64,000 nt of DNA from Clostridia bacterium (GCA_017517745.1 JAFWYJ010000040.1:84203-148202), one strand, 5' to 3'; shown: positions 1 to 64,000, counted from the first letter of the stretch. Notes: generated by a model not told the origin, from the sequence alone. Made by a program: numbers and translations.

Positions 1-349
1 TGAGCTGCTTGACGGTTTCCTCGATGATGTTGAGCATCGGTGTTTGAATCTTTTCTCGCAGTCCGTCATAAAAATAGTGCGCCGTATTGCAGGGGATCAC
101 GATCAGATCACATCCCGCACGAGAGAGCCGTTCGGCTTCTTCCTTCATGACGGGAAGGGGATCTTTCCGGCTTTTTCCGAGAATAAAGGCGGTTCTGTCG
201 GGGGTGGAGGCTCGGCTGCTGACGATCATGTCAATATGATCGGCGTCAGAGGTTGCCTCCGTGTGGGAGGTCAGAAGCTCGCAAAAATAGAAGGTGGACA
301 TCGGTCCCAATCCGCCCAAAATCCCCAAAAGAGAAGGCTTTTGATTCAT
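1..349 (-). CDS. Aspartate racemase (Asp/Glu racemase family), 5' part only; gene runs off the window start
   Basis: Hand translation of minus strand from ATG at 349: MNQKPSLLGILGGLGPMSTFYFCELL...CDLIVIPCNTAHYFYDGL. Racemase GGxGP and PCNTAH motifs. ATGA overlap with stop of upstream ORF at 346. Absent from ORF track because there is no in-window stop. Confidence 0.8.
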   Translation of the reverse strand, partial: MNQKPSLLGILGGLGPMSTFYFCELLTSHTEATSDADHIDMIVSSRASTPDRTAFILGKSRKDPLPVMKEEAERLSRAGCDLIVIPCNTAHYFYDGLREKIQTPMLNIIEETVKQL

Positions 350-759
350 TTCTTTCCCTCCTTGCTTCTCGAGTTGCTCTCGCCAAACCACACGCGCAAC
401 ATTTCTTGCTTGTCCGCAAGTACAAATCGGCGCTCCAGCTGTTCTCTGTGAAGCCAGGTCAGGTTGGCATAGGCTTCGGTGCAGGGAGTCAGATAGAGAA
501 TGAGATCGGCGTTTTCCAGCTGGTCTGCAAAATCCGAGAGCGCGCGAAGCATCAGCTGTTCGCCCTCGGTGTGCGGAACCACGTGAAATTTCATACAAAG
601 AGAAAAGTGCAAGGCAAACGGGATTTTATCACAAAAAACGTGTGATACGATTCCGTATTTTCGAAACATCCGATGCGCGGTTTCCGAAGTCTCGGGAGAG
701 ATGCCGAGAAGGATCGGTACCAGCTCGCCGCTCAGAACGTCGTTGACGATGAAATCCAT
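346..759 (-). CDS. Hypothetical 137-aa protein resembling an isolated pre-ATP-grasp N-domain (possible truncated D-Asp-type ligase)
   Basis: ORF 346..777. AAAGGAGG lies 6 nt before the internal ATG at 759. Has PILLG...RMFRKYG pattern. Translationally coupled to the racemase. Confidence 0.5.
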   Translation of the reverse strand: MDFIVNDVLSGELVPILLGISPETSETAHRMFRKYGIVSHVFCDKIPFALHFSLCMKFHVVPHTEGEQLMLRALSDFADQLENADLILYLTPCTEAYANLTWLHREQLERRFVLADKQEMLRVWFGESNSRSKEGKK

Positions 760-923
760 GCCCTGCCTCCTTTTCATACTAATATTTATATTATATCATG
801 CTTTTTCAAAAAAGAAAAGAGCATTGTGAAAATACTTACAATATTTTTCAAAAAAGTGTTGCTTTTTGGAGTGGGATTGATTATAATAGTAATCGACAAA
901 CAGAAGGGATGCCGTGGAAAACA

Positions 924-1517
924 ATGAAGAAAGAAAAAATTTATCGGGTGTTCTCACATCTGCCCGAATTGACGACCGAGCGGTTGACGCTGAGGCGGAT
1001 GATGGTGGCGGACACCGAGGATATGTACGAATATGCCTGCCGTCTTGACGTGACGAAATATCTGGTGTGGTATCCGCACCCCGACCGCGACTATACGCGC
1101 GAATATCTGCAATATCTCGGCGGCCGCTATGCCGCGGGAATGTTCTACGATTGGGCGGTGATCTACGAGCCCGACTGCAAGATGGTCGGCACCTGTGGCT
1201 TCACTTCCTTCAACTGCTCCTCCGACAGCGCCGAGGTCGGCTACGTCCTCAACCCCGAATATTGGGGGAAGGGAATCGCCACCGAAGCCCTGACGCGCGT
1301 GCTGGAGTTCGGCTTCGATCAGCTCAAGCTGCACCGCATCGAGGCGAAGTTCATCAAGGAAAACGAACGCTCGCGCCGTGTGATGGAGAAGGTTGGCATG
1401 ACCTTTGAGGGCGTCATGCGCGAAGCGATGCTGGTCAAGGGAAAGCACCTCGACATTGGCATCTGCTCCATCCTGCGCTCCGAATGGAAGGATAAGAATA
1501 AGAAAGTGATTGATTGA
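924..1517 (+). CDS. GNAT family N-acetyltransferase (RimJ/RimL-like)
   Basis: ORF 798..1517; start chosen at ATG 924 (MKKEKIY). TERLTLRR N-terminus, EYWGKGIATEA acetyl-CoA motif, HRIEA...N.RS..VMEKVGM tail. Confidence 0.85.
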   Translation: MKKEKIYRVFSHLPELTTERLTLRRMMVADTEDMYEYACRLDVTKYLVWYPHPDRDYTREYLQYLGGRYAAGMFYDWAVIYEPDCKMVGTCGFTSFNCSSDSAEVGYVLNPEYWGKGIATEALTRVLEFGFDQLKLHRIEAKFIKENERSRRVMEKVGMTFEGVMREAMLVKGKHLDIGICSILRSEWKDKNKKVID

Positions 1518-1619
1518 AAATGTGGAGACTCAAATAAAAGCAAGGACACAGAGAACCGCCCACTGTGTTCATGCGTTTAGGGCATAAAACTATAGCAGAT
1601 CTTTTCTAAGGAGAGTAAT

Positions 1620-2024
1620 ATGGCTACTTGGCAATTGTGTTTCTCTTTGATTCCTTGCGAGAATTGTACTTTTTCTGATAAAAATGCTTTAAACATCAAA
1701 GCACTAAGTATGTTGGGAAAATGTCTTCCTATCAATAAGGGGTGGTGTGAGGACATGATGTTATTTGGTGATCTAAATGGAACTTGTGTGGAAATGTTTT
1801 TCTGTAATGGTGTGCTTGATGAAGTATCGGTTAGACTTCATGTTGGACGTTTGTCCAAACAGCAAGTAGTTGGGATTTTGGATTTTGCAAACATGAATGA
1901 TATGCAAATATATTATGAAGGTAAAAATATATGTCCCTCATTGCAAAATATTAGGGGGTTAATAAGTAATTCTCCGGCATTTAAGTTTGTAAGCAATCCA
2001 CAATCTTTTTTTGAGAATTTATGA
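1620..2024 (+). CDS. Hypothetical Cys-rich 134-aa protein in an AT-rich patch
   Basis: AAGGAG 8 nt upstream of ATG; own terminator at 2081..2110; no family recognised. Confidence 0.55.
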   Translation: MATWQLCFSLIPCENCTFSDKNALNIKALSMLGKCLPINKGWCEDMMLFGDLNGTCVEMFFCNGVLDEVSVRLHVGRLSKQQVVGILDFANMNDMQIYYEGKNICPSLQNIRGLISNSPAFKFVSNPQSFFENL

Positions 2025-2080
2025 AGCGACATGAACACAGTTGACGCTTCTGTGTGTCCCCTGTACCCCCCTTCAAAAAG

Positions 2081-2110
2081 GCACCGAACGTTGATGTTCG
2101 GTGCTTTTTT
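2081..2110 (+). terminator. Intrinsic terminator
   Basis: GCACCGAAC / GTTCGGTGC 9-bp stem (2081-2089 / 2096-2104) followed by T6. Confidence 0.8.
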
Positions 2111-2160
2111 GGTGCCGTGGCGTATTCTATCAAATCTATTCTATCATAGAAAATCTTTTC

Positions 2161-2189
2161 TTGACAAATCCCAACAAAGGTGGTATAAT
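2161..2189 (+). promoter_or_regulatory. Sigma-A type promoter for azlCD
   Basis: TTGACA 2161-2166, 17-nt spacer, TATAAT 2184-2189. Confidence 0.7.
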
Positions 2190-2226
2190 AGGGAAGTTGT
2201 GAAAAGGATTGAAAGGGGGCGTGGAG

Positions 2227-2970
2227 ATGACGCGTGGAATATCGCCGTACCGATACCGCGAGGGCTTGAAGGACGGACTTCCCATCGGCCTTGGATACCT
2301 GTCGGTGTCCTTTGGATTTGGTATCACGGCAGTCGGCGAGGGCTTGCGGATTCTGGAGGCGCTTTTGATCTCCATGACCAATCTGACCTCGGCGGGTCAG
2401 GTTGCGGGTGTGACCGTCATCGTTGCGGCGGGAACACTCTTGGAGATGATGTTGACACAGCTCGTCATCAATCTGCGTTATTCGCTGATGGGCATCACGC
2501 TCACACAGCGTCTGGACGCGCGCTGTACCACACCGCGGCGCATGCTGATGGCTTTTGGCATGACCGATGAGATCTTTGCCATGGCGGTCTCCAAACCGCA
2601 TTCCGTGGGACCGACCTATTTTTACGGTCTGATGACGCTTCCGTACATCGGCTGGGCGGGCGGAACGCTCCTCGGCGCGATTGCCGGCCAGCTTTTGCCG
2701 TCCGATCTTCGAAGCGCGATGGGCATTATGATCTACGCCATGTTCATCGCCATCATTCTGCCTCCCATGAAGCAGGATCGAGGCGTTCTGTTTGTGGTTC
2801 TCTTGGCGGCGGCACTCTCCTGCGCGGTTTATTTCCTGCCGTTTTTGCAATGGATCTCCGAGGGCTTTGCCATCATTCTTTGCGCGCTTGTCTCTGCTGT
2901 CGTCATGGCGATCGTCAAGCCGATCGACGACGAGGATGATGACGGCGAAGAGGAAGGAGGCGCGACGTGA
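2227..2970 (+). CDS. azlC: AzlC family branched-chain amino acid transport protein
   Basis: ORF 2209..2970. ATG 2227 is preceded by AAGGGGG. Polytopic membrane protein with GLGYLSVSFGFG and TNLTSAGQ motifs typical of AzlC. Paired with azlD. Confidence 0.85.
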   Translation: MTRGISPYRYREGLKDGLPIGLGYLSVSFGFGITAVGEGLRILEALLISMTNLTSAGQVAGVTVIVAAGTLLEMMLTQLVINLRYSLMGITLTQRLDARCTTPRRMLMAFGMTDEIFAMAVSKPHSVGPTYFYGLMTLPYIGWAGGTLLGAIAGQLLPSDLRSAMGIMIYAMFIAIILPPMKQDRGVLFVVLLAAALSCAVYFLPFLQWISEGFAIILCALVSAVVMAIVKPIDDEDDDGEEEGGAT

Positions 2971-3275
2971 GAGCAACGATTTTGATCTATATCGCAGTCA
3001 TGGCGCTGACCACCTATCTGATCCGCATGATCCCTCTGACCGCCTTCCGTCGGCGCATTACCTCCCGCTTTGCGCGCAGTTTCTTTCATTATATTCCTTA
3101 TGCCGTTTTGGCGGCAATGACCTTTCCCGCGATCTTCTATTCCACCGGAAGCTTTCTCTCGGCAACGGTCGGACTCGCCGTGGCAATGCTGTTGGCATTT
3201 CGCGGTGCGTCTCTCATCATCGTTTCTGTCACCGCGTCCGTTGTGGCTTTTCTCATCGGCATTTTGCCTTTTTGA
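2967..3275 (+). CDS. azlD: AzlD family branched-chain amino acid transport protein
   Basis: 102-aa hydrophobic protein. GTGA overlap with azlC stop. Typical azlCD pairing. Confidence 0.8.
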   Translation: MRATILIYIAVMALTTYLIRMIPLTAFRRRITSRFARSFFHYIPYAVLAAMTFPAIFYSTGSFLSATVGLAVAMLLAFRGASLIIVSVTASVVAFLIGILPF

Positions 3276-3311
3276 GGATTGTTCTGCACGGCTTGTTCTA
3301 AATTGAAGAAA

Positions 3312-3351
3312 CCTCCCATATAGTTTACCAACAAGCTATATGGGAGGTTTT
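3312..3351 (+). terminator. 12-bp perfect hairpin: azlD terminator that also sequesters the spoIVA RBS
   Basis: CCTCCCATATAG 3312-3323 / CTATATGGGAGG 3336-3347, then TTTTA. The right arm contains the GGGAGG RBS of spoIVA (ATG 3355). Confidence 0.7.
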
Positions 3352-3354
3352 ATC

Positions 3355-4833
3355 ATGCCGGAGCATTCAATTTACAAGGACATCGCCGAGCGGACAGGCG
3401 GGGATATTTACGTTGGAGTGGTGGGGCCGGTCCGCAGCGGAAAATCCACCTTTATCAAAAGATTTATGGAATCGGTCGTGCTTCCGAACATCAGCGAGGG
3501 CTATTCCCGTGACCGCGCACGTGACGAGCTTCCGCAATCTGCGGCAGGAAAGACCGTGATGACCACCGAGCCAAAATTCATTCCCGAGGAGGCGATTCCC
3601 GTCGTGCTGGATCACAACGCGCAGATGCGCGTGCGAATGATCGACTGCGTGGGCTATCTGATCCCCGAAGCGATGGGGGCGATCGAGAACGGTCAGCCTC
3701 GCATGGTGCGCACGCCGTGGCGTGAAGAACCGATGCCGTTCGTGGAGGCTGCGGAGATGGGGACGCACAAGGTCATCACCGAGCATTCCACCATCGGAAT
3801 GCTGGTCACCACGGACGGAACGATCGGAGAAATCCCGAGAGAGTCCTACGTCGAGGCGGAGGAGCGTATCGTGCGCGAGCTTCGTGAGATCGGCAAGCCC
3901 TTTGCCGTGATCCTCAATTCGGCACAGCCCGCAAGCGAATCCGCGCGTGCGCTGGCGTATGAATTGGAGGAAAAATACGGCGTTCCGGTGGCTCTTGTGA
4001 GCTGTTTGGATCTGGATGCCGAGGATATCCGTCACATTTTGGGGTTGGTTTTGGAGGAGTTTCCCGTGGCAGAGATCAGCGTTCGCATGCCCGAATGGAT
4101 GAATGCACTCGACGAGAGCCACCGCATCCGCTCCTCGGTGCAGGCATCCTTGCGCAGATGCGCCGATAAGGTACACAAGGTGGGAGACGTCAGAGACGCC
4201 TTTGCGGGGATGGCGGAAAACGAATACGTTTTGGCAATCAACACCGATCTGTTGGATCTCGGAACGGGGTGCGCCACCATGACGCTTTCGATGCAGGATG
4301 GGCTCTATTACACGGTTGTCAGTGAGCTGACGGGCTTTGAGATTGCGGGTGAACGTGAGCTGATCGCCAAAATGCGCGAGCTTGCCGCGATCAAGGAAAA
4401 ATATGACAAGGTTTCCGAGGCGTTGGAGCAGGTCAACGAGTGCGGTTACGGCATCGTGATGCCCGACGTCGAGGACCTGCGCCTGGAGGAGCCTCGCATC
4501 GTCAAACAGGCGGGCGGTTACGGCGTCAAGCTGCGCGCGTCGGCACAGTCGGTGCACATGATCCGCGCCAACATCGAAACCGAGATCAATCCCATCGTCG
4601 GCACCGAGCAGCAATCCGAGGATCTCGTGCGCTATATGCTGCGTGAATTTGAGGAGGATCCCAAGAGCATTTGGGCATCCAATCTGTTTGGAAAATCGCT
4701 CTATGCGCTGGTCAACGAGGGGCTTCATACCAAGCTTGCGCATATGCCCGATGAGTCTCGTCTCAAGCTCTCCGAAACGCTTGAGCGCATCATCAACGAG
4801 GGCAGCAACGGCTTGATCTGTATTCTATTGTAA
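3355..4833 (+). CDS. spoIVA: Stage IV sporulation protein A (spore coat morphogenetic ATPase)
   Basis: MPEHSIYKDIAERTGGDIYVGVVGPVRSGKSTFIKRFM... Walker A motif and the highly conserved SpoIVA N-terminus. About 492 aa. Confidence 0.95.
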   Translation: MPEHSIYKDIAERTGGDIYVGVVGPVRSGKSTFIKRFMESVVLPNISEGYSRDRARDELPQSAAGKTVMTTEPKFIPEEAIPVVLDHNAQMRVRMIDCVGYLIPEAMGAIENGQPRMVRTPWREEPMPFVEAAEMGTHKVITEHSTIGMLVTTDGTIGEIPRESYVEAEERIVRELREIGKPFAVILNSAQPASESARALAYELEEKYGVPVALVSCLDLDAEDIRHILGLVLEEFPVAEISVRMPEWMNALDESHRIRSSVQASLRRCADKVHKVGDVRDAFAGMAENEYVLAINTDLLDLGTGCATMTLSMQDGLYYTVVSELTGFEIAGERELIAKMRELAAIKEKYDKVSEALEQVNECGYGIVMPDVEDLRLEEPRIVKQAGGYGVKLRASAQSVHMIRANIETEINPIVGTEQQSEDLVRYMLREFEEDPKSIWASNLFGKSLYALVNEGLHTKLAHMPDESRLKLSETLERIINEGSNGLICILL

Positions 4834-4842
4834 GAACAAACA

Positions 4843-4877
4843 AGAACGGACGACCACAGTCGTCCGTTCTCTTTTCT
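4843..4877 (+). terminator. Intrinsic terminator of spoIVA
   Basis: 12-bp stem AGAACGGACGAC / GTCGTCCGTTCT with 4-nt loop, followed by CTTTTCT. Confidence 0.85.
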
Positions 4878-5086
4878 AAAAGTTTAGGTCAAGCCTTTTC
4901 AAAGGCTTGCGCGGTGGAGGCTGCGTAAGCCTCCTCGTCCTCCGCAGAGGACGAACCTTCTTTAGCGGCGTTTCTTTTTGCAAGCTTTTTCTTTGCGCCT
5001 TTTACTCGCAAAGAAAAAGCGAATAAACGATTTCTACAAGACGGCAACCGATCTGTATTTCATCAGCAACTGTCCGTTCTTTGATT

Positions 5087-6742
5087 TTACTTTTTCGGGA
5101 AGCTGTCCTTCAAGCCGACCACGCGATTGAAGGTGTTGGGATTTTTGGAATCCTTGCAGAAATAGCCGACGCGAACGAATTGGTACCTCTCGCCCGCCTC
5201 TGCCGTTTCCAGACAGGGCTCCACCATTGCGCTGTCGACGCGGGAGAGCGAGTCGGGATTGAGAAAATCCAGATAGGTCTTTCCCTCGGGAACCTCGGCG
5301 GTGTTTTCGATGTTGAAGAGTCGGTCGTAGAGCATCAGAGAAGCGGGGCGCGCGTATTTCGCGGAGAGCCAGTGGATCGTTCCCTTGACCTTTCTTCCGT
5401 CGATCGGCATGCCGTTTCCGGTTTCCAGATCCGCGGTGGCGTGAATACACTTGATGCTGCCGTCCTCGTTCTTTTCAATTCCGGCGTATTTGATGATATA
5501 ACCGTTCATCAGGCGCACCTCGCCGTTGGGCTTGAGGCGGAAGAACTTGGGAGGCGGAACTTCGGCAAAATCGTCGGCATCGATATAGATCTCGCGCGTC
5601 ATGGGAACCTGACGCGTCCCAAGCTCGGGCTTTTGCGGATGGTTGGAGACCGTGAGCATTTCTTCCTTGTCTTCGGGATAGTTGTCGATGATGACCTTGA
5701 TGGGATTCACGACTGCAATGCGGCGGAGCGCGTTCTCGTTGAGATTGTCGCGCACGCACGCTTCAAGCTGACGCACGTCCACGGTATGATCGGTGTTGGT
5801 GACACCTGCCTCACGAACGAAGGTGAAGAGTGCCTCGGGGGTATATCCGCGACGGCGGAGACCGCAAAGCGTGGGAAGACGGGGATCGTCCCAGCCGTCC
5901 ACGTAGCCCTCCTCGACCAATTGGCGCAGATAACGCTTGGACATGACGGTATAGGTGATGTTCATGCGTCCGAATTCCCACTGATGCGGCTTTTGCGCAA
6001 AGCCGATCTTTTCCGTCACCCAGTCATAGAGAGGACGGTGGTTGCGGAATTCACTGGAGCAGAGCGAGTGTGTGATTCCTTCAAGCGCGTCCTGGATGGG
6101 ATGCGCGAAGTCATACATCGGATACACGCACCATTCGTCGCCCTGACGGTGGTGATGAATATGCTTGATACGGTAGATGACGGGATCGCGGAGATAGGGG
6201 TTGTCGGAGGAGGGATCGATCTTCGCGCGGAGCGTGCGCGCGCCGTCGGGAAACTCGCCGTTCTTCATGCGCTCGAACAGCTCCAGATTTTCTTCCACCG
6301 AACGGTTGCGATAGGGGGATTCCTTCGAGGCGACCGCGCGATCGGTGCCCTTGTAGTCCGCCAAATCGTCCTTGGAAAGATCGCAGACGTAAGCGTCGCC
6401 CTGCTTGATGAGTTGAACGGCAAATTCGTAGCATTTTCCGAAATAGTCCGAGCCGTAGAAGACGCCGCCCGTGGGGGTTGCACCCAGCCACTCCAGGTCC
6501 TCGCGGATCGAACGGACGAATTCATCGGACTCCTTTGCGGGGTTGGTGTCGTCATAGCGCAGGTTGAAGAGTCCGTTGTATTTGTTTGCAACGTCGGTGT
6601 TGATGCAGATCGCCTTCACCGATCCGATATGGAGATATCCGTTCGGCTCGGGAGGAAATCGGGTGTGGATCTTGAGATCGGGAAGATTCGCGAGGTCCGC
6701 ATCGATGATGTCGTGTATAAAGTTTCTTTCAATTTCTGCCAT
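5087..6742 (-). CDS. glnS: Glutamine--tRNA ligase
   Basis: 551 aa. TRFPPEPNGYLHIGS (HIGH) and VMSKR (KMSKS) motifs. GlnRS-type C-terminal anticodon-binding region. Confidence 0.95.
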   Translation of the reverse strand: MAEIERNFIHDIIDADLANLPDLKIHTRFPPEPNGYLHIGSVKAICINTDVANKYNGLFNLRYDDTNPAKESDEFVRSIREDLEWLGATPTGGVFYGSDYFGKCYEFAVQLIKQGDAYVCDLSKDDLADYKGTDRAVASKESPYRNRSVEENLELFERMKNGEFPDGARTLRAKIDPSSDNPYLRDPVIYRIKHIHHHRQGDEWCVYPMYDFAHPIQDALEGITHSLCSSEFRNHRPLYDWVTEKIGFAQKPHQWEFGRMNITYTVMSKRYLRQLVEEGYVDGWDDPRLPTLCGLRRRGYTPEALFTFVREAGVTNTDHTVDVRQLEACVRDNLNENALRRIAVVNPIKVIIDNYPEDKEEMLTVSNHPQKPELGTRQVPMTREIYIDADDFAEVPPPKFFRLKPNGEVRLMNGYIIKYAGIEKNEDGSIKCIHATADLETGNGMPIDGRKVKGTIHWLSAKYARPASLMLYDRLFNIENTAEVPEGKTYLDFLNPDSLSRVDSAMVEPCLETAEAGERYQFVRVGYFCKDSKNPNTFNRVVGLKDSFPKK

Positions 6743-6772
6743 GGTGTTTTATCCAAAACCTTTCTAAAAAAA

Positions 6773-8467
6773 TCAAAGGGAATCGCGCATCTTTTCAATG
6801 CGAGCGCGCACGCGTGCTTCGCCGAGCACCTGCATGACGGCGTACATATCAGGCGCGTTGAGCTTGCCCGTCAGTGCCACGCGAAGGAACATGCTGACGT
6901 CGGCGATGTTTCCGCGATATGCCTCGGGATTCGCTTTATATGCCTTCATATCGTCGGCGTATCCGATCTCACGGGCAATCGCTTTGATCTTGTCAAACCA
7001 AACGGTCATGTCATCTGCGGGATCGTAGGTGGCAAGGAATCCGTTCAGAGCCGCCTTGACGTCGGCTTTGTCAAAGCGTTCGTCGTAGGCATCCTCGATC
7101 GTGAAGATCTCGTCAAAGAAGAATCCCATGTAGGGCTTCGCGTCCGCCCAGGTGGCAAGATCCTTTCTCGGCTTTTTGCCGCCGCGACCGATTGCGAAGA
7201 TCGATTCGGTAAAGGCAGGGGCTTTCGCAAGCAGCTTGCCGAAGTCGGGATCGTATGTCATCGCCCACGCCGTCACCTTTTCGGTGACCTCCTCGGCACT
7301 CATGCGCGAGATGATGTTTTTGGAAACGTCGTTCAGTTTGTCGAAGTCAAACAAGCATCCGGAAGAGCTCATCTTCTTGATATTGAAGGGGAAGTCGGTG
7401 TAGGGCTTGTCCGCGTTTTGCGCGTGCCATTCTTCGTAGTTGGAGTTGAGCAACGTCATGATATATTCGCAAACGCAGGCGGGATCGTAGCCCATGCGGC
7501 TGTAATCGTCCATGTTCGCGCCCATATCGCGCTTGGAAAGCTTCTTTTTGTTGCCGTTTTCATCAAGGCGCATGATTTGCGCGATGTGCATGAACTTGGG
7601 CAGACGGAAGCCGAGATAGCGGAAAAGCATGATATGCTTGGCAAGGCTGGGCAGCCATTCCTCACCGCGAATGACATGCGTCGTTCCCATCAGGTGATCG
7701 TCCACGGCGTGCGCGAAGTGATAGGTGGGAATGCCGTCCGACTTGAGAAGCACGAAGTCTTCGTCGTTTTCGGGAATTTCCAATTTGCCCTTGATCAGAT
7801 CGGTGAAGGGCGTTTTCTTTTCGGGATCGCCGTCGGCAAGAATACGGAGCACAAAAGGATCGCCCGCAGCAAGATGCGCCTTGACCTCGTCAAGCGTGAT
7901 CTCGCGCGCCTTGCGCATTGCCTCGCGCTGTGCCGACTGATCCTCATGCCAGTCCTTTGCCTTGATCTCTGCCTTTTTGTCCACGGCGTTGAGCGCGTCC
8001 AGCTCCTCCTGCGTGGTGAACACGGGATATGCCCGTCCCTCGCTCACCAGCTTCTTCGCGAAGACGTGATAGATCGGTCCGCGCTGACTTTGGCAGTAGG
8101 GACCGTAGTTGCCGCGGTCGCAGATCTTGCCGTCCTCGCCGATCACGGCACCCTCGTCAAAGTGGATTCCGTAGTGCGCCAGCGTGCGGATCAGACCCTC
8201 GGCAGCACCCTCGACCTCTCGCTTGGCGTCAGTATCCTCAATGCGGAGCATAAATACGCCGCCGCTCTGATGCGCCAGACGCTCGCAGATGGTGGAGGGG
8301 AAGAGTCCGCCAAAGTGGACAAATCCCGTGGGGCTGGGGGCAAAACGCGTGACCTTGGCACCCTCGGGAAGCTGTCGGGGCGGGAATTTCGCCTCGACGT
8401 CGTCGGGCGTTTCGGTCACGTTGGGGAAAAGAAGATCGGCAAGAAGCTGATAGTCCATGGTTTTCAT
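6773..8467 (-). CDS. gltX: Glutamate--tRNA ligase (long form, 564 aa)
   Basis: TRFAPSPTGFVHFGG (HIGH-like), LRIEDTD, KLSKR (KMSKS). Confidence 0.9.
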   Translation of the reverse strand: MKTMDYQLLADLLFPNVTETPDDVEAKFPPRQLPEGAKVTRFAPSPTGFVHFGGLFPSTICERLAHQSGGVFMLRIEDTDAKREVEGAAEGLIRTLAHYGIHFDEGAVIGEDGKICDRGNYGPYCQSQRGPIYHVFAKKLVSEGRAYPVFTTQEELDALNAVDKKAEIKAKDWHEDQSAQREAMRKAREITLDEVKAHLAAGDPFVLRILADGDPEKKTPFTDLIKGKLEIPENDEDFVLLKSDGIPTYHFAHAVDDHLMGTTHVIRGEEWLPSLAKHIMLFRYLGFRLPKFMHIAQIMRLDENGNKKKLSKRDMGANMDDYSRMGYDPACVCEYIMTLLNSNYEEWHAQNADKPYTDFPFNIKKMSSSGCLFDFDKLNDVSKNIISRMSAEEVTEKVTAWAMTYDPDFGKLLAKAPAFTESIFAIGRGGKKPRKDLATWADAKPYMGFFFDEIFTIEDAYDERFDKADVKAALNGFLATYDPADDMTVWFDKIKAIAREIGYADDMKAYKANPEAYRGNIADVSMFLRVALTGKLNAPDMYAVMQVLGEARVRARIEKMRDSL

Positions 8468-8484
8468 AAATCCTTTCGTGGTTG

Positions 8485-9102
8485 TCAGTAAATAACGAGA
8501 TCCAGCGCGTCGCCAAGGCGGGCGGCGTTGCCGTGTCCCGGATAGATGGTCAGATTTTGGGGAAGCGCGCGCATCTGCCGGAGGGAATGGAACAGCACCG
8601 AGGCGTCGCCTCCGTAAAGATCATAACGCCCGTAGCCCTCCGCGAAGAGTGTGTCTCCGGTCAGAAGAAACTCTCCGTTGCAGTCAAAGCAGACAGAGCC
8701 GGCAGAGTGTCCCGGCGTTGCGATCACGCGGATGGATTCCTCGCCCAAGGTGAGAATTTCACCGTCGGAAAAGGTCTCGTCGGGCGCGCGGTAGCTGCGC
8801 TCCATGCGGAAAAAGGTGTAAAAGGCGTTTTTGTGCGCGTCGGTCAGCATGCCCGCGTCGTCTCTGTGGATCAGAACAGGCGCGCCCGTCGCGTCGCGAA
8901 GCGTATCGACCGAAACGATGTGATCGAAGTGTCCGTGCGTGAGTAGGATCATTTCCAGCCTCGCGCCCGCCATTTTGACGGCGTTGAGGATGGTTTTTGC
9001 ATCGGCACTGGGATCGACCACCGCCGCGTGCTCGCCAACCGTCAACAGATAGCAGTTGGAGCCCCACGAGCCGGGATAAAGATTTTCGATTTGCAACGTC
9101 AC
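8485..9102 (-). CDS. MBL-fold metallo-hydrolase (glyoxalase II-like)
   Basis: ORF 8485..9120. LLTHGHFDH metal motif and TPGHSAGS. Start is uncertain (GTG 9102, GTG 9114 or TTG 9120). Confidence 0.8.
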   Translation of the reverse strand: MTLQIENLYPGSWGSNCYLLTVGEHAAVVDPSADAKTILNAVKMAGARLEMILLTHGHFDHIVSVDTLRDATGAPVLIHRDDAGMLTDAHKNAFYTFFRMERSYRAPDETFSDGEILTLGEESIRVIATPGHSAGSVCFDCNGEFLLTGDTLFAEGYGRYDLYGGDASVLFHSLRQMRALPQNLTIYPGHGNAARLGDALDLVIY

Positions 9103-9204
9103 ACCGCCCCTCACACACAATAATACATTTTATTATACCACAATTTTTTCGGCTTGTCTACTGCTTTTTATAAAAAAGCAGAGAAAAAACTTTTTGTATT
9201 GCTA

Positions 9205-9233
9205 TTGACTTTCTACGCCGGATATGCTATAAT
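9205..9233 (+). promoter_or_regulatory. Sigma-A type promoter of the ytrA-like operon
   Basis: TTGACT 9205-9210, 17-nt spacer, TATAAT 9228-9233. Confidence 0.75.
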
Positions 9234-9269
9234 CTGATTAGTACAGTTCATACAGATTGGAGTGGTCGA

Positions 9270-9614
9270 ATGAAATGGAATTTTTCGGGGGAACGTGACG
9301 TTTACCTGGAGATCGCGGAGCAATACAAAAAATACGTTTCCTTGGGACTGCTTCTTCCGGGAGAGCGTCTCCCATCGGTTCGCACGGCGGCGATCGAGCT
9401 TGGTGTCAATCCCAACACCGTGGCGCGCGCCTATTCGCTTTTGGAGGAAGAGGGCGTGGTGACCTCAATTCCCAAAAAGGGGATTTACGTCACCGACCGC
9501 GTGTCCGAGGATCATGACGAGGAAAAGAGGCTTTTGAGCGCCTTGCGCGAAAAAGGCATTTCAAAAGAGGTTTTACTGAATTGGATTGAGGAGGTGTATG
9601 AGAAGCATGATTGA
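9270..9614 (+). CDS. GntR family transcriptional regulator, YtrA subfamily
   Basis: 114 aa. LPSVRTAAIELGVNPNTVARAY winged-HTH. Short C-terminus. Followed by ABC ATPase and permease, as in ytrABC-type operons. Confidence 0.85.
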   Translation: MKWNFSGERDVYLEIAEQYKKYVSLGLLLPGERLPSVRTAAIELGVNPNTVARAYSLLEEEGVVTSIPKKGIYVTDRVSEDHDEEKRLLSALREKGISKEVLLNWIEEVYEKHD

Positions 9615-10488
9615 AATCAAAAATCTGAGTCATTCCTTGGGCGAGAAGCAAGTGCTGAGCAACGTCAACCTGACGCTGAAGGAGGGCGGTGTGATGGGGC
9701 TTGTCGGCATCAACGGAGCCGGAAAAAGCACGCTTTTGCGCTTGATTGCCGGCGTTTACGTGCCGGATGCGGGAGAGATCGTTTGCGATGGAGCTTCTCT
9801 GCATAACGCCGTGGCGAGAAAGGATATTTTCTTCCTGTCGGACGATCCTTATTACACGATCTCTACCACCGGAAAAAGTTTGCTTCGCCTCTACCGTGTT
9901 TTTTATCCCCAATTGGACGTGGAGATCTTTCGTCGCTATATGAGCGAATTCGGGCTTGACGAGAAAAAGCCGATCCGCAATTTTTCCAAGGGGATGCGCC
10001 GCCAGCTCTACGTGGCGTTGGCGCTTTCCGTGCGCCCGAAATATCTGCTCTTGGACGAGGCGTTTGACGGGTTGGATCCCTTGGCTCGCCTGGCTTTTAA
10101 GCGCGCGATCAACCGCGCGGTGGAGGAGGACGGAACCGGCGTTCTGATTTCCAGCCATTCCTTGCGCGAGTTGGAGGATTTTTGCGATTGCTATGCGCTG
10201 ATCGACAACATGACGGTGGCGGATTCGGGTGATATTTCCGAGCATGTCAACCGTTTCTGCAAGTTTCAGCTCGCTTTTTTGGAGGAGTTTGACGAATCGA
10301 TCTTCGACGGTTTTCCCACGGCCTCGATCGAGAAGAGCGGTCGCTTTGTTCGTGTCGTTCTGCAGGGAAGGAGTGACGAAATGAGGCCCCTTTTGGAGGC
10401 ACTCCATCCCGCGATCTTCGAGGAAATGCCCATGGATTTTGAGGAAATGTTTATTTACGAGGTGGGAGAAAGGGGGTATCTGCAATGA
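9598..10488 (+). CDS. ABC transporter ATP-binding protein
   Basis: Walker A GINGAGKST, signature FSKGMRRQ, Walker B LLLDEAF. Start is ATG 9598 or 9607, after GGAGG. Confidence 0.9.
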   Translation: MRSMIEIKNLSHSLGEKQVLSNVNLTLKEGGVMGLVGINGAGKSTLLRLIAGVYVPDAGEIVCDGASLHNAVARKDIFFLSDDPYYTISTTGKSLLRLYRVFYPQLDVEIFRRYMSEFGLDEKKPIRNFSKGMRRQLYVALALSVRPKYLLLDEAFDGLDPLARLAFKRAINRAVEEDGTGVLISSHSLRELEDFCDCYALIDNMTVADSGDISEHVNRFCKFQLAFLEEFDESIFDGFPTASIEKSGRFVRVVLQGRSDEMRPLLEALHPAIFEEMPMDFEEMFIYEVGERGYLQ

Positions 10489-11453
10489 AGACGTTTGGTC
10501 GCTATTTGTCATATCGTTTGAGGCAATCTTGGATTCGGACGTTGATTTTTGCGGTGCTTTCCATCTCGTTGAGTCAATCGGTGATACGAAATGAATTGGA
10601 AAGCAGCTTTCCCGAATCAGGACTTTATATTCTTGCGATCATTTTGGGGATTTTTTGCACCGTGATCCCGATGCTGGAGCTTGGAGAATATAAAAACCGT
10701 CGGAATTTGGATGCTTTATATTCCTTCGCCATCAGCCGCAAAAAGCTGGCACTTTTGCACTATCTGAGCGGTTGGATCCAGGTGACCGTGATTTATACGG
10801 CAACCTATCTTTTCGCTTGCCTGACGCTTGTGACACATGATTCTCCGTTTCAGTTGATTTATCTGCTTCCGTATTATTTTCTGTCACTGTGTGTCGGATT
10901 GATCATGTATTCGTTTTTTCTGTTTTTCTTCGGAGAGGCGAACAGCGAGACGGACGGCGTGCTCTTTTGTGTGCTTGGAATCTTTTGGTTCAGCGCGATC
11001 GTGGGCTTGGGAGAGGAATTGTTGTTTGGAGCGGTTCGGTTCAGCAGACTTTGGGTATGGGTTTACGATCCGCTTGATTACTTGACCTCGCTCTTTGAAT
11101 ATTGGATTCATTCGCCGGAAACGATTTCTTGGGGGGCAGAAACGGCTTTGGAGGAATGGTATATGTTTATTCCTTGGGGCGCGATCGGCATTGCTTGCTC
11201 GGTTGGTTATTTTTTCACCTTTTCAAGGAAGCCCGCAGAAAAGAACGGCGATATTTCAAACTCTTGGTTTGGATATCGCACAATGATTCCCATTTACGGC
11301 TTTTTCTTGGCGAGCATCTCCTTAAAGTGGATTTTTGTCACGATTTTAATGCTTGCGGGCTATTTTATCTACCGGCGCTCCTTCAAGCTCAAGAAAAGCG
11401 ATCTGATCGTGTTGGGCGTCGCAATGCTTGCGGCAATGATCTTTGGAATATAG
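10485..11453 (+). CDS. Polytopic membrane protein, probable permease partner of the ABC ATPase
   Basis: 322 aa with multiple hydrophobic helices. ATGA overlap with the ATPase gene. Confidence 0.7.
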   Translation: MKTFGRYLSYRLRQSWIRTLIFAVLSISLSQSVIRNELESSFPESGLYILAIILGIFCTVIPMLELGEYKNRRNLDALYSFAISRKKLALLHYLSGWIQVTVIYTATYLFACLTLVTHDSPFQLIYLLPYYFLSLCVGLIMYSFFLFFFGEANSETDGVLFCVLGIFWFSAIVGLGEELLFGAVRFSRLWVWVYDPLDYLTSLFEYWIHSPETISWGAETALEEWYMFIPWGAIGIACSVGYFFTFSRKPAEKNGDISNSWFGYRTMIPIYGFFLASISLKWIFVTILMLAGYFIYRRSFKLKKSDLIVLGVAMLAAMIFGI

Positions 11454-11457
11454 AAAC

Positions 11458-11495
11458 AAAACAGGCGTTGTACCTTTTCGTACAACGCCTGTTTT
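11458..11495. terminator. Bidirectional intrinsic terminator between convergent genes
   Basis: 16-bp stem AAAACAGGCGTTGTAC / GTACAACGCCTGTTTT with A/T runs on both sides. Confidence 0.85.
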
Positions 11496-11504
11496 GATAT
11501 GGTT

Positions 11505-12599
11505 TTATACGTTGAATCGGAAGAAGACGATGTCTCCGTCCTGCATGACGTATTCCTTGCCCTCACTGCGGAGCAATCCAGCATCCTTGACGGCGTTCAT
11601 CGTGCCGTACTTTTGCAGATCGTCAAAAGCAACCACCTCCGCGCGGATGAAGCCTCTCTCGATGTCGGAGTGGATCTTGCCGGCAGCCTTGGGTGCTTTC
11701 GTACCTTTGCGGATCGTCCAAGCGCGACACTCGTCGGGGCCCGCGGTCAGGAAGCTGATCAGACCCAGAAGGGCATAGCTCGCCTTGATCAGACGGTCAA
11801 GACCGCTCTCTTCAATGCCGAGGTCGGAAAGGAACATTGTTTTTTCCTCGCCGGAAAGCTCGGCGATCTCCGCCTCGATCTGACAGCAGATCGGAATGAC
11901 CTGCGATTTTTCGGTCGCGGCGTAAGCCTTGAGCGCGGCGTAAGCCGCATTGTCGGTCGGCTCACTCGACGCCTCGTCCTCGCAGACGTTTGCCACGTAG
12001 ATGACCGGCTTGCGCGTCAGCAGGGGAGTGTCGTAGAGGCACGCTTCCTCGTCCTCGCTCAGGTCTACCGTACGCGCACATTTGCCCTCGGCAAGTGCCG
12101 CCATCAGCTTTTCAAAGACGGCAAGCTCGGCGCCAAACTTCTTGTCTGCCTTCATCGCCTTGCGCGTGCGGTCCATGCGACGCTCCAAGACCTCCATGTC
12201 GGCAAAGATCAATTCGAGATTGATGGTCTCCAGGTCGCGCATCGGGTCGATGTGACCGTCCACGTGAATGATGTTTTCGTCCTCAAAGCAACGGATGACG
12301 TGCAGAATGGCGTCCACCTCGCGAATGTTGGCAAGGAATTGGTTTCCCAAGCCCTCGCCCTTGGATGCGCCCTTGACCAAGCCCGCGATGTCAACGAATT
12401 CGATGACGGCGGGGGTGTATTTGTTGGGCTTGTGCATCTCGGCAAGAAAATCGAGACGGCTGTCAGGCACGGTCACCACGCCCACGTTGGGCTCAATGGT
12501 GCAGAAGGGATAGTTTGCGGATTCGGCTCCCGCGTTGGTCAACGCGTTGAAAAGCGTGCTTTTTCCAACGTTCGGAAGTCCTACGATACCAAGTTTCAT
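11505..12599 (-). CDS. ychF: Redox-regulated ATPase YchF
   Basis: [21 protein letters not shown]...[13 protein letters not shown]. 364 aa with TGS-type C-terminus. Confidence 0.95.
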
Positions 12600-12754
12600 G
12601 TTTTCTGTGTCTCCTTTATCTCAAGGGCTTTTTTAACTTAACTTATATATTATATCACACAATTTTCCTTATTTCAATACTTCTTTTTTATTTTATTTGC
12701 GAATTTGAGGCAAAAAAATCTTCTCGGCAGACGTTGGAGACGTAAAAAAATTCC

Positions 12755-12783
12755 TTGACACGAATGATAAGGTTTGATATAAT
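12755..12783 (+). promoter_or_regulatory. Sigma-A type promoter (extended -10) for the GH36 gene
   Basis: TTGACA 12755-12760, 17-nt spacer, TGaTATAAT ending at 12783. Confidence 0.7.
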
Positions 12784-12852
12784 GAAACCGTAACCGAAGC
12801 AAACGGAGAAGCATTTCTTGATTCTGTCTCAACCAAAAGGAGGACTTGTAAG

Positions 12853-14831
12853 ATGGATTTTTTGAAAAGCAACCGAAGATTTTCGTTCAAGCTTGACGGC
12901 GTAGCCGTTGCGGAGATCCCATGCTTATCGGAAAGCATTGAGAACGGAGACGAGCTTTGTAGCGTATACCAATTTGAGGGCGGGCTCATGCTGACCAACA
13001 AGGCGAAAAAAATAGCGGGCTACGACGCTTACGAGTGGGTGAATTACCTTGAAAACACGTCGTCCGAGCCCACCGGAATCATCTCCGAGCTTTGGGATGC
13101 CGACATCACTCTGCCTATCGCGCACGAGGAAGCCAAGAAATGGCAGGCAAAATTCCCCGATCCCCAAAAGGACACACTGCTCATCGCTCCCAACGGCTCA
13201 GATTGGTTGCACTTGGAATTTTATTGTGACACCGAAAAATTCGTCAACAACGATCGCGTGAACCACCTTTTTGTGGGAAAAACGAAAAAATATGCTCCCA
13301 TTGGCGGAAGATCCAGTGAGGGAAACGCCCCCTTCTTCAATCTGCATAAGATGGGCGCGGGATATATTTTTGCGGTCGGCTGGACGGGGCAGTGGAATGC
13401 CGAATTTTCCCGTTCGGAGAATCACGTCACCTTCCGATCCGGCATTGAAAATACGCATTTTCGACTGTTGCCCGGCGAGAGGGTGCGTACCTCGTCGGTC
13501 GTCGTAATGAAATATGAGGGTGACGTCGTTTCCTCGCAAAACAAATGGCGCAGACTGGTCAAAGAGCACTATTCGCAGATCGGCAGTCGGGGAAAACCGC
13601 AATATGCGCCCTTCTGTGCCTCGGTTTGGGGCGGTCTGGAATCAAAAAAGGTCATCGAAAGAATTGATCTGATCAAGAAGAACGAGCTTCCCTTCGAATA
13701 TATCTGGATGGATGCAGGATGGTACGGAGAGACGACCATGCCCACGTTCGATGAATTTGAGGGCGATTGGGCAAGACATACGGGCGAGTGGTGTGTTTCG
13801 CCGCATATTCACCCAACGGGCTACATGACGTTGCAAAGGCGGTACACGACGCGGGAATGAAATTTCTTTTGTGGTTCGAGCCCGAACGGGTTATTGAGGG
13901 AACGTCTCATCAAAAAGCCCATCCCGCGCTTTATCTTGAGCGCTACTCACGCTCCGCAGGAAAATTAGACTCCACAAAGCTTCTCAACCTCGGAAACGAA
14001 GAGGCTTGGCAATATTGCTATGATACCGTGTCCGGTATGATCCGTGATATTGGTATCGATTGCTACCGACAGGACTTCAATTTTTCGCCTCTTTCGTATT
14101 GGCGCTATCAGGAGGCAGAGGATCGACAGGGAATCAACGAGATCAAGCATATCAACGGACTTTACCGCTTCTGGGATGCGCTTTTGGAGGAGTTTCCGCA
14201 TCTTGTCATCGACAACTGTGCCTCCGGTGGCAGACGCATCGACATCGAAACGCTTCGCCGCAGCGTCCCTCTTTGGAGGAGCGATTTTCAGTGTCCCGCA
14301 AATCATGATATGATCGGCGCGCAAGCCCACCATATGTGCTTCAATTCCTGGATGCCGTATTCGGGAACCGGAAGCGGAAGAGTTTATGACGAGAGTTATC
14401 CGCGAAGCACCTATGACAGCGCGTTTTGCATGGGATATTTCTTCTCGGCAAAAGAAGATGACGAAACAATCCTTGAAAATATGGATTTTCTCAAAAAGTA
14501 CGCCGAGGAATATCTCACGCTTCGCCCCTATTTTTCGGAGGATTTTTACCCATTGACTGAGGTCAGCGCGGCTCCCGACGCATGGGCGGCATCGCAGTTT
14601 GACAGACCGAGCGAGGGCGACGGCATCGTGCAGGTGTTCAAAAGAGAAAAATCTCCCTATGAGACCGCGAGATTCCGTCTGCGCGCGATCGATGCCGCGC
14701 GTGACTACCTGATCACCGACCTCGACGGCGGTGAATTTGTTGTCAGTGGCAAGGAATTGTGCGAAAAGGGCTTTTCCGTGACGCTGGAAGAAGCACCTCG
14801 GGCAAAGATATTCAAGTATGGAAAAATATAA
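12853..14831 (+). pseudogene. GH36-like alpha-galactosidase, split by a frameshift into ORFs 12853..13860 and 13767..14831
   Basis: ORF1 ends ...YIWMDAGWYGE...GDWARHTGEW. ORF2, in another frame, continues ...SPNGLHDVAKAVHDAGMKFLLWFEPERV, then CYRQDFN, DNCASGGRRID, LWRSDF. The join reconstitutes one ~660-aa enzyme. Confidence 0.75.
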
Positions 14832-14945
14832 AGAGCAGTCGGAGTCGAATTGAATTTGTGATAGTATATAAAGTATCAAAAGTCCTGCAGAGGACGAACA
14901 CAGAGCACAATTTTTGTGTTCTTGGTTTAATTGGAGGAATGTGGA

Positions 14946-15971
14946 ATGAGAAAAATTCGTATTGCGCAGATTGGCATGAACCGTTACAGCCATGCTCCCG
15001 AAATTTTCACAACGTTAAAGCTGCATCCGGAGATTTTCGAACTTGTTGGCTATGCGCTTGTTGAGGATGAGCATGAGACCTGTGCGAAAAAGCTAAACGT
15101 CTTCGAGGGATATCCGGAGCTCACCGTTAATGAAATACTGAACGATCCCACCATCGAGGCTGTTGCCGTTGAGACCGACGAGATCCACCTACTGAAATAT
15201 GCACAAATGGCGGCAGATGCGGGCAAGCATATCCACATGGAAAAACCGGGAAGTCAAAATCTTGTGGATTTCGAACGGCTCATAGAAACCATGAAAAACA
15301 GCAAAAAGGTGTTTCACACGGGCTATATGTACCGCTACAATCCCATGATCGCCAAAGCAATCGAAAGGGCAAGGGCGGGAGAGCTCGGTACGGTCTACAG
15401 TGTCGAGGCGCATATGAGCCGACTGGACGGCAGACATACAAGAGAGTGGTTTGGAAGCTTTCGGGGCGGAATGATGTTCTACCTCGGCTGTCATCTGATT
15501 GACCTTGTGGTGCAGATACAAGGATTTCCGAACAAGATCATTCCCCTCAACACGCAAACGGGGATTGGCGGCGTGCATACGGAGGACTTGGGATTTGCGG
15601 TTTTGCAGTACGAAAACGGAATATCGGTCGTTCGCATGGGGGGAACGGAGGTTGGCGGCTTTGAGCGCAGACAGCTTGTGATATGCGGATCGAAAAGCAC
15701 CTTGGAAATAAGACCTCTTGAAAAAACGATACCGAAAGCGGCGATTGGGAAAGAATATATGATGATTACCGGGCAACGAGAGTGCGCGCTCCGTGAGAGC
15801 GGCGAGTGCCAAACGACCGAGTGCGAGAGCGCTCCTTTCCAACGTTACGAAAATATGCTGCTTGCTTTTGCGGAAATGGTACGCGGCAACAAAGAAAATC
15901 CGTATACGCTCGATTACGAGCTCGAGCTGTTCCGAACGCTGATGAAATGCTGCGGTGTTGCAGAAGCATAA
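14946..15971 (+). CDS. Gfo/Idh/MocA family oxidoreductase
   Basis: MRKIRIAQIGMNRYSHA Rossmann N-terminus and HIHMEKPGS (EKP motif). GGAGG 8 nt upstream of ATG 14946. Confidence 0.85.
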   Translation: MRKIRIAQIGMNRYSHAPEIFTTLKLHPEIFELVGYALVEDEHETCAKKLNVFEGYPELTVNEILNDPTIEAVAVETDEIHLLKYAQMAADAGKHIHMEKPGSQNLVDFERLIETMKNSKKVFHTGYMYRYNPMIAKAIERARAGELGTVYSVEAHMSRLDGRHTREWFGSFRGGMMFYLGCHLIDLVVQIQGFPNKIIPLNTQTGIGGVHTEDLGFAVLQYENGISVVRMGGTEVGGFERRQLVICGSKSTLEIRPLEKTIPKAAIGKEYMMITGQRECALRESGECQTTECESAPFQRYENMLLAFAEMVRGNKENPYTLDYELELFRTLMKCCGVAEA

Positions 15972-16053
15972 GATCATTCCGCCTTGCGGAACGCGTTGCT
16001 CTAAAAACGAAAGCACCTCTTTCTGCGTACCTGCCATAGAGCAGGTACGCAAC

Positions 16054-16229
16054 GAAATTTGCCCTTCCGGGCAAGTGAAATCGCCTCGCGGTGAAATATT
16101 TGCTCCGCAAATGTGAAATATCCGCTTGCGCGGACGTGGGCAAATTTCATTTCACATCGAGCATGGCGAGATATTTCACAATGTGCGGTAGCACATTATT
16201 TCACGTTTTGCAAAAGCAAAACATTTCAC
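16054..16229. repeat. Array of three GTGAAAT and four ATTTCAC heptamers with an 11-bp inverted repeat
   Basis: GTGAAAT at 16075, 16091, 16113. ATTTCAC at 16149, 16173, 16198, 16223 (24-25 bp spacing). GAAATTTGCCC 16054-16064 / GGGCAAATTTC 16138-16148. Confidence 0.8.
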
Positions 16230-16267
16230 TATATGCATTTGTGTCTTCAAATGCAGTGCTTGTCAAG

Positions 16268-16308
16268 AAAAAAGGACGAGGAATTTTTGCAATTCTTCGT
16301 CCTTTTCC
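16268..16308. terminator. Bidirectional terminator hairpin
   Basis: 14-bp stem AAGGACGAGGAATT / AATTCTTCGTCCTT flanked by an A-run and a T-run. Confidence 0.75.
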
Positions 16309-16396
16309 TGTTGGTAGGTGTTTTGATTTTTATACTGCTCTATCGCAGATCCACTTCGAAGTGCTTTCGTTTTTGTATTGTCTTGAAAACAGACGT

Positions 16397-17356
16397 TTAA
16401 AATTGTCCGAGTGCCTTTATTTTTTCAAGCTCACGCTTGATTCCTTCCTCAACAGGGGCAAAATCCTGCTTCGAAAGTCCCGTTACACGCAGGATTTTGG
16501 AGCAATCAACGTCGCGATCAAATCTTCTGTCATATTTCCACATCCAAGGATTGTTTGCGATCCTGGAAGACTGATTGGAAACGTATTCTTCCTCACTGCA
16601 CCAGCGAATTTTGACGCCTGTCAGCCGACTGTATTGTTCGGCAACCTCTCCCCACGTCAAGCCGTGACCGGAATAAACGGTAAAGGCTTCTCCGATCGCA
16701 TCCTTTTTGAAAAGCAAATGCGCGATCAGCTTGCCGGAGTTTCCCGCCCAATCAACGCCCGCCGAATAATCCTTTACAAAGCTCGGCAGGAGCATTTCCT
16801 CGTTGCGCTTGGCATATTTTAATACGTCTTTTCCGGAATAAAGCAACAGATCCAAGCGTTTGTTCGAGAAAGAAATGACAGGGCGAACGATCGTCCACGG
16901 CTCACCCGCGTGTTCTTGTCTTAAATAGTCTTCGCATTTTGCTTTGGGAAGCGCATAGTCTTCTTTTGCAAAAAATTCCCGATCATCCAGAACGTCCGCC
17001 AGCCTCGGCGCGTCCTCTGTTATGGGGTGCTGCTCGTTCGCATAGACTCTGTATGACGAAAGAAAGATCAGATGATCGGTGTGAGAGATGAGAAGGGGAT
17101 AGACCTTGTCGTATGATTCAACTTCCGTATAGTGAATGAAATCAATGATTCCGTCGTAGTGGTTTTTGGAAAACAGATCCGTCAAAAGCGCCTCTGTCAC
17201 CAAGCTTTGATGAAACGTAAGGCGTTCGTGATCCGACGTCTTTTCTTCGGGGCAAATGACTTCGACAAAAGCGCCGAGGCGAAGAAGCTCTTCCGAGACG
17301 TATGTGCCGAGCGTACCTCCGCCCGCAATCAGCAATACTCGTTTGTTTGAATACAT
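16397..17356 (-). CDS. NAD-dependent epimerase/dehydratase family protein
   Basis: MYSNKRVLLIAGGGTLGTYV Rossmann motif. AAGGAGAG RBS before ATG 17356 (ORF track start is 17398). Confidence 0.75.
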   Translation of the reverse strand: MYSNKRVLLIAGGGTLGTYVSEELLRLGAFVEVICPEEKTSDHERLTFHQSLVTEALLTDLFSKNHYDGIIDFIHYTEVESYDKVYPLLISHTDHLIFLSSYRVYANEQHPITEDAPRLADVLDDREFFAKEDYALPKAKCEDYLRQEHAGEPWTIVRPVISFSNKRLDLLLYSGKDVLKYAKRNEEMLLPSFVKDYSAGVDWAGNSGKLIAHLLFKKDAIGEAFTVYSGHGLTWGEVAEQYSRLTGVKIRWCSEEEYVSNQSSRIANNPWMWKYDRRFDRDVDCSKILRVTGLSKQDFAPVEEGIKRELEKIKALGQF

Positions 17357-17375
17357 GATCAATCTCTCCTTGTTG

Positions 17376-18233
17376 TTATTTTTCATTATCGAAGCCAAAG
17401 ATCCGTTTCATGGATGCGGCGGTGTTTTTGATCTGCTGATCGTTGTAGTATTGATAGGGCGTGGTTTCGGCAAGGCAGTAGCCGTCAAAGCCGATCTCGC
17501 GGAGAGCCTTTTCCACTGCGGGGAAATTGACGTCGCCCGCCAGAAGATCGACGTAGCTGTTCCGTCCGCCGGGGTAGTAGCGGTAGTCCTTGACGTGCAC
17601 CGTGGCGATTCGCTCCTTTCCCAGAATGCGGATCCAATCCTCCGGATAGCCGAAGGGGATCGCGTTTCCGACGTCCAGGCAAGCCTTGACACAAGGGGAA
17701 TTGACCTCGTCCAAAAAGCCTCTGAATTCGAGGGGAGAGAGCAAAAATTTGATCCACCAATTTTCAATGGCAATGTTGACGCCTGCCTGCTCGGCGTATT
17801 CCTTGAGGCGCATCATGCCCTCCAGGGCGCGCCGGTAGGCAGTCTCGTAAGGAACGATCTCGGCTTCGGGGGTGATATCCTCACGCCCGACAACGCCCGC
17901 AAAGGTCAGGATATTTTTCGCGCCCAGCTCGGCGGCGCGGTCGATCAGTCTGCGCAGGGTGTCAAAGGCGTATTGACGCTTGACGGGATCGTTGTCGCTC
18001 AATTTTCCCTTATAGCGGCTTCCCGCATAGAGAATGCTGCAAATTTCAATTTCATAGGCGCGCGAGAGATCTTTTGCCGTTTGAACATCTCGCTCGGAAC
18101 CCGAAAGTCCGACGATGCCGTCGTCCGTGATCGCCGCCTCGTATGCGGTAAATCCCACCTCGTGGATCTGTCGAAAGACCTCCTCCAGCGGAGTGGTGGG
18201 GTGAAAGCTTGAAAAGTTAAATCCGAATTTCAT
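17376..18233 (-). CDS. Sugar phosphate isomerase/epimerase (xylose isomerase-like TIM barrel)
   Basis: ORF 17376..18419; start chosen at MKFGFNFSS (18233), after GAGGT. AIENWW...LDVGN...VHVKD pattern of the AP-endonuclease-2/TIM barrel family. Confidence 0.8.
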   Translation of the reverse strand: MKFGFNFSSFHPTTPLEEVFRQIHEVGFTAYEAAITDDGIVGLSGSERDVQTAKDLSRAYEIEICSILYAGSRYKGKLSDNDPVKRQYAFDTLRRLIDRAAELGAKNILTFAGVVGREDITPEAEIVPYETAYRRALEGMMRLKEYAEQAGVNIAIENWWIKFLLSPLEFRGFLDEVNSPCVKACLDVGNAIPFGYPEDWIRILGKERIATVHVKDYRYYPGGRNSYVDLLAGDVNFPAVEKALREIGFDGYCLAETTPYQYYNDQQIKNTAASMKRIFGFDNEK

Positions 18234-18261
18234 ACGAATACCTCGTTGTTTGATTACATTT

Positions 18262-20967
18262 TTATTTGCATTCGAAGCAATAGTCGCCCGATCCGACACG
18301 GATCTCAAAGCAGCCGTCGGTTTCTCGGAAAGAAAGGATTCCGTCGGGAAGTGCAGGGGATACGCCTTGCTTCCATACCTCGCCGCGCGCTTCGCCGATC
18401 TGCGTGATCGCGGTCTCAATACAGGCTTTGGGAATACAGATCGTTGCCTCGCTGCCGAACGGAACGCCGACGCGCAGCAAGATCCGATCGGACTCTTTTT
18501 TCCAATAGGAGCGGATCTCTCCCGTCAGCGTCTCCCAAGCGGCATCGACGAAGAGGAGCTTTTTGGGGAAGATGGGGCGAATGAAAAAGTGGGAAAGGCC
18601 GAGCGCGGCTTCATCGACTTGAATGCCGGCGAGACGGCGGTAGAGCCATGCGCCGACCGACGCGTACATGGGATGGTTGTGCGAATTCATTCCGCCGCCG
18701 GTGCTGTTTTCCCAGCGCTCCCAAACCGTGGTCGCCTCGTTTCGGAGCATGTATCCCCAGCTCGGATATTCGGTCTCGGTCACCATGCGGTATGCCTCCT
18801 CGGCATATCCCGCGTCGCAAAGTGCCTCCAACAGATATTTGGTGGTCATGGTTCCCGTGGTGGGATGATGGTTTTGCCTGCGAACCGCCTCCGCCAGGTG
18901 CCGCGCGACCGCGTCGCGCTCGGATTCGGGGACCATACCAAGATACAGCGGAAATGCAAGAGATCCCTGACTTCCGCCGGCATACTGCTTTCGCTCAGGA
19001 TCAAAAAAGGTTCGATGGAAGGCGTCCTTGATGCCGTTTGCCAAGGTCAAAAATTCCTTTCGATCGTCTTCCTTTCCAAGCGCCTGTGCCATTTTTGCCA
19101 TCAAAATCGCGTCGTAATAGAAAAAGCAGGTCGAGATCAAGGGCGCGGGGGTGATCGCGGAACGGGGATTTTCGGGGGATACCAGATACGCCTCGGCACT
19201 TGCCCAGTCACCGAGGTCAGTCTCTCTTTGCGTCAGGATCAGCCCCTCACTCCGACTTTTCAGAAAACCGAGCCAGCCGACCATCGAGGAATAGTGCTCC
19301 TCGATCACGCGCCGATCGCGATGTTGAAGATAGAGAAGCCACGGGATCAACAGATATGCCGTGTCCACGGGATCGCCGTCGTGCTTTCTCGAAAAGAGCG
19401 CGGGGGCGGTATCCTTGATGCTCCCGTTGGTGGGATCGACCGTGTCGGTGATGTCGCGCTCCCATTTGGCGAGGAAGAGTGGTGTGCGGAAGTTGTAGAG
19501 CATTTCCTCCAGACGTACCGTGACGTCATTGAGCCAGCCCATGCGCTCGCTTCGTTGCGGGCAGTCGGTGGGAATGCTGTGCATGTTGCTTCGCTCGGTC
19601 CATAGAATGTTTTGGTGCAGACGGTTCAGAAGCGGCTCGCCGCAGACAAAGCGTCCGATCTGTGCGACGTCGTTTGCGACGATACAGCCCTCGATGTCCG
19701 CAGGGGAGAGAAATCCTTCGTATCCCTCGATCTGCAGATAGCGAAATCCGTGATAGGTAAAGCGAGGCTCGTAGCGCTCCTCACCCTCACCGCGCAAGAC
19801 GTAGGTGTCGGTCACCTTTGCCTTGAGCAGGTTTTCTTGGTTGACCAGACCGTTTGGATATAGGGTTTCGGCATAGCGAAAGCGGATGCTCGTTCCGCGC
19901 GCGCCGGTGAGGCGTACTTTTGCCCAACCCGCGAAATTCTGACCGAAATCGCAAACGAAAACACCTTCCGCGGGAGAGGTGACAGAGATGGGGGAGCGCG
20001 TTTGCAGAATGCGGATCGGCTCCATTTCTTGCGCGACGAGCTTGCCGAGAGGCGGCTCCGCCGTCACGGCGGGCTTCCAATCGGCGTCGGGCAGATATTC
20101 GGGAGTATCCCAGCCCGCCTTTTCCAGACGTGCGTCATAGGTCTCGCCGTCGTAAAGATTATTTTCCGTGATCGGGGAGGGAGCAGTCAGCCAGCCGTCG
20201 GTTTCGCTTTTGAGTGCCGTTTCTCGCGTACCGTCGGCAAACTGCACCTCCAAGCGAAAGAGCAGCTTGGGTTTGGATACCCAGCGTTCGGTGTGATCAC
20301 GCAGCGCCCAATGGTGGTTTCCGTACCAGCCGTCTCCCAGCATCACGCCGACCGTGTTTTTTCCCTCGCAAAGCAGCTCGGTCACGTCGGCACTGTTATA
20401 TAGCACCTGCTTGGTGTAATCGGTAAAGCCCGGGCAGAGTACCTCATCATCCGTTCGCCTTCCGTTGACCGTCAGCTCGTAATAGCCGAGCCCGCAAATA
20501 TAGGCGGTAGCACGGCGGATCGGGCGGTCTATCCAAAAATCACGCCGAAGCAGGGGAGCCGCGCCGATACCGACGTTGGCGGCGGAGATCCACTCTGCCC
20601 CCCAAGCTCCGCCGTTCATCAGTCCCGTGTGAAAGTTTGAGATCTCACTCCACTCGCTCTCACGGTCGCGGTTATCCCAAATTTTGACACACCAATAATA
20701 CTGCGTGGCGGGAGAGAGATCCTTGCCGCCGTATGCGTGGTTCAGAAGATGCGCGGAGATCACCTTGCCGCTGTCCCAAGCGTCGGGAGCTTCCTGCTTC
20801 AAAAGCGACGGCTCGGTGGCGACCAGAATGCGGTAGGCACGTTGCTTTGCGCCGCGAAGCAGATTTTGCGCGCTCCATGAAAAGCGCGGACGTTGGGTGT
20901 CAATTCTTTGCGGACTTGCGGCATATTCGCAAAGCAGTCGGCAGGGATGAAGATTGAGGTTTGACAT
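18262..20967 (-). CDS. Alpha-L-rhamnosidase (GH78)
   Basis: 901 aa. N-terminal RPRFSWS...QRAYRILVA...YYWCVKIWD signature of GH78, with a six-hairpin catalytic region. Confidence 0.85.
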   Translation of the reverse strand: MSNLNLHPCRLLCEYAASPQRIDTQRPRFSWSAQNLLRGAKQRAYRILVATEPSLLKQEAPDAWDSGKVISAHLLNHAYGGKDLSPATQYYWCVKIWDNRDRESEWSEISNFHTGLMNGGAWGAEWISAANVGIGAAPLLRRDFWIDRPIRRATAYICGLGYYELTVNGRRTDDEVLCPGFTDYTKQVLYNSADVTELLCEGKNTVGVMLGDGWYGNHHWALRDHTERWVSKPKLLFRLEVQFADGTRETALKSETDGWLTAPSPITENNLYDGETYDARLEKAGWDTPEYLPDADWKPAVTAEPPLGKLVAQEMEPIRILQTRSPISVTSPAEGVFVCDFGQNFAGWAKVRLTGARGTSIRFRYAETLYPNGLVNQENLLKAKVTDTYVLRGEGEERYEPRFTYHGFRYLQIEGYEGFLSPADIEGCIVANDVAQIGRFVCGEPLLNRLHQNILWTERSNMHSIPTDCPQRSERMGWLNDVTVRLEEMLYNFRTPLFLAKWERDITDTVDPTNGSIKDTAPALFSRKHDGDPVDTAYLLIPWLLYLQHRDRRVIEEHYSSMVGWLGFLKSRSEGLILTQRETDLGDWASAEAYLVSPENPRSAITPAPLISTCFFYYDAILMAKMAQALGKEDDRKEFLTLANGIKDAFHRTFFDPERKQYAGGSQGSLAFPLYLGMVPESERDAVARHLAEAVRRQNHHPTTGTMTTKYLLEALCDAGYAEEAYRMVTETEYPSWGYMLRNEATTVWERWENSTGGGMNSHNHPMYASVGAWLYRRLAGIQVDEAALGLSHFFIRPIFPKKLLFVDAAWETLTGEIRSYWKKESDRILLRVGVPFGSEATICIPKACIETAITQIGEARGEVWKQGVSPALPDGILSFRETDGCFEIRVGSGDYCFECK

Positions 20968-21225
20968 GGCAGATCTCCTTGTCTTTTTCTAACTTCGTTC
21001 ATTATATCATGATTTCCGATTTTTGTCAATAAAGATATCCCCTCAAAGCAATCCGGAAGGCTGTTTTTTTTGCGATTCTTTTTCTCATGTATTGAAAAAT
21101 TTTTTCAGACACCGTTTGTTTATGTATAGTTCACAAAAGTAGGGTATTATATGGAAAAATCGAAGATTGTTCGCAAGAAAAACGAAAAAAATCTATAAAA
21201 AATCAAAAAAATATTCGAAAATCAT

Positions 21226-21254
21226 TTGCAATTCGTTCAATTTTGTGTTATAAT
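21226..21254 (+). promoter_or_regulatory. Sigma-A type promoter (extended -10) for the response regulator gene
   Basis: TTGCAA 21226-21231, 17-nt spacer, TGtTATAAT ending at 21254. Leaves a ~115-nt leader. Confidence 0.7.
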
Positions 21255-21375
21255 GGATTGGATTTGCAAAGAGGGGGGAGATCACGCCCTCAAAAAAAGA
21301 AAATTTCATTCGCGGTCAGAACAATTTTGGAGATGTGAAACCGAGATGAAACGCTGAAAAGAAAGGAAATCAAAG

Positions 21376-22068
21376 ATGACAGACACCAAACTTCTCGTGA
21401 TTGACGACGATTCCAATATCAGCGAGATGCTGAAGATTTATTTTGAAAACGAGGGCTACGACGTCAAGGTCGCCGCCGACGGCGTGGAGGGATTGAACTA
21501 TTTCAAGATCTTCGAGCCGGACATGGTGATCCTTGACATCATGCTCCCAAAAAAGGACGGCTGGCAGGTCTGCCGCGAGATTCGCGAGATCTCCTCCAAG
21601 CCCATCATCATGATCAGTGCCAAGGCAGAGGTTTTTGACAAGGTTTTGGGACTCGAGCTCGGAGCCGACGATTTCGTGGTCAAGCCCTTTGACGTCAAGG
21701 AGCTGTCGGCGCGCATCAAGGCGGTTCTTCGCCGTTATCAGATGCACGCGCATCAGAATGACGAAGAGGTCATCAAGTTTGAAAACGTCGAGATCAGCTT
21801 GCAAAAATATGAGTTGAAGCTGCGCGGAAAATCGGTGGACATTCCTCCGAAGGAACTCGAGCTGCTGTATTTCCTGGCATCCAATTACAATCGTGTCTTC
21901 ACGAGAGATCAGCTCCTCGACAAGGTTTGGGGATTTGACTATCTCGGTGACTCTCGCACGGTCGACGTGCACGTCAAGCGTCTCCGCGAGAAGCTGGAGG
22001 GCGTGTCCGATAAATGGCTGCTCAAAACGGTTTGGGGCGTCGGATACAAATTTGAGCTTTTGAGCTGA
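21376..22068 (+). CDS. OmpR/PhoB family response regulator (no adjacent histidine kinase)
   Basis: LLVIDDD...MVILDIMLP...VVKPF receiver domain plus winged-helix C-terminus (TVDVHVKRLREKL...VWGVGYKF). Confidence 0.9.
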   Translation: MTDTKLLVIDDDSNISEMLKIYFENEGYDVKVAADGVEGLNYFKIFEPDMVILDIMLPKKDGWQVCREIREISSKPIIMISAKAEVFDKVLGLELGADDFVVKPFDVKELSARIKAVLRRYQMHAHQNDEEVIKFENVEISLQKYELKLRGKSVDIPPKELELLYFLASNYNRVFTRDQLLDKVWGFDYLGDSRTVDVHVKRLREKLEGVSDKWLLKTVWGVGYKFELLS

Positions 22069-22162
22069 GCTTGTTTTGCGCATTTTTGGCGGCGAAGGAT
22101 AAACCGCGCGATTGCTCGCAAACTAAGACTTGAGGAAAGGATTAGAGAAAGGAAGCGATTGT

Positions 22163-23323
22163 ATGTCTGAAAGAGAGAATCAGGAAATGAACGAGCCGAA
22201 GACCGACGATTATCGCTACCGTTGGGATTACGGCGCTCAATGTGCGTACGAAGCCCAAAAGCAGAAGCAAACGAAGCGTCGAGGCGCTTGGACCTATGCG
22301 ATCGTGATGGCTTCCGTGTTTGCGGCGTGTCTTGCCCTGTTGGTGGGCGTGTTGATTTGGTATTCTGCTGGAGGCACGGTGAACGATCGAATCGAGACGG
22401 TGGCAAAGAAGGTTTCGCCTTCCACGGTGCTGATTCATACCACTGACGGTGAGGGATCTTATGGCTACGGAACCGGCTTTTTCATCCGTTCCGACGGCTA
22501 TATTGCCACGAACTATCACGTGGTAGAGAATGGAAGGAACGTTCAGGTCACGCTCTATTCGGGACAGAGAGCCGCGGCGCAACTGATTGGTTACAGCGCG
22601 ATTGACGATCTTGCGGTTTTGAAAATTCAGGGGATGGGGTATCCCACCGTGAAGATCGGTGACTCCGACGCGCTCCGCGTCGGCGAGCTTGCCGTTGCCA
22701 TTGGACATCCTTCCGGAGCGGACGGTTCACTTCCTTGGACGACCACACACGGCATTGTTTCTGCACTTGACCGCGTGGTGAGTGTATCGGGCGGAGGAAA
22801 ACATGGTGAAATGACCATGATCCAGACCGACGCGCCCGTCAACCCCGGAAATTCCGGAGGCCCGCTTTGCAATTCGCGCGGTGAGGTCATCGGCATCGTC
22901 ACAAGCAAGCATACGACGTATGAGGGCATCGGTTTTGCGATTCCGATCAACAACGCCATGGAGCTTCTCCGCGAAATCGTGGAAACCGGAAGTGCCGACG
23001 GAATCGAATCCAACGTGGCCAAGGTCCGTCCCACCATCGGCATTGGCGTGAGGGACATTGTCGAAGGGGACGTCTATTACGACATGCAAGGCAAGAAATA
23101 TACGGCGGAAAAAACCGGCGTATTGGTCTCCTCGGTGGATGAGACCGGCGCGGCATACGGATCTCTTCAAGTGAGAGATATCATCATTGCCATGGACGGT
23201 AAAACCGTCGAAACGCAGAACGATCTGCGCGAGCTTTTATATAAACACAAGAGCGGGGACGAGACAACGCTCGTGATTTGGCGGGACGGTCAATCGAAAT
23301 CGGTCAAGATTCGGCTCGGATAA
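22163..23323 (+). CDS. S1C (HtrA/DegP-like) serine protease with N-terminal TM helix and C-terminal PDZ domain
   Basis: TNYHVV (His), DDLAVLK (Asp), GNSGGPL (Ser). ATG 22163 follows AAAGGAAG. Confidence 0.85.
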   Translation: MSERENQEMNEPKTDDYRYRWDYGAQCAYEAQKQKQTKRRGAWTYAIVMASVFAACLALLVGVLIWYSAGGTVNDRIETVAKKVSPSTVLIHTTDGEGSYGYGTGFFIRSDGYIATNYHVVENGRNVQVTLYSGQRAAAQLIGYSAIDDLAVLKIQGMGYPTVKIGDSDALRVGELAVAIGHPSGADGSLPWTTTHGIVSALDRVVSVSGGGKHGEMTMIQTDAPVNPGNSGGPLCNSRGEVIGIVTSKHTTYEGIGFAIPINNAMELLREIVETGSADGIESNVAKVRPTIGIGVRDIVEGDVYYDMQGKKYTAEKTGVLVSSVDETGAAYGSLQVRDIIIAMDGKTVETQNDLRELLYKHKSGDETTLVIWRDGQSKSVKIRLG

Positions 23324-23335
23324 TCCCCAAAAAAC

Positions 23336-23380
23336 ATCCGTGCGCATTCAAAATGAGTGCGCACGGATTTCTTTTTTCTT
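23336..23380. terminator. Bidirectional intrinsic terminator
   Basis: ATCCGTGCGCA / TGCGCACGGAT stem, T-rich run downstream and A-rich run upstream. Lies between convergent genes. Confidence 0.8.
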
Positions 23381-23392
23381 TCAAAGGTCTTT

Positions 23393-24982
23393 TTATGCTT
23401 GGTTTCTCGCCAGATATTCTTCGTAAGTGCCGGAGAAATCGACGATGCCGCCGTCGGGTTTGATCTCGATGATGCGATTGGCGACGGTGTTGACCAGCTC
23501 GTAGTCATGTGAGGTGAAGATGACGTTGCCCTTGAAGTTGGCAAGTCCGTGGTTGACCGCGCTGATCGATTCGAGGTCGAGGTGGTCGGTGGGCTGATCG
23601 AGCAGAAGGAAGTTCGATCCGAACAGCATCATTCTTGCGGACATACAGCGCACCTTCTCGCCTCCCGAAAGGACGTTGACGGGCTTGAAAACGCTGTCGT
23701 TGGAGAAGAGCATTCTGCCAAGGAACCCGCGCAGATAGGTCTCTGTGGTCTCCTTGGAATACTGTGCCAACCAATCGATGATGCTCAGGGTGCAATTGTT
23801 GAAATATTCGGTGTTGTCATGCGGAAAATAGGATTTGGAAATGCTCACGCCCCATTTGAAATCACCGCTGTTGGGGGTATCCTCCTCCATGAGAATGCGG
23901 AAGAGGGCAGTGATTGCCATTTCATTGCCGATGAGCGCGATCTTGTCTTCCTTGTTGACCGTGAAGGAGACGTTTTGGAAGAGCGGCGTGCCGTCGACGC
24001 TCTTGGAGAGGTCGCGGACGAAGAGAATGTCTTTTCCCGCGATGCGGTCCATGTCAAAACCGATGAAGGGATAGCGTCTGCTCGAAGCGGGAAGCTCCTC
24101 GACCGTCAGCTTGTCCAAAAGCTTGCGGCGCGAGGTCGCCTGACGCGACTTGGATTTGTTTGCCGAGAAGCGTGCGATAAAAGCCTGCAATTCGCGGATC
24201 TTTTCCTCGGCTCTCTTGTTTTGCTGCTTGATCATGCGCTGGATCAGCTGGCTCGATTCATACCAGAATTCGTAGTTGCCGACGTACATTTTGATGCCGT
24301 TGTAGTCGATGTCCACGATGTTCGTGCAGACGTCGTTGAGAAAGTGACGGTCATGGGAAACGACCAACACCGTGCCGAAATAATCCGACAAAAAGTCTTC
24401 CAACCACATGATCGCGTCGATGTCAAGACCGTTGGTCGGCTCATCGAGCATGATGATGTCGGGGTTGCCGAAGAGTGCTTGCGCCAGCATGATCTTGACC
24501 TTTTCGCTCTCCTTGAGAGAGGACATTTGCTCCCAAAGCAGTTCCTCGCCAAGTCCCAATCCTTGAATCAGCTTGGAGATCTCGGATTCCGCCTCCCAGC
24601 CGTTCAGCTCGGCAAATTCCGCCTCCAATTCCGAGGCGCGCAGACCGTCCTCCTCGCTGAAATCCTCTTTTTCATAGATCGCATCCTTTTCAACCTTGAC
24701 GTCGTAAAGCCTACGGTTGCCCATCATGACGGTGTCGACCACCGAGTAGTCGTCAAATGCAAAGTGATCCTGGCGCAAAACCGACATTCTGACGGTGTCG
24801 GGAATCGAGATCTCGCCCGTGGAGGGTTCAAGCTCGCCGCAAAGCAATTTGAGGAAGGTCGATTTGCCGGCACCGTTGGCGCCGATGATGCCGTAGCAGT
24901 TCCCGGGCGTGAATTTGAGATCAACGTCCTTGAAGAGAAGCTGACCGCCGAAATGGAAGGACAGGTTGGAAATTGTAATCAT
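23393..24982 (-). CDS. ABC-F family ATPase (two ABC cassettes, no TM domain)
   Basis: Start at MITISNLSF (24982), after AAGAGGT. Two Walker A motifs (GANGAGKST and a second cassette), two LSGGEK signatures, charged linker. Confidence 0.9.
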   Translation of the reverse strand: MITISNLSFHFGGQLLFKDVDLKFTPGNCYGIIGANGAGKSTFLKLLCGELEPSTGEISIPDTVRMSVLRQDHFAFDDYSVVDTVMMGNRRLYDVKVEKDAIYEKEDFSEEDGLRASELEAEFAELNGWEAESEISKLIQGLGLGEELLWEQMSSLKESEKVKIMLAQALFGNPDIIMLDEPTNGLDIDAIMWLEDFLSDYFGTVLVVSHDRHFLNDVCTNIVDIDYNGIKMYVGNYEFWYESSQLIQRMIKQQNKRAEEKIRELQAFIARFSANKSKSRQATSRRKLLDKLTVEELPASSRRYPFIGFDMDRIAGKDILFVRDLSKSVDGTPLFQNVSFTVNKEDKIALIGNEMAITALFRILMEEDTPNSGDFKWGVSISKSYFPHDNTEYFNNCTLSIIDWLAQYSKETTETYLRGFLGRMLFSNDSVFKPVNVLSGGEKVRCMSARMMLFGSNFLLLDQPTDHLDLESISAVNHGLANFKGNVIFTSHDYELVNTVANRIIEIKPDGGIVDFSGTYEEYLARNQA

Positions 24983-25101
24983 GATATACCTCTTTTTTGT
25001 TTCAATCTTATCGATTATATCATATCTTTTCCTCTTTTGCAAGTCAAAAATGATTTTTTTCGCTTTTTTGATGGAAAAAAGAGTTTTTTTGACAATGCTA
25101 C

Positions 25102-25130
25102 TTGACGAACGGCTTATTTTTGATTATAAT
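25102..25130 (+). promoter_or_regulatory. Sigma-A type promoter of the proBAC operon
   Basis: TTGACG 25102-25107, 17-nt spacer, TATAAT 25125-25130. Confidence 0.7.
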
Positions 25131-25178
25131 GTATTAGTATATTAAAGTAATTTGGCTGTGAAAGGATTGATACGTCAA

Positions 25179-25943
25179 ATGAGAGTGGTTGTGAAGGTGG
25201 GCACGTCAACGCTGGCACACGGCACGGGATGCCTGAATATCCGCCGTGTGGAAACGCTTTGTCGCGTGCTGAGCGATCTGAAAAACAGCGGACACGAGGT
25301 GATTCTGGTCTCCTCGGGTGCGATCGGGATGGGAGTGGGCAAGCTTTCCCTCAAGGAACGCCCGCAGGACATCCCAACCAAGCAGGCCGCCGCAGCGGTC
25401 GGTCAGTGCGAGCTGATGTACACCTACGACAAGCTGTTCGGTGAATACCATCACACCGTGGCACAGATCCTCTTGACAGGCTCTGACTTCCGTCACGATG
25501 ACCGCTATCATAATTTCCAAAACACCATGCGCCGCCTTCTCGAGCTCGGCGTGTTGCCGATCATCAACGAAAACGATACCATTGCCACCGAGGAGATCAA
25601 AGTGGGAGATAACGATACGCTTTCCGCGATGGTTGCAGTCAGCGTCGGAGCGGAGCGGTTGATCCTGCTCTCCGATATCGACGGACTCTATACCTCCGAT
25701 CCGCGCCGCGATCCCAACGCCACCCTGATCCCCGAGGTCAAAGAATTGACTCCCGAGATCATGGCTCTGGCAGGCGGGGAAGGCTCGTCGCTCGGTACGG
25801 GAGGCATGAAGACCAAATTGCATGCCGCAGAGCTTTGCATGGTGGCGGGATGCGAGATGATGATCCTCAACGGCGAGAATCCCATGCTTTTGTACGATTT
25901 GTTTGACGGCAAGGCTGTGGGAACACGCTTTTCTTGCAAATAA
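25179..25943 (+). CDS. proB: Glutamate 5-kinase (short form without PUA domain)
   Basis: MRVVVKVGTSTL...VILVSSGAIGMG...NENDT...GDNDTLSA amino-acid-kinase motifs. Confidence 0.9.
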   Translation: MRVVVKVGTSTLAHGTGCLNIRRVETLCRVLSDLKNSGHEVILVSSGAIGMGVGKLSLKERPQDIPTKQAAAAVGQCELMYTYDKLFGEYHHTVAQILLTGSDFRHDDRYHNFQNTMRRLLELGVLPIINENDTIATEEIKVGDNDTLSAMVAVSVGAERLILLSDIDGLYTSDPRRDPNATLIPEVKELTPEIMALAGGEGSSLGTGGMKTKLHAAELCMVAGCEMMILNGENPMLLYDLFDGKAVGTRFSCK

Positions 25944-25980
25944 AAGCTTTTCTCGCAAATAAAAACCAACGGAGAACACT

Positions 25981-27236
25981 ATGACGACTTTAGAAATTTT
26001 GCAGGCGGCAAAGGCGGCAGCCCCCGCGCTTGCGATTCTGAATACACAAACCAAAAACGAGGCACTGCTCGCCATGGCAGACGAGCTTGAGGCTGCAAAG
26101 GAAACGATCCTTGCGGCAAACGCGCTTGATCTTGAGGCGGCAAAGGGCAGCGTGAGCGAGGTCATGCTCGATCGTCTGCGCCTGACGGAAGACCGCATTC
26201 GCGGAATGGCGGACGGCATCCGCGAGGTGGTGGCACTGCCCGATCCCGTGGGAGAGGTGACCGAAACCGTGACGCGTCCCAACGGATTGGAAATTCGAAA
26301 AACACGCGTTCCGATGGGTGTGGTCGGCATCATTTACGAAAGCCGTCCCAACGTGACCTCGGATGCCGCCGCCCTTGCGCTCAAAAGCGGAAACGTCTGC
26401 GTTCTGCGCGGTGTAAGGAAGCCTTCCGCACCTCTCATGCGGTGGTGGACGCTCTGCGCGGCGGCTTGCGCAAGCTCGGCTTGCCCAAGACCTTTGTCAA
26501 TATGCTGGAGGACGTGACGCGAGCGGGCGCGAACGAGCTGATGACAGCGGTCGACTACGTCGATCTTCTCATTCCGCGTGGCGGCGCGGGGCTGATCCGC
26601 GCTTGCGTCGAGAACGCCAAGGTGCCTTGCATTCAAACGGGAACCGGGATCTGCCATATTTACGTCGATTCCAAGGCGGATCTTGAGATGGCGTTGGATA
26701 TTTTGGAAAACGCGAAAACCAGCCGTCCTTCGGTCTGCAATGCCGCCGAGGTTTGTCTGGTCAGCCGTGCCGTGGCAAAGGAATTTTTGCCGCGTCTTGA
26801 AAAGAGACTTTGTGCAGATCGCGCCAATGCGGGCAAGACGCCCGTGGAGCTGCGCCTTGACGGAGAAGCGGCTGCGATCATCGATGGAAAGACGGCGACC
26901 GCCGACGATTTTGACACCGAATTTCTCGATTACGTGCTCGCGGTCGCGGTTGTGGAGGACGTCAAGGATGCCGTGGCACACGTTGCGCGCCATTCGACGC
27001 ATCACAGCGAGTCGATCGTCACCGCCGACGCCGAGGCGGCTGCCTTTTTCACAGCCGCCGTGGACAGTGCCGCGGTCTACGTCAACGCGTCCACGCGCTT
27101 TACCGACGGCGGAGAGTTCGGTCTCGGATGCGAGATCGGCATTTCGACACAAAAGCTGCACGCGCGCGGTCCGATGGGACTTCGCGAGCTGACGACCTAC
27201 AAATACGTGATCAGCGGAAACGGACAGATCCGCTGA
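25981..27236 (+). pseudogene. proA: Gamma-glutamyl phosphate reductase, interrupted by a 1-nt deletion near 26413
   Basis: ORF 25981..26517 reads ...[25 protein letters not shown], then goes out of frame. The next frame (ORF 26442..27236) continues [18 protein letters not shown].... Observed CGCGGTGTAAGG where CGCGGTGGTAAGG (LRGGKEA) is expected. Confidence 0.85.
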
Positions 27237-27255
27237 GAAGGGAAGGAGAAACACT

Positions 27256-28062
27256 ATGAAAACGACGTTCGGATTTATCGGATGCGGAAATATGGGCGGT
27301 GCGCTGGCAAGCGCAGTCGCCAAGAGCGTGGGTGGCGAAAGCCTGCTCCTGTGCGACGCTTTTTCGGAGAAGGCGGAGGCACTTGCCAAGCTTTGCGGCG
27401 CAACTGTCGCAAGCACCCGAGAGGTGGCAAAGAATTGCAACTATCTCTTCCTCGGTGTCAAGCCGCAGGGTTTTGAGACGCTGTTTGAGGAGATCGCTCC
27501 GGTTCTCATGCAAAGAACCGACGCTTTCGTCTTGGTGACGATGGCGGCGGGAGTGTCGATCTCCGCGGTTGAAAAAATGGCGAATTGCGACTGCGCGGTG
27601 ATTCGCATCATGCCCAACACGCCGGTCGCGGTGGGAGAGGGAATGATCCTTTACGATGCCAACGTCAAGACGACTCAAGCGCAGATCGACGCCTTTGTTG
27701 CGGCACTTTCCAACGCCGGCAAGCTGGATCGTTTGCCCGAAGAAAAGATTGACGCGGCAAGCGCGCTTTCGGGTTGCGGCCCCGCCTTTGTCTATCTGTT
27801 TGCCGAGGCTTTGGCGGACGGTGCCGTGGAATGCGGACTTCCGCGAGAGAAAGCCAACCTCTACGCCGCGCAAACGCTCGCGGGCGCGGCAAAACTGCTC
27901 TTGACCTCAGGCAAGCATCCGGGAGAGCTGAAGGATGCGGTCTGCAGCCCCGGCGGAACTACCATCGCGGGTGTTCACGCGCTGGAGGACGGTGCCTTCC
28001 GCTCCTCTGCCATCCGTGCGGTCACCGCAGCTTACGAAAAGACCTTGAAATTGAAAAAATGA
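27256..28062 (+). CDS. proC: Pyrroline-5-carboxylate reductase
   Basis: FGFIGCGNMGGALA Rossmann motif. SPGGTTIAG motif near the C-terminus. Confidence 0.9.
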   Translation: MKTTFGFIGCGNMGGALASAVAKSVGGESLLLCDAFSEKAEALAKLCGATVASTREVAKNCNYLFLGVKPQGFETLFEEIAPVLMQRTDAFVLVTMAAGVSISAVEKMANCDCAVIRIMPNTPVAVGEGMILYDANVKTTQAQIDAFVAALSNAGKLDRLPEEKIDAASALSGCGPAFVYLFAEALADGAVECGLPREKANLYAAQTLAGAAKLLLTSGKHPGELKDAVCSPGGTTIAGVHALEDGAFRSSAIRAVTAAYEKTLKLKK

Positions 28063-28072
28063 GACAGAAAAA

Positions 28073-28116
28073 AGCATTCCTCGGTTTGTTCCCGTGGAAT
28101 GCTTTCTGTTTTTCTG
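28073..28116 (+). terminator. Intrinsic terminator of proC; member of a repeated terminator family
   Basis: AGCATTCC...GGAATGCT stem followed by TTCTGTTTTTCTG. Near-identical element at 44898..44940. Confidence 0.8.
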
Positions 28117-28139
28117 TGAAAAAAAGGATCACATACTTT

Positions 28140-29450
28140 TTAGGATGATCCGATGATGGATTCCAATCCGTAATATTTGGCAACGTAAAAGTTTGGCCAG
28201 CGAGTTGCATCTTCGGAATCCAAATAGATCAATCTCCAAAGGGGATTGTACTTGGTCAACGGTGTCGGCTTTTTCAATTCCACGTGCGTTTCACCGTTTT
28301 CCAGGGCGGTTTCCACGATTGCCTCGTTTTCGGTTAGCACAACGTAGGTGTTGGCGGTATCGAGAATTCCGATCACAAGCCCCAACCCGAGTGCCAAGAC
28401 ACCCAGCTTGAAGCAAGTCTGCGTTTTCTTGCCGAAGGTGCGGTTTTTGACAGCACCGAATAAGAGGGCGGTGACAAACACCGTCAGGAAAATGCAGGGA
28501 GTGCCGCACCGCATGGGATAATTGGTGGCAAGCAACAAAATGAAATTGGAAACCAACGCTCCCGCCGCCAAGACGAGCACCGTGAGGAACAATCGTTTGT
28601 CGGCATTTTCTGCTTTTGCGCGTTTGAAAAGCGCGAAGGAGAGGAGAATCAACGGGAAAAGGCGTGCCAAAACGAAGAGCGCGATTCCGAAAATCTCAAG
28701 CAATTTCAGGAGTGAAAACGAGGAGATTTTATTGATTGATTCCGCCGGAGCGAATGCCATCATCGCAAGCCCCGCGCACGCTCCCAACAGAGAGGGAATG
28801 AACAAGAGGGCGCGTTTGTTTTTCAAATAAAAGAGATCGATCAGGAACACAACGCCCGCGATGAATAGAAAACCCACTGAAAGCGGTTCCAGATAACCGC
28901 CCAACAAAACCGAGACGGCAAGATGTGGGATCAAAAGAAGCAAGCGGAGGCTTTTTTGATACAACAGAGAATTGAGATAGGGGAGAAGGAACAGAAGACC
29001 GAAAAAGACCGCCCACAGATAGTTGCAAGCGCCGTCAAGCCAGAAATTGACCTGCCCGACCTCCAATTCAAACAACCAAATTGCGCCGAAGATTCCCATC
29101 AAGAAGAAGTTGTTGATCTCTTTTCCTTTGTTACAAAAAGCATAGACCATATAGATGGTTGCAACAAAAACAGCGGAATTGACCAGATCAAAAACGATAT
29201 CCGGCAACATCAAAAAGAGATGAGCGAAAAAATGAGAACAATATCTGCCGTTGACACCGTTTCCGTGTTCGATGAGCGAATCGATGATATCGGGGATCCC
29301 GCTCAGATGCTCGCCCGTGGCAAAGCTGAGCGAATACATAAAATCATCGGCGATCCGCACGGTCAGAATATTGTAAATCAGCGCAAACAGAAACAGTGCG
29401 CCAAGCGAGGCAAAATGCCATCTTTTTGAAGTCTTGTAGTTTTTAAACAT
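28140..29450 (-). CDS. Polytopic membrane protein (436 aa), possible GT-C-like glycosyltransferase
   Basis: Start at MFKNYK (29450), after GAGGT. Ten or more hydrophobic segments. ADDF motif in the first loop. Function not established. Confidence 0.65.
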   Translation of the reverse strand: MFKNYKTSKRWHFASLGALFLFALIYNILTVRIADDFMYSLSFATGEHLSGIPDIIDSLIEHGNGVNGRYCSHFFAHLFLMLPDIVFDLVNSAVFVATIYMVYAFCNKGKEINNFFLMGIFGAIWLFELEVGQVNFWLDGACNYLWAVFFGLLFLLPYLNSLLYQKSLRLLLLIPHLAVSVLLGGYLEPLSVGFLFIAGVVFLIDLFYLKNKRALLFIPSLLGACAGLAMMAFAPAESINKISSFSLLKLLEIFGIALFVLARLFPLILLSFALFKRAKAENADKRLFLTVLVLAAGALVSNFILLLATNYPMRCGTPCIFLTVFVTALLFGAVKNRTFGKKTQTCFKLGVLALGLGLVIGILDTANTYVVLTENEAIVETALENGETHVELKKPTPLTKYNPLWRLIYLDSEDATRWPNFYVAKYYGLESIIGSS

Positions 29451-29826
29451 GACGTACCTCTGAAAAAGGAGAATCCTTGCCGGCAAAGCGGAGAATTTCC
29501 TTGTGTACCGCGGCGCAATCGGCGTTCACTTCATCGAAGCCCACATTTGCATAGGGATTGACATTTTCCAATTTCGAATGAAAGGAAAGCTTGATCCAAT
29601 CTGCATTTTTCTGCCATTCAATGCGGTATTTGTCGGTCATTTCGGAAAGATCGAAGTCTTTGTCCTCATAGAACAGATTCAATTGCACCTTGACTCCAAG
29701 CTTTTCGTGAAGCCTTTGAAAGACCTGCAGATAGGGATGGTCGAAGAGGGTGTTTGCATCGGTTCGTGTCAATTCCTTCAAAAAGCGGACGTTATCGTCC
29801 ACAGTAAAGCAAAATCGTTTTTTCAT
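29443..29826 (-). CDS. Hypothetical 127-aa protein (FTVDDN... N-terminus reminiscent of polysaccharide deacetylase-like folds)
   Basis: ORF 29443..29883; start chosen at MKKRFCF (29826). 8-nt overlap with the downstream membrane protein gene. Confidence 0.5.
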   Translation of the reverse strand: MKKRFCFTVDDNVRFLKELTRTDANTLFDHPYLQVFQRLHEKLGVKVQLNLFYEDKDFDLSEMTDKYRIEWQKNADWIKLSFHSKLENVNPYANVGFDEVNADCAAVHKEILRFAGKDSPFSEVRHV

Positions 29827-29833
29827 CGTGACT

Positions 29834-30760
29834 TTACTCCAAAGAAAAGGTCTTGATCGCCTTGACGGCGATGCCGTTTTCATATTCTCTGACCTCTCCG
29901 AGCGCGAAAAACTCGCCCGATGCGTCCAAGATGCGCACGCGAGTGCCGACAGGCAGAGAAGTGCCGATCTTTTTGAGATAGATCTCGCATCCGCTGCGAC
30001 ACAGCTTCTCGTAAAACGCGGGCAGCGAGACGGAGGGGAGAGAAGCGAAGAGCTTCTCGGTGGGGATCAGGAGCGCGAGACGCTCCTCCTCACTCATCTC
30101 CTCAAGCTCTGCGAGCGTGTGAGAAATTTCAATGGGAAATCCGCCGGTCTCGGTGCGCTCAAGCGATGCCATCACGCCGCCGCATCCGAGAGATGCGCCA
30201 ATGTCCGCGCAGAGCGTGCGGATGTAAGTCCCCCCCGAGCACTTCACGTCCAAAAGATAGTCGGAGGCTTGCTCGGTCGGGGCTGCGGTCAGCTCGAAAA
30301 TTTCAATTTCCCGCGCTTGTCGTTCCACAACTTGTCCCTGCCTTGCCAGATCGACCAGCTTCTTGCCGCCCACCTTCAAGGCACTATACATCGGCGGGAT
30401 TTGTTGGATTTTACCGCGAAACTGCAGCAAAATTGCCTCGAATTCGGAAGGTGTCGGGAGATTTTCGGAGGTGGTCAGCACCGTCCCCGTGGTGTCCTCG
30501 GTGTCGGTGGTGATACCGAGCCGCAGACAGGCGCGATAGCGCTTGGAGTCGGTGGCGAGATATTCGGATGCCTTTGCGGCTCTGCCGACCAGAACCACCA
30601 GCACACCGGTTGCCATGGGGTCAAGCGTTCCCGTGTGTCCCACGCGGCGTGTGCCATACAGGCGGCGAATGCGGTTGACCACGTCGTGCGAGGTCACACC
30701 CGCATGCTTGTGAACGATCAGAACGCCGCTCGGTTCTTGTTGAGTGATATCGTTTTTCAT
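29834..30760 (-). CDS. truB: tRNA pseudouridine(55) synthase
   Basis: GVLIVHKHAGVTSHDVV...VGHTGTLDPMATGVLVV catalytic Asp motif. Confidence 0.9.
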   Translation of the reverse strand: MKNDITQQEPSGVLIVHKHAGVTSHDVVNRIRRLYGTRRVGHTGTLDPMATGVLVVLVGRAAKASEYLATDSKRYRACLRLGITTDTEDTTGTVLTTSENLPTPSEFEAILLQFRGKIQQIPPMYSALKVGGKKLVDLARQGQVVERQAREIEIFELTAAPTEQASDYLLDVKCSGGTYIRTLCADIGASLGCGGVMASLERTETGGFPIEISHTLAELEEMSEEERLALLIPTEKLFASLPSVSLPAFYEKLCRSGCEIYLKKIGTSLPVGTRVRILDASGEFFALGEVREYENGIAVKAIKTFSLE

Positions 30761-31335
30761 TCCAGAATCAAGTCCTTTAACGCTCTTTTTTGTACGTAGT
30801 GAATGCCGTTTTCACGGTAGTAGGTCACCGAACCGTCTTCGGCGGCATCGGTGAGAGCGACCTGCTCGTCGGGCTTTCCCAAGGCCAGAACCAGCTGAGG
30901 GATCAGGTTGTCCGAAAGCGCGAGATCGCGCGAAAGGATCTCGGGGGAGAACGAGCCGATCATGCAGCCGCCAAAGCCGGCTTCCGCCGCGGCGAGCATG
31001 ATGGACTGCGCGCAAATGCCGACGTCTTTGAGGAATTTGTCGGCGGTTTCGATGACGCTTGTGTCGGCGCAGATGACGATATACGCCACGGGAGCGTGTC
31101 CCTTCGGCGGGAGTTTGAGATCCTTGAGCTTTCCCGCCCAACGGGTGTTTGCGAGCATGGCGGCACATTCCTCGGGACGATGTACCAATCGGAATTTCAG
31201 CATTTGCAGATTGATGGAGGAGGGCGAAAGACGCGCGTGATCGACCCAATTCGCGAGCTGCTCGCGCGAGATCTTCGCGCTTTCGTCAAAGCTTCGATAG
31301 CTTCTGGATGCGATGATGAGATCCTTTAACGTCAT
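30757..31335 (-). CDS. Nitroreductase family protein
   Basis: SRSYRSFDE...LSPSS.NLQ pattern. 192 aa. Overlaps the truB start. Confidence 0.8.
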   Translation of the reverse strand: MTLKDLIIASRSYRSFDESAKISREQLANWVDHARLSPSSINLQMLKFRLVHRPEECAAMLANTRWAGKLKDLKLPPKGHAPVAYIVICADTSVIETADKFLKDVGICAQSIMLAAAEAGFGGCMIGSFSPEILSRDLALSDNLIPQLVLALGKPDEQVALTDAAEDGSVTYYRENGIHYVQKRALKDLILE

Positions 31336-31345
31336 GACGCCTCCT

Positions 31346-31993
31346 TCAAAACTTCACCCACGCGGAGAAGATGACTTGTCCCTTGGATGAGAAATTGCGC
31401 TCGTATTCGGTCATGACGTTGTCCGCCGCCTTTTCGGAGGCGTGCAGATCACGGCTCTGCCAAACGATCTCCAATCCGCAGACGGCGAATTGCTCGAGGC
31501 TGAAATCAAAGAGACCCTCGTTGTCGGTCTTGAGATAGAGCATACCGCCCTCGCGGAGCACCGAGCGGTAAAGCTCGAGAAAGCCCTCGTGCGTCAGTCT
31601 GCGCTTGGCGTAGCCCTTTTTCGGCCACGGGTCGCTGAAATTCAGATAGATCGCGTCTACGCTGTGCGGCAAAAACCATTCGCTCAGATTGCGCGCGTCT
31701 CCGATGAGAAAACGCAGGTTGTCGGGACGCTCGTCCTTGTGATTCATTGCCTTTTCAAGTGCCAGGCAAGCAACGTCGGGGACGCGCTCCATAGCGATCC
31801 AGTTGGATTCGGGATGTTTTGACGACATTCCCACGGCAAAGTCTCCTTTGCCGCAGCCGATCTCCAGACAGATCGGCTTTTCGGTTTGAAAATAGACCTG
31901 TGGAGAGACTGCGGGGACGCTCGGATTTTCAATCAAAATTTCGGAGCAGGCGGCGATTCTCTCGGCGCCGTGCTTTTTTCTTCTCATTCTCAT
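31346..31993 (-). CDS. trmB: tRNA (guanine46-N7)-methyltransferase
   Basis: LEIGCGKGDF SAM motif, NFSDPWPKK.H.KRRL motif. Confidence 0.9.
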   Translation of the reverse strand: MRMRRKKHGAERIAACSEILIENPSVPAVSPQVYFQTEKPICLEIGCGKGDFAVGMSSKHPESNWIAMERVPDVACLALEKAMNHKDERPDNLRFLIGDARNLSEWFLPHSVDAIYLNFSDPWPKKGYAKRRLTHEGFLELYRSVLREGGMLYLKTDNEGLFDFSLEQFAVCGLEIVWQSRDLHASEKAADNVMTEYERNFSSKGQVIFSAWVKF

Positions 31994-32028
31994 AAGGGGT
32001 GGTTCCTTTCTCGAATATTCTGCCTTTC

Positions 32029-32057
32029 ATTATAGCAGAACCCTGCCGAAATTGCAA
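32029..32057 (-). promoter_or_regulatory. Sigma-A type promoter for trmB
   Basis: Minus strand: TTGCAA (32057-32052), 17-nt spacer, TATAAT (32034-32029). Confidence 0.6.
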
Positions 32058-32104
32058 TGTGTTTCGGCAAAATATTAAGGAAAAAACCGAAAATAAAACC
32101 AATT

Positions 32105-32788
32105 TCACGACTCAAGCGCTGCTTTGAGCTTTTCGAGCGCGCCCTTTTCGATGCGCGAGACGTAGGATCTGGAAATGTTGAGTGTGGCGGCAATTTCGCG
32201 CTGGGTTTGCGGACGGATCCCGCCAATGCCGTATCGCATCATCACGATCTGCCGCTCACGGGGCAAGAGATGAGATTCGATCGCATGCAGCATTTTCTCG
32301 GTGACGATCTTGCGGTCGATCTCCTCGGAAATGTCCTCGTCACTGCAGATGACGTCGATGTAGGTCAGGGGATTGCCGTCGCGGTCGACGTCGATGGTAT
32401 CGTTGATCGAGACCTCGGAGGAGAGCTTCTTTTGTGATCGAAAATACATGAGGATTTCGTTTTGGATGCATTTCGCACCGTAGGTCGCAAATTTTGCACC
32501 GTTGCGGATGCTGAAGCTGTCGACCGCCTTGACGAGCCCGATGGTGCCGATTGACACAAGATCCTCGGGATTCCTTGCCGTGGAATAGTATTTCCTGACG
32601 ATGTGAGAGACCAATCGAAGATTGTGCAGGATCAGTTTTTGTCGCGCCTCCTCGTCACCTTGCTCGGCGCGCAAAAAGCATTCGTTTTCCTCCTCGGCGG
32701 GGAGGGGCGGCGGGAAATTCTGCGGTGTACCCACACCGAGAATCAGATGAAGAACGCGGGTGAAGAGCGCAAATAACGTGAGAAGCAT
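32105..32788 (-). CDS. sigK: Sporulation sigma factor, pro-SigK type (uninterrupted)
   Basis: Start at MLLTLFALF (32788), after GGAGGT. Hydrophobic pro-sequence then FPPPL. ILHNLRLVSHIV, SIGTIGLVKAV, ISRSYVSRIEKGAL resemble SigK more than SigE. Confidence 0.75.
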   Translation of the reverse strand: MLLTLFALFTRVLHLILGVGTPQNFPPPLPAEEENECFLRAEQGDEEARQKLILHNLRLVSHIVRKYYSTARNPEDLVSIGTIGLVKAVDSFSIRNGAKFATYGAKCIQNEILMYFRSQKKLSSEVSINDTIDVDRDGNPLTYIDVICSDEDISEEIDRKIVTEKMLHAIESHLLPRERQIVMMRYGIGGIRPQTQREIAATLNISRSYVSRIEKGALEKLKAALES

Positions 32789-32949
32789 TTCGGTTACCTC
32801 CGTGGCGGCACTTGCCGTCAGGTTTAATATATGACACGCCGCTCTCTTTTTTGCTTGTACGCTTTTTTTTGACACATTGCATTGACAGAAATCCGGAAGT
32901 GTGTTATAATAAACGAAGAATGATTCAAAACAGCCGAAAGGAAGAGACT

Positions 32950-34188
32950 ATGGAAAAGCTTTACGGAGATGCAGTCGTAGGACAAAGCGGAGGCCCGACC
33001 GCTGCGATCAATGCCACGCTGGCGGGAGTGATCCGCGGTGTGAAGGAAAACGTACACGGTGGGTGCATCGGAACGCTGTACGGCATGAGAAACGGAGTGG
33101 AGGGGCTTTTGGAGGAGCGTCTGATCGACCTGACCGCCTATTTTGAAGATGAAAGCAAGCTCGAACTTTTGGAGCATACGCCCGCAGCCGCGCTGGGTTC
33201 TTGTCGCAAAAAGTTGCCCAAAATGGGGGAGAATGACGCGTTCTATGAGCAGATGATGGCGGTGTTTCGCAAGTATGACATTCGATATTTCTTCTACATC
33301 GGCGGAAACGATTCGATGGATACTGTGGCGAAGCTTTCGGAATATACCAAAAATCAGGGCTATGAAATGGTGATCCTCGGTGTTCCCAAGACCATCGACA
33401 ACGATCTCGTCGGCACCGATCACACGCCCGGCTTCGGTTCGGCGGCGAAATATATCGCGGTCACCACGCAGGAGATCATCCGCGATTGCGCGGTCTACCG
33501 CATTCCCGCAGTGACCATTGTCGAGATCATGGGACGCGACGCGGGATGGCTGACCGCCGCATCCGCCATTGGACGCGTTGTCAACGGCGTGGAGCCCGAT
33601 CTTGTCTATCTGCCAGAGCGTACCTTTGATATGCAACGCTTTTTTGCGGACGTTCGCGCAGCACTTGCCAAGCATCCCAACGTGGTGATCGCGGTCTCCG
33701 AGGGCATTCGCTTCGCCGACGGACACTACGTGGGCGAGGGTACGCAAACCGGTGCGAAGGACGCCTTCGGTCACGCTTATCTCGCGGGTACGGGCAAGGC
33801 ACTCGAGCTGGCGGTCAAGGCGGAGATCGGATGCAAGGTGCGCTCGATCGAATTGAACCTGCCTCAGCGTTGCGCGGCACACGTGGCGTCTCGGACCGAC
33901 CTGTCGGAATCGGTGAAGATCGGTCGCGCCGCAGTCAAGGCGGCGGGTGAGGGAATTTCGCGCCGGATGATGACGGCGGTCCGCACCTCGAATGCGCCCT
34001 ACGTCATGGAGGTCGGTCATTCCGACGTCTCGGTGATCGCAAACAAGATCCGCTACGTGGACGATGAATTCATCAACGCCGACGGCAATCATGTCACCGA
34101 CGCCTGCTGCCGTTATCTGTTGCCTTTGATCCAAGGAGAAGCACCCTGCCGTTATGAGAACGGTCTGCCCGTGCATCTGGTGCTTTGA
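32950..34188 (+). CDS. pfp: 6-phosphofructokinase, probably pyrophosphate-dependent
   Basis: Start at MEKLYG (32950). GQSGGPTAAINA, IGGNDS (Asp at the position that is Gly in ATP-PFKs), PKTIDNDL (Lys in place of Gly). Confidence 0.75.
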   Translation: MEKLYGDAVVGQSGGPTAAINATLAGVIRGVKENVHGGCIGTLYGMRNGVEGLLEERLIDLTAYFEDESKLELLEHTPAAALGSCRKKLPKMGENDAFYEQMMAVFRKYDIRYFFYIGGNDSMDTVAKLSEYTKNQGYEMVILGVPKTIDNDLVGTDHTPGFGSAAKYIAVTTQEIIRDCAVYRIPAVTIVEIMGRDAGWLTAASAIGRVVNGVEPDLVYLPERTFDMQRFFADVRAALAKHPNVVIAVSEGIRFADGHYVGEGTQTGAKDAFGHAYLAGTGKALELAVKAEIGCKVRSIELNLPQRCAAHVASRTDLSESVKIGRAAVKAAGEGISRRMMTAVRTSNAPYVMEVGHSDVSVIANKIRYVDDEFINADGNHVTDACCRYLLPLIQGEAPCRYENGLPVHLVL

Positions 34189-34224
34189 GGCACTGTCAAG
34201 ATTTGTAAAAAAAGGGGAATTTGC

Positions 34225-34983
34225 ATGAAGATTGCAGTCATTACGGGCGCGTCCTCGGGAATGGGACGTGAGTTTGTGATACAGCTTTGCCGAGAAAAGC
34301 AATTTGACGAGGTGTGGGTGATCGCACGCCGCACAGACCGTCTGGAGGCACTGCGGGACGAGGTCAACACGAAGATCAGACCGATCTCTCTCGATCTGAC
34401 GAAGGAGGAAAGTATCCTTGAATATCAACGCCTGCTGGAGGCGGAAAAACCGGTGGTGGACGTGCTGGTCAATGCCAGCGGTGTCGGTCGCTTCGGCCGC
34501 TTTGAGGAGATGGATACCGAAACGCTCTACCGCATGATCGACCTCAACACCAAGGCTTACGTCGGCATGACGCACGCCACGTTGCCGTATCTGCAAAAGG
34601 GAAGCGAGGTCTATCAGCTCGATTCGCTTTCTTCTTTCCAGCCCGTGCCGTATATCTGTGTGTACGGCGCGACCAAAGCCTTTGTGCTGAGCTTCAGCCG
34701 TGCGCTGAACGTCGAATTGAAGTCGAAAGGCATCCGCATGATGGCGGTTTGTCCCGGATGGGTCAAGACCGAATTTTTCGATCACGCCGTCAAGGACGAT
34801 ACGATCACCTACTACAACAAATTTTTCACGCCGGAGCAGGTCATCCGCCGCGCATTGCGCGATATGAAGCGCGGCAAAGACGTGTCTGTCTGCGGATTTT
34901 CGATCCGCGCTCAGGTGCTCCTGACCAAGCTTTTGCCGCATCGCCTCGTGATGAAGATCTGGTGTCGTCAACAGAAAAAATAG
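34225..34983 (+). CDS. SDR family oxidoreductase
   Basis: VITGASSGMG cofactor motif; YGATKAF catalytic YxxxK. Confidence 0.85.
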   Translation: MKIAVITGASSGMGREFVIQLCREKQFDEVWVIARRTDRLEALRDEVNTKIRPISLDLTKEESILEYQRLLEAEKPVVDVLVNASGVGRFGRFEEMDTETLYRMIDLNTKAYVGMTHATLPYLQKGSEVYQLDSLSSFQPVPYICVYGATKAFVLSFSRALNVELKSKGIRMMAVCPGWVKTEFFDHAVKDDTITYYNKFFTPEQVIRRALRDMKRGKDVSVCGFSIRAQVLLTKLLPHRLVMKIWCRQQKK

Positions 34984-35000
34984 AGAATATTTTCAATCAA

Positions 35001-35043
35001 AGCATGCAGGATGCCGTTTGATCGGTACTTGCATGCTTTTTTG
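35001..35043 (+). terminator. Intrinsic terminator
   Basis: AGCATGCAGG / CTTGCATGCT 10-bp stem, 17-nt loop, then TTTTTTG. Confidence 0.7.
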
Positions 35044-35100
35044 TTCTAAAAAGATGGCTGTCGCCGTAAACTTTAACGATTGGAAAAAGGAGGCGATGGA

Positions 35101-36201
35101 ATGAAACGGATCATGATCGTGATGGGGACGCGACCCGAGGCGGTCAAGCTTTGCCCGCTGGTCAGAGAATTGCGATCGCGCGGGAAACACGAGATTTTGG
35201 TGTTGTCAACCGGTCAGCACCGCGCCATGCTGGACAGCGCGCTCGAGGCGTTTTCGGTCAAGCCGGATTTTGATATGGACGTGATGCAGACGGGGCAGAC
35301 GTTGTCTGAGGTGACCGCAAAGATCGTCAGGAGAACCGACGAGCTTTTGGGGGCGGAGAAGCCCGATCTTGTTTTGGTTCAGGGGGACACGACCACGGCG
35401 TTCGCGGCGGGACTCGCGGCATTTCACAGACAGATCCCCGTCGGACACGTCGAGGCGGGGCTGAGGACCTATCAGATGCGCTCGCCGTTTCCGGAGGAGT
35501 TTCACCGTCAGGCGATCTCGCTGTTTGCAGACTATCATTTCTCACCCACGGTCACGGCAAAAAAGAATCTGATCCGCGAGGGAAAACAGGCGTCTCGGGT
35601 TTTTGTGACGGGAAACACCGTTGTGGATGCCCTGCGGATCACACTCACCGAGAAAAAGCCGCGTCTTCCGTGGAGCTTTCCCGAGGGGCATCGGGTGATT
35701 GTTTTTACCGCGCATCGCCGAGAGAGCTGGGGGGCGCCGATTCGCGGTATGCTCCGGGCTTTGCGAAGGATCGTGGAGACACATCCCAACGTGACTGCTG
35801 TTTTTCCCGTTCATCACAATCCGCAGGTTCGCGCCGCCGCAAGAGAGATCTTGACGGGGGTTCCGCGCGTGCGAATGATCGAACCGCCCGAGATCGTGAG
35901 CTTCCATCATCTGCTCGCGAGAGCCGATCTGATCCTGACCGACAGCGGAGGGATCCAGGAGGAGGCTTCCGCGCTCGGGGTCCCGACGCTGGTGATGCGC
36001 TATTCCTCGGAGCGTGTCGAGGGGTTGCGCACGGGAGTGCTGAAGCTGGTGGGTGGCAGTGAAGAGGGCATTTTCTCAACGGCGGATCGATTGCTCTCCG
36101 AAGGCTCGGAGGAATATCTCACCATGAAAAAGCCGTCTTCGATCTACGGAAAAGGGCGAGCCTCGGCAGCGATTGCCGACGTTCTTGACCGCGTGATCTG
36201 A
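35101..36201 (+). CDS. wecB: UDP-N-acetylglucosamine 2-epimerase (non-hydrolysing)
   Basis: MKRIMIVMGTRPEAVKLCPL...TGQHR.ML...VQGDTTT...DSGGIQEE motifs. Confidence 0.9.
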   Translation: MKRIMIVMGTRPEAVKLCPLVRELRSRGKHEILVLSTGQHRAMLDSALEAFSVKPDFDMDVMQTGQTLSEVTAKIVRRTDELLGAEKPDLVLVQGDTTTAFAAGLAAFHRQIPVGHVEAGLRTYQMRSPFPEEFHRQAISLFADYHFSPTVTAKKNLIREGKQASRVFVTGNTVVDALRITLTEKKPRLPWSFPEGHRVIVFTAHRRESWGAPIRGMLRALRRIVETHPNVTAVFPVHHNPQVRAAAREILTGVPRVRMIEPPEIVSFHHLLARADLILTDSGGIQEEASALGVPTLVMRYSSERVEGLRTGVLKLVGGSEEGIFSTADRLLSEGSEEYLTMKKPSSIYGKGRASAAIADVLDRVI

Positions 36202-36296
36202 AAAGACGCTCCCCAATGCATCAAAAAGCCGGTTTTTTAGCTGATTTCGGTTAAGAAATACGGCTTTTTGCGTTTTTTTGCAATGCTTGTCGGAAT

Positions 36297-36314
36297 TTGT
36301 GAAAAAATTCACAT
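36297..36314. promoter_or_regulatory. Rex-type operator-like palindrome upstream of the hydrogenase operon
   Basis: TTGTGAAAAAATTCACAT matches TTGTGAA-N4-TTCACAA at 17 of 18 positions. Lies 15 nt upstream of the -35 element. Confidence 0.6.
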
Positions 36315-36329
36315 TTTTTTGAAAAACTA

Positions 36330-36358
36330 TAGACTTTTAGAATAAAATATGTTATAAT
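36330..36358 (+). promoter_or_regulatory. Candidate sigma-A promoter (extended -10) of the hydrogenase operon
   Basis: TAGACT 36330-36335, 17-nt spacer, TGtTATAAT ending at 36358. Leaves a ~125-nt leader with several hairpins. Confidence 0.55.
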
Positions 36359-36490
36359 ATATCCGTCCGTATTTGAGAACGGCTTTTTTGGCATACCTGC
36401 GAGCCGAAGTCCCCGCAGCAGATTTCGGTATCCTTGCATGTGAAAACCGTTCCGATGGTTCATTATTAAATTCAGGAGGTTTTTTGAATT

Positions 36491-36985
36491 ATGAAAAAGA
36501 AATTGACTACGGTCGATTTTCACGGAACAAAAGAGCAAGAAGAAAAATTGCTCGCCGTAATTGAAAAACACGCCGGAGAAAAGGGCGCAATGATGCCCAT
36601 TCTTCAGGAGGCGCAGGAGATCTACGGTTACCTTCCTCTGGAGGTTCAGAAGATCATTGCTGCCAAGACCGGAGTTTCTCTGGAAGAGATCTTCGGAATC
36701 GTGTCTTTCTACGCACAGTTCAAGCTCAATCCCGACGGTCAGTATGCAATCGCAGTCTGCCTCGGAACCGCTTGCTACGTCAAGGGCTCGGGAGACATCA
36801 TTGAGGCGATCTCGCAGAAGCTGAACGTTCCGGTTGGAAGCACGTCTCCCGACGGAAAGTATTCGATCGAGGCAACGCGCTGCATCGGTGCCTGCGGTCT
36901 GGCGCCCGTTCTGACCGTTAACGGCGAGGTTTACGGAAGACTGACGGTTGATGACGTCGACTCCATTCTCGCGAAGTATAAATAA
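36491..36985 (+). CDS. hydC: NuoE-like [2Fe-2S] subunit of electron-bifurcating [FeFe]-hydrogenase
   Basis: 164 aa. CLGTACYVKG...CIGACGLAPV thioredoxin-like 2Fe-2S motif. Confidence 0.9.
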   Translation: MKKKLTTVDFHGTKEQEEKLLAVIEKHAGEKGAMMPILQEAQEIYGYLPLEVQKIIAAKTGVSLEEIFGIVSFYAQFKLNPDGQYAIAVCLGTACYVKGSGDIIEAISQKLNVPVGSTSPDGKYSIEATRCIGACGLAPVLTVNGEVYGRLTVDDVDSILAKYK

Positions 36986-37017
36986 TATAACGTTTTTTGA
37001 AAGGGCGGGAACATCCA

Positions 37018-37374
37018 ATGAAAATCGCACAAATTAAAGAATTGCTCGATGCAGAGATCGTCTGCGGCGAAGATATGCTCGAGCGTGAGGTCTATTCCGC
37101 GTGCGGAAGTGACATGATGAGCGACGTGCTGGCTTACGTCAAGGATCAGGCGGTTTTGCTTACCGGTCTGGTCAATACACAGGTGGTCCGCACTGCCGTC
37201 ATGATGGACATGGTGTGCATCGTGTTCGTTCGCTCCAAGGTTCCCACCGAGGAGATGGTCGAGCTGGCGCGCGAGAGCGGACTCGTGCTGATGAAGTCCC
37301 GCAAAAGAATGTATGAGGCTTGCGGCAAGCTGTATTCTCACGGCTTGAATGAGAACGGAAACTGCTATGGATGA
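37018..37374 (+). CDS. Small DRTGG-domain-like protein
   Basis: ORF 36997..37374; start at MKIAQIKELL. About 118 aa. LLTGLVNTQVVRTA segment. Assigned from recall of proteins found in hydrogenase clusters. Confidence 0.55.
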   Translation: MKIAQIKELLDAEIVCGEDMLEREVYSACGSDMMSDVLAYVKDQAVLLTGLVNTQVVRTAVMMDMVCIVFVRSKVPTEEMVELARESGLVLMKSRKRMYEACGKLYSHGLNENGNCYG

Positions 37375-37789
37375 GGCTGTAAAGTTTCATTTTGTGGTGG
37401 ACGGCAATGATTTCACGTCCGCCGGTCAGGCATCCGTGCAGATCAAGAAAAATCTGAGACAGCTCGGCATTGCTCCCGAGATCATCCGAAAGGTCTCGAT
37501 CGCCATGTATGAGGGAGAGATCAATATGGTCATCCATGCAGGCGGGGGAGAAGCCGACGTGCTGATCTACGAGAATCGCATCGAGATCATTCTGACCGAT
37601 AACGGCCCCGGAATTGCAAACATCGATCTTGCAATGCAGGAGGGCTTTTCCACGGCACCCGACAACATTCGTTCGCTCGGTTTTGGTGCGGGTATGGGGT
37701 TACCCAACATGAAGCGCTATACCGACGCGATGCAGATTGATTCGACTTTTGGAAAGGGTACTCGCATTTCGATGACGGTCAATCTTTGA
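37367..37789 (+). CDS. GHKL-type ATPase, RsbW/SpoIIAB-like Ser/Thr kinase (anti-sigma-factor-like)
   Basis: Start at MDEAVKF (37367), overlapping the upstream stop. N-box YEGEINMVIH, G1 DNGPGI, G2 GFGAGMGL. No HisKA domain. Confidence 0.75.
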   Translation: MDEAVKFHFVVDGNDFTSAGQASVQIKKNLRQLGIAPEIIRKVSIAMYEGEINMVIHAGGGEADVLIYENRIEIILTDNGPGIANIDLAMQEGFSTAPDNIRSLGFGAGMGLPNMKRYTDAMQIDSTFGKGTRISMTVNL

Positions 37790-37846
37790 CGGGATTCGTT
37801 CTTTCTCACCTATCACATCCGAAAAAAGAAAGGAGCTGCGGATTCT

Positions 37847-39139
37847 ATGAATACATACGAGCATTCGGTTTCTTTGGATATTTCCAGATGTACGGGTTGT
37901 ACGACCTGCATGAAGCACTGTCCCACCGAAGCCATTCGGATTTTGGACGGTCACGCGAAGATCGATCCGGACCGTTGCATCGATTGCGGTGTCTGTATTC
38001 GGAACTGTCCGAACCAAGCGAAGAAGGCGAATTACAGCAAGCTTGATTCCGTGATGCGCTACAAATGGAAGATCGCGCTCCCCGCACCCACGCTTTACGG
38101 TCAGTTCGAGAAACTGGAGGACATTGATTACGTGCTCCAGGGACTTTACGACATCGGCTTTGATTCGGTGGTTGAGGTTGCGCAGGCGGCAGAGCTGGTT
38201 TCAGCTTATACGCGTCTGTATCTGAAGACCGAGGGCATCACAAAGCCCGTGATCAGCTCGGCGTGTCCCGTGGTGCTTCGCTTGATCTCATTGCGTTATC
38301 CGACGCTGAAGGATCACATCATGCAGATCCTGCCTCCTATGGAGATCGCGGCGAAGATGGCGCGTCAGAAGGCAATGCAAGAGCACCCCGAGCTGGGGGA
38401 TGAGGATATTTGCGTTTGCTTCATTTCTCCGTGTCCCGCAAAGGTCAGCTACATTCGCAACGGATTTGGTGATTACAAAAGCGAGATCAATGAGGTTGTG
38501 TCAATCAGCGACGTGTACTTCAGTCTCTTGAACGTCATGAAAAGAGGAAAGACGCCCGTGCCGCTTTCCAAATCGGGAATGATCGGCATCAGCTGGGCAA
38601 CGTCCGGCGGAGAATGCTCTGCCATCTTCAATGACAAATATCTGGCGGCTGACGGAATTGAAAACGTGATGCGCGTGCTGGAACAGCTGGACAACGGAAA
38701 CATCTCTTCTTCGCTCGAATTCGTTGAGCTGAACGCTTGTCCGGGCGGATGCGTGGGCGGTGTCATGGCAGTGGAGAATCCCTTTGTGGCAAAGGCAAGG
38801 TTGCAAACGCTTCGCCGATATCTGCCGGTCTCTCAAACCTTTTTGAGAGAGGAGGACGGGGAATATATCCCGGAAGGCTATTTCTTCGATAAAATGCCGA
38901 CCTACCGTCCGATCCAGCGCCTGAGCGAGAACTTCGGAGAATCGCTTCGCATGATGTCCGAGATCCAGAAGATCCGTGCCGAACTGCCCGGAATCGACTG
39001 CGGTGCCTGCGGCGCGCCGAACTGCCGCGCTTTTGCGGAGGACGTTGTGCGCGGAAAAACGCAAAGAGGAGATTGCATTGTCGAAAAGGTCCGCAAGACC
39101 GAACAAAAAAATCAAAACAAGGAGCAGAAGGAACCATGA
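37847..39139 (+). CDS. HydS-like sensory [FeFe]-hydrogenase paralogue (2x[4Fe-4S] N-domain, degenerate H-domain, C-terminal CX2CX4CX16C)
   Basis: CTGCTTCMKHCP and CIDCGVCIRNCP. H-cluster motifs read SSACP, SPCPAK, ELNACPGGCVGG. C-terminal CGACGAPNCRAFAEDVVRGKTQRGDC. Confidence 0.8.
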   Translation: MNTYEHSVSLDISRCTGCTTCMKHCPTEAIRILDGHAKIDPDRCIDCGVCIRNCPNQAKKANYSKLDSVMRYKWKIALPAPTLYGQFEKLEDIDYVLQGLYDIGFDSVVEVAQAAELVSAYTRLYLKTEGITKPVISSACPVVLRLISLRYPTLKDHIMQILPPMEIAAKMARQKAMQEHPELGDEDICVCFISPCPAKVSYIRNGFGDYKSEINEVVSISDVYFSLLNVMKRGKTPVPLSKSGMIGISWATSGGECSAIFNDKYLAADGIENVMRVLEQLDNGNISSSLEFVELNACPGGCVGGVMAVENPFVAKARLQTLRRYLPVSQTFLREEDGEYIPEGYFFDKMPTYRPIQRLSENFGESLRMMSEIQKIRAELPGIDCGACGAPNCRAFAEDVVRGKTQRGDCIVEKVRKTEQKNQNKEQKEP

Positions 39140-39465
39140 CAGTCGGAGAAATGGCGAAAACGCTGCAACTGACTCCCATCACGGTGGGGGACGAGTCGCG
39201 CACCTGGTCCGGTGTCTACATCGGAGATCTGCTCAGTTGGGTGATGGGACGTGCCGCGTGTGACAATGCGTGGATCACCATCATGTCCAACGTCAATATC
39301 GTTGCGGTCGCAACGCTGGTGGACGTTGCCGTCATCATTCTCGCCGAGGGAGTCACCCTTGAGGAGAGCGTGCGCAACACCGCCGCGGCGAAGGGAGTCA
39401 ATATTTACACTTCCGAAAAGACCGCGTATGAGCTTGCCAAAGAGTTGGCAGGCTTGCAACCATGA
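39136..39465 (+). CDS. Second small DRTGG-domain-like protein
   Basis: Start at MTVGEMAK (ATGA overlap at 39136-39139). 109 aa. Similar size and hydrophobic core pattern to 37018..37374. Confidence 0.55.
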   Translation: MTVGEMAKTLQLTPITVGDESRTWSGVYIGDLLSWVMGRAACDNAWITIMSNVNIVAVATLVDVAVIILAEGVTLEESVRNTAAAKGVNIYTSEKTAYELAKELAGLQP

Positions 39466-40202
39466 ATCGCTATTATTACGATTTCCATATCCATTCCTGC
39501 TTGTCTCCCTGTGCCGATAACGACATGACTCCCGGTAACATTGCCGGCATGGCGGCGCTCGCGGGCTTGCAGATCGTTGCTCTGACCGATCACAATTCCT
39601 GTCGGAACTGTCCGGCGTTCTTCGCGGCGGCAAAGAAGTACGGCATCATTCCCGTTGCGGGAATGGAATTGACGACGGCGGAGGATATTCACGTGGTGTG
39701 TCTGTTTGAAGAGCTGGCGGATGCCTTGCGCTTCAACGACGAGGTGGACAGGCTGCGGATTCGCTTCAAAAACCGTGTGGATATCTTTGGAGAACAGCTT
39801 CTTGTGGACGAGAATGACGAGGTGATCGGACAGGAGGAGGATCTGCTTTCCAACGCAACGCAGATTCCCATCGACGACGTTCCGCCGTTGGTGGCAAAAT
39901 ACAACGGAATCTGTATTCCCGCTCACGTGGATCGTGAGGGAAACGGCATCATCGCCACGTTGGGTACGTTCCCGGATACCCCCGATTTTCAGGCGGCGGA
40001 GTTTCACTTTGCCGAGAAGATCGAGGAGTACAGGAAATGCTATCCGCGGCTTCGGGAGCTACCGATAACGGTTGGCTCGGACGCGCATTATCTTTGGGAT
40101 ATTCGCGATAAGCAGCATTATTTTGAGCTTGAGGACGAGCCATACAGCGGCGATTTTGTACGAAAACAGCTCTTTCGATTGTTGGGAGGGAAATCGCAAT
40201 GA
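39462..40202 (+). CDS. PHP-domain phosphoesterase
   Basis: YYDFHIHSCLSPCAD...ALTDHNS...IPAHVDR metal-binding His/Asp pattern of PHP. Confidence 0.8.
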   Translation: MNRYYYDFHIHSCLSPCADNDMTPGNIAGMAALAGLQIVALTDHNSCRNCPAFFAAAKKYGIIPVAGMELTTAEDIHVVCLFEELADALRFNDEVDRLRIRFKNRVDIFGEQLLVDENDEVIGQEEDLLSNATQIPIDDVPPLVAKYNGICIPAHVDREGNGIIATLGTFPDTPDFQAAEFHFAEKIEEYRKCYPRLRELPITVGSDAHYLWDIRDKQHYFELEDEPYSGDFVRKQLFRLLGGKSQ

Positions 40203-40759
40203 AGGAATTATCACTCAACGTTCTGGACATCGCCAAAAACTCCGTAAAGGCGAAGGCAACCTTGATTTCGATCCGATTGGAGGAGACCGAGGAGACCTTC
40301 ACCATGACCGTTTGCGATGACGGTTGCGGCATGACGGAAGAAATTTTGAGGGGCGTGATCGATCCTTTTTGCACCACGCGAAAAACACGCAAGGTGGGAA
40401 TGGGAATTCCGCTGCTCAAAATGGCGGCAGAGCAAACGGGAGGCAACGTCAGCATCACCTCGCGCCACGTGGATTCCTTTCCGGACACACACGGCACCGA
40501 GCTGACCGCACTCTTTTACAAAAATCACATCGATTTTACCCCTTTGGGGGACATCGTTTCCACAGTGACGACCCTGATCCAGGGAAGTCCGGAAATCGAT
40601 TTTGAATTTCTTCACACTTCGGATAGATTTCGCGTTACTCTCGATACCCGACAGCTGCGCGAGATCCTCGGTGAGGAAATCCCGCTGAGCAGTCCCGAGA
40701 TCATTCAGTGGGTCGCACAGTATTTGGGAGAGCAATATGCAAATTTATCTAATAACTAA
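40199..40759 (+). CDS. GHKL (histidine-kinase-like) ATPase without a dimerisation/His domain
   Basis: N-box LNVLDIAKNSVKA, G1 DDGCGM, G2 GMGIPLL. 186 aa. Confidence 0.75.
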   Translation: MKELSLNVLDIAKNSVKAKATLISIRLEETEETFTMTVCDDGCGMTEEILRGVIDPFCTTRKTRKVGMGIPLLKMAAEQTGGNVSITSRHVDSFPDTHGTELTALFYKNHIDFTPLGDIVSTVTTLIQGSPEIDFEFLHTSDRFRVTLDTRQLREILGEEIPLSSPEIIQWVAQYLGEQYANLSNN

Positions 40760-40793
40760 TGAAGAATTATGAAGAAGGAAAGGAAATGAAGCT

Positions 40794-41165
40794 ATGAAAT
40801 CTTTGGCAGAACTTGCGGCTATCAGAGACAAAATGAAGGACAAGATCGTTCTTCGCGAGGGAGGGGAAGTCACCCGCATCGTGGTTGGCATGGCAACCTG
40901 CGGCATCGCAGCAGGCGCACGTCCCGTTCTCAACGCATTCGTCGAGGGAGTTGACCGCGAAGGACTCAACGCGAAGGTCGTGGTATCCCAGACGGGTTGC
41001 ATCGGTCTTTGCCAATACGAGCCGATCGTTGAGGTCAGCGAGCCCGGCAAGGAAAAGGTCACCTACGTCAAGATGACCGTTGAAAAAGCAGAGAAGGTGC
41101 TCAAGCAGCACATTCAGGGCGGCAAGATCGTGGAAGAATACACGATCACCGCAGCGCAGAAATAA
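40794..41165 (+). CDS. Thioredoxin-like [2Fe-2S] ferredoxin subunit of the hydrogenase
   Basis: GMATCGIAAGA...QTGCIGLCQYEP. 123 aa. Confidence 0.85.
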   Translation: MKSLAELAAIRDKMKDKIVLREGGEVTRIVVGMATCGIAAGARPVLNAFVEGVDREGLNAKVVVSQTGCIGLCQYEPIVEVSEPGKEKVTYVKMTVEKAEKVLKQHIQGGKIVEEYTITAAQK

Positions 41166-41183
41166 TTTGGAGGTATCGGAAAT

Positions 41184-43016
41184 ATGATTCGCTCACATGT
41201 ATTGGTTTGCGGCGGTACGGGCTGTACCTCTTCCGGAAGCCCGAAAATTCAAGCCGCTTTTCAGGCAGAAATTGAAAAGCTGGGCTTGGCAGAGGAAGTA
41301 AAGGTCGTTCAGACCGGTTGCTTCGGTCTTTGCGCGCTCGGCCCGGTCGTCATCGTTTATCCCGACGGCACGTTCTACAGCAACGTCACCGTGGAGGATG
41401 TTGCAGAGATCGCCAGCGAGCATCTTCTGAAGGGCCGTATCGTTGAGAGACTTGTCTACAACGACACCGGCGCGGCTGACGAAAAGGCAGGTGCTGAGGA
41501 AGCACACGCATCGCTCAGCGACACCATTTTCTACAAATCCCAGCACCGTCTGGCTCTTCGCAACTGCGGTGTCATCAACCCTGAGAACATCGAAGAGTAC
41601 ATCGCAATGGACGGTTATGCAGCACTCGGTAAGGTTCTGACCGAGATGACGCCCGACGAAGTCATCCAGACCATTCTGGATTCCGGCTTGCGCGGACGCG
41701 GAGGCGCAGGCTTCCCGACCGGCTTGAAGTGGAAGTTTGCTTCGGGCAACCGCGGCAACGTGCAGAAGTACGTTTGCTGTAACGCAGACGAGGGTGACCC
41801 CGGTGCGTTCATGGACCGTTCGATCCTCGAGGGTGACCCCCACGCTCTGATCGAGGCAATGACGATCGCAGGTTATGCAATCGGCGCAAATCAGGGTTAT
41901 GTTTACGTTCGTGCAGAGTATCCGATCGCCGTCAACCGTTTGCAGATCGCAATCGATCAGGCAAAGGAATACGGCCTGCTCGGTAACAACATCTTCGGAA
42001 GCGATTTCAGCTTCGACCTCGGCATCCGTCTGGGTGCGGGCGCATTCGTTTGCGGTGAGGAGACCGCGCTGATGACCTCGATCGAGGGTAATCGCGGTGA
42101 GCCTCGTCCGCGTCCTCCGTTCCCCGCAGTCAAGGGTCTGTTCGGCAAGCCCACCGTCCTCAACAACGTTGAGACCTATGCAAACATTCCTCAGATCATT
42201 CTCCGCGGTGTGGATTGGTTCCGCTCCATGGGTACCGAGAAGTCCAAGGGTACGAAGGTATTCGCACTTGGCGGTAAGATCAAGAACACGGGTCTGGTTG
42301 AGGTTCCCATGGGTACCACCCTTCGCACGATTATCGAGGAGATCGGTGGCGGCATCCCGAACGGTAAGAAGTTCAAGGCAGCACAGACCGGTGGTCCTTC
42401 CGGTGGATGTATCCCCGCACACCTCATCGACACGCCCATCGACTACGATAACCTCCTGGAGATCGGCTCGATGATGGGTTCGGGCGGATTGATCGTCATG
42501 GACGAGGACAACTGCATGGTTGACATCGCACGCTTCTTCCTCGACTTCACGGTTGACGAGTCTTGCGGTAAATGTACGCCTTGCCGCGTCGGTACCAAGA
42601 GATTGCTTGAGATCCTGGATAAGATCATCGCCGGTAAGGGCGAGATGGAAGACCTCGACAGACTCGAGGAGCTTTCCAACTACATCAAGTCCGCATCTCT
42701 TTGCGGCTTGGGACAGACCGCGCCCAACCCCGTTCTTTCGACGCTTCGCTACTTCAGAGACGAGTATATCGCTCACATCGTCGACAAGAAATGTCCCGCA
42801 GGCGTATGTAAGAGCCTGCTGAGCTTCACCATCGATGCCGACAAGTGTATCGGATGTGGCATGTGCGCAAAGCAGTGTCCCGCTTCCGCGATCGCAAGAA
42901 CCGACTACGTGGCTCCCGGTCACAAGCTCGCTTCCTTTGCAATCGATCCCGCAAAGTGCGTGAAGTGCGGCGCTTGTATGCCCACCTGTAAGTTCAAAGC
43001 TATTTCTAAGAAATAA
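41184..43016 (+). CDS. hydB: NuoF-like FMN/NAD(P)H-binding subunit of electron-bifurcating [FeFe]-hydrogenase
   Basis: N-terminal 2Fe-2S (VCGGTGCTSSG...GCFGLCALGP), GRGGAGFPTG.KW, CGKCTPCR, C-terminal 2x[4Fe-4S] (CIGCGMCAKQCP, CVKCGACMPTC). Confidence 0.95.
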   Translation: MIRSHVLVCGGTGCTSSGSPKIQAAFQAEIEKLGLAEEVKVVQTGCFGLCALGPVVIVYPDGTFYSNVTVEDVAEIASEHLLKGRIVERLVYNDTGAADEKAGAEEAHASLSDTIFYKSQHRLALRNCGVINPENIEEYIAMDGYAALGKVLTEMTPDEVIQTILDSGLRGRGGAGFPTGLKWKFASGNRGNVQKYVCCNADEGDPGAFMDRSILEGDPHALIEAMTIAGYAIGANQGYVYVRAEYPIAVNRLQIAIDQAKEYGLLGNNIFGSDFSFDLGIRLGAGAFVCGEETALMTSIEGNRGEPRPRPPFPAVKGLFGKPTVLNNVETYANIPQIILRGVDWFRSMGTEKSKGTKVFALGGKIKNTGLVEVPMGTTLRTIIEEIGGGIPNGKKFKAAQTGGPSGGCIPAHLIDTPIDYDNLLEIGSMMGSGGLIVMDEDNCMVDIARFFLDFTVDESCGKCTPCRVGTKRLLEILDKIIAGKGEMEDLDRLEELSNYIKSASLCGLGQTAPNPVLSTLRYFRDEYIAHIVDKKCPAGVCKSLLSFTIDADKCIGCGMCAKQCPASAIARTDYVAPGHKLASFAIDPAKCVKCGACMPTCKFKAISKK

Positions 43017-43034
43017 GAAAGGAGAATTGTGGAC

Positions 43035-44792
43035 ATGGATATGATTAACGTAAAAATTAACGGCGTCGATTATTCGGTCGCCAAGGGTTCCACGGTTCTG
43101 GAAGCCGCAAAAGCAGCGCATATTGATATTCCCACGCTCTGCTACCTGAAAGATATCAACGAGATCGGCGCTTGCCGTCTCTGCTTGGTTGAGATCGCCG
43201 AGATGCGCGGACCCGAGCTCGGTCCTTGGCGCATGGTGACCGCTTGCGTATATCCCTGTACCGAGGGAATGCAGATCAAGACCAACACCCCCAAGATCGC
43301 CGCATCGCGCAAGATGAACCTGGAGCTGTTGCTCTCGAACCACAACCAGGATTGCCTCTCTTGCGTTCGCTCCACCAACTGCGAGCTGCAGGCTCTCTGC
43401 CGTGAGTACGGCGTAACCTCCTCCAAGTTCGTGGGTGAGGTCAACGAATATGAGATCGACGACAAGACGCCGATCATTCGTGACAACAGCAAGTGCGTGC
43501 TCTGCCGCCGTTGTGTCGCAACCTGTGCAAAGGTTCAGGAGATCGGTGTGATCGGCGCGAACAACCGTGGATTTGACACTTACATCGGCTCTGCCTTCGG
43601 CGAAGCTCTCGAGAACACCTCCTGCATCAACTGCGGACAGTGTATCGTTGCTTGCCCCGTTGGCGCACTCTACGAGAGAGACGATACCGACGGCGTATTT
43701 GCCGCTCTGGCAGATCCCACCAAGCACACCGTCATCTGCACCGCACCCTCCGTGCGCGCACAGATCGGCGAATGCTTCGGCTACGAGCCCGGTACCGACT
43801 GCGAGGGCAAGATGGTCTCTGCTCTCAAGGCACTCGGATTTGACGGCGTTTACGATATGAACCTGACCGCTGACCTGACCATCGTGGAAGAGGCAAACGA
43901 GCTGCTTGGCAGAATCAACAACAACGGTGTTCTGCCGATGATCACCTCTTGCTCGCCCGGTTGGATCAAGTATTGCGAGCACTATTTCCCCGAATACACC
44001 GAAAACCTCTCCACCTGCAAGTCTCCTCAGCAGATGTTTGGCGCAATCGTCAAGACCTACTATGCAGAGAAGATGGGTTGGGATCCCAAGGACATCGTCA
44101 TGGTATCCGCAATTCCTTGTACGGCGAAGAAGTTCGAGATCGGCCGTGCTGATCAGTCCGCAGCAGGCGTTCCCGACGTCGATTTTGCCATCACCACCCG
44201 TGAGGTTGGCAGAATGATCAAGAAGGCAGGCATCAACTTCCGCGCTCTCGAGGACGGCAAGTTTGACGATCCCTTCGCAATCGGTTCGAGTGCAGGCGCG
44301 ATCTTTGGAGCTACCGGCGGCGTTATGGAGGCTGCTCTCCGTTACGCGGCAGAGGTCATTCTCGGCAAGAAGCTCGAGAAGGTTGACTTCACCGAGGTTC
44401 GTGGCGTTGAAGGCATCAAGACCGCTTCCTACAAGCTGGGCGACCTCACCGTCAACGTTGCCGTTGCTTCGAGCACCGGCATGGCAAAGAAGCTGTTGAA
44501 CATGGTCAAGGCAGGCGAGCTCGACGTTCAGTTCATCGAGATCATGGGATGCCCCGGCGGATGCGTCAATGGCGGCGGTCAGCCGATTCAGCCGGCATCG
44601 GTTCGTATGAACATGGATCTGCGTGCCGTTCGTGCAGCGATCCTGTATAACGATGACGCCAACGAGACCCTGCGTAAGTCTCAGGACAACCTGGCTGTCC
44701 AGAAGATCTACGACGAGTTCCTCGGCGAGCCCAACAGCCACAAGGCTCACGAAATTCTGCACACCTCCTACATTAAGAGAGGCTTGTACTAA
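43035..44792 (+). CDS. hydA: [FeFe]-hydrogenase catalytic subunit (group A, multimeric type)
   Basis: N-terminal 2Fe-2S plus Fe-S domains. H-cluster motifs TSCSPGW, IPCTAKKFE, EIMGCPGGCVNGGGQP. Start ambiguous (GTG 43029, ATG 43035 or 43041). Confidence 0.95.
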   Translation: MDMINVKINGVDYSVAKGSTVLEAAKAAHIDIPTLCYLKDINEIGACRLCLVEIAEMRGPELGPWRMVTACVYPCTEGMQIKTNTPKIAASRKMNLELLLSNHNQDCLSCVRSTNCELQALCREYGVTSSKFVGEVNEYEIDDKTPIIRDNSKCVLCRRCVATCAKVQEIGVIGANNRGFDTYIGSAFGEALENTSCINCGQCIVACPVGALYERDDTDGVFAALADPTKHTVICTAPSVRAQIGECFGYEPGTDCEGKMVSALKALGFDGVYDMNLTADLTIVEEANELLGRINNNGVLPMITSCSPGWIKYCEHYFPEYTENLSTCKSPQQMFGAIVKTYYAEKMGWDPKDIVMVSAIPCTAKKFEIGRADQSAAGVPDVDFAITTREVGRMIKKAGINFRALEDGKFDDPFAIGSSAGAIFGATGGVMEAALRYAAEVILGKKLEKVDFTEVRGVEGIKTASYKLGDLTVNVAVASSTGMAKKLLNMVKAGELDVQFIEIMGCPGGCVNGGGQPIQPASVRMNMDLRAVRAAILYNDDANETLRKSQDNLAVQKIYDEFLGEPNSHKAHEILHTSYIKRGLY

Positions 44793-44810
44793 TTAGAAGC
44801 AGATGTTTTT

Positions 44811-44877
44811 GCGGGGGAGGAGAACTTCTTGAAAGAAGCTTCTCCTCCCCCGCGCCCCCTCCACTCAAGAACTTTTT
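44811..44877. repeat. G-rich hairpin repeat, copy A (inverted relative to copies B and C)
   Basis: GCGGGGGAGGAGAACTTCTTGAAAGAAGCTTCTCCTCCCCCGC hairpin, then ...CTCAAGAACTTT. Its reverse complement aligns with 46203..46265 over ~65 nt. Confidence 0.8.
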
Positions 44878-44897
44878 TGAAAAAAGGGAAAGAGAAA

Positions 44898-44940
44898 AGC
44901 ATTACTCGGTTTGACGCCGTGTAATGCTTTCTTTGGTTTT
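44898..44940. terminator. Bidirectional terminator; second member of the AGCATTNC...GNAATGCT family
   Basis: AGCATTAC TCGGTTTGACGCCGT GTAATGCT followed by TTCTTTGGTTTT. Compare 28073..28116. Confidence 0.8.
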
Positions 44941-44972
44941 ATGGGAAGGACACTGAGAAACTGTTTCTGTGT

Positions 44973-45935
44973 TCACTTGACTTCTAAATAGTAGTATTTT
45001 CCAAACAAATACTTTTTATGGGGAGAATAGGGACACTCGTCTTTTGAGCCTGCATACAACAATGAACCACCTCTCCGTGAAGAACGGAGCACTAATACAT
45101 TTCCTCGCTTTCCAATATTGCAAACTTCGTCATAGATTTCAAATATGGTAGGATGCCAGTGAGTAATACTACTTTCAATATTTTCCAAAAGCAATTTGCA
45201 AATACTGACACAACAATCATGTGAATCTACCTCTATATTGATTCTAATATTTTTATATAGATTCCAAACGATGATTTCATTGTTAGCGGAAAGTTCAAAA
45301 TTGTCACACAGATTTGGAGTTTGAAGCATCATGTCATAAAGTTCTTTGGAATTTTGAGGGACGATCATTTTGAACGGCAAATTTTCATTTTCAAATGTGG
45401 TTTCATAACGCCAAGTAACAAAAATGCAATCCGGAATATCTATGCCATACAAATTTATCGGAGGAATCATGTTTCGCTCAACCAGTAGTTTTATCGGATA
45501 ATCGGGGGGACTTTCTAATTTTGTAAGTAACTTCTCATAACATTCATCAAATGGTTTCCAATCGCCATCATAATCCGCAAGCCATTTTTTTCCTTCTTCA
45601 TTGACATCTATATGTTCAAAATCGGGAAAGAGATAAATAGTATTGTCGTAGATGAAATATTCAAAACCATTTGATTCTTGCTTGATATATTTCAATGGCA
45701 GATTTCTACGCATAGCGGAATTATAGAAACGATATTCGGGAGAATACAGCAAACTCGTCATAAACTTTTGCCGAAAATCCGCGTAATATCGAGATTTTTT
45801 ATATGCTTTTTTATTTTTTGGAATTTGGAATATGAGAGAAATAGCTACAATTATAATACCTACGATAATTAAGGGCAAAAATACGATGATAGTTAAAACA
45901 ATTAATAATTTGTGATACCATCTTAGTTCATCCAT
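44973..45935 (-). CDS. Hypothetical membrane-anchored protein (320 aa) in an AT-rich island
   Basis: ORF 44973..46157; start chosen at MDELRWYHK (45935), after GAAGG and downstream of its own promoter. One N-terminal TM helix (LLIVLTIIVFLPLIIVGIIIVAISLIF). No family recognised. Confidence 0.6.
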   Translation of the reverse strand: MDELRWYHKLLIVLTIIVFLPLIIVGIIIVAISLIFQIPKNKKAYKKSRYYADFRQKFMTSLLYSPEYRFYNSAMRRNLPLKYIKQESNGFEYFIYDNTIYLFPDFEHIDVNEEGKKWLADYDGDWKPFDECYEKLLTKLESPPDYPIKLLVERNMIPPINLYGIDIPDCIFVTWRYETTFENENLPFKMIVPQNSKELYDMMLQTPNLCDNFELSANNEIIVWNLYKNIRINIEVDSHDCCVSICKLLLENIESSITHWHPTIFEIYDEVCNIGKRGNVLVLRSSRRGGSLLYAGSKDECPYSPHKKYLFGKYYYLEVK

Positions 45936-45977
45936 TCTGTAAACCTTCTTTTTAACATTTAAATATATCATATTTTT

Positions 45978-46006
45978 ATTATAGCGCGTATTTCCAAGCA
46001 AGTCAA
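45978..46006 (-). promoter_or_regulatory. Consensus sigma-A promoter of the island gene
   Basis: Minus strand: TTGACT (46006-46001), 17-nt spacer, TATAAT (45983-45978). Confidence 0.75.
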
Positions 46007-46202
46007 GTCCTTTACTTATATCAAAACAACATAAAAGCCATTTTGGGTGGTGGTACCAAAACGGTAGTGGGTAACCGTAGGGGTGACCATTGGTCGTCCG
46101 TCCTCTCGTTGGATGCGCATTTTTAAGCGGACGTGCAATGCACGCCCCTACAAACAAAATTGATGCGCACGGATAAACAATTCCGTTTTTTCTTTTTTGT
46201 CA

Positions 46203-46265
46203 GGAAAGTTCTTGAAAGGATGGGGGGGAGGAAAAGCTTCTTTCAAGAAGTTTTCCTTCCCCCGC
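46203..46265. repeat. G-rich hairpin repeat, copy B
   Basis: GAAAGTTCTTGAAAGG, then GGGGGAGGAAAAGCTTCTTTCAAGAAGTTTTCCTTCCCCC hairpin. Confidence 0.8.
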
Positions 46266-46284
46266 AACAATATTGGTTCACTCA

Positions 46285-46956
46285 TTAACCCTTATAAGGA
46301 TGCTTTGCAGCACTCTCGCGCATGGCGGCGATGACCGCACGCGGACGCTTTGCGCCAAAGACGGCAGAGCCGGCAACGATGATGTTGGCTCCTGCTTCGG
46401 TGGCAAGATGAACGTTTTCGGGCTTGAGTCCACCGTCAACCTGAATGTCGAGCTTGAGTCCTTGAGAAACGGCGTAACGCTTGACGGTGCGAACCTTTTC
46501 AAGCGTTTCGAGGATCAAGGACTGTCCGCCAAATCCGGGAACAACGGTCATGATCAGCGCCATGTCGATTTCAGGGAGGAAAGGAATGATCTTTTCCACG
46601 GGTGTTGCGGGCGAGATGGCAAGCGCGCAACGTACCTCACGCGCACGGATCATCTTGAGAACCTTGAGCGGATCCGGACAGCTTTCGAGATGGATGGTGA
46701 TGATGTCGGCACCTGCTTTGATAAAATCGTCGATGTAGCGGATGGGATCGTTGATCATCAGATGTACGTCAAAGATCAGCTTGCTGTGCGGGCGTAACGC
46801 CGCGATCACGGGCGCGCCGAAGCTGATGTTGGGGACAAATGCGCCGTCCATGACGTCCAGATGCAGATAATTCGCGCCTGCGGAGGCGATTCTCTTCACG
46901 TCCGATTCGAGATTCGCAAAATCGGCGGCCAACAAAGAGGGAGCAATGTAGATCAT
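46285..46956 (-). CDS. rpe: Ribulose-phosphate 3-epimerase
   Basis: APSLLAADF...LHLDVMDG.FVPN...DVHLM...VDGG motifs. Confidence 0.95.
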   Translation of the reverse strand: MIYIAPSLLAADFANLESDVKRIASAGANYLHLDVMDGAFVPNISFGAPVIAALRPHSKLIFDVHLMINDPIRYIDDFIKAGADIITIHLESCPDPLKVLKMIRAREVRCALAISPATPVEKIIPFLPEIDMALIMTVVPGFGGQSLILETLEKVRTVKRYAVSQGLKLDIQVDGGLKPENVHLATEAGANIIVAGSAVFGAKRPRAVIAAMRESAAKHPYKG

Positions 46957-47121
46957 AACAAAATCCTTTCTGCAGGGGCACTTGACGAAAGCTGGCGTTT
47001 TTTGTCAATCTTCTGCCCCGCGTTGCATAAACTGTCAATGTGAAATATCCGCACAACCAGCACGGAAGGGAGGTCCAAAAAGAGGGAAGTGCGCTGATTT
47101 GATCCGTGTGAGGGGTGCTTT

Positions 47122-47610
47122 TTATAGATCGCGCAGCAGCAGGGCAACCGCATGCGAGGCGATGCCGAGCTTTTCGCCGGTGAATCCAAGCTTTTCTTCG
47201 GTGGTTGCTTTGATGCTGACGCGGTCAATCTCGATCTGCAGTGTTTTTGCAAGATTTTCTCGCATCTTCTCAATGTGAGGGGCGAGTTTGGGGGCTTGCG
47301 CAATCACGGTAACGTCGACGTTGGAAATTTTCCAGCCGTCGGCGCAAACGATCTCGCGCACGCGAGATGCGAGTTTGAGGCTGTCGGCGTCCTTCCATTC
47401 GGCAGCCGTATCGGGAAAATGCTTTCCGATGTCCCCGAGAGCCCGCGCGCCGAGAAGCGCATCCATGACGGCATGTGTCAGCACGTCGGCATCCGAATGT
47501 CCGAGCAATCCCTTTTCATGAGGAATTGTAACCCCGCCCAAAATCAAAGCGCGATCCTCCACCAAACGGTGAACGTCATAGCCGTGTCCGATTCGAATAT
47601 CCGAGATCAT
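47122..47610 (-). CDS. ispF: 2-C-methyl-D-erythritol 2,4-cyclodiphosphate synthase
   Basis: [10 protein letters not shown]...[17 protein letters not shown] motifs. Confidence 0.95.
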
Positions 47611-48356
47611 GTCTGTTTACTCCTGTATTCCAGAATGGCCTCCGCCAGGGGAAGATCCTCCGGCGTGGTGATTTTGATGTTTTGAATTCCGCATTCCACC
47701 ATCCGCACACCGTATCCCAGATGCTCGACAAGCGCATTGTCGTCGGTTGCCGAGAACCCGTCGGTGTTGGATTGATAGAGCGCGGCGATATAAAGCGAGG
47801 TGTGGAAGACCTGCGGTGTTTGCGCCTGCCAAAGATTGTTGCGGTCGATTGTCTCCTTGGACAAGCCCGAAGCGTTGGTACGTTTGACCGTATCGCTGAC
47901 CTTGTGTGCCGCGCTTGCCGCTTGAGAGCGGTAGGCGCACAGACAAACCTTTGCGATCTGCGCCGGTGTGATCAGACAGCGCGCGCCGTCCGCGATCGCC
48001 ACGTATTTCGTCGAGACATCCAGCTTTTTCATTCCGCGCTTGGCAGATTCCTGACGTGTGGATCCGCCCGCGACGATGCTTGTCAGCTTGGTGATGCCAT
48101 ATTCTTGGCTCATTTGATAGACCGTGTCAAAGTCCTGCGGACGGGTGACCACGATGATCTCACTGATCAGCTTACATTTTTGATAGGCAAGCAACGTGTG
48201 TGCCAAAACGGGAGTCCCGCAAAGCACCTCGGTCTGTTTGTTTTTGTTTTTTCCCATACGGGAGGAATTGCCCGCGGCAAGAACGATTGCCGCAGTGCGA
48301 TATTTCGTAGCCGTTCGAAAAATCAATTCGGCAATGCCTGCCTTGTCAAGTTTCAT
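47607..48356 (-). CDS. ispD: 2-C-methyl-D-erythritol 4-phosphate cytidylyltransferase
   Basis: [13 protein letters not shown] motif. ATG 48356 follows AAAGGG. Overlaps the ispF start. Confidence 0.85.
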
Positions 48357-48407
48357 GTGTTCAGCCCTTTCTTTCAAAGGTATGACCGATCATTTCGGTC
48401 GCAAGAA

Positions 48408-48863
48408 TCAAAGCTCGTCTTTTTCGATCGCCGTGATCATATCCACACGGCGCGCGTGCTTTCCGCCTTCAAACTCGGCATCAATGAAGTTATCCACCAG
48501 ATCAAAAGCCAAGCCCATGCCAACCACGCGCTCACCGAAGCAAAGGACGTTCGCGTTGTTGTGGATTCTGGTCAGGCGTGCGCTGAAGGTATCCGAGCAA
48601 GCTGCCGCGCGAATTCCGCGGTGCTTATTTGCCGCCATCGACATTCCGATGCCCGTGCCGCAGATCAGAATTCCCAGCTCGGTTACGCCGTCCTGAATAT
48701 TTTTGCAAAGCGCGTGTGCGATTGCGGGGTAGTCACAGCTTGCGGTCGAGTTGGTTCCGACGTCGATGACCTCCACGCCTCTTTCTTCAAGATGTGCGAT
48801 GACCTTGAGCTTGAGCTCGTATCCCGCGTGGTCGCATCCAATGGTAATTTTTGTCGTTTTCAT
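48408..48863 (-). CDS. rpiB: Ribose-5-phosphate isomerase B
   Basis: IGCDHAGYELK...ICGTGIGMSMAANK motifs. Confidence 0.9.
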   Translation of the reverse strand: MKTTKITIGCDHAGYELKLKVIAHLEERGVEVIDVGTNSTASCDYPAIAHALCKNIQDGVTELGILICGTGIGMSMAANKHRGIRAAACSDTFSARLTRIHNNANVLCFGERVVGMGLAFDLVDNFIDAEFEGGKHARRVDMITAIEKDEL

Positions 48864-48884
48864 GGCTTTTTATCCCTTTCTTCG

Positions 48885-49586
48885 TTAAGATTGCGTGTTT
48901 TTTTCTCGTTCCAACCGCTCGCGCTCGGCTTGTGAGGGGCGGAGATAGGTGGGAACAGCTTCAATATCCGACGTGCGCATGCCCGCATCATAAAGCTTTT
49001 TTGCCACTTGCGCCACGGAATAGGCGCTTTGATGGCGCAATCGCTCGGGTGTGGGAATGATTTCGTGCGTCAAAAGCGATTCGGTGATCTCATACCCGTC
49101 TCCGACCAATCGGACGGGCTCGTCGAAGTCGGCAAGAAGCGTGTCCAGCTCCGAGATTGCAATGGCATCGTCCGGAGTGAGACGTGTCAGCGAGCCGTTT
49201 TGCGCGCGGAAGAGCGCAGTATATACCTGCTTGCGGCGTGCATTCATCACGGGACAGACCAATCCGTCGGTCACTGTCAGGTTTTGAGCAAGTGCCTCAA
49301 GTGTGGAGACCGTGATGCAGGGTTTTTGTGTGTCAAATGCCAATCCTTTGACGGTTGCAACACCGATGCGGACGCCGGTAAAGGATCCGGGACCTGCGGA
49401 AACGGCAAACAAGTCGACGTCATCGGCCGTGAGAGAGAAGAAGTTGAGCAGAGATTCCATCATTGGAAGCAGCGTCTCGCTGTGTGTGTTTCCGTTTCGG
49501 ATGGTATATTCACCCAAAAGGGCATCATTCTCGCAGAGCGCCACCGTCGCAACAACTGCGGAGCTGTCAAGCGCTAAAATTTTCAT
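48885..49586 (-). CDS. tsaB: tRNA t6A biosynthesis protein TsaB
   Basis: MKILALDSS...GPGSFTGVRIGV motif. Confidence 0.9.
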   Translation of the reverse strand: MKILALDSSAVVATVALCENDALLGEYTIRNGNTHSETLLPMMESLLNFFSLTADDVDLFAVSAGPGSFTGVRIGVATVKGLAFDTQKPCITVSTLEALAQNLTVTDGLVCPVMNARRKQVYTALFRAQNGSLTRLTPDDAIAISELDTLLADFDEPVRLVGDGYEITESLLTHEIIPTPERLRHQSAYSVAQVAKKLYDAGMRTSDIEAVPTYLRPSQAERERLEREKNTQS

Positions 49587-50047
49587 AACAGATCATTCAC
49601 CGCCGTTTCTATTGTGATTTTTCGGCTATTGGGTTGATCGGGATCGTTTTTTTCGATGGAAACGCGCCAATATTCCTCCGGGAGCGCGTATGGAATGCGC
49701 TCGCTCCATTCTACCAGACAAATGCCGGCGCGGTCAAGATAATCGTAAAAGCCGATGGAATAAAGATCGTCCTCATCCTCGATCCGATACATATCAAAAT
49801 GAAAGAGCGAAAGAGGCTTGGCGCGATATTCGTTCACCAGAGCAAAGGTGGGCGATCGAACTGCCGCCCCAGGCGTGACGACCGAAGCGAATCCGCGAAC
49901 AAAGGCGGTTTTGCCGACGCCGAGATCACCGTAAAGCGCAACAAAGCGAGGCAGTGAGGGATTCTCGCAGATCTGTTGTGCAAGAAAGGCACCCAATGCC
50001 TCGGTTTCGGCGGTATCGGAGGTGAGATGGATTTGATGGGTCTTCAA
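49583..50047 (-). CDS. tsaE: tRNA t6A biosynthesis ATPase TsaE
   Basis: LYGDLGVGKTAFVRG Walker A; SPTF.LVNEY; HFDMYR. Confidence 0.9.
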   Translation of the reverse strand: MKTHQIHLTSDTAETEALGAFLAQQICENPSLPRFVALYGDLGVGKTAFVRGFASVVTPGAAVRSPTFALVNEYRAKPLSLFHFDMYRIEDEDDLYSIGFYDYLDRAGICLVEWSERIPYALPEEYWRVSIEKNDPDQPNSRKITIETAVNDLL

Positions 50048-50158
50048 CTGATTGCACCCTCCGCTTCTTCAAAAGCTTTCTGATAAGAATAGTATATCAT
50101 AGTTTGCCGATTTTGTAAAGGCTTTTGCCATGATTTCTTTTTTCGGGAAAGCGGATTT

Positions 50159-50371
50159 TCAGTTCTTTTTCTTCATGTCGGGGAGAGCCGTACGAGAACC
50201 GTCGGGATATTGGATGACGGTGTTGTCGAGTACGCTTCCGAACTGTGCGCGAAATTCCTTGATGTATTCCTCGCGCAGAGCCGCCTGCTCAGCCAATTCC
50301 TCCGCGGTCAAGCCGCTTTCTTTTTTCTTTTTTGCCAGCGCGTTGATGCGCGCGATTTTTTCTTTTTCCAT
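50159..50371 (-). CDS. DUF896/UPF0291 (YnzC-like) small protein
   Basis: [37 protein letters not shown] pattern. Confidence 0.75.
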
Positions 50372-50376
50372 TGTTA

Positions 50377-51099
50377 TCATACTCCCATCGGTAATAAAAA
50401 TATCGTTCCCACGTCCGTCAAAGGCTCATCGGAAAGGGAAATCGGATCGAATCCGCGCCCAAGACAAAAGGCTTTGATTGCGGCGGCATCGGGATGAAGC
50501 TCGAGATTGCCGCAAAACAGAATTTGGCGAACATCCGAGTCGGTTGCATACGAGGATGCGCCACCCAAAAATCCGGTGTCATAACCTGCAAGCGTGACGG
50601 CATTCGTGCGCACGCGCAAGACGTCGAAGCCTCTTTGACGGGCGACGGTTGCGATCGAGGGATCCTCTGTGATCAGCGCAGCGTCTCCCACGGGAACGAC
50701 CGAACATTTGGCATATCCCTGATGAACCTCCGTCACCTCATACGCGCTGTTTGAGGTCAGTTCTTTCGCGGTGTGCTTGCCAAGACAAAAGAGATGCTTT
50801 CCCACGGGGGCGGCGTTGAGGAGAATATCTTGCGGATAGCGTGCAGAGATCTCGGCATGGATGATCTTGATCGGATTTTTCGTGTAAGAAGAAATGATTT
50901 CCAGCTCGTTTTCGGCAATTTTTTGATAGCTTTTCGTGCAAAAAATGCAATCGGGCGCGAAGAACAAAAGCATATCGGGATGCCCGCAAACGGGGACGGG
51001 AAGTGCGGGATGCGGGGGGATCGTCAAAACGCGATGTCCCATGCGCCGCAATTCGTTTTTTGCCTTTGCAGGGATGCGGTGATCAATGACAGCAAGCAT
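50377..51099 (-). CDS. Conserved hypothetical protein (240 aa)
   Basis: Long ORF in an operon context, with codon usage like its neighbours. No confident family assignment. Confidence 0.55.
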
Positions 51100-51186
51100 T
51101 CTCTTTTCCTTCGGTTATAAAAAATAAAGGGCAGACACACCGTGTCTGCCATAATCTTTATTTGCACGGGGCAAAAGGTTTTTTCC

Positions 51187-51357
51187 TTATGCCTTTTTCA
51201 GTGTGCGCAGGCAACGAGAACAAACATTGATTGCTTTGCTGCCTTCCAGCTTTACCTTGCGAATATTGGGCTTCCAGGTTCTGTTGGTTTTACGGTGAGA
51301 GTGAGAAACGTTCTGACCGAAAACAACGCCCTTGCCACAGATACAACATTTTGCCAT
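51187..51357 (-). CDS. rpmB: 50S ribosomal protein L28
   Basis: MAKCCICGKGVVFGQNVSHSHRKTNRTWKPN. AGGAGG RBS. The ORF track start at 51411 is an upstream extension. Confidence 0.95.
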   Translation of the reverse strand: MAKCCICGKGVVFGQNVSHSHRKTNRTWKPNIRKVKLEGSKAINVCSRCLRTLKKA

Positions 51358-51431
51358 TTTGACACCTCCTAAAAGAACGTTCGCCGACCGAAAACAAGGT
51401 GCGGCACACAAAATACTTTACAACAAGAGAT

Positions 51432-51460
51432 ATTATACCATACTGTTTTGAAAATTGCAA
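51432..51460 (-). promoter_or_regulatory. Sigma-A type promoter of rpmB
   Basis: Minus strand: TTGCAA (51460-51455), 17-nt spacer, TATAAT (51437-51432). Confidence 0.7.
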
Positions 51461-51478
51461 GAGTTTTTTGAAATTTTT

Positions 51479-53611
51479 TTAAATATTTTTGCAATCATTT
51501 TCAATTTTGCAGATTTGATCGAGAATTTCGGAAGGGATTCCGTTCGGCAAAGCAAATCCCGAAAGGTTTTCTTGACGGATGCCGTTTCCGACCAGCAGAA
51601 TTCTTCCTCCCGCACGTTGGAAGGTTTCGAGCGCAAACACGACTTTCGGCGTGTGTGGAATCGGCGTGTCGGTGCAAACGATCATCGTCTGAGCATTCAA
51701 AAGCGCGCGGGAGAGCGTGTTTTCATAGTCCTCGTCTTGAGGAAAGACGGGAATGTCCTTCGCTCCCATTTCATGGCAACGGTCTGCCAGAACCTCAGCG
51801 GAAAGATCGTTTTTCTCAGACAGCAGAATGACGTTCGCATCTTGCAGTGCCAGAAGAGAGACGGTCGGGGGAAGAGGCTCTGCCTCGGGAGTGGGATCGG
51901 GAGAGAGTCTGCGGACAACACTGCCCACACGGCCGAAGGGAAGCTCCTCCGCACTTTCGATCAGGATTGCCAGATCAAGTTCTTCATCGATTGCCACAAC
52001 GAAGTCGTCATAGAGACAGGTCAGAGTGGGGGGACTCATTTTTTGTATGGCTTCGGTGATGCGCTCCCGACAGATCACCCGAGCACTTTTTACGGCACCG
52101 CGCTCGTGAAGCAGGTTCAGATGGAGCAACAGCTTTCTCAGCGCATCGAAATCGGGGAGCCCGTTTTCGCGACGCGTGGGAGTGATGCAATAAATTTGGT
52201 TGCCTTCGGTTGTCAGCTGCCCGCCAATTTTTGCTTTTTTCGTCATGCTGAATGCAGAAACCTGCGGATGCGCGAGTGCTTCGTCGGAAAAGAGGTTTGT
52301 CGCACAGAGCGGCAATCCGATCTCCGCCTGCAGACGGTAGATTCCGAGGATACTTGCAACCGCTTCTCCGAGATGACGGTCATCGGTTTGCTTTTGGGGC
52401 AGAGAAAGGGTTACCGCCGCGCGTTGCTCCCGATGGTCTCCTCCGATTGCCGCCACCGTAAGGACAGCGGTCAGAAGCGTTTCCAATGCGGCGCGGAAAA
52501 AGCCGCTTTCAGGGGTACAGGATGCCGCGGCGTAAAAAACGCCGTGGTTTTCCACCACTTGAGCCTGCTCCTCTTGCGGTACGGAAAGATAATCACAGAC
52601 CGCAGGCGTTCGCGGTGTGTGAAGAATCGGTGCGGCGGGGGCGTTTTCTTCACCGTCGATTTTGACAGAGATGCGAGAGACGGGCAAAAGCGCGCGCAAA
52701 AAAGCCGAGTCAAGCGCAAAGAGCTGTTCATTGCCCTCCGTGAAGAGCAATCGACCGCCTTCCGGGATTGTGGCAAATGCGATGAAATGAACACCGAACG
52801 CGCTTGCCGCATTGAAAAATTCCGAATAGGATCTTGGAGAAATGCGGATCAAGTAATCTCCCTCGTAGGCATCTGTGAGCAAAGTCGGGGAGACGCTCTC
52901 TCCCATCAAGGAAAGACGGTTCAAATCGATGCGCGCCGAGGGAGCGATCTGCAACATCTCATAGAGCAGACCGCGCCGTCCCACCGTGCGGATAGCCTTG
53001 ATGGGTGCGGTCGCGGCGGGCGTGTTGAGAAAGCGTGCCGTGGATTTTTTATGACGTTCCGCATCATCCTCGCCCGCACGAAGCAGGACGAAAAGATCGC
53101 CGATCTCGGGTAAGACGTTCCCCTTTTGGATGGCACGGATTCCTGTGCGCGAGGAGGGGGATCCGATGAAGTTAGAAGGAAGGTGAGAGTGATCTCCGTT
53201 TTTCAAATCCTCCAACAGAAAGAGCGTATTTTTGAGCGACGGTTCTTTTCCCGCGCGTTCCAAATAAAACGTCGCCATCTTCAATGTTTCCTCAAAGGAG
53301 CAAGGCTCTTTTGCATCGGGATGAAGCTCATGCCGTTTTTTCATCATGTCCGCATAGGTTTCGGTGATGAAATCGCAGTTGGTCAAAAGCTGTGTGGGAG
53401 CCATCTCGGAAAAGGAGGACGGCAGGGGACGGGCAAATCGGTCGATCATCCGAAGCTCTTCGATGAAGGGATCGCGTTTTGCCTGTGTACGGTAGTAGTC
53501 GGCGCAGAAGGAAAGCGCCTGAAGTGACATGCAAATTTCAAGATCGCGCTTCATTTGCTCCATGTATTGCTGTCGGTAAGAAGCGAAGCCGCGAATTTTT
53601 GCTTGTGTCAT
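51479..53611 (-). CDS. PurL/FGAM-synthase-like protein with degenerate active-site motifs (710 aa)
   Basis: The N-terminal region aligns by eye with the PurL linker (FCADYYRTQAKRDPFIEELRMID), but the SDHCRH motif is replaced by RFARPL. AIRS-like repeats are present. The C-terminal GATase-like end reads LVGNGIRQ instead of the GxCNGxQ nucleophile motif. Confidence 0.55.
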   Translation of the reverse strand: MTQAKIRGFASYRQQYMEQMKRDLEICMSLQALSFCADYYRTQAKRDPFIEELRMIDRFARPLPSSFSEMAPTQLLTNCDFITETYADMMKKRHELHPDAKEPCSFEETLKMATFYLERAGKEPSLKNTLFLLEDLKNGDHSHLPSNFIGSPSSRTGIRAIQKGNVLPEIGDLFVLLRAGEDDAERHKKSTARFLNTPAATAPIKAIRTVGRRGLLYEMLQIAPSARIDLNRLSLMGESVSPTLLTDAYEGDYLIRISPRSYSEFFNAASAFGVHFIAFATIPEGGRLLFTEGNEQLFALDSAFLRALLPVSRISVKIDGEENAPAAPILHTPRTPAVCDYLSVPQEEQAQVVENHGVFYAAASCTPESGFFRAALETLLTAVLTVAAIGGDHREQRAAVTLSLPQKQTDDRHLGEAVASILGIYRLQAEIGLPLCATNLFSDEALAHPQVSAFSMTKKAKIGGQLTTEGNQIYCITPTRRENGLPDFDALRKLLLHLNLLHERGAVKSARVICRERITEAIQKMSPPTLTCLYDDFVVAIDEELDLAILIESAEELPFGRVGSVVRRLSPDPTPEAEPLPPTVSLLALQDANVILLSEKNDLSAEVLADRCHEMGAKDIPVFPQDEDYENTLSRALLNAQTMIVCTDTPIPHTPKVVFALETFQRAGGRILLVGNGIRQENLSGFALPNGIPSEILDQICKIENDCKNI

Positions 53612-53649
53612 AGCGGGGGGACTCCTTTCATGTTTGTAAAGGATGAATT

Positions 53650-54963
53650 TTATTCAACGATATCTCCCAAGCAAAGCGTGCCTGTGTGAGAGTGGATTTT
53701 TACGGGAAGCGTGATCGATTGAAGGGAACGGTGCGCCGGACAAGCGACCTCCACAAATTGCGGGGTGTGACCGCGTGCGATGCCGTTTTCATAGCTTTCA
53801 AACAGTACCGAAACCGTTTTTTCCTTCATTTCGTCGAGAATGGAGGCTCGGATCTCGGCTGCCTCTGCGGAAAGGCGCTCCACACGTGCATGCTTGATCT
53901 CCTCCGGGATCTGTCCCTTCATCGCGGCGGCAAGAGTGCCCGCACGTTTGGAGTAGGGGAAGACGTGAATCATCAAAAAACGTGCTTGGTTGACAAATTC
54001 GAGTGTATCTGCGAAGTGGCGTTCACTTTCTCCGGGAAATCCGACGATCATGTCGGTGGTGAAGCAAACGTCCGGGATTGCCTCGCGTAAGCGGCGGATG
54101 GCATCCAGAGCCATCCGCGTGTTGTATTTCCGTTTCATCAGCGCAAGAATTTCATCCGAGCCGCTTTGCATCGAAAGATGAAAGTGCGGCGCGAGCGATT
54201 TCAGAGGCGCGATGCGGTCGACGAAGGGCTGTTTGCAAAGACTTGGGTCAAGAGAGCCGAGTCGGATTCTGCTGACGTTCGGGATCTTGTCGATCTCGCA
54301 AAGCAGGTCTGCCAGCGTCACGCCGTCAAGATCCTTGCCGTAGGATGCGGTTTCAATGCCGGTCAGAACCACTTCGCGGCATCCGTTTTCGGTCAACTCG
54401 CGCACTTCCCGAAGAACCTCCTCGGGTGCTTTCGAGCGGATGCTCCCGCGCGCAGTGGGAATGATGCAATAGGTACAATGATTCTCGCACCCGTCTTCAA
54501 TTTTGACGTAGGCTCGCGTGCGATCAAACCGTGTGATTCGCATCGGTTCGAATCCGTGCGCATCCGGAGGGCAGATGAGCGTCTGCGGCGTGTCGTTCTT
54601 CCTTCCGCGGGCGATCAATTGCAGAGCAACGTCCACCACGGATTGCTTTTCGGCATTTCCACAGATATAATCCACGCCCTCGATCGCTTCGATCTGCGCG
54701 GGCTGGGTTTGCGAAAAACAGCCCGTGACCAAAATATATGCCGCAGGATTTCGGTGAATGGCACGACGGATGAACTGACGTGCTTTTCGGTCGGATTCCG
54801 CGGTCACGGTGCAGGTGTTGATGATGTAGACGTCGCAGGGCGAGGTCGGAGACTCCAAGCGGAACCCCAGAGCGGCAAACCGCTCGGCAATGGCTTCGGA
54901 CTCGTATTGATTGACCTTGCATCCCAGCGTATAGATTCCGACGGCGAGATGGGAATAAGACAT
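53650..54963 (-). CDS. mtaB: tRNA ms2t6A methylthiotransferase MtaB (radical SAM)
   Basis: YTLGCKVNQYESE, CENHCTYCIIP radical-SAM CxxxCxxC, C-terminal TRAM-like domain. Confidence 0.85.
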   Translation of the reverse strand: MSYSHLAVGIYTLGCKVNQYESEAIAERFAALGFRLESPTSPCDVYIINTCTVTAESDRKARQFIRRAIHRNPAAYILVTGCFSQTQPAQIEAIEGVDYICGNAEKQSVVDVALQLIARGRKNDTPQTLICPPDAHGFEPMRITRFDRTRAYVKIEDGCENHCTYCIIPTARGSIRSKAPEEVLREVRELTENGCREVVLTGIETASYGKDLDGVTLADLLCEIDKIPNVSRIRLGSLDPSLCKQPFVDRIAPLKSLAPHFHLSMQSGSDEILALMKRKYNTRMALDAIRRLREAIPDVCFTTDMIVGFPGESERHFADTLEFVNQARFLMIHVFPYSKRAGTLAAAMKGQIPEEIKHARVERLSAEAAEIRASILDEMKEKTVSVLFESYENGIARGHTPQFVEVACPAHRSLQSITLPVKIHSHTGTLCLGDIVE

Positions 54964-55065
54964 GGCGACTCCTTTCCTCGTTTTTTTCTTCTTTTATTTT
55001 ACCATGATTTTGCTCGTTTGTAAAGGAAAAAACACAAAAAATAAGTAGGATTTTGCGTTTTGGAC

Positions 55066-55094
55066 TTGAAAAAACAAAAAAATCATTGTATAAT
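55066..55094 (+). promoter_or_regulatory. Sigma-A type promoter for the pseudouridine synthase/lnt pair
   Basis: TTGAAA 55066-55071, 17-nt spacer, TATAAT 55089-55094. Confidence 0.65.
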
Positions 55095-55173
55095 AACAAA
55101 AAGATCGTCTTTTGTGACGATGGATCATTTTTGAGGGGAAGGAGCGACGCAACACGGCGTCTTGAGGGGACTT

Positions 55174-56154
55174 ATGCAGATTATCACCGTAAAAAAGAAC
55201 GATGCCGGACAGCGACTTGACAAATTCCTTTCCAAGGCGGTCAAGGGCCTGCCCACGTCGCTGATGTATAAATATATCCGCACCAAAAAGATCAAGGTAA
55301 ACCGCGTGCGCACCGAGCAGAGCTACATGCTTTGTGAGGGAGACGAGATTCAGCTTTTCATTCGCGATGAATTTTTTGCTTCTCCCGAGGCGGACAACGG
55401 CGCGCTTTTCCGCATCCGTCACAAGCTGGACATTATTTATGAGGATGAGAACGTCATGCTGCTCAACAAGCGTCCGGGCGTGCTGGTTCACGAGGACACT
55501 GCAGCGGCAGAAAACACCCTGATCATGCACGTCAAGGCGTATCTTGCCCAAAAGGGGGAATACGATCCCGAAAATGAGCAATCCTTCGCGCCCGCGCTCT
55601 GCAATCGCATCGACCGCAACACGGGCGGCATCGTGATTGCGGCGAAGAACGCGGAGGCTCTGCGCATCATGAATGAGAAGATCCGCAATGACGAATTGCA
55701 AAAGATCTATCTTTGCGCGGTGCACGGTGTGCCGCAAAAAAAGCAGGCAACGCTCAAGGGATTCCTCAAAAAGAACAGTGCCGAGAATTTGGTGGATATT
55801 TCGGATACGCCGAAGCAGGGATACAAGGAAATCATCACCAAATACCGCGTCCTGCGGCAAAAACGCGGCACGGCACTGTTGGAGGTCGAGCTGGTGACGG
55901 GAAGAACCCATCAGATTCGCGCACACCTCTCGCACGTCGGACATCCGTTGCTTGGCGACGGCAAATACGGCGTCAACAGACAGGACAGAGAGAAAGGCTA
56001 TAAATTCCAAGCACTGTATGCCTACCGACTGCATTTCCGCTTTTCGGATACCGACCACGCGCTTGGCTATCTGAACGACAAATCCTTTACGATTGATCGT
56101 GAGAGCGTTTGGTTCCTGAAGGATTTTGAGGAAGGAGGCGAGGGCAGAAGATGA
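55174..56154 (+). CDS. RluA family 23S rRNA pseudouridine synthase (S4 domain + catalytic domain)
   Basis: GQRLDKFL S4-like N-terminus, NRIDRNTGGIV catalytic Asp motif, GRTHQIRAHL. Confidence 0.85.
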   Translation: MQIITVKKNDAGQRLDKFLSKAVKGLPTSLMYKYIRTKKIKVNRVRTEQSYMLCEGDEIQLFIRDEFFASPEADNGALFRIRHKLDIIYEDENVMLLNKRPGVLVHEDTAAAENTLIMHVKAYLAQKGEYDPENEQSFAPALCNRIDRNTGGIVIAAKNAEALRIMNEKIRNDELQKIYLCAVHGVPQKKQATLKGFLKKNSAENLVDISDTPKQGYKEIITKYRVLRQKRGTALLEVELVTGRTHQIRAHLSHVGHPLLGDGKYGVNRQDREKGYKFQALYAYRLHFRFSDTDHALGYLNDKSFTIDRESVWFLKDFEEGGEGRR

Positions 56155-57800
56155 GTGGATGGAAACCGCTTTCCTCGGCGTTTGGGCGTCCTCTGCCGCT
56201 CATGCTCATCGGAGCGGTCCTGACCGCGCTGACGTTGGTCTTTCCCGCGATCGGACTTTTGGAATGGGTGACCATGATCCCGCTCTTTGTCGGTGTCTAC
56301 CGCCTCGCGGAGCGCGCGGATTGTACGCTTCGCCGTGCTTACGGCTACGGCTTTTTGACGGTCTACGTCTTTTATTTCGTCATCTATCATTGGTTTCTCC
56401 GCCTCTATCCCCTGGATTTTGTGGGGATGGACAACGCCTCGTCTGCCATCGTGATCGCGGCGGGCTGGTTCGGACTTCCGATTTTGCAGGCGGCGACGGG
56501 AGGATTGATCTTTCTCACATTCCGATGGATGCACAAAACCTCGATCTTTGCGCGTGCGCCAATGCTCAGACCCATCGTTTTTGCGGCACTTTGGGTGGTT
56601 TTTGAGTGGTCATCGACGCTTTCGTGGGCAGGCGTCCCGTGGGGACGGCTTTGCCTTGGTCAGATCGAAATGCTTCCGATGCTGCAAAGCGCGTCACTGC
56701 TTGGATCGTATTTCGTCAGCTTTTTGATTCTTGCCGTCAACGGATTTCTCGCCGTTCTTGTACTGGATCGCACCAAATCCTTGCTTTGCGGCATCATCGC
56801 CGCGTCGATCTTCTGTTCCAACCTGCTCTTTGGCGCCGCGGTTCGTCTTTGCCCCGAAAAGCAAGGCGAGACACTGCGCGTGGCAGTCATTCAGGGAAAT
56901 ATCAACTCCCACGAAAAATGGGATTCCAATTCGGGAAACAACATCCGAAAAACCTATCGCGATCTCAGCCTTGCGGCGGCGGGGCAGGGGGCAGAGTTCA
57001 TCGTTTGGCCGGAAAGCGCGTTGCCGTATGAGCTGAACCGGAGCGCTTCCTTGCAGAAATACGTCTCCGAATTGGCGATCGAATGCAATGCCACGCTGAT
57101 CGTCGGCGCGTTTTACCGAGATCACGAATCCGATCCGCCAAGGAATGACAACGCGCTCTTCATGATCACACCCGACGGAGAGATCAGCGAGACGGTCTAT
57201 GCCAAGCGTCATCTTGTGCCGTTTGGAGAATACGTTCCCATGCGGGATCTGATCATGTTTCTCATTCCGCCGCTTGCCGAACTGTCGGCACTCGACAGCG
57301 ATCTGACACCGGGTATCGATTCCGCGCTGTTTGCATTGCCCGAGGAATTGCCAAAGGGCAAGGTCGGCTCACTGATCTGCTTTGATTCGATCTATGAGCA
57401 GCTGACGCTGGACAGCGTGCGCGACGGCGCGAATCTGATGCTGGTGTCGAGCAATGACAGTTGGTTTTACGATTCCGCGGCGGTCTATCAGCACCAGGCG
57501 CAGGCACAGCTGAGAGCCATTGAGAGCGGTAGGTATCTCGTCCGTTCCGCCAACACGGGCATTTCCAGCGTGATCTCCGACGAGGGAGAAATTCTGGCAT
57601 GGCTCGATCCCTTGACAAAAGGCTACCGCGTCGCCGACGTGCAAATGCGAACCCGCCACACGCTTTACAACGTCGTCGGCAATCTGTTTGTTTATCTTTG
57701 CCTCGCCTTTGTCATCCTTCTGCCCATTCTCGGCAAACTGCTCGGCGAGCCGCAAAAAAGACCGATTGTTTGGAAAAATCATTACGGAAAAACAAAATAA
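56151..57800 (+). CDS. lnt: Apolipoprotein N-acyltransferase
   Basis: Polytopic N-terminal half plus CN-hydrolase domain, with IVWPESA (Glu), KRHLVPFGEYVP (Lys), LICFDSIY (Cys). Confidence 0.8.
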   Translation: MSGWKPLSSAFGRPLPLMLIGAVLTALTLVFPAIGLLEWVTMIPLFVGVYRLAERADCTLRRAYGYGFLTVYVFYFVIYHWFLRLYPLDFVGMDNASSAIVIAAGWFGLPILQAATGGLIFLTFRWMHKTSIFARAPMLRPIVFAALWVVFEWSSTLSWAGVPWGRLCLGQIEMLPMLQSASLLGSYFVSFLILAVNGFLAVLVLDRTKSLLCGIIAASIFCSNLLFGAAVRLCPEKQGETLRVAVIQGNINSHEKWDSNSGNNIRKTYRDLSLAAAGQGAEFIVWPESALPYELNRSASLQKYVSELAIECNATLIVGAFYRDHESDPPRNDNALFMITPDGEISETVYAKRHLVPFGEYVPMRDLIMFLIPPLAELSALDSDLTPGIDSALFALPEELPKGKVGSLICFDSIYEQLTLDSVRDGANLMLVSSNDSWFYDSAAVYQHQAQAQLRAIESGRYLVRSANTGISSVISDEGEILAWLDPLTKGYRVADVQMRTRHTLYNVVGNLFVYLCLAFVILLPILGKLLGEPQKRPIVWKNHYGKTK

Positions 57801-57807
57801 CCCAAAG

Positions 57808-57847
57808 CCCCCCCGAAGCCACCGAGAAATCGGCAGTTTCGGGGGGG
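57808..57847. terminator. Hairpin between convergent lnt and the LRR gene
   Basis: CCCCCCCGAA / TTCGGGGGGG 10-bp stem with a structured 20-nt loop. Confidence 0.55.
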
Positions 57848-57877
57848 TTGATATTCGGTTTGCTTACCAAAGCGTTT

Positions 57878-60874
57878 TTAAAGTGGGCTTTTTCCATCGA
57901 TACAGATGACCATGGTGGCGGGAATATGATAATTCCAATCGAATTCTTTTTCAATTGCATCCCATTCTTCCACGGTTCCGTCAAAACCAATGGCTTTCAG
58001 ATTGATGCATTCACGGAAAGCATCGTAGCGGATGATTGTCACGCTAACGGGGATCGTAACGCTTTTCAAGTTTGTGCATTTAAAAAACGTGTGCCACTCG
58101 ATGATCGTCACTTGATTGGGAATCATGATGTCCGTCAGACTCGTGCAATTCGAGAAAGCAGACTCCCCAATGCTTGTCACGGTATTGGGAAGCGTGATGC
58201 TCGTCAAGCTCGAGCAACCGGAGAATGCCGAATTGCCGATGCTCGTCACGCTATTGGGAATCATGACGTCCGTCAGACTCGTGCAGTGCGAGAATGCAGA
58301 ATTGCCAATGCTTGTCACGGTATTGGGAAGCGTGATGCTCTCCAAATTCATGCAACCGTAGAATGCCCCGGAACCAATGCTCGTCACACTGTTGGAAATC
58401 GTAATGTTTTCCAGATTCTTGCAACCGTAGAACGTCTGGGAGGCAATGCTTGTCACATTGCTCGGAATCGCGATGCTTGCAAGACTTGCGCAACCCGTGA
58501 ACGCACACTGGCCAATGTTCGTCACACTGTCGGGAATGGTGATGCTTGCCAGAACTGCGCAACCTGCGAAAGCATACTGGTCAATGTTCGTCACACTGTC
58601 GGGAATTGTGATGTTGGCCAGGCTTGCGCAATCAGAGAACGCCGAATTGCCAATATTTGTCACACCGGTGGGAATGATGACCTTCGTGATATTGCTACAA
58701 CCGTAAAAGGCATAGTTGTTGATCTGTTGAACACCGGCGGGGATTTCGAGCTCGGTTGCAATTGTGTTGTTCACGTGAAGCGTGGCGCCATATCGCATCG
58801 GATTGGACTCGGCGTTGTCGAACGAAATGCCACACCAAGCCTCAAGATCGGTCACGTAAACGTTGGAGAGACTTTGACAAGCCAGGAATGCATTATCGCC
58901 AATGCTCGCGACGCTGTCGGGAATTGTGATGTCGGCCAGGCTTGGGCAATAGGAGAACGCCGAATTGCCAATGCTCGTGATGTTGGCAGGGATCGTGATG
59001 CTCGTCAAGCTCGAGCAACCGGAGAATGTCGAATTACCGATGCTCGTGACGCTGTTGGAGATCGTGATGCTCGTCAAGCTCGAGCAACCGGAGAATGTCG
59101 AATTGCCGATGCTCGTGACGCTGTTGGGGATCGTGATGCTCGTCAAGCTCGAGCAATCGGAGAATGCCGAATTGCCGATGCTCGTGACACTGCCGGGGAT
59201 CGTGATGCTTTCCAGGTTATGGCAATCCAAAAAAGCTTGATCATGGATACTCGTCACGCTACCGTCCGCGGGAATGACACTGTTTTTGATTCCAAAAATC
59301 AAGGCTTTGTCGGCTGTTTCGATCAAGCAGTTGCCTTGGCTGTGATAGATTGTATTCTCGGGCGCGACGGCAATATTTTCAAGGTTGAAGCAACCGAGGA
59401 AGGCGGAATCTCCAATGCTTATTACATTTTTGGGGATCGTGAGGCTTGTCAAACCCAAGCAATGGTCAAATGCAGACTCCCCGATTTGGATCACGCTGTC
59501 GGGAATTGCGATTTCCGTCAGTTTTACACAGTCATAGAAGGTTTTCTTCCCGATGCTCGCGATGCCGTCGGGGATCGTGATGTTTTTCAAAGATACACAA
59601 CCGGAAAAGGCAAGATCACCGATATTTGTCACTCCGCTTGGAATGTCGATCGTTTCCAATTGTGCGCAGGAAGCAAATGCAGAACCGTGGATCAATTTGC
59701 AGGTGGATTCCAGGGTGACGTTGGTGATCAGCCGTTTGTCAAGTGCTTTGACGGCAACCAGATAGGGCAGCGTTTCACTTCCGAGATATGCAACGTTGTT
59801 CTTTTCATGATACTGCAGCTTGGAGCAATCGACGAAGGCATCCGAAAGGATCAGATTGACGTTTTCGTGGATGGTGCAGGATTCGATGTCGGCATCCTTT
59901 GCGCTGACCAACACCTTGTGCGGGTTCTCGGCGCTTCCAAGATAGTAGGCGTTTCCGTATTCCGCATACTCCAGGCTTCTACAGCCCTTGAATGCAGACT
60001 CACCAATGATTTTCAGGCTGTTGGGAAGGGTTACCTTTTTCAAGTTGCAACAGCCGGCAAACGCCTTTGGAGAAATGGAAAGTACCCCTTCCGAAAACGT
60101 GACGGAGGTGATGACGTCTGTGTTGATCGGAAGCGTGATGCCTTTGTCATAGTTTTCAATTTGTTGGCTTTTTCCAAGCTCCAACAGCGATTGCACACAC
60201 GCATAGTTTTGCGATGCCGAAAAATCGGTATATTTCGAGAGCTGACGGGATAGCCAATCGAGTTCTGTAAGGGTAATATCGTCAAAAAGCACGTAAAGAT
60301 TGGTTGCTTGCGCCAGCGGATATTGTGAAAGAAGTATATTTTTTGTAGCTTGGCTTTTCGCATTTTCAAGGCTTTTCAATTGCCAAAAAGTGAGCGTTTT
60401 CTTAAAGTAGAACTCTATCAGCTCGCCGGCTTCAAACTTCTTTTGCAACGGTTCCTTGATATATTTCAAAAAATCCGCCTCGGAGAGCACTCTTGGAACG
60501 TTGTGGTAGACGAGATCATCGGTGTCAAACCCAACAACCGCTTCTCCCTGCGGAGAGGTTGCGGGGATGGTGATGGAAAGGTCTTTTGCGTTGGCACCGA
60601 GCGTGATGCCGTCGACGAAACAGGTGCCGTTTCCGAGCGAACGGAACGAGAGGGTGTAGGTGTCGCCCGGTGTTTCCTCCTTGCCGGAATCGGCCGAGGG
60701 CGTGGATTCCGTTTCGCCGGACGGCGCGGAAGAATCCGTGGGATTTGACGGGCCGGCACTTTCTGTTGTTTCCGGAGTGCTTGACGGCACTTTTTGACAT
60801 GCGGTCAACCACGTTGTCGAACACATCGCGAGAATCAAAAGGATCGAAACCGCCGTTTTCTTGAAAGCTTTCAT
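57878..60874 (-). CDS. Surface lipoprotein with BspA-type leucine-rich repeats (~998 aa)
   Basis: Start at MKAFKKTAVSILLILAMCSTTWLTAC (lipobox LTAC), after GGAGG. S/T/P-rich linker. More than 25 units of the 23-aa pattern SLxSITIPxSVTSIGxxAFxGC. Confidence 0.85.
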   Translation of the reverse strand: MKAFKKTAVSILLILAMCSTTWLTACQKVPSSTPETTESAGPSNPTDSSAPSGETESTPSADSGKEETPGDTYTLSFRSLGNGTCFVDGITLGANAKDLSITIPATSPQGEAVVGFDTDDLVYHNVPRVLSEADFLKYIKEPLQKKFEAGELIEFYFKKTLTFWQLKSLENAKSQATKNILLSQYPLAQATNLYVLFDDITLTELDWLSRQLSKYTDFSASQNYACVQSLLELGKSQQIENYDKGITLPINTDVITSVTFSEGVLSISPKAFAGCCNLKKVTLPNSLKIIGESAFKGCRSLEYAEYGNAYYLGSAENPHKVLVSAKDADIESCTIHENVNLILSDAFVDCSKLQYHEKNNVAYLGSETLPYLVAVKALDKRLITNVTLESTCKLIHGSAFASCAQLETIDIPSGVTNIGDLAFSGCVSLKNITIPDGIASIGKKTFYDCVKLTEIAIPDSVIQIGESAFDHCLGLTSLTIPKNVISIGDSAFLGCFNLENIAVAPENTIYHSQGNCLIETADKALIFGIKNSVIPADGSVTSIHDQAFLDCHNLESITIPGSVTSIGNSAFSDCSSLTSITIPNSVTSIGNSTFSGCSSLTSITISNSVTSIGNSTFSGCSSLTSITIPANITSIGNSAFSYCPSLADITIPDSVASIGDNAFLACQSLSNVYVTDLEAWCGISFDNAESNPMRYGATLHVNNTIATELEIPAGVQQINNYAFYGCSNITKVIIPTGVTNIGNSAFSDCASLANITIPDSVTNIDQYAFAGCAVLASITIPDSVTNIGQCAFTGCASLASIAIPSNVTSIASQTFYGCKNLENITISNSVTSIGSGAFYGCMNLESITLPNTVTSIGNSAFSHCTSLTDVMIPNSVTSIGNSAFSGCSSLTSITLPNTVTSIGESAFSNCTSLTDIMIPNQVTIIEWHTFFKCTNLKSVTIPVSVTIIRYDAFRECINLKAIGFDGTVEEWDAIEKEFDWNYHIPATMVICIDGKSPL
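58991..59197. repeat. Three near-identical 69-bp tandem units inside the LRR lipoprotein gene
   Basis: GATCGTGATGCTCGTCAAGCTCGAGCAA... recurs at 58991, 59060, 59129 (period 69 bp = one 23-aa LRR unit). Confidence 0.85.
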
Positions 60875-60920
60875 GTCACTGTTCCTCCAAAAAATGTATT
60901 TTAGAATGATACTATATATC

Positions 60921-60949
60921 ATTTTATCATGGTCTTCCTGCTTTTTCAA
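60921..60949 (-). promoter_or_regulatory. Sigma-A type promoter of the LRR lipoprotein gene
   Basis: Minus strand: TTGAAA (60949-60944), 17-nt spacer, TGaTAAAAT (-10 at 60926-60921). Confidence 0.65.
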
Positions 60950-61044
60950 GAGATTTGCACCATTTTTTGGAAAAAGCTGCTGTTTGGATAGAAAAAAGCG
61001 ATGCGGGTAAGTTTTTATTCTTGTTACAAAAAACGATTTTTTTG

Positions 61045-61073
61045 TTGACATTGGAAAAAATTTGTGATATAAT
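61045..61073 (+). promoter_or_regulatory. Consensus sigma-A promoter (extended -10) driving a ~270-nt leader
   Basis: TTGACA 61045-61050, 17-nt spacer, TGaTATAAT 61065-61073. Confidence 0.75.
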
Positions 61074-61080
61074 CAAAAAT

Positions 61081-61250
61081 GCCAAACAAATTTCATAATG
61101 CCATTGTAGGGATATTTTTCTCTTTTTTCAAAGGGATAAGAATACCCTTTTTTCGGCATGCTATCTATAAATGGATTTTGGTAAAATTGCAAATTCCATC
61201 AAGTGGATAGTATGGCGAAATATCCGTATGTGGCTTGAAATTTGTTTGGC
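61081..61250 (+). repeat. 170-nt segment bounded by a perfect 15-nt inverted repeat (candidate invertible element, RNA P1 helix or MITE)
   Basis: GCCAAACAAATTTCA 61081-61095 / TGAAATTTGTTTGGC 61236-61250. Inner helices ATGCC/GGCAT. AAAGGG-N9-CCCTTTTTT hairpin at 61130-61153. Confidence 0.7.
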
Positions 61251-61274
61251 GACAATCGGAGTTTGCGGTTTTCG

Positions 61275-61309
61275 GTGCGTTGACTTCGGTTGGCGCACTT
61301 TTTATTTTT
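61275..61309 (+). terminator. Strong intrinsic terminator immediately upstream of the first ORF of the operon
   Basis: GTGCGTTGAC TTCG GTTGGCGCAC (10-bp stem, UUCG loop), then TTTTTATTTTT. RBS and ATG follow at 61347. Confidence 0.8.
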
Positions 61310-61346
61310 CACCGAAAATAAATTATTTTTTAGGAGAAAAAGAAAC

Positions 61347-61667
61347 ATGCAGAAAAAAATCGATTACAAACAAATCTATCAAACGGTCTACAAAAATCTT
61401 CCAAACATTTGGCTTTTTGCGACTTTTATCATAGGAACCATTGCCAGCGTGGTGTTGGGGATTTTCTTTTTCGCAGAAGAAGAAGCGGGGGTTGGAGCCC
61501 TTCTTATTATTTTCGGTATTTTGATATCTTTGGTTTTGGCATTCATAGACCGTTGGATTGTTTCCGTTGTGATCTCTCAAAAGGTCGTTGTCGCCGATGC
61601 GTTGCTTGAAATGAACGGTTCGGTTTCGAAGGACGTGGATTCTGACGATGAACTTCCCGAGCTGTGA
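61347..61667 (+). CDS. Small membrane protein (106 aa, two TM helices, acidic tail)
   Basis: ORF 61290..61667; start at MQKKIDYK, after AGGAG. Co-oriented with and 11 nt upstream of the LRR gene. Confidence 0.6.
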   Translation: MQKKIDYKQIYQTVYKNLPNIWLFATFIIGTIASVVLGIFFFAEEEAGVGALLIIFGILISLVLAFIDRWIVSVVISQKVVVADALLEMNGSVSKDVDSDDELPEL

Positions 61668-61678
61668 GGTAAGGCATC

Positions 61679-63469
61679 ATGAGTGAAAGATATATCAAGC
61701 TGTTTTCAAGCAAAGAAAATTTATATGCAAAAGATTCTCCCGTTGTCATCCGCGCGGGTGCGCTTTTGAAGGATAGTCAAACGGGAAAAATGATCGCGCA
61801 GTTGAAATTTCAAAGCGTTAGCGAAAAGACGATCTCCTATTTGAAGATCGCGATCAGCCAATTGGATGCCGTCAACAATCCTCTCGGAGAACCCGTTGCG
61901 TTTGAATATTTGGATCTTTCGGTGGGGTATCGAAAGGAATTTGGTTCCAAAAAGCCGCTTCCGTTGCCCAATGCATCCGCCCGCGGTTTTGTTGTCGGTG
62001 TTTCAACGGTCGGCTTTGCCGACGGTTCCGTTTGGACGTGTGACGATCCCGATTGGCAGCCGATGGTCAACGATTCCGCAGTGGCAAGGCTCATGCAGGT
62101 TGAGAGCCGCTACGAAGAAGCCCTTGCGCTTTTCCAAAGCGATCGCGTGGACGATGTGAAAAAGGCACTCGAATACTTCACCGAAATTCGCGACGAAAAA
62201 GACGTAACCGTCGAAATTGCGCAATGCGAGAACAAAATTCAGGAATTGCAAGAGCAGGAACGACTGGCGATAGAAACGATTCAACAGAACACCGTCAAGA
62301 GAAAAAAGATCTTGAAATGGTCTGCAATCGCAGCGGGCGTTGCCGTTCTTTTGGTGCTTGTGAGCTATTTTGTGATTTATCCGTTCATTTCGGTTAAAAA
62401 CGGAAATTATAAGGTCTACGTCAATATGTATCACGTAACGGATTATGAAATTCCCGACGGCGTGACGAGCATTGACATGTATGCATTCTCCGGTTGCGAT
62501 AGCCTTGAAAGCATCACGATTCCCGACAGTGTGACGAGCATTGGCTATTATGCATTCTGGGGGTGCACGAATCTTTCGAGCATCACGATTCCCAACAGCG
62601 TCACGAGCATTGGTGGCTATGCATTCCATTATTGCACGAGCCTTACGAGCATCACGATTCCCGACAGTGTGACGAGCATTGGCGGTGGTGCGTTCGAAGG
62701 TTGTAATAGCCTTACGAGCATCGTGATCCCCGACAGCGTTACGAGCATTGGTGGTTGGGCGTTTGAAGGTTGTAATAGCCTTGAAAGCATCACGTTGCCA
62801 TTTATCGGAAAAACTGAGAATGGGACTTCGGGCATAGATTTCAGATATATTTTCGGACCAAATTGCGATGTTCCCGCATCTCTCAAAACCGTGGTAATTA
62901 CCGGCGGTACGAGCATTGACGATTATGCGTTCTCCGATTGCGATAGCCTTGAAAGCATCAGGATTCCTGACAGTGTGACGAGCATTGGCAAGAATGCATT
63001 CTCCGGCTGCGGTAGCCTTGCAAGCATCACGATTCCCAAGAGCGTCACGAGCATTGACGAGAGTGCGTTCAAAGGTTGCGATAGCCTTGAAAGCATTAGG
63101 ATTCCCGACAGTGTGACGAGCATTGGCAAGAATGCATTCTCTGGCTGCGGTAGCCTTGCAAGCATCACGATTCCCAAGAGCGTCACGAGCATTGGTGGGG
63201 GTGTATTCCACAGTTGCACGAGCCTTGCAAGCATCACGATTCCCAAGAGCGTCACGAGCATTGGCAAGAGTGCGTTCTATGGTTGCACACATTTGAAGAC
63301 CGTTTATTACACCGGCACGGCAACGGATTGGGCGAAAATTAGCATTGATTCTTCCTCCTCCGGCAACTTTTACCTCAAAAACGCCACCTGTTATTACTAC
63401 TCCGCTACTCGCCCCACCACCTCGGGCAACTATTGGCACTACGTGAACGGCGTGCCGACGAAGTGGTGA
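61679..63469 (+). CDS. Single-pass transmembrane protein: ~215-aa cytoplasmic N-domain, TM helix, extracellular BspA-type LRR domain
   Basis: No signal peptide. [26 protein letters not shown] near residue 225. About 14 LRR units ([18 protein letters not shown]). Confidence 0.8.
62939..63193. repeat. 138-bp tandem duplication (two LRR units each) inside 61679..63469
   Basis: TGCGATAGCCTTGAAAGCAT... at 62939 and again at 63077. 117 nt aligned with 3 mismatches. Confidence 0.85.
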
Positions 63470-63571
63470 CGTTGTAAACAAATCATCCGATCCCACAAAA
63501 AAAGCGCGCGACGCGCGCACACCCCCGAAAACGTCGGCTCAAACCGTCGTCCTCGGGGGCGTGTTTGTTGT

Positions 63572-63634
63572 GAAAGTTCTTGCGGGGGAGAGGATTGGAG
63601 AGGGGGCACTTCTTTCAAGAAGCGCCCCCTCTCC
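63572..63634. repeat. G-rich hairpin repeat, copy C
   Basis: GAAAGTTCTTGCGGGGGAGAGG, then GGAGAGGGGGCACTTCTTTCAAGAAGCGCCCCCTCTCC hairpin. Lies between convergent genes. Confidence 0.75.
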
Positions 63635-63652
63635 AAGGTCTTTCTATCAAAA

Positions 63653-64000
63653 TCACTCACCCAAGCGTTCGATGATTTTTTCGTAGGTCAAGCCGTAGCT
63701 TTGGGCAATGTCGCGGGCGTAGCTCTTTCCATCGGGCTTGGCGCGAACGATGCGGAAGGAACGCTTGCCTTCACCCACAATGCCGGCAACCAGCGTGTCA
63801 ATGGCAACACCGCCCGATGCCTTGGAACGCGCGTTGATGTTGTCGATCTCGGCGGCAAGCTCGTGCAGGTGCGTCGAGAAGAGGGCGCGGCAACCGACGT
63901 GCGCAAGTCCGCCCAATACCTCCGCCGCAATGTAGGAGGCTTCAAAGCTTCCCGTCGAGGAAAGCGACTCGTCAAGCAATACCAAACTGTGCGGCGTGAC
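63653..64000 (-). CDS. MutS-family ATPase (domain V), 3' part only; gene continues past window end
   Basis: Minus-strand frame is open to the window edge: VTPHSLVLLDE (Walker B)...FSTHLHELA...SYARDIAQSYGL. The ORF track lists it as 63653..63985. Confidence 0.75.
   Translation of the reverse strand, partial: VTPHSLVLLDESLSSTGSFEASYIAAEVLGGLAHVGCRALFSTHLHELAAEIDNINARSKASGGVAIDTLVAGIVGEGKRSFRIVRAKPDGKSYARDIAQSYGLTYEKIIERLGE

Follow-up and report, generated by a model that had tools for sequence, protein, structure and literature searches.

An intergenic segment in the chromosome of a Clostridia bacterium raises the question of how an operon for an LRR surface protein is expressed when a promoter, a perfect inverted repeat and a strong terminator all precede its first gene. 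The segment lies within a stretch of DNA 64,000 nucleotides long, the whole of which is called the window here. The window as a whole is ordinary chromosome of a spore-forming member of the Clostridia, with SpoIVA, TsaD/E and glycosidases encoded in it. An earlier note on this DNA, made from its sequence alone, had offered two readings of the segment. One was a leader of the riboswitch or attenuator kind, with P1 as its closing helix and a regulated terminator behind it, and the other was an invertible DNA switch of the cwpV/flgB type, in which a recombinase flips the DNA between the repeats.

The cassette in the window and its relatives

The components on which both readings were built were initially compared with the sequence and found to be in place (Table 1). 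The promoter, described in the note as near consensus, matched 12 of 12 consensus positions and also carried the extended TG, and the predicted transcription start, at approximately 61079 to 61081, is flush with P1. The two P1 arms form a perfect 15-nt inverted repeat with 140 nt between them, exactly as had been claimed. This repeat is the sole copy in the 64-kb window, and a search allowing up to 2 mismatches is expected to give 0.29 matches by chance. The AAAGGG...CCCTTTTTT hairpin is likewise present and corresponds to helix P3 of the family described below. The strong intrinsic terminator with its UUCG loop was also confirmed, its stem spanning 61274 to 61299 with 11 pairs, so that a GC-rich hairpin directly precedes the U-run TTTTTATTTTT. 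The family, on the other hand, supports a structure without the nested helix that the note had drawn between ATGCC (61098-102) and GGCAT (61155-59): in it, P2 joins GCCAU (61100-04) to 61230-34, and GGCAU sits at the base of P4. When 61079 to 61346 was folded as RNA, the plus strand gave -94.7 kcal/mol (z = -8.3) and the opposite strand gave -65.3 kcal/mol (z = -5.5). The region from 61045 to 61346 is a self-contained cassette of promoter, leader and terminator.

Table 1 Positions of the leader features and of the operon genes in the window
Feature	Position	Strand	Details
σA-type promoter	61045-61073	+	-35 TTGACA 61045-61050, 17-nt spacer, extended -10 TGaTATAAT 61065-73
P1, 5' strand	61081-61095	+	GCCAAACAAAUUUCA; pairs with 61236-61250
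P2, 5' strand	61100-61116	+	pairs with 61219-61234
P3 hairpin	61130-61153	+	AAAGGG / CCCUUU, then conserved U-run in three-way junction
P4, long arm	61153-61218	+	tip 61171-61199
P4 tip	61173-81, 61182-88, 61189-97	+	5' strand GGAUUUUGG, A-rich loop, 3' strand GCAAAUUCC
3' strands of P2 and P1	61219-61250	+	P2 61219-34, P1 61236-50
Linker	61251-61273	+	GACAAUCGGAGUUUGCGGUUUUC; proposed switching strand
Intrinsic terminator	61274-61310	+	11-bp stem 61274-99, UUCG loop, U-run 61300-10
RBS and first gene	61333-61667	+	RBS AGGAG 61333-37; 106-aa two-TM protein, ATG 61347
Second operon gene	61679-63469	+	596-aa BspA-type LRR_5 protein

The exact 20-mer GGCGACAATCGGAGTTTGCG (61248-61267) was scanned against one genome per GTDB species and was present in at least 120 stretches of these species-representative genomes. 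Among the matches listed, all carriers were MAGs of gut or rumen Clostridia, belonging to Oscillospiraceae, Acutalibacteraceae, Christensenellaceae, Ruminococcus, "Faecalibacterium", Faecousia and Eubacterium sp. CAG:180, and the hosts of these MAGs included ruminants, rabbit, mouse and human. A stricter pattern matched at least 23 metagenome stretches, with human gut assemblies among them. An association with phages was considered and rejected, since the 20-mer was found on only 4 contigs of IMG/VR.

The members share one unit. Its 5' part consists of the extended -10 promoter, a P1 helix of the GCCAAACAAA type, a variable P2 and the P3 hairpin with its U-run; a long P4 follows, tipped by GAAUUUGG-UAAAAAY-GCAAAUUCC, and then the 3' strand of P1; the 3' part comprises the linker GACAAUCGGAGUUUGCGUUUUUCGG, a terminator with a conserved CUUCGGUUG apex and a U-run. 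The -10 box was located 6 to 7 nt upstream of P1 in 105 of 105 members, 101 of which had the extended TG. The same arrangement was found upstream of homologues of the 106-aa gene on four contigs (L006 and L007 to L009), in which the linker and terminator are nearly identical to those of the window and P1 differs by compensatory changes. The protein homologues that have this leader upstream include two at 37 to 44% identity (P0005 and P0007). On contig L129, five units stand in tandem, each bearing a promoter and with no ORFs between them, and these copies within a single contig are only 73 to 81% identical. The units make up a large family of structured 5' leader RNAs of approximately 230 nt in gut and rumen Clostridia.

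The earlier note had not recognized the domain as any known riboswitch class, and scans with Rfam 15 agree. At the gathering threshold, the sole match in the whole window was Gut-1 at 16050 to 16124, and a permissive scan of 60850 to 61400 returned only chance-level matches of 25 bits or less to unrelated and mostly eukaryotic families. The Rfam 15 families that the leader fails to match include T-box, c-di-GMP-I/II, 6S and SRP. Neither the sequence nor a description of the motif was found in the literature searched, including papers on structured-RNA discovery, and it may be present but unnamed in large candidate lists. The element is a new class within a known kind of regulator, the terminator/antiterminator leader RNA.

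We also compared the genes that follow the leader. Over 122 units, the distance from the terminator U-run to the next same-strand ORF with an RBS had a median of 30 nt, with quartiles of 20 and 82 nt, a gap so short that it leaves no space for a separate promoter; approximately 8 of the 122 units had no ORF within 400 nt. The downstream proteins were heterogeneous and mostly extracytoplasmic, with a lipobox in 23 of 100 and a signal-like or TM segment in 66 of 100. Their Pfam matches were to LRR_5 (12 of 101), zinc ribbons, Flg_new, SHOCT, collagen repeats, ricin lectins and SLH, together with a few XRE HTH or TfoX-like proteins, and most proteins had no match. These genes have no common function or metabolic theme. 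As in attenuation leaders generally, a co-varying structured domain is located in the 5' UTR on the same strand as the gene. The leader probably acts in cis, setting whether transcription stops or reads through into genes for surface and secreted proteins.

Covariation of the leader fold

Alignment of all members with plain MAFFT followed by RNAalifold recovered P1 and the terminator only, the interior being too variable for an alignment made by sequence alone. A covariance model was seeded from 21 close relatives on the fold of the window, yielding an alignment of 105 members (A5). Model scores were 100 to 228 bits for the sense strand and 22 to 38 bits for the antisense strand of the same loci. 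Paired cells, the percentages of which are somewhat inflated because the alignment is fitted to the structure of the model, amounted to 90.7% in A5, compared to 71.0% after shuffling (none of 500 shuffles reached the observed value) and 32 to 44% when the strands were slid. Compensatory changes on both sides were present at 56 of the 69 pairs, and the covariation score was 0.474, compared to 0.163 for shuffled and 0.05 to 0.10 for slid alignments. P1, P2, P3, P4 and the terminator all contributed to the signal. The helices of the leader thus co-vary across 105 homologues.

The individual helices differed in how they varied. P1 (helix 1) was paired in 97.6% of cells and had compensatory changes at 10 of its 15 pairs; its outer positions co-vary freely, with UA, CG, AU and GC types all found, and the P1 arms of L006 are wholly different and still paired. 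In the inner 10 bp of P1, the sequence itself is conserved in addition to the pairing. P2 (helices 2 to 5) was 58 to 86% paired with double changes at every pair, P3 (helix 6) was 86% paired with its U-run conserved at 70% or more, and P4 (helices 7 to 10) was 74 to 94% paired through many pair types, with a conserved tip sequence. The terminator (helix 11) was 99.1% paired over the 105 members, with double changes at 5 pairs. A three-way junction followed by a terminator (shape [[][]][] or [[][]][][]) was the MFE shape in 90 of 108 members. The sense strand folded better than the antisense strand in 106 of 108 members, with a mean difference of 10.8 kcal/mol, and each domain contained approximately 5.8 G-U pairs. 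This folding asymmetry, together with the G-U pairs, points to action at the RNA level, since a repeat acting at the DNA level would lack such an asymmetry.

In the family consensus, conservation was strongest in the base of P1, the P4 loop GGUAAAAAYG, the linker and the terminator apex, and the three-way junction showed little conservation of sequence. Among unpaired positions, conservation was confined to the linker, the P4 loop UAAAAnY and the AUA that follows P1. The lengths of the P1+P2 and P4 arms, as derived from MFE structures, were also compared for a positive correlation, as fold-back docking would predict; their means were 31 and 33 nt, and the correlation obtained (r = -0.73) is probably an artefact of constant total length.

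These data bear on the explanations that place the function of the repeat in DNA. What speaks for inversion by a recombinase, which would alter terminator formation, is a perfect 15-nt inverted repeat around 140 bp between promoter and ORF, an inner 10 bp conserved in sequence across genomes in the manner of a recombinase site, and a U-run that follows P3 in one orientation only. The interior nevertheless has one orientation in all of the assemblies examined, its fold is strand specific, and the pairing extends far beyond the 15-nt arms, and for these reasons we do not retain the cwpV/flgB-type reading of the earlier note. The orientation was unchanged in four of four other assemblies of the same species. 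The tip motif was forward in 101 of 108 members and never in reverse only, with none of the 108 inverted. A pattern for the inverted allele had no match in the metagenome collection and none among 160 loci, compared to 23 metagenome stretches and 62 loci for the matching forward pattern. In addition, the strand-specific structure includes many G-U pairs, covariation continues through P2, P3 and P4 well past the arms, the arms of L006 pair in spite of being completely different, and no recombinase was found among the 25 listed of the 62 Pfam families in the window ORFs. Inversion is thus very improbable. A repressor bound at two inverted GCCAAACAAA sites at +2 and +160, with looping of the DNA between them, would fit the finding that the inner 10 bp of P1 are kept in sequence and that one site overlaps the transcription start. 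The free covariation of the outer P1 positions, the compensatory changes of both strands in divergent members (for example, GCUACACGAA / UUUGUGUAGC) and the tolerance of G-U pairs all argue against such an operator pair, which also leaves P2 to P4 and the switch pairings described below unexplained, and we give it hardly any weight.

A MITE, or another selfish repeat with terminal inverted repeats that has multiplied in the genome, was the reading that the earlier note had reserved for the case of many genomic copies. Many copies were indeed found, several per genome and each bounded by the inverted repeat, but they do not have the character of a MITE. Copies within a genome have diverged to the low identities given above, their orientation is always fixed relative to the upstream promoter and to the downstream terminator and gene, and the differences between them are compensatory within helices. 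The conserved unit also reaches outside the repeats, and a non-systematic look at the listed flanks revealed no apparent target-site duplications. Copies that have diverged while keeping one orientation and a selected structure indicate a regulatory RNA family, and a mobile repeat is accordingly a most improbable explanation.

The linker and its alternative partners

We examined the pairing potential of the linker between P1 and the terminator. Positions 61253 to 61263 (CAAUCGGAGUU) can pair with 61282 to 61292 (GACUUCGGUUG). Because this helix uses the 5' half and the apex of the terminator and leaves GCGCAC and the U-run bare, it is a candidate antiterminator. Across A5, this pairing was retained in 97.0% of cells, compared to 13 to 53% when slid. 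The segment from the linker to the U-run was folded twice, once keeping the linker unpaired and once keeping the final 6 nt of the terminator stem unpaired. The terminator and antiterminator were calculated at -14.8 and -17.0 kcal/mol, respectively, in the window, and at means of -15.8 and -16.8 kcal/mol in the family, with the antiterminator more stable in 71 of 108 members. The two helices are mutually exclusive, and the two states are nearly isoenergetic. The terminator loop and shoulder are conserved in sequence because they also form the 3' strand of the antiterminator.

A second partner of the linker was found within P4. Positions 61258 to 61266 (GGAGUUUGC) are complementary to the 3' strand of the P4 tip at 61189 to 61197, and this pairing was retained in 99.7% of cells, compared to 23 to 54% when slid. 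All substitutions in the P4 3' strand preserve pairing with the linker, and a U-A to C-G double change was present in two sequences. The pairing of the linker with the P4 tip is a predicted long-range pseudoknot. Within the P4 hairpin, helix 10 (84% paired) joins the 3' strand to the 5' strand. In lineages such as L031, both strands of the P4 hairpin have changed, and the new 3' strand fits the linker better than before.

The scan required the exact 20-mer, so that most members have the same linker as a matter of ascertainment, and for that reason divergent members were sought with nhmmer and the covariance model. The covariation of both alternative pairings rests on approximately 4 to 7 divergent members together with one-sided changes. 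Divergent linkers were found in L006 (CAAUUACGAGUCGC), L063 2372-2533 (GAAGGAAU), L129 26-162 (CAUAGAGAG) and L110 2840-3011 (GAGCUGUGCG), and in all four of these the terminator apex and the P4 3' strand are both altered to match. The P4 loop GGUAAAAAYG was retained even in the divergent-linker members. When duplexes were calculated for five linker classes in a 5x5 matrix, the cognate linker-terminator combination came first in all five rows and all five columns (-16.0 versus -7.9 kcal/mol). For the linker and the P4 3' strand, the cognate mean was -12.8 versus -7.2 kcal/mol, and the cognate combination was the best in 4 of 5 rows. Covariation supports the assignment of the linker (61251-73) as a predicted switching strand with two mutually exclusive partners.

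Other candidate interactions of these elements were considered and rejected. The mini-hairpin formed by 61251-73 in the MFE structure of the window is unconserved, most members having U where the window has G at 61268. Recognition of GGA/GGAG in the linker by CsrA, or its use as a Shine-Dalgarno-like sequence, fails as a general explanation, since the linkers of L006, L129 26-162 and L110 2840-3011 are without GGA. Pairing of the UGG of the P4 loop with a tRNA 3' end was discarded because the UGG is not conserved.

Two explanations at the RNA level dispense with a switch. The unit could be a stand-alone small RNA gene, trans-acting or serving as a protein sponge, with downstream expression arising from incidental read-through. 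Promoter and terminator are both strong in every unit, the five tandem promoter-bearing units of L129 have no intervening ORFs, approximately 8 of the 122 units have no ORF within 400 nt, and conservation is focused on the GGUAAAAAYG loop and one helix base, as in small RNAs that bind protein or RNA. Three-quarters of the units, however, are followed within 82 nt (median, 30 nt) by an RBS and start codon on the same strand, the association of leader and gene is conserved across protein identities of 37 to 44%, and the covariation of antiterminator and terminator apex implies that regulated read-through has been selected. A purely stand-alone RNA is therefore unlikely, and such a role may exist alongside the cis role, as the two functions are compatible. 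Alternatively, the leader could be static, with a 5' hairpin that stabilizes the mRNA and a terminator that is a constitutive partial stop, setting a low level of expression with no sensing. Flush 5' helices protect Firmicute mRNAs from 5'-end-dependent decay, and the flush helix of the leader is of this kind; the junction has no evident conserved ligand pocket, and the downstream genes share no function. A passive element does not need the conservation of the P4 loop that persists with divergent linkers, and a static role is also at odds with the conservation and covariation of both alternative linker pairings and with the near-equal energies of terminator and antiterminator. We consider the static leader less probable still than the stand-alone RNA.

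Proposed mechanism and comparison with known systems

The reading that we favor, and consider likely, is that the locus is a cis-acting terminator/antiterminator switch from a family of leaders of approximately 230 nt, operating through a pairing relay that is biased by a signal. Of the two readings offered by the earlier note, the riboswitch or attenuator leader closed by P1 before a regulated terminator is thus the one that is supported, as its helices co-vary and a conserved, co-varying antiterminator offers an alternative to the terminator. The transcript is predicted to start 6 to 7 nt past the extended -10, flush with P1, and its first 170 nt or so would fold as a long three-way-junction hairpin (P1-P2, P3 and P4); the flush 5' helix probably also stabilizes the mRNA. 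The proposed relay consists of four pairings among five strands, in the order P4-5' : P4-3' : linker : terminator-5' : terminator-3'. As long as the P4 tip remains a closed hairpin, the antiterminator would be formed by the free linker, and RNA polymerase would enter the operon. With the linker captured by the P4 3' strand (61189-97), the terminator at 61274-99 would form. We infer that these pairings operate as a switch and that some cellular signal biases the balance between them.

The distribution of conserved positions suggests where such a signal would be read. The biasing factor most likely recognizes the P4 loop GGUAAAAAYG, the conserved P1 base or both. A classical small-molecule pocket would be unexpected in a junction so poorly conserved. 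With conservation concentrated in the P1 base, P4 loop, linker and apex, we prefer an effector that is itself a macromolecule, or docking at the tertiary level, to a metabolite bound at the junction. The signal might reach the leader as a second messenger, through another RNA or by way of a dedicated RNA-binding protein, and it would co-regulate many genes for surface and secreted proteins. More tentatively, and with clearly less confidence than in the switch itself, we propose that these leaders are an orphan RNA class in which the five-strand relay would subject dozens of genes per genome, otherwise unrelated and encoding surface proteins, lipoproteins and adhesins, to one cellular signal. 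The tandem promoter-bearing arrays and the units with no nearby ORF suggest that the RNA may also act on its own. The terminated product of approximately 230 nt may itself act in trans, which would account for the tandem arrays.

The leader was compared to known systems with related designs. It resembles riboswitches with distal pseudoknots or kissing loops (cobalamin L5-L13 and ZTP) in its proposed design, in which P1 closes the structured sensor domain of a 5' leader acting in cis, and a long-range contact between an apical sensor element and a downstream strand decides between terminator and antiterminator. Unlike those riboswitches, it matches no Rfam 15 model and no known aptamer, its junction nucleotides are unconserved, its P1 is at least 14 to 15 bp long and conserved in sequence, and the genes that it controls have no common metabolic theme. 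With T-box leaders, it shares the presence of several copies per genome in Firmicutes and a long helical scaffold followed by competing, sequence-conserved antiterminator and terminator helices. It differs from them in having no Rfam T-box match, specifier loop or T-box 14-mer, in the lack of conservation of the UGG in its P4 loop and in downstream genes that are unrelated to amino acids or tRNA. The c-di-GMP-I/II riboswitches of Clostridia are similarly multicopy leaders that place adhesins, pili and surface proteins under one signal, and many of them are transcription-termination switches, as is proposed for the leader in the window. The leader nevertheless matches them in neither sequence nor structure and has a different architecture, and a second messenger as its ligand is pure speculation.

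Overlapping alternative helices that end in an intrinsic terminator are also found in attenuators of the trp type (1:2 / 2:3 / 3:4) and in those of PyrR, TRAP and LicT/RAT, and, as in the protein-dependent attenuators, the effector of the leader could be a protein. In contrast to the trp type, the leader has no leader peptide, as an RBS cannot precede a start at the 5' end, and the ATG at 61079 is not conserved, the first alignment columns being A/G/T-T/A/C-G. The known binding motifs of PyrR, TRAP and LicT were not recognized by eye in the leader, and its relay has an upstream element, the P4 tip, that is additional to those of the multistrand attenuators. The likeness to the cwpV and flgB loci of C. 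difficile is confined to layout: there, too, a stretch bounded by inverted repeats separates the promoter from the ORF, the gene that follows encodes a surface protein, and termination accounts for the off state. The leader was never inverted in the assemblies examined, and its pairing acts at the RNA level.

The carriers of this leader are abundant and mostly uncultured gut and rumen Clostridia, in which the regulation of the cell surface is almost unstudied. The presence of one conserved leader before BspA-type LRR, lipoprotein, collagen-like and lectin-like genes points to a shared control circuit for the surface structures that face host or phage. As a natural case of a multistrand terminator relay, the family is unusually clear, its alternative pairings being visible by covariation, and it is a well-defined orphan whose effector could be sought directly. 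A covariance model for the leader would annotate hundreds of intergenic regions that are now blank. The conserved block of approximately 45 nt also breaks metagenome assemblies.

Multiple copies of the leader on single contigs

Five leader units are arranged in tandem within positions 26-1264 of the minus strand of contig L129 (see table). Four of these are full length; a separate TGnTATACT promoter stands upstream of each of the four, and their pairwise identities range from 73 to 81%. The tandem units have no ORFs between them. A second contig, L110, carries two units, at 2840-3011 and 3277-3488, and each is followed on its 3' side by a closely similar extension (AATGCRCGGCTTCGAAAAGGTTGCTGCACATC...). 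When the first of these, the divergent unit, was folded, the extension was predicted to pair with the linker region, the strand between P1 and the terminator, and to enclose the terminator.

Many contigs have their first or last base within a leader copy (including L005, L010-L012, L019, L026, L036, L045, L067, and L068), and in one scaffold (L007 850-935) two different leader copies are joined across an N-gap. The conserved block of approximately 45 nt, consisting of the P1 3' strand, the linker, and the terminator, seems to be a repeat at which assemblies break.

Association with mobile DNA and with the downstream gene

The exact 20-mer, the conserved sequence at 61248-61267 of the window, was also present in four viral or proviral contigs from IMG/VR (L134-L137), so the cassette is occasionally carried on mobile DNA. 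The association between the leader and the 106-aa two-TM protein gene that follows it in the window is not obligatory, since the gene for a homologue with 44% identity (P0003) has its start codon approximately 60 nt downstream of a plain TTGACA...TACAAT promoter, with no leader in the 101 nt that the contig provides (L013 1-101).

The leader and its surroundings in the window

Throughout the family, P1 shows conservation of sequence, and not of pairing alone, over its inner 10 bp. Also conserved family-wide is a U-run directly 3' of the P3 hairpin (61148-61153 in the window); hairpin and U-run together have a terminator- or pause-like layout within the sensor domain.

Because a BspA-type lipoprotein gene is divergently transcribed on its other side, the window leader is flanked by two LRR surface-protein genes. 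The divergent gene has a promoter-like site of its own, and a further such site within the leader is directed towards it; the latter probably matches by chance, the sequence there being AT-rich. The same window also holds a Gut-1 RNA, an orphan sRNA not known from any source other than gut metagenomes.

Coordinates of leader units on L129 and of features in the window
Feature	Location	Strand	Remarks
Leader units	L129 26-162, 223-436, 496-706, 767-985, 1048-1264	-	tandem
Promoter-like site TTGAAA, 17 nt, TACAAT	window 61131-61103	-	10/12; inside leader
BspA-type LRR_5 lipoprotein gene	window 57878-60876	-	~1000 aa; divergently transcribed
Promoter-like site of LRR_5 lipoprotein gene	window 60949-60921	-	
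Gut-1 RNA	window 16050-16124	+	Rfam RF01706, 66.7 bits, full length
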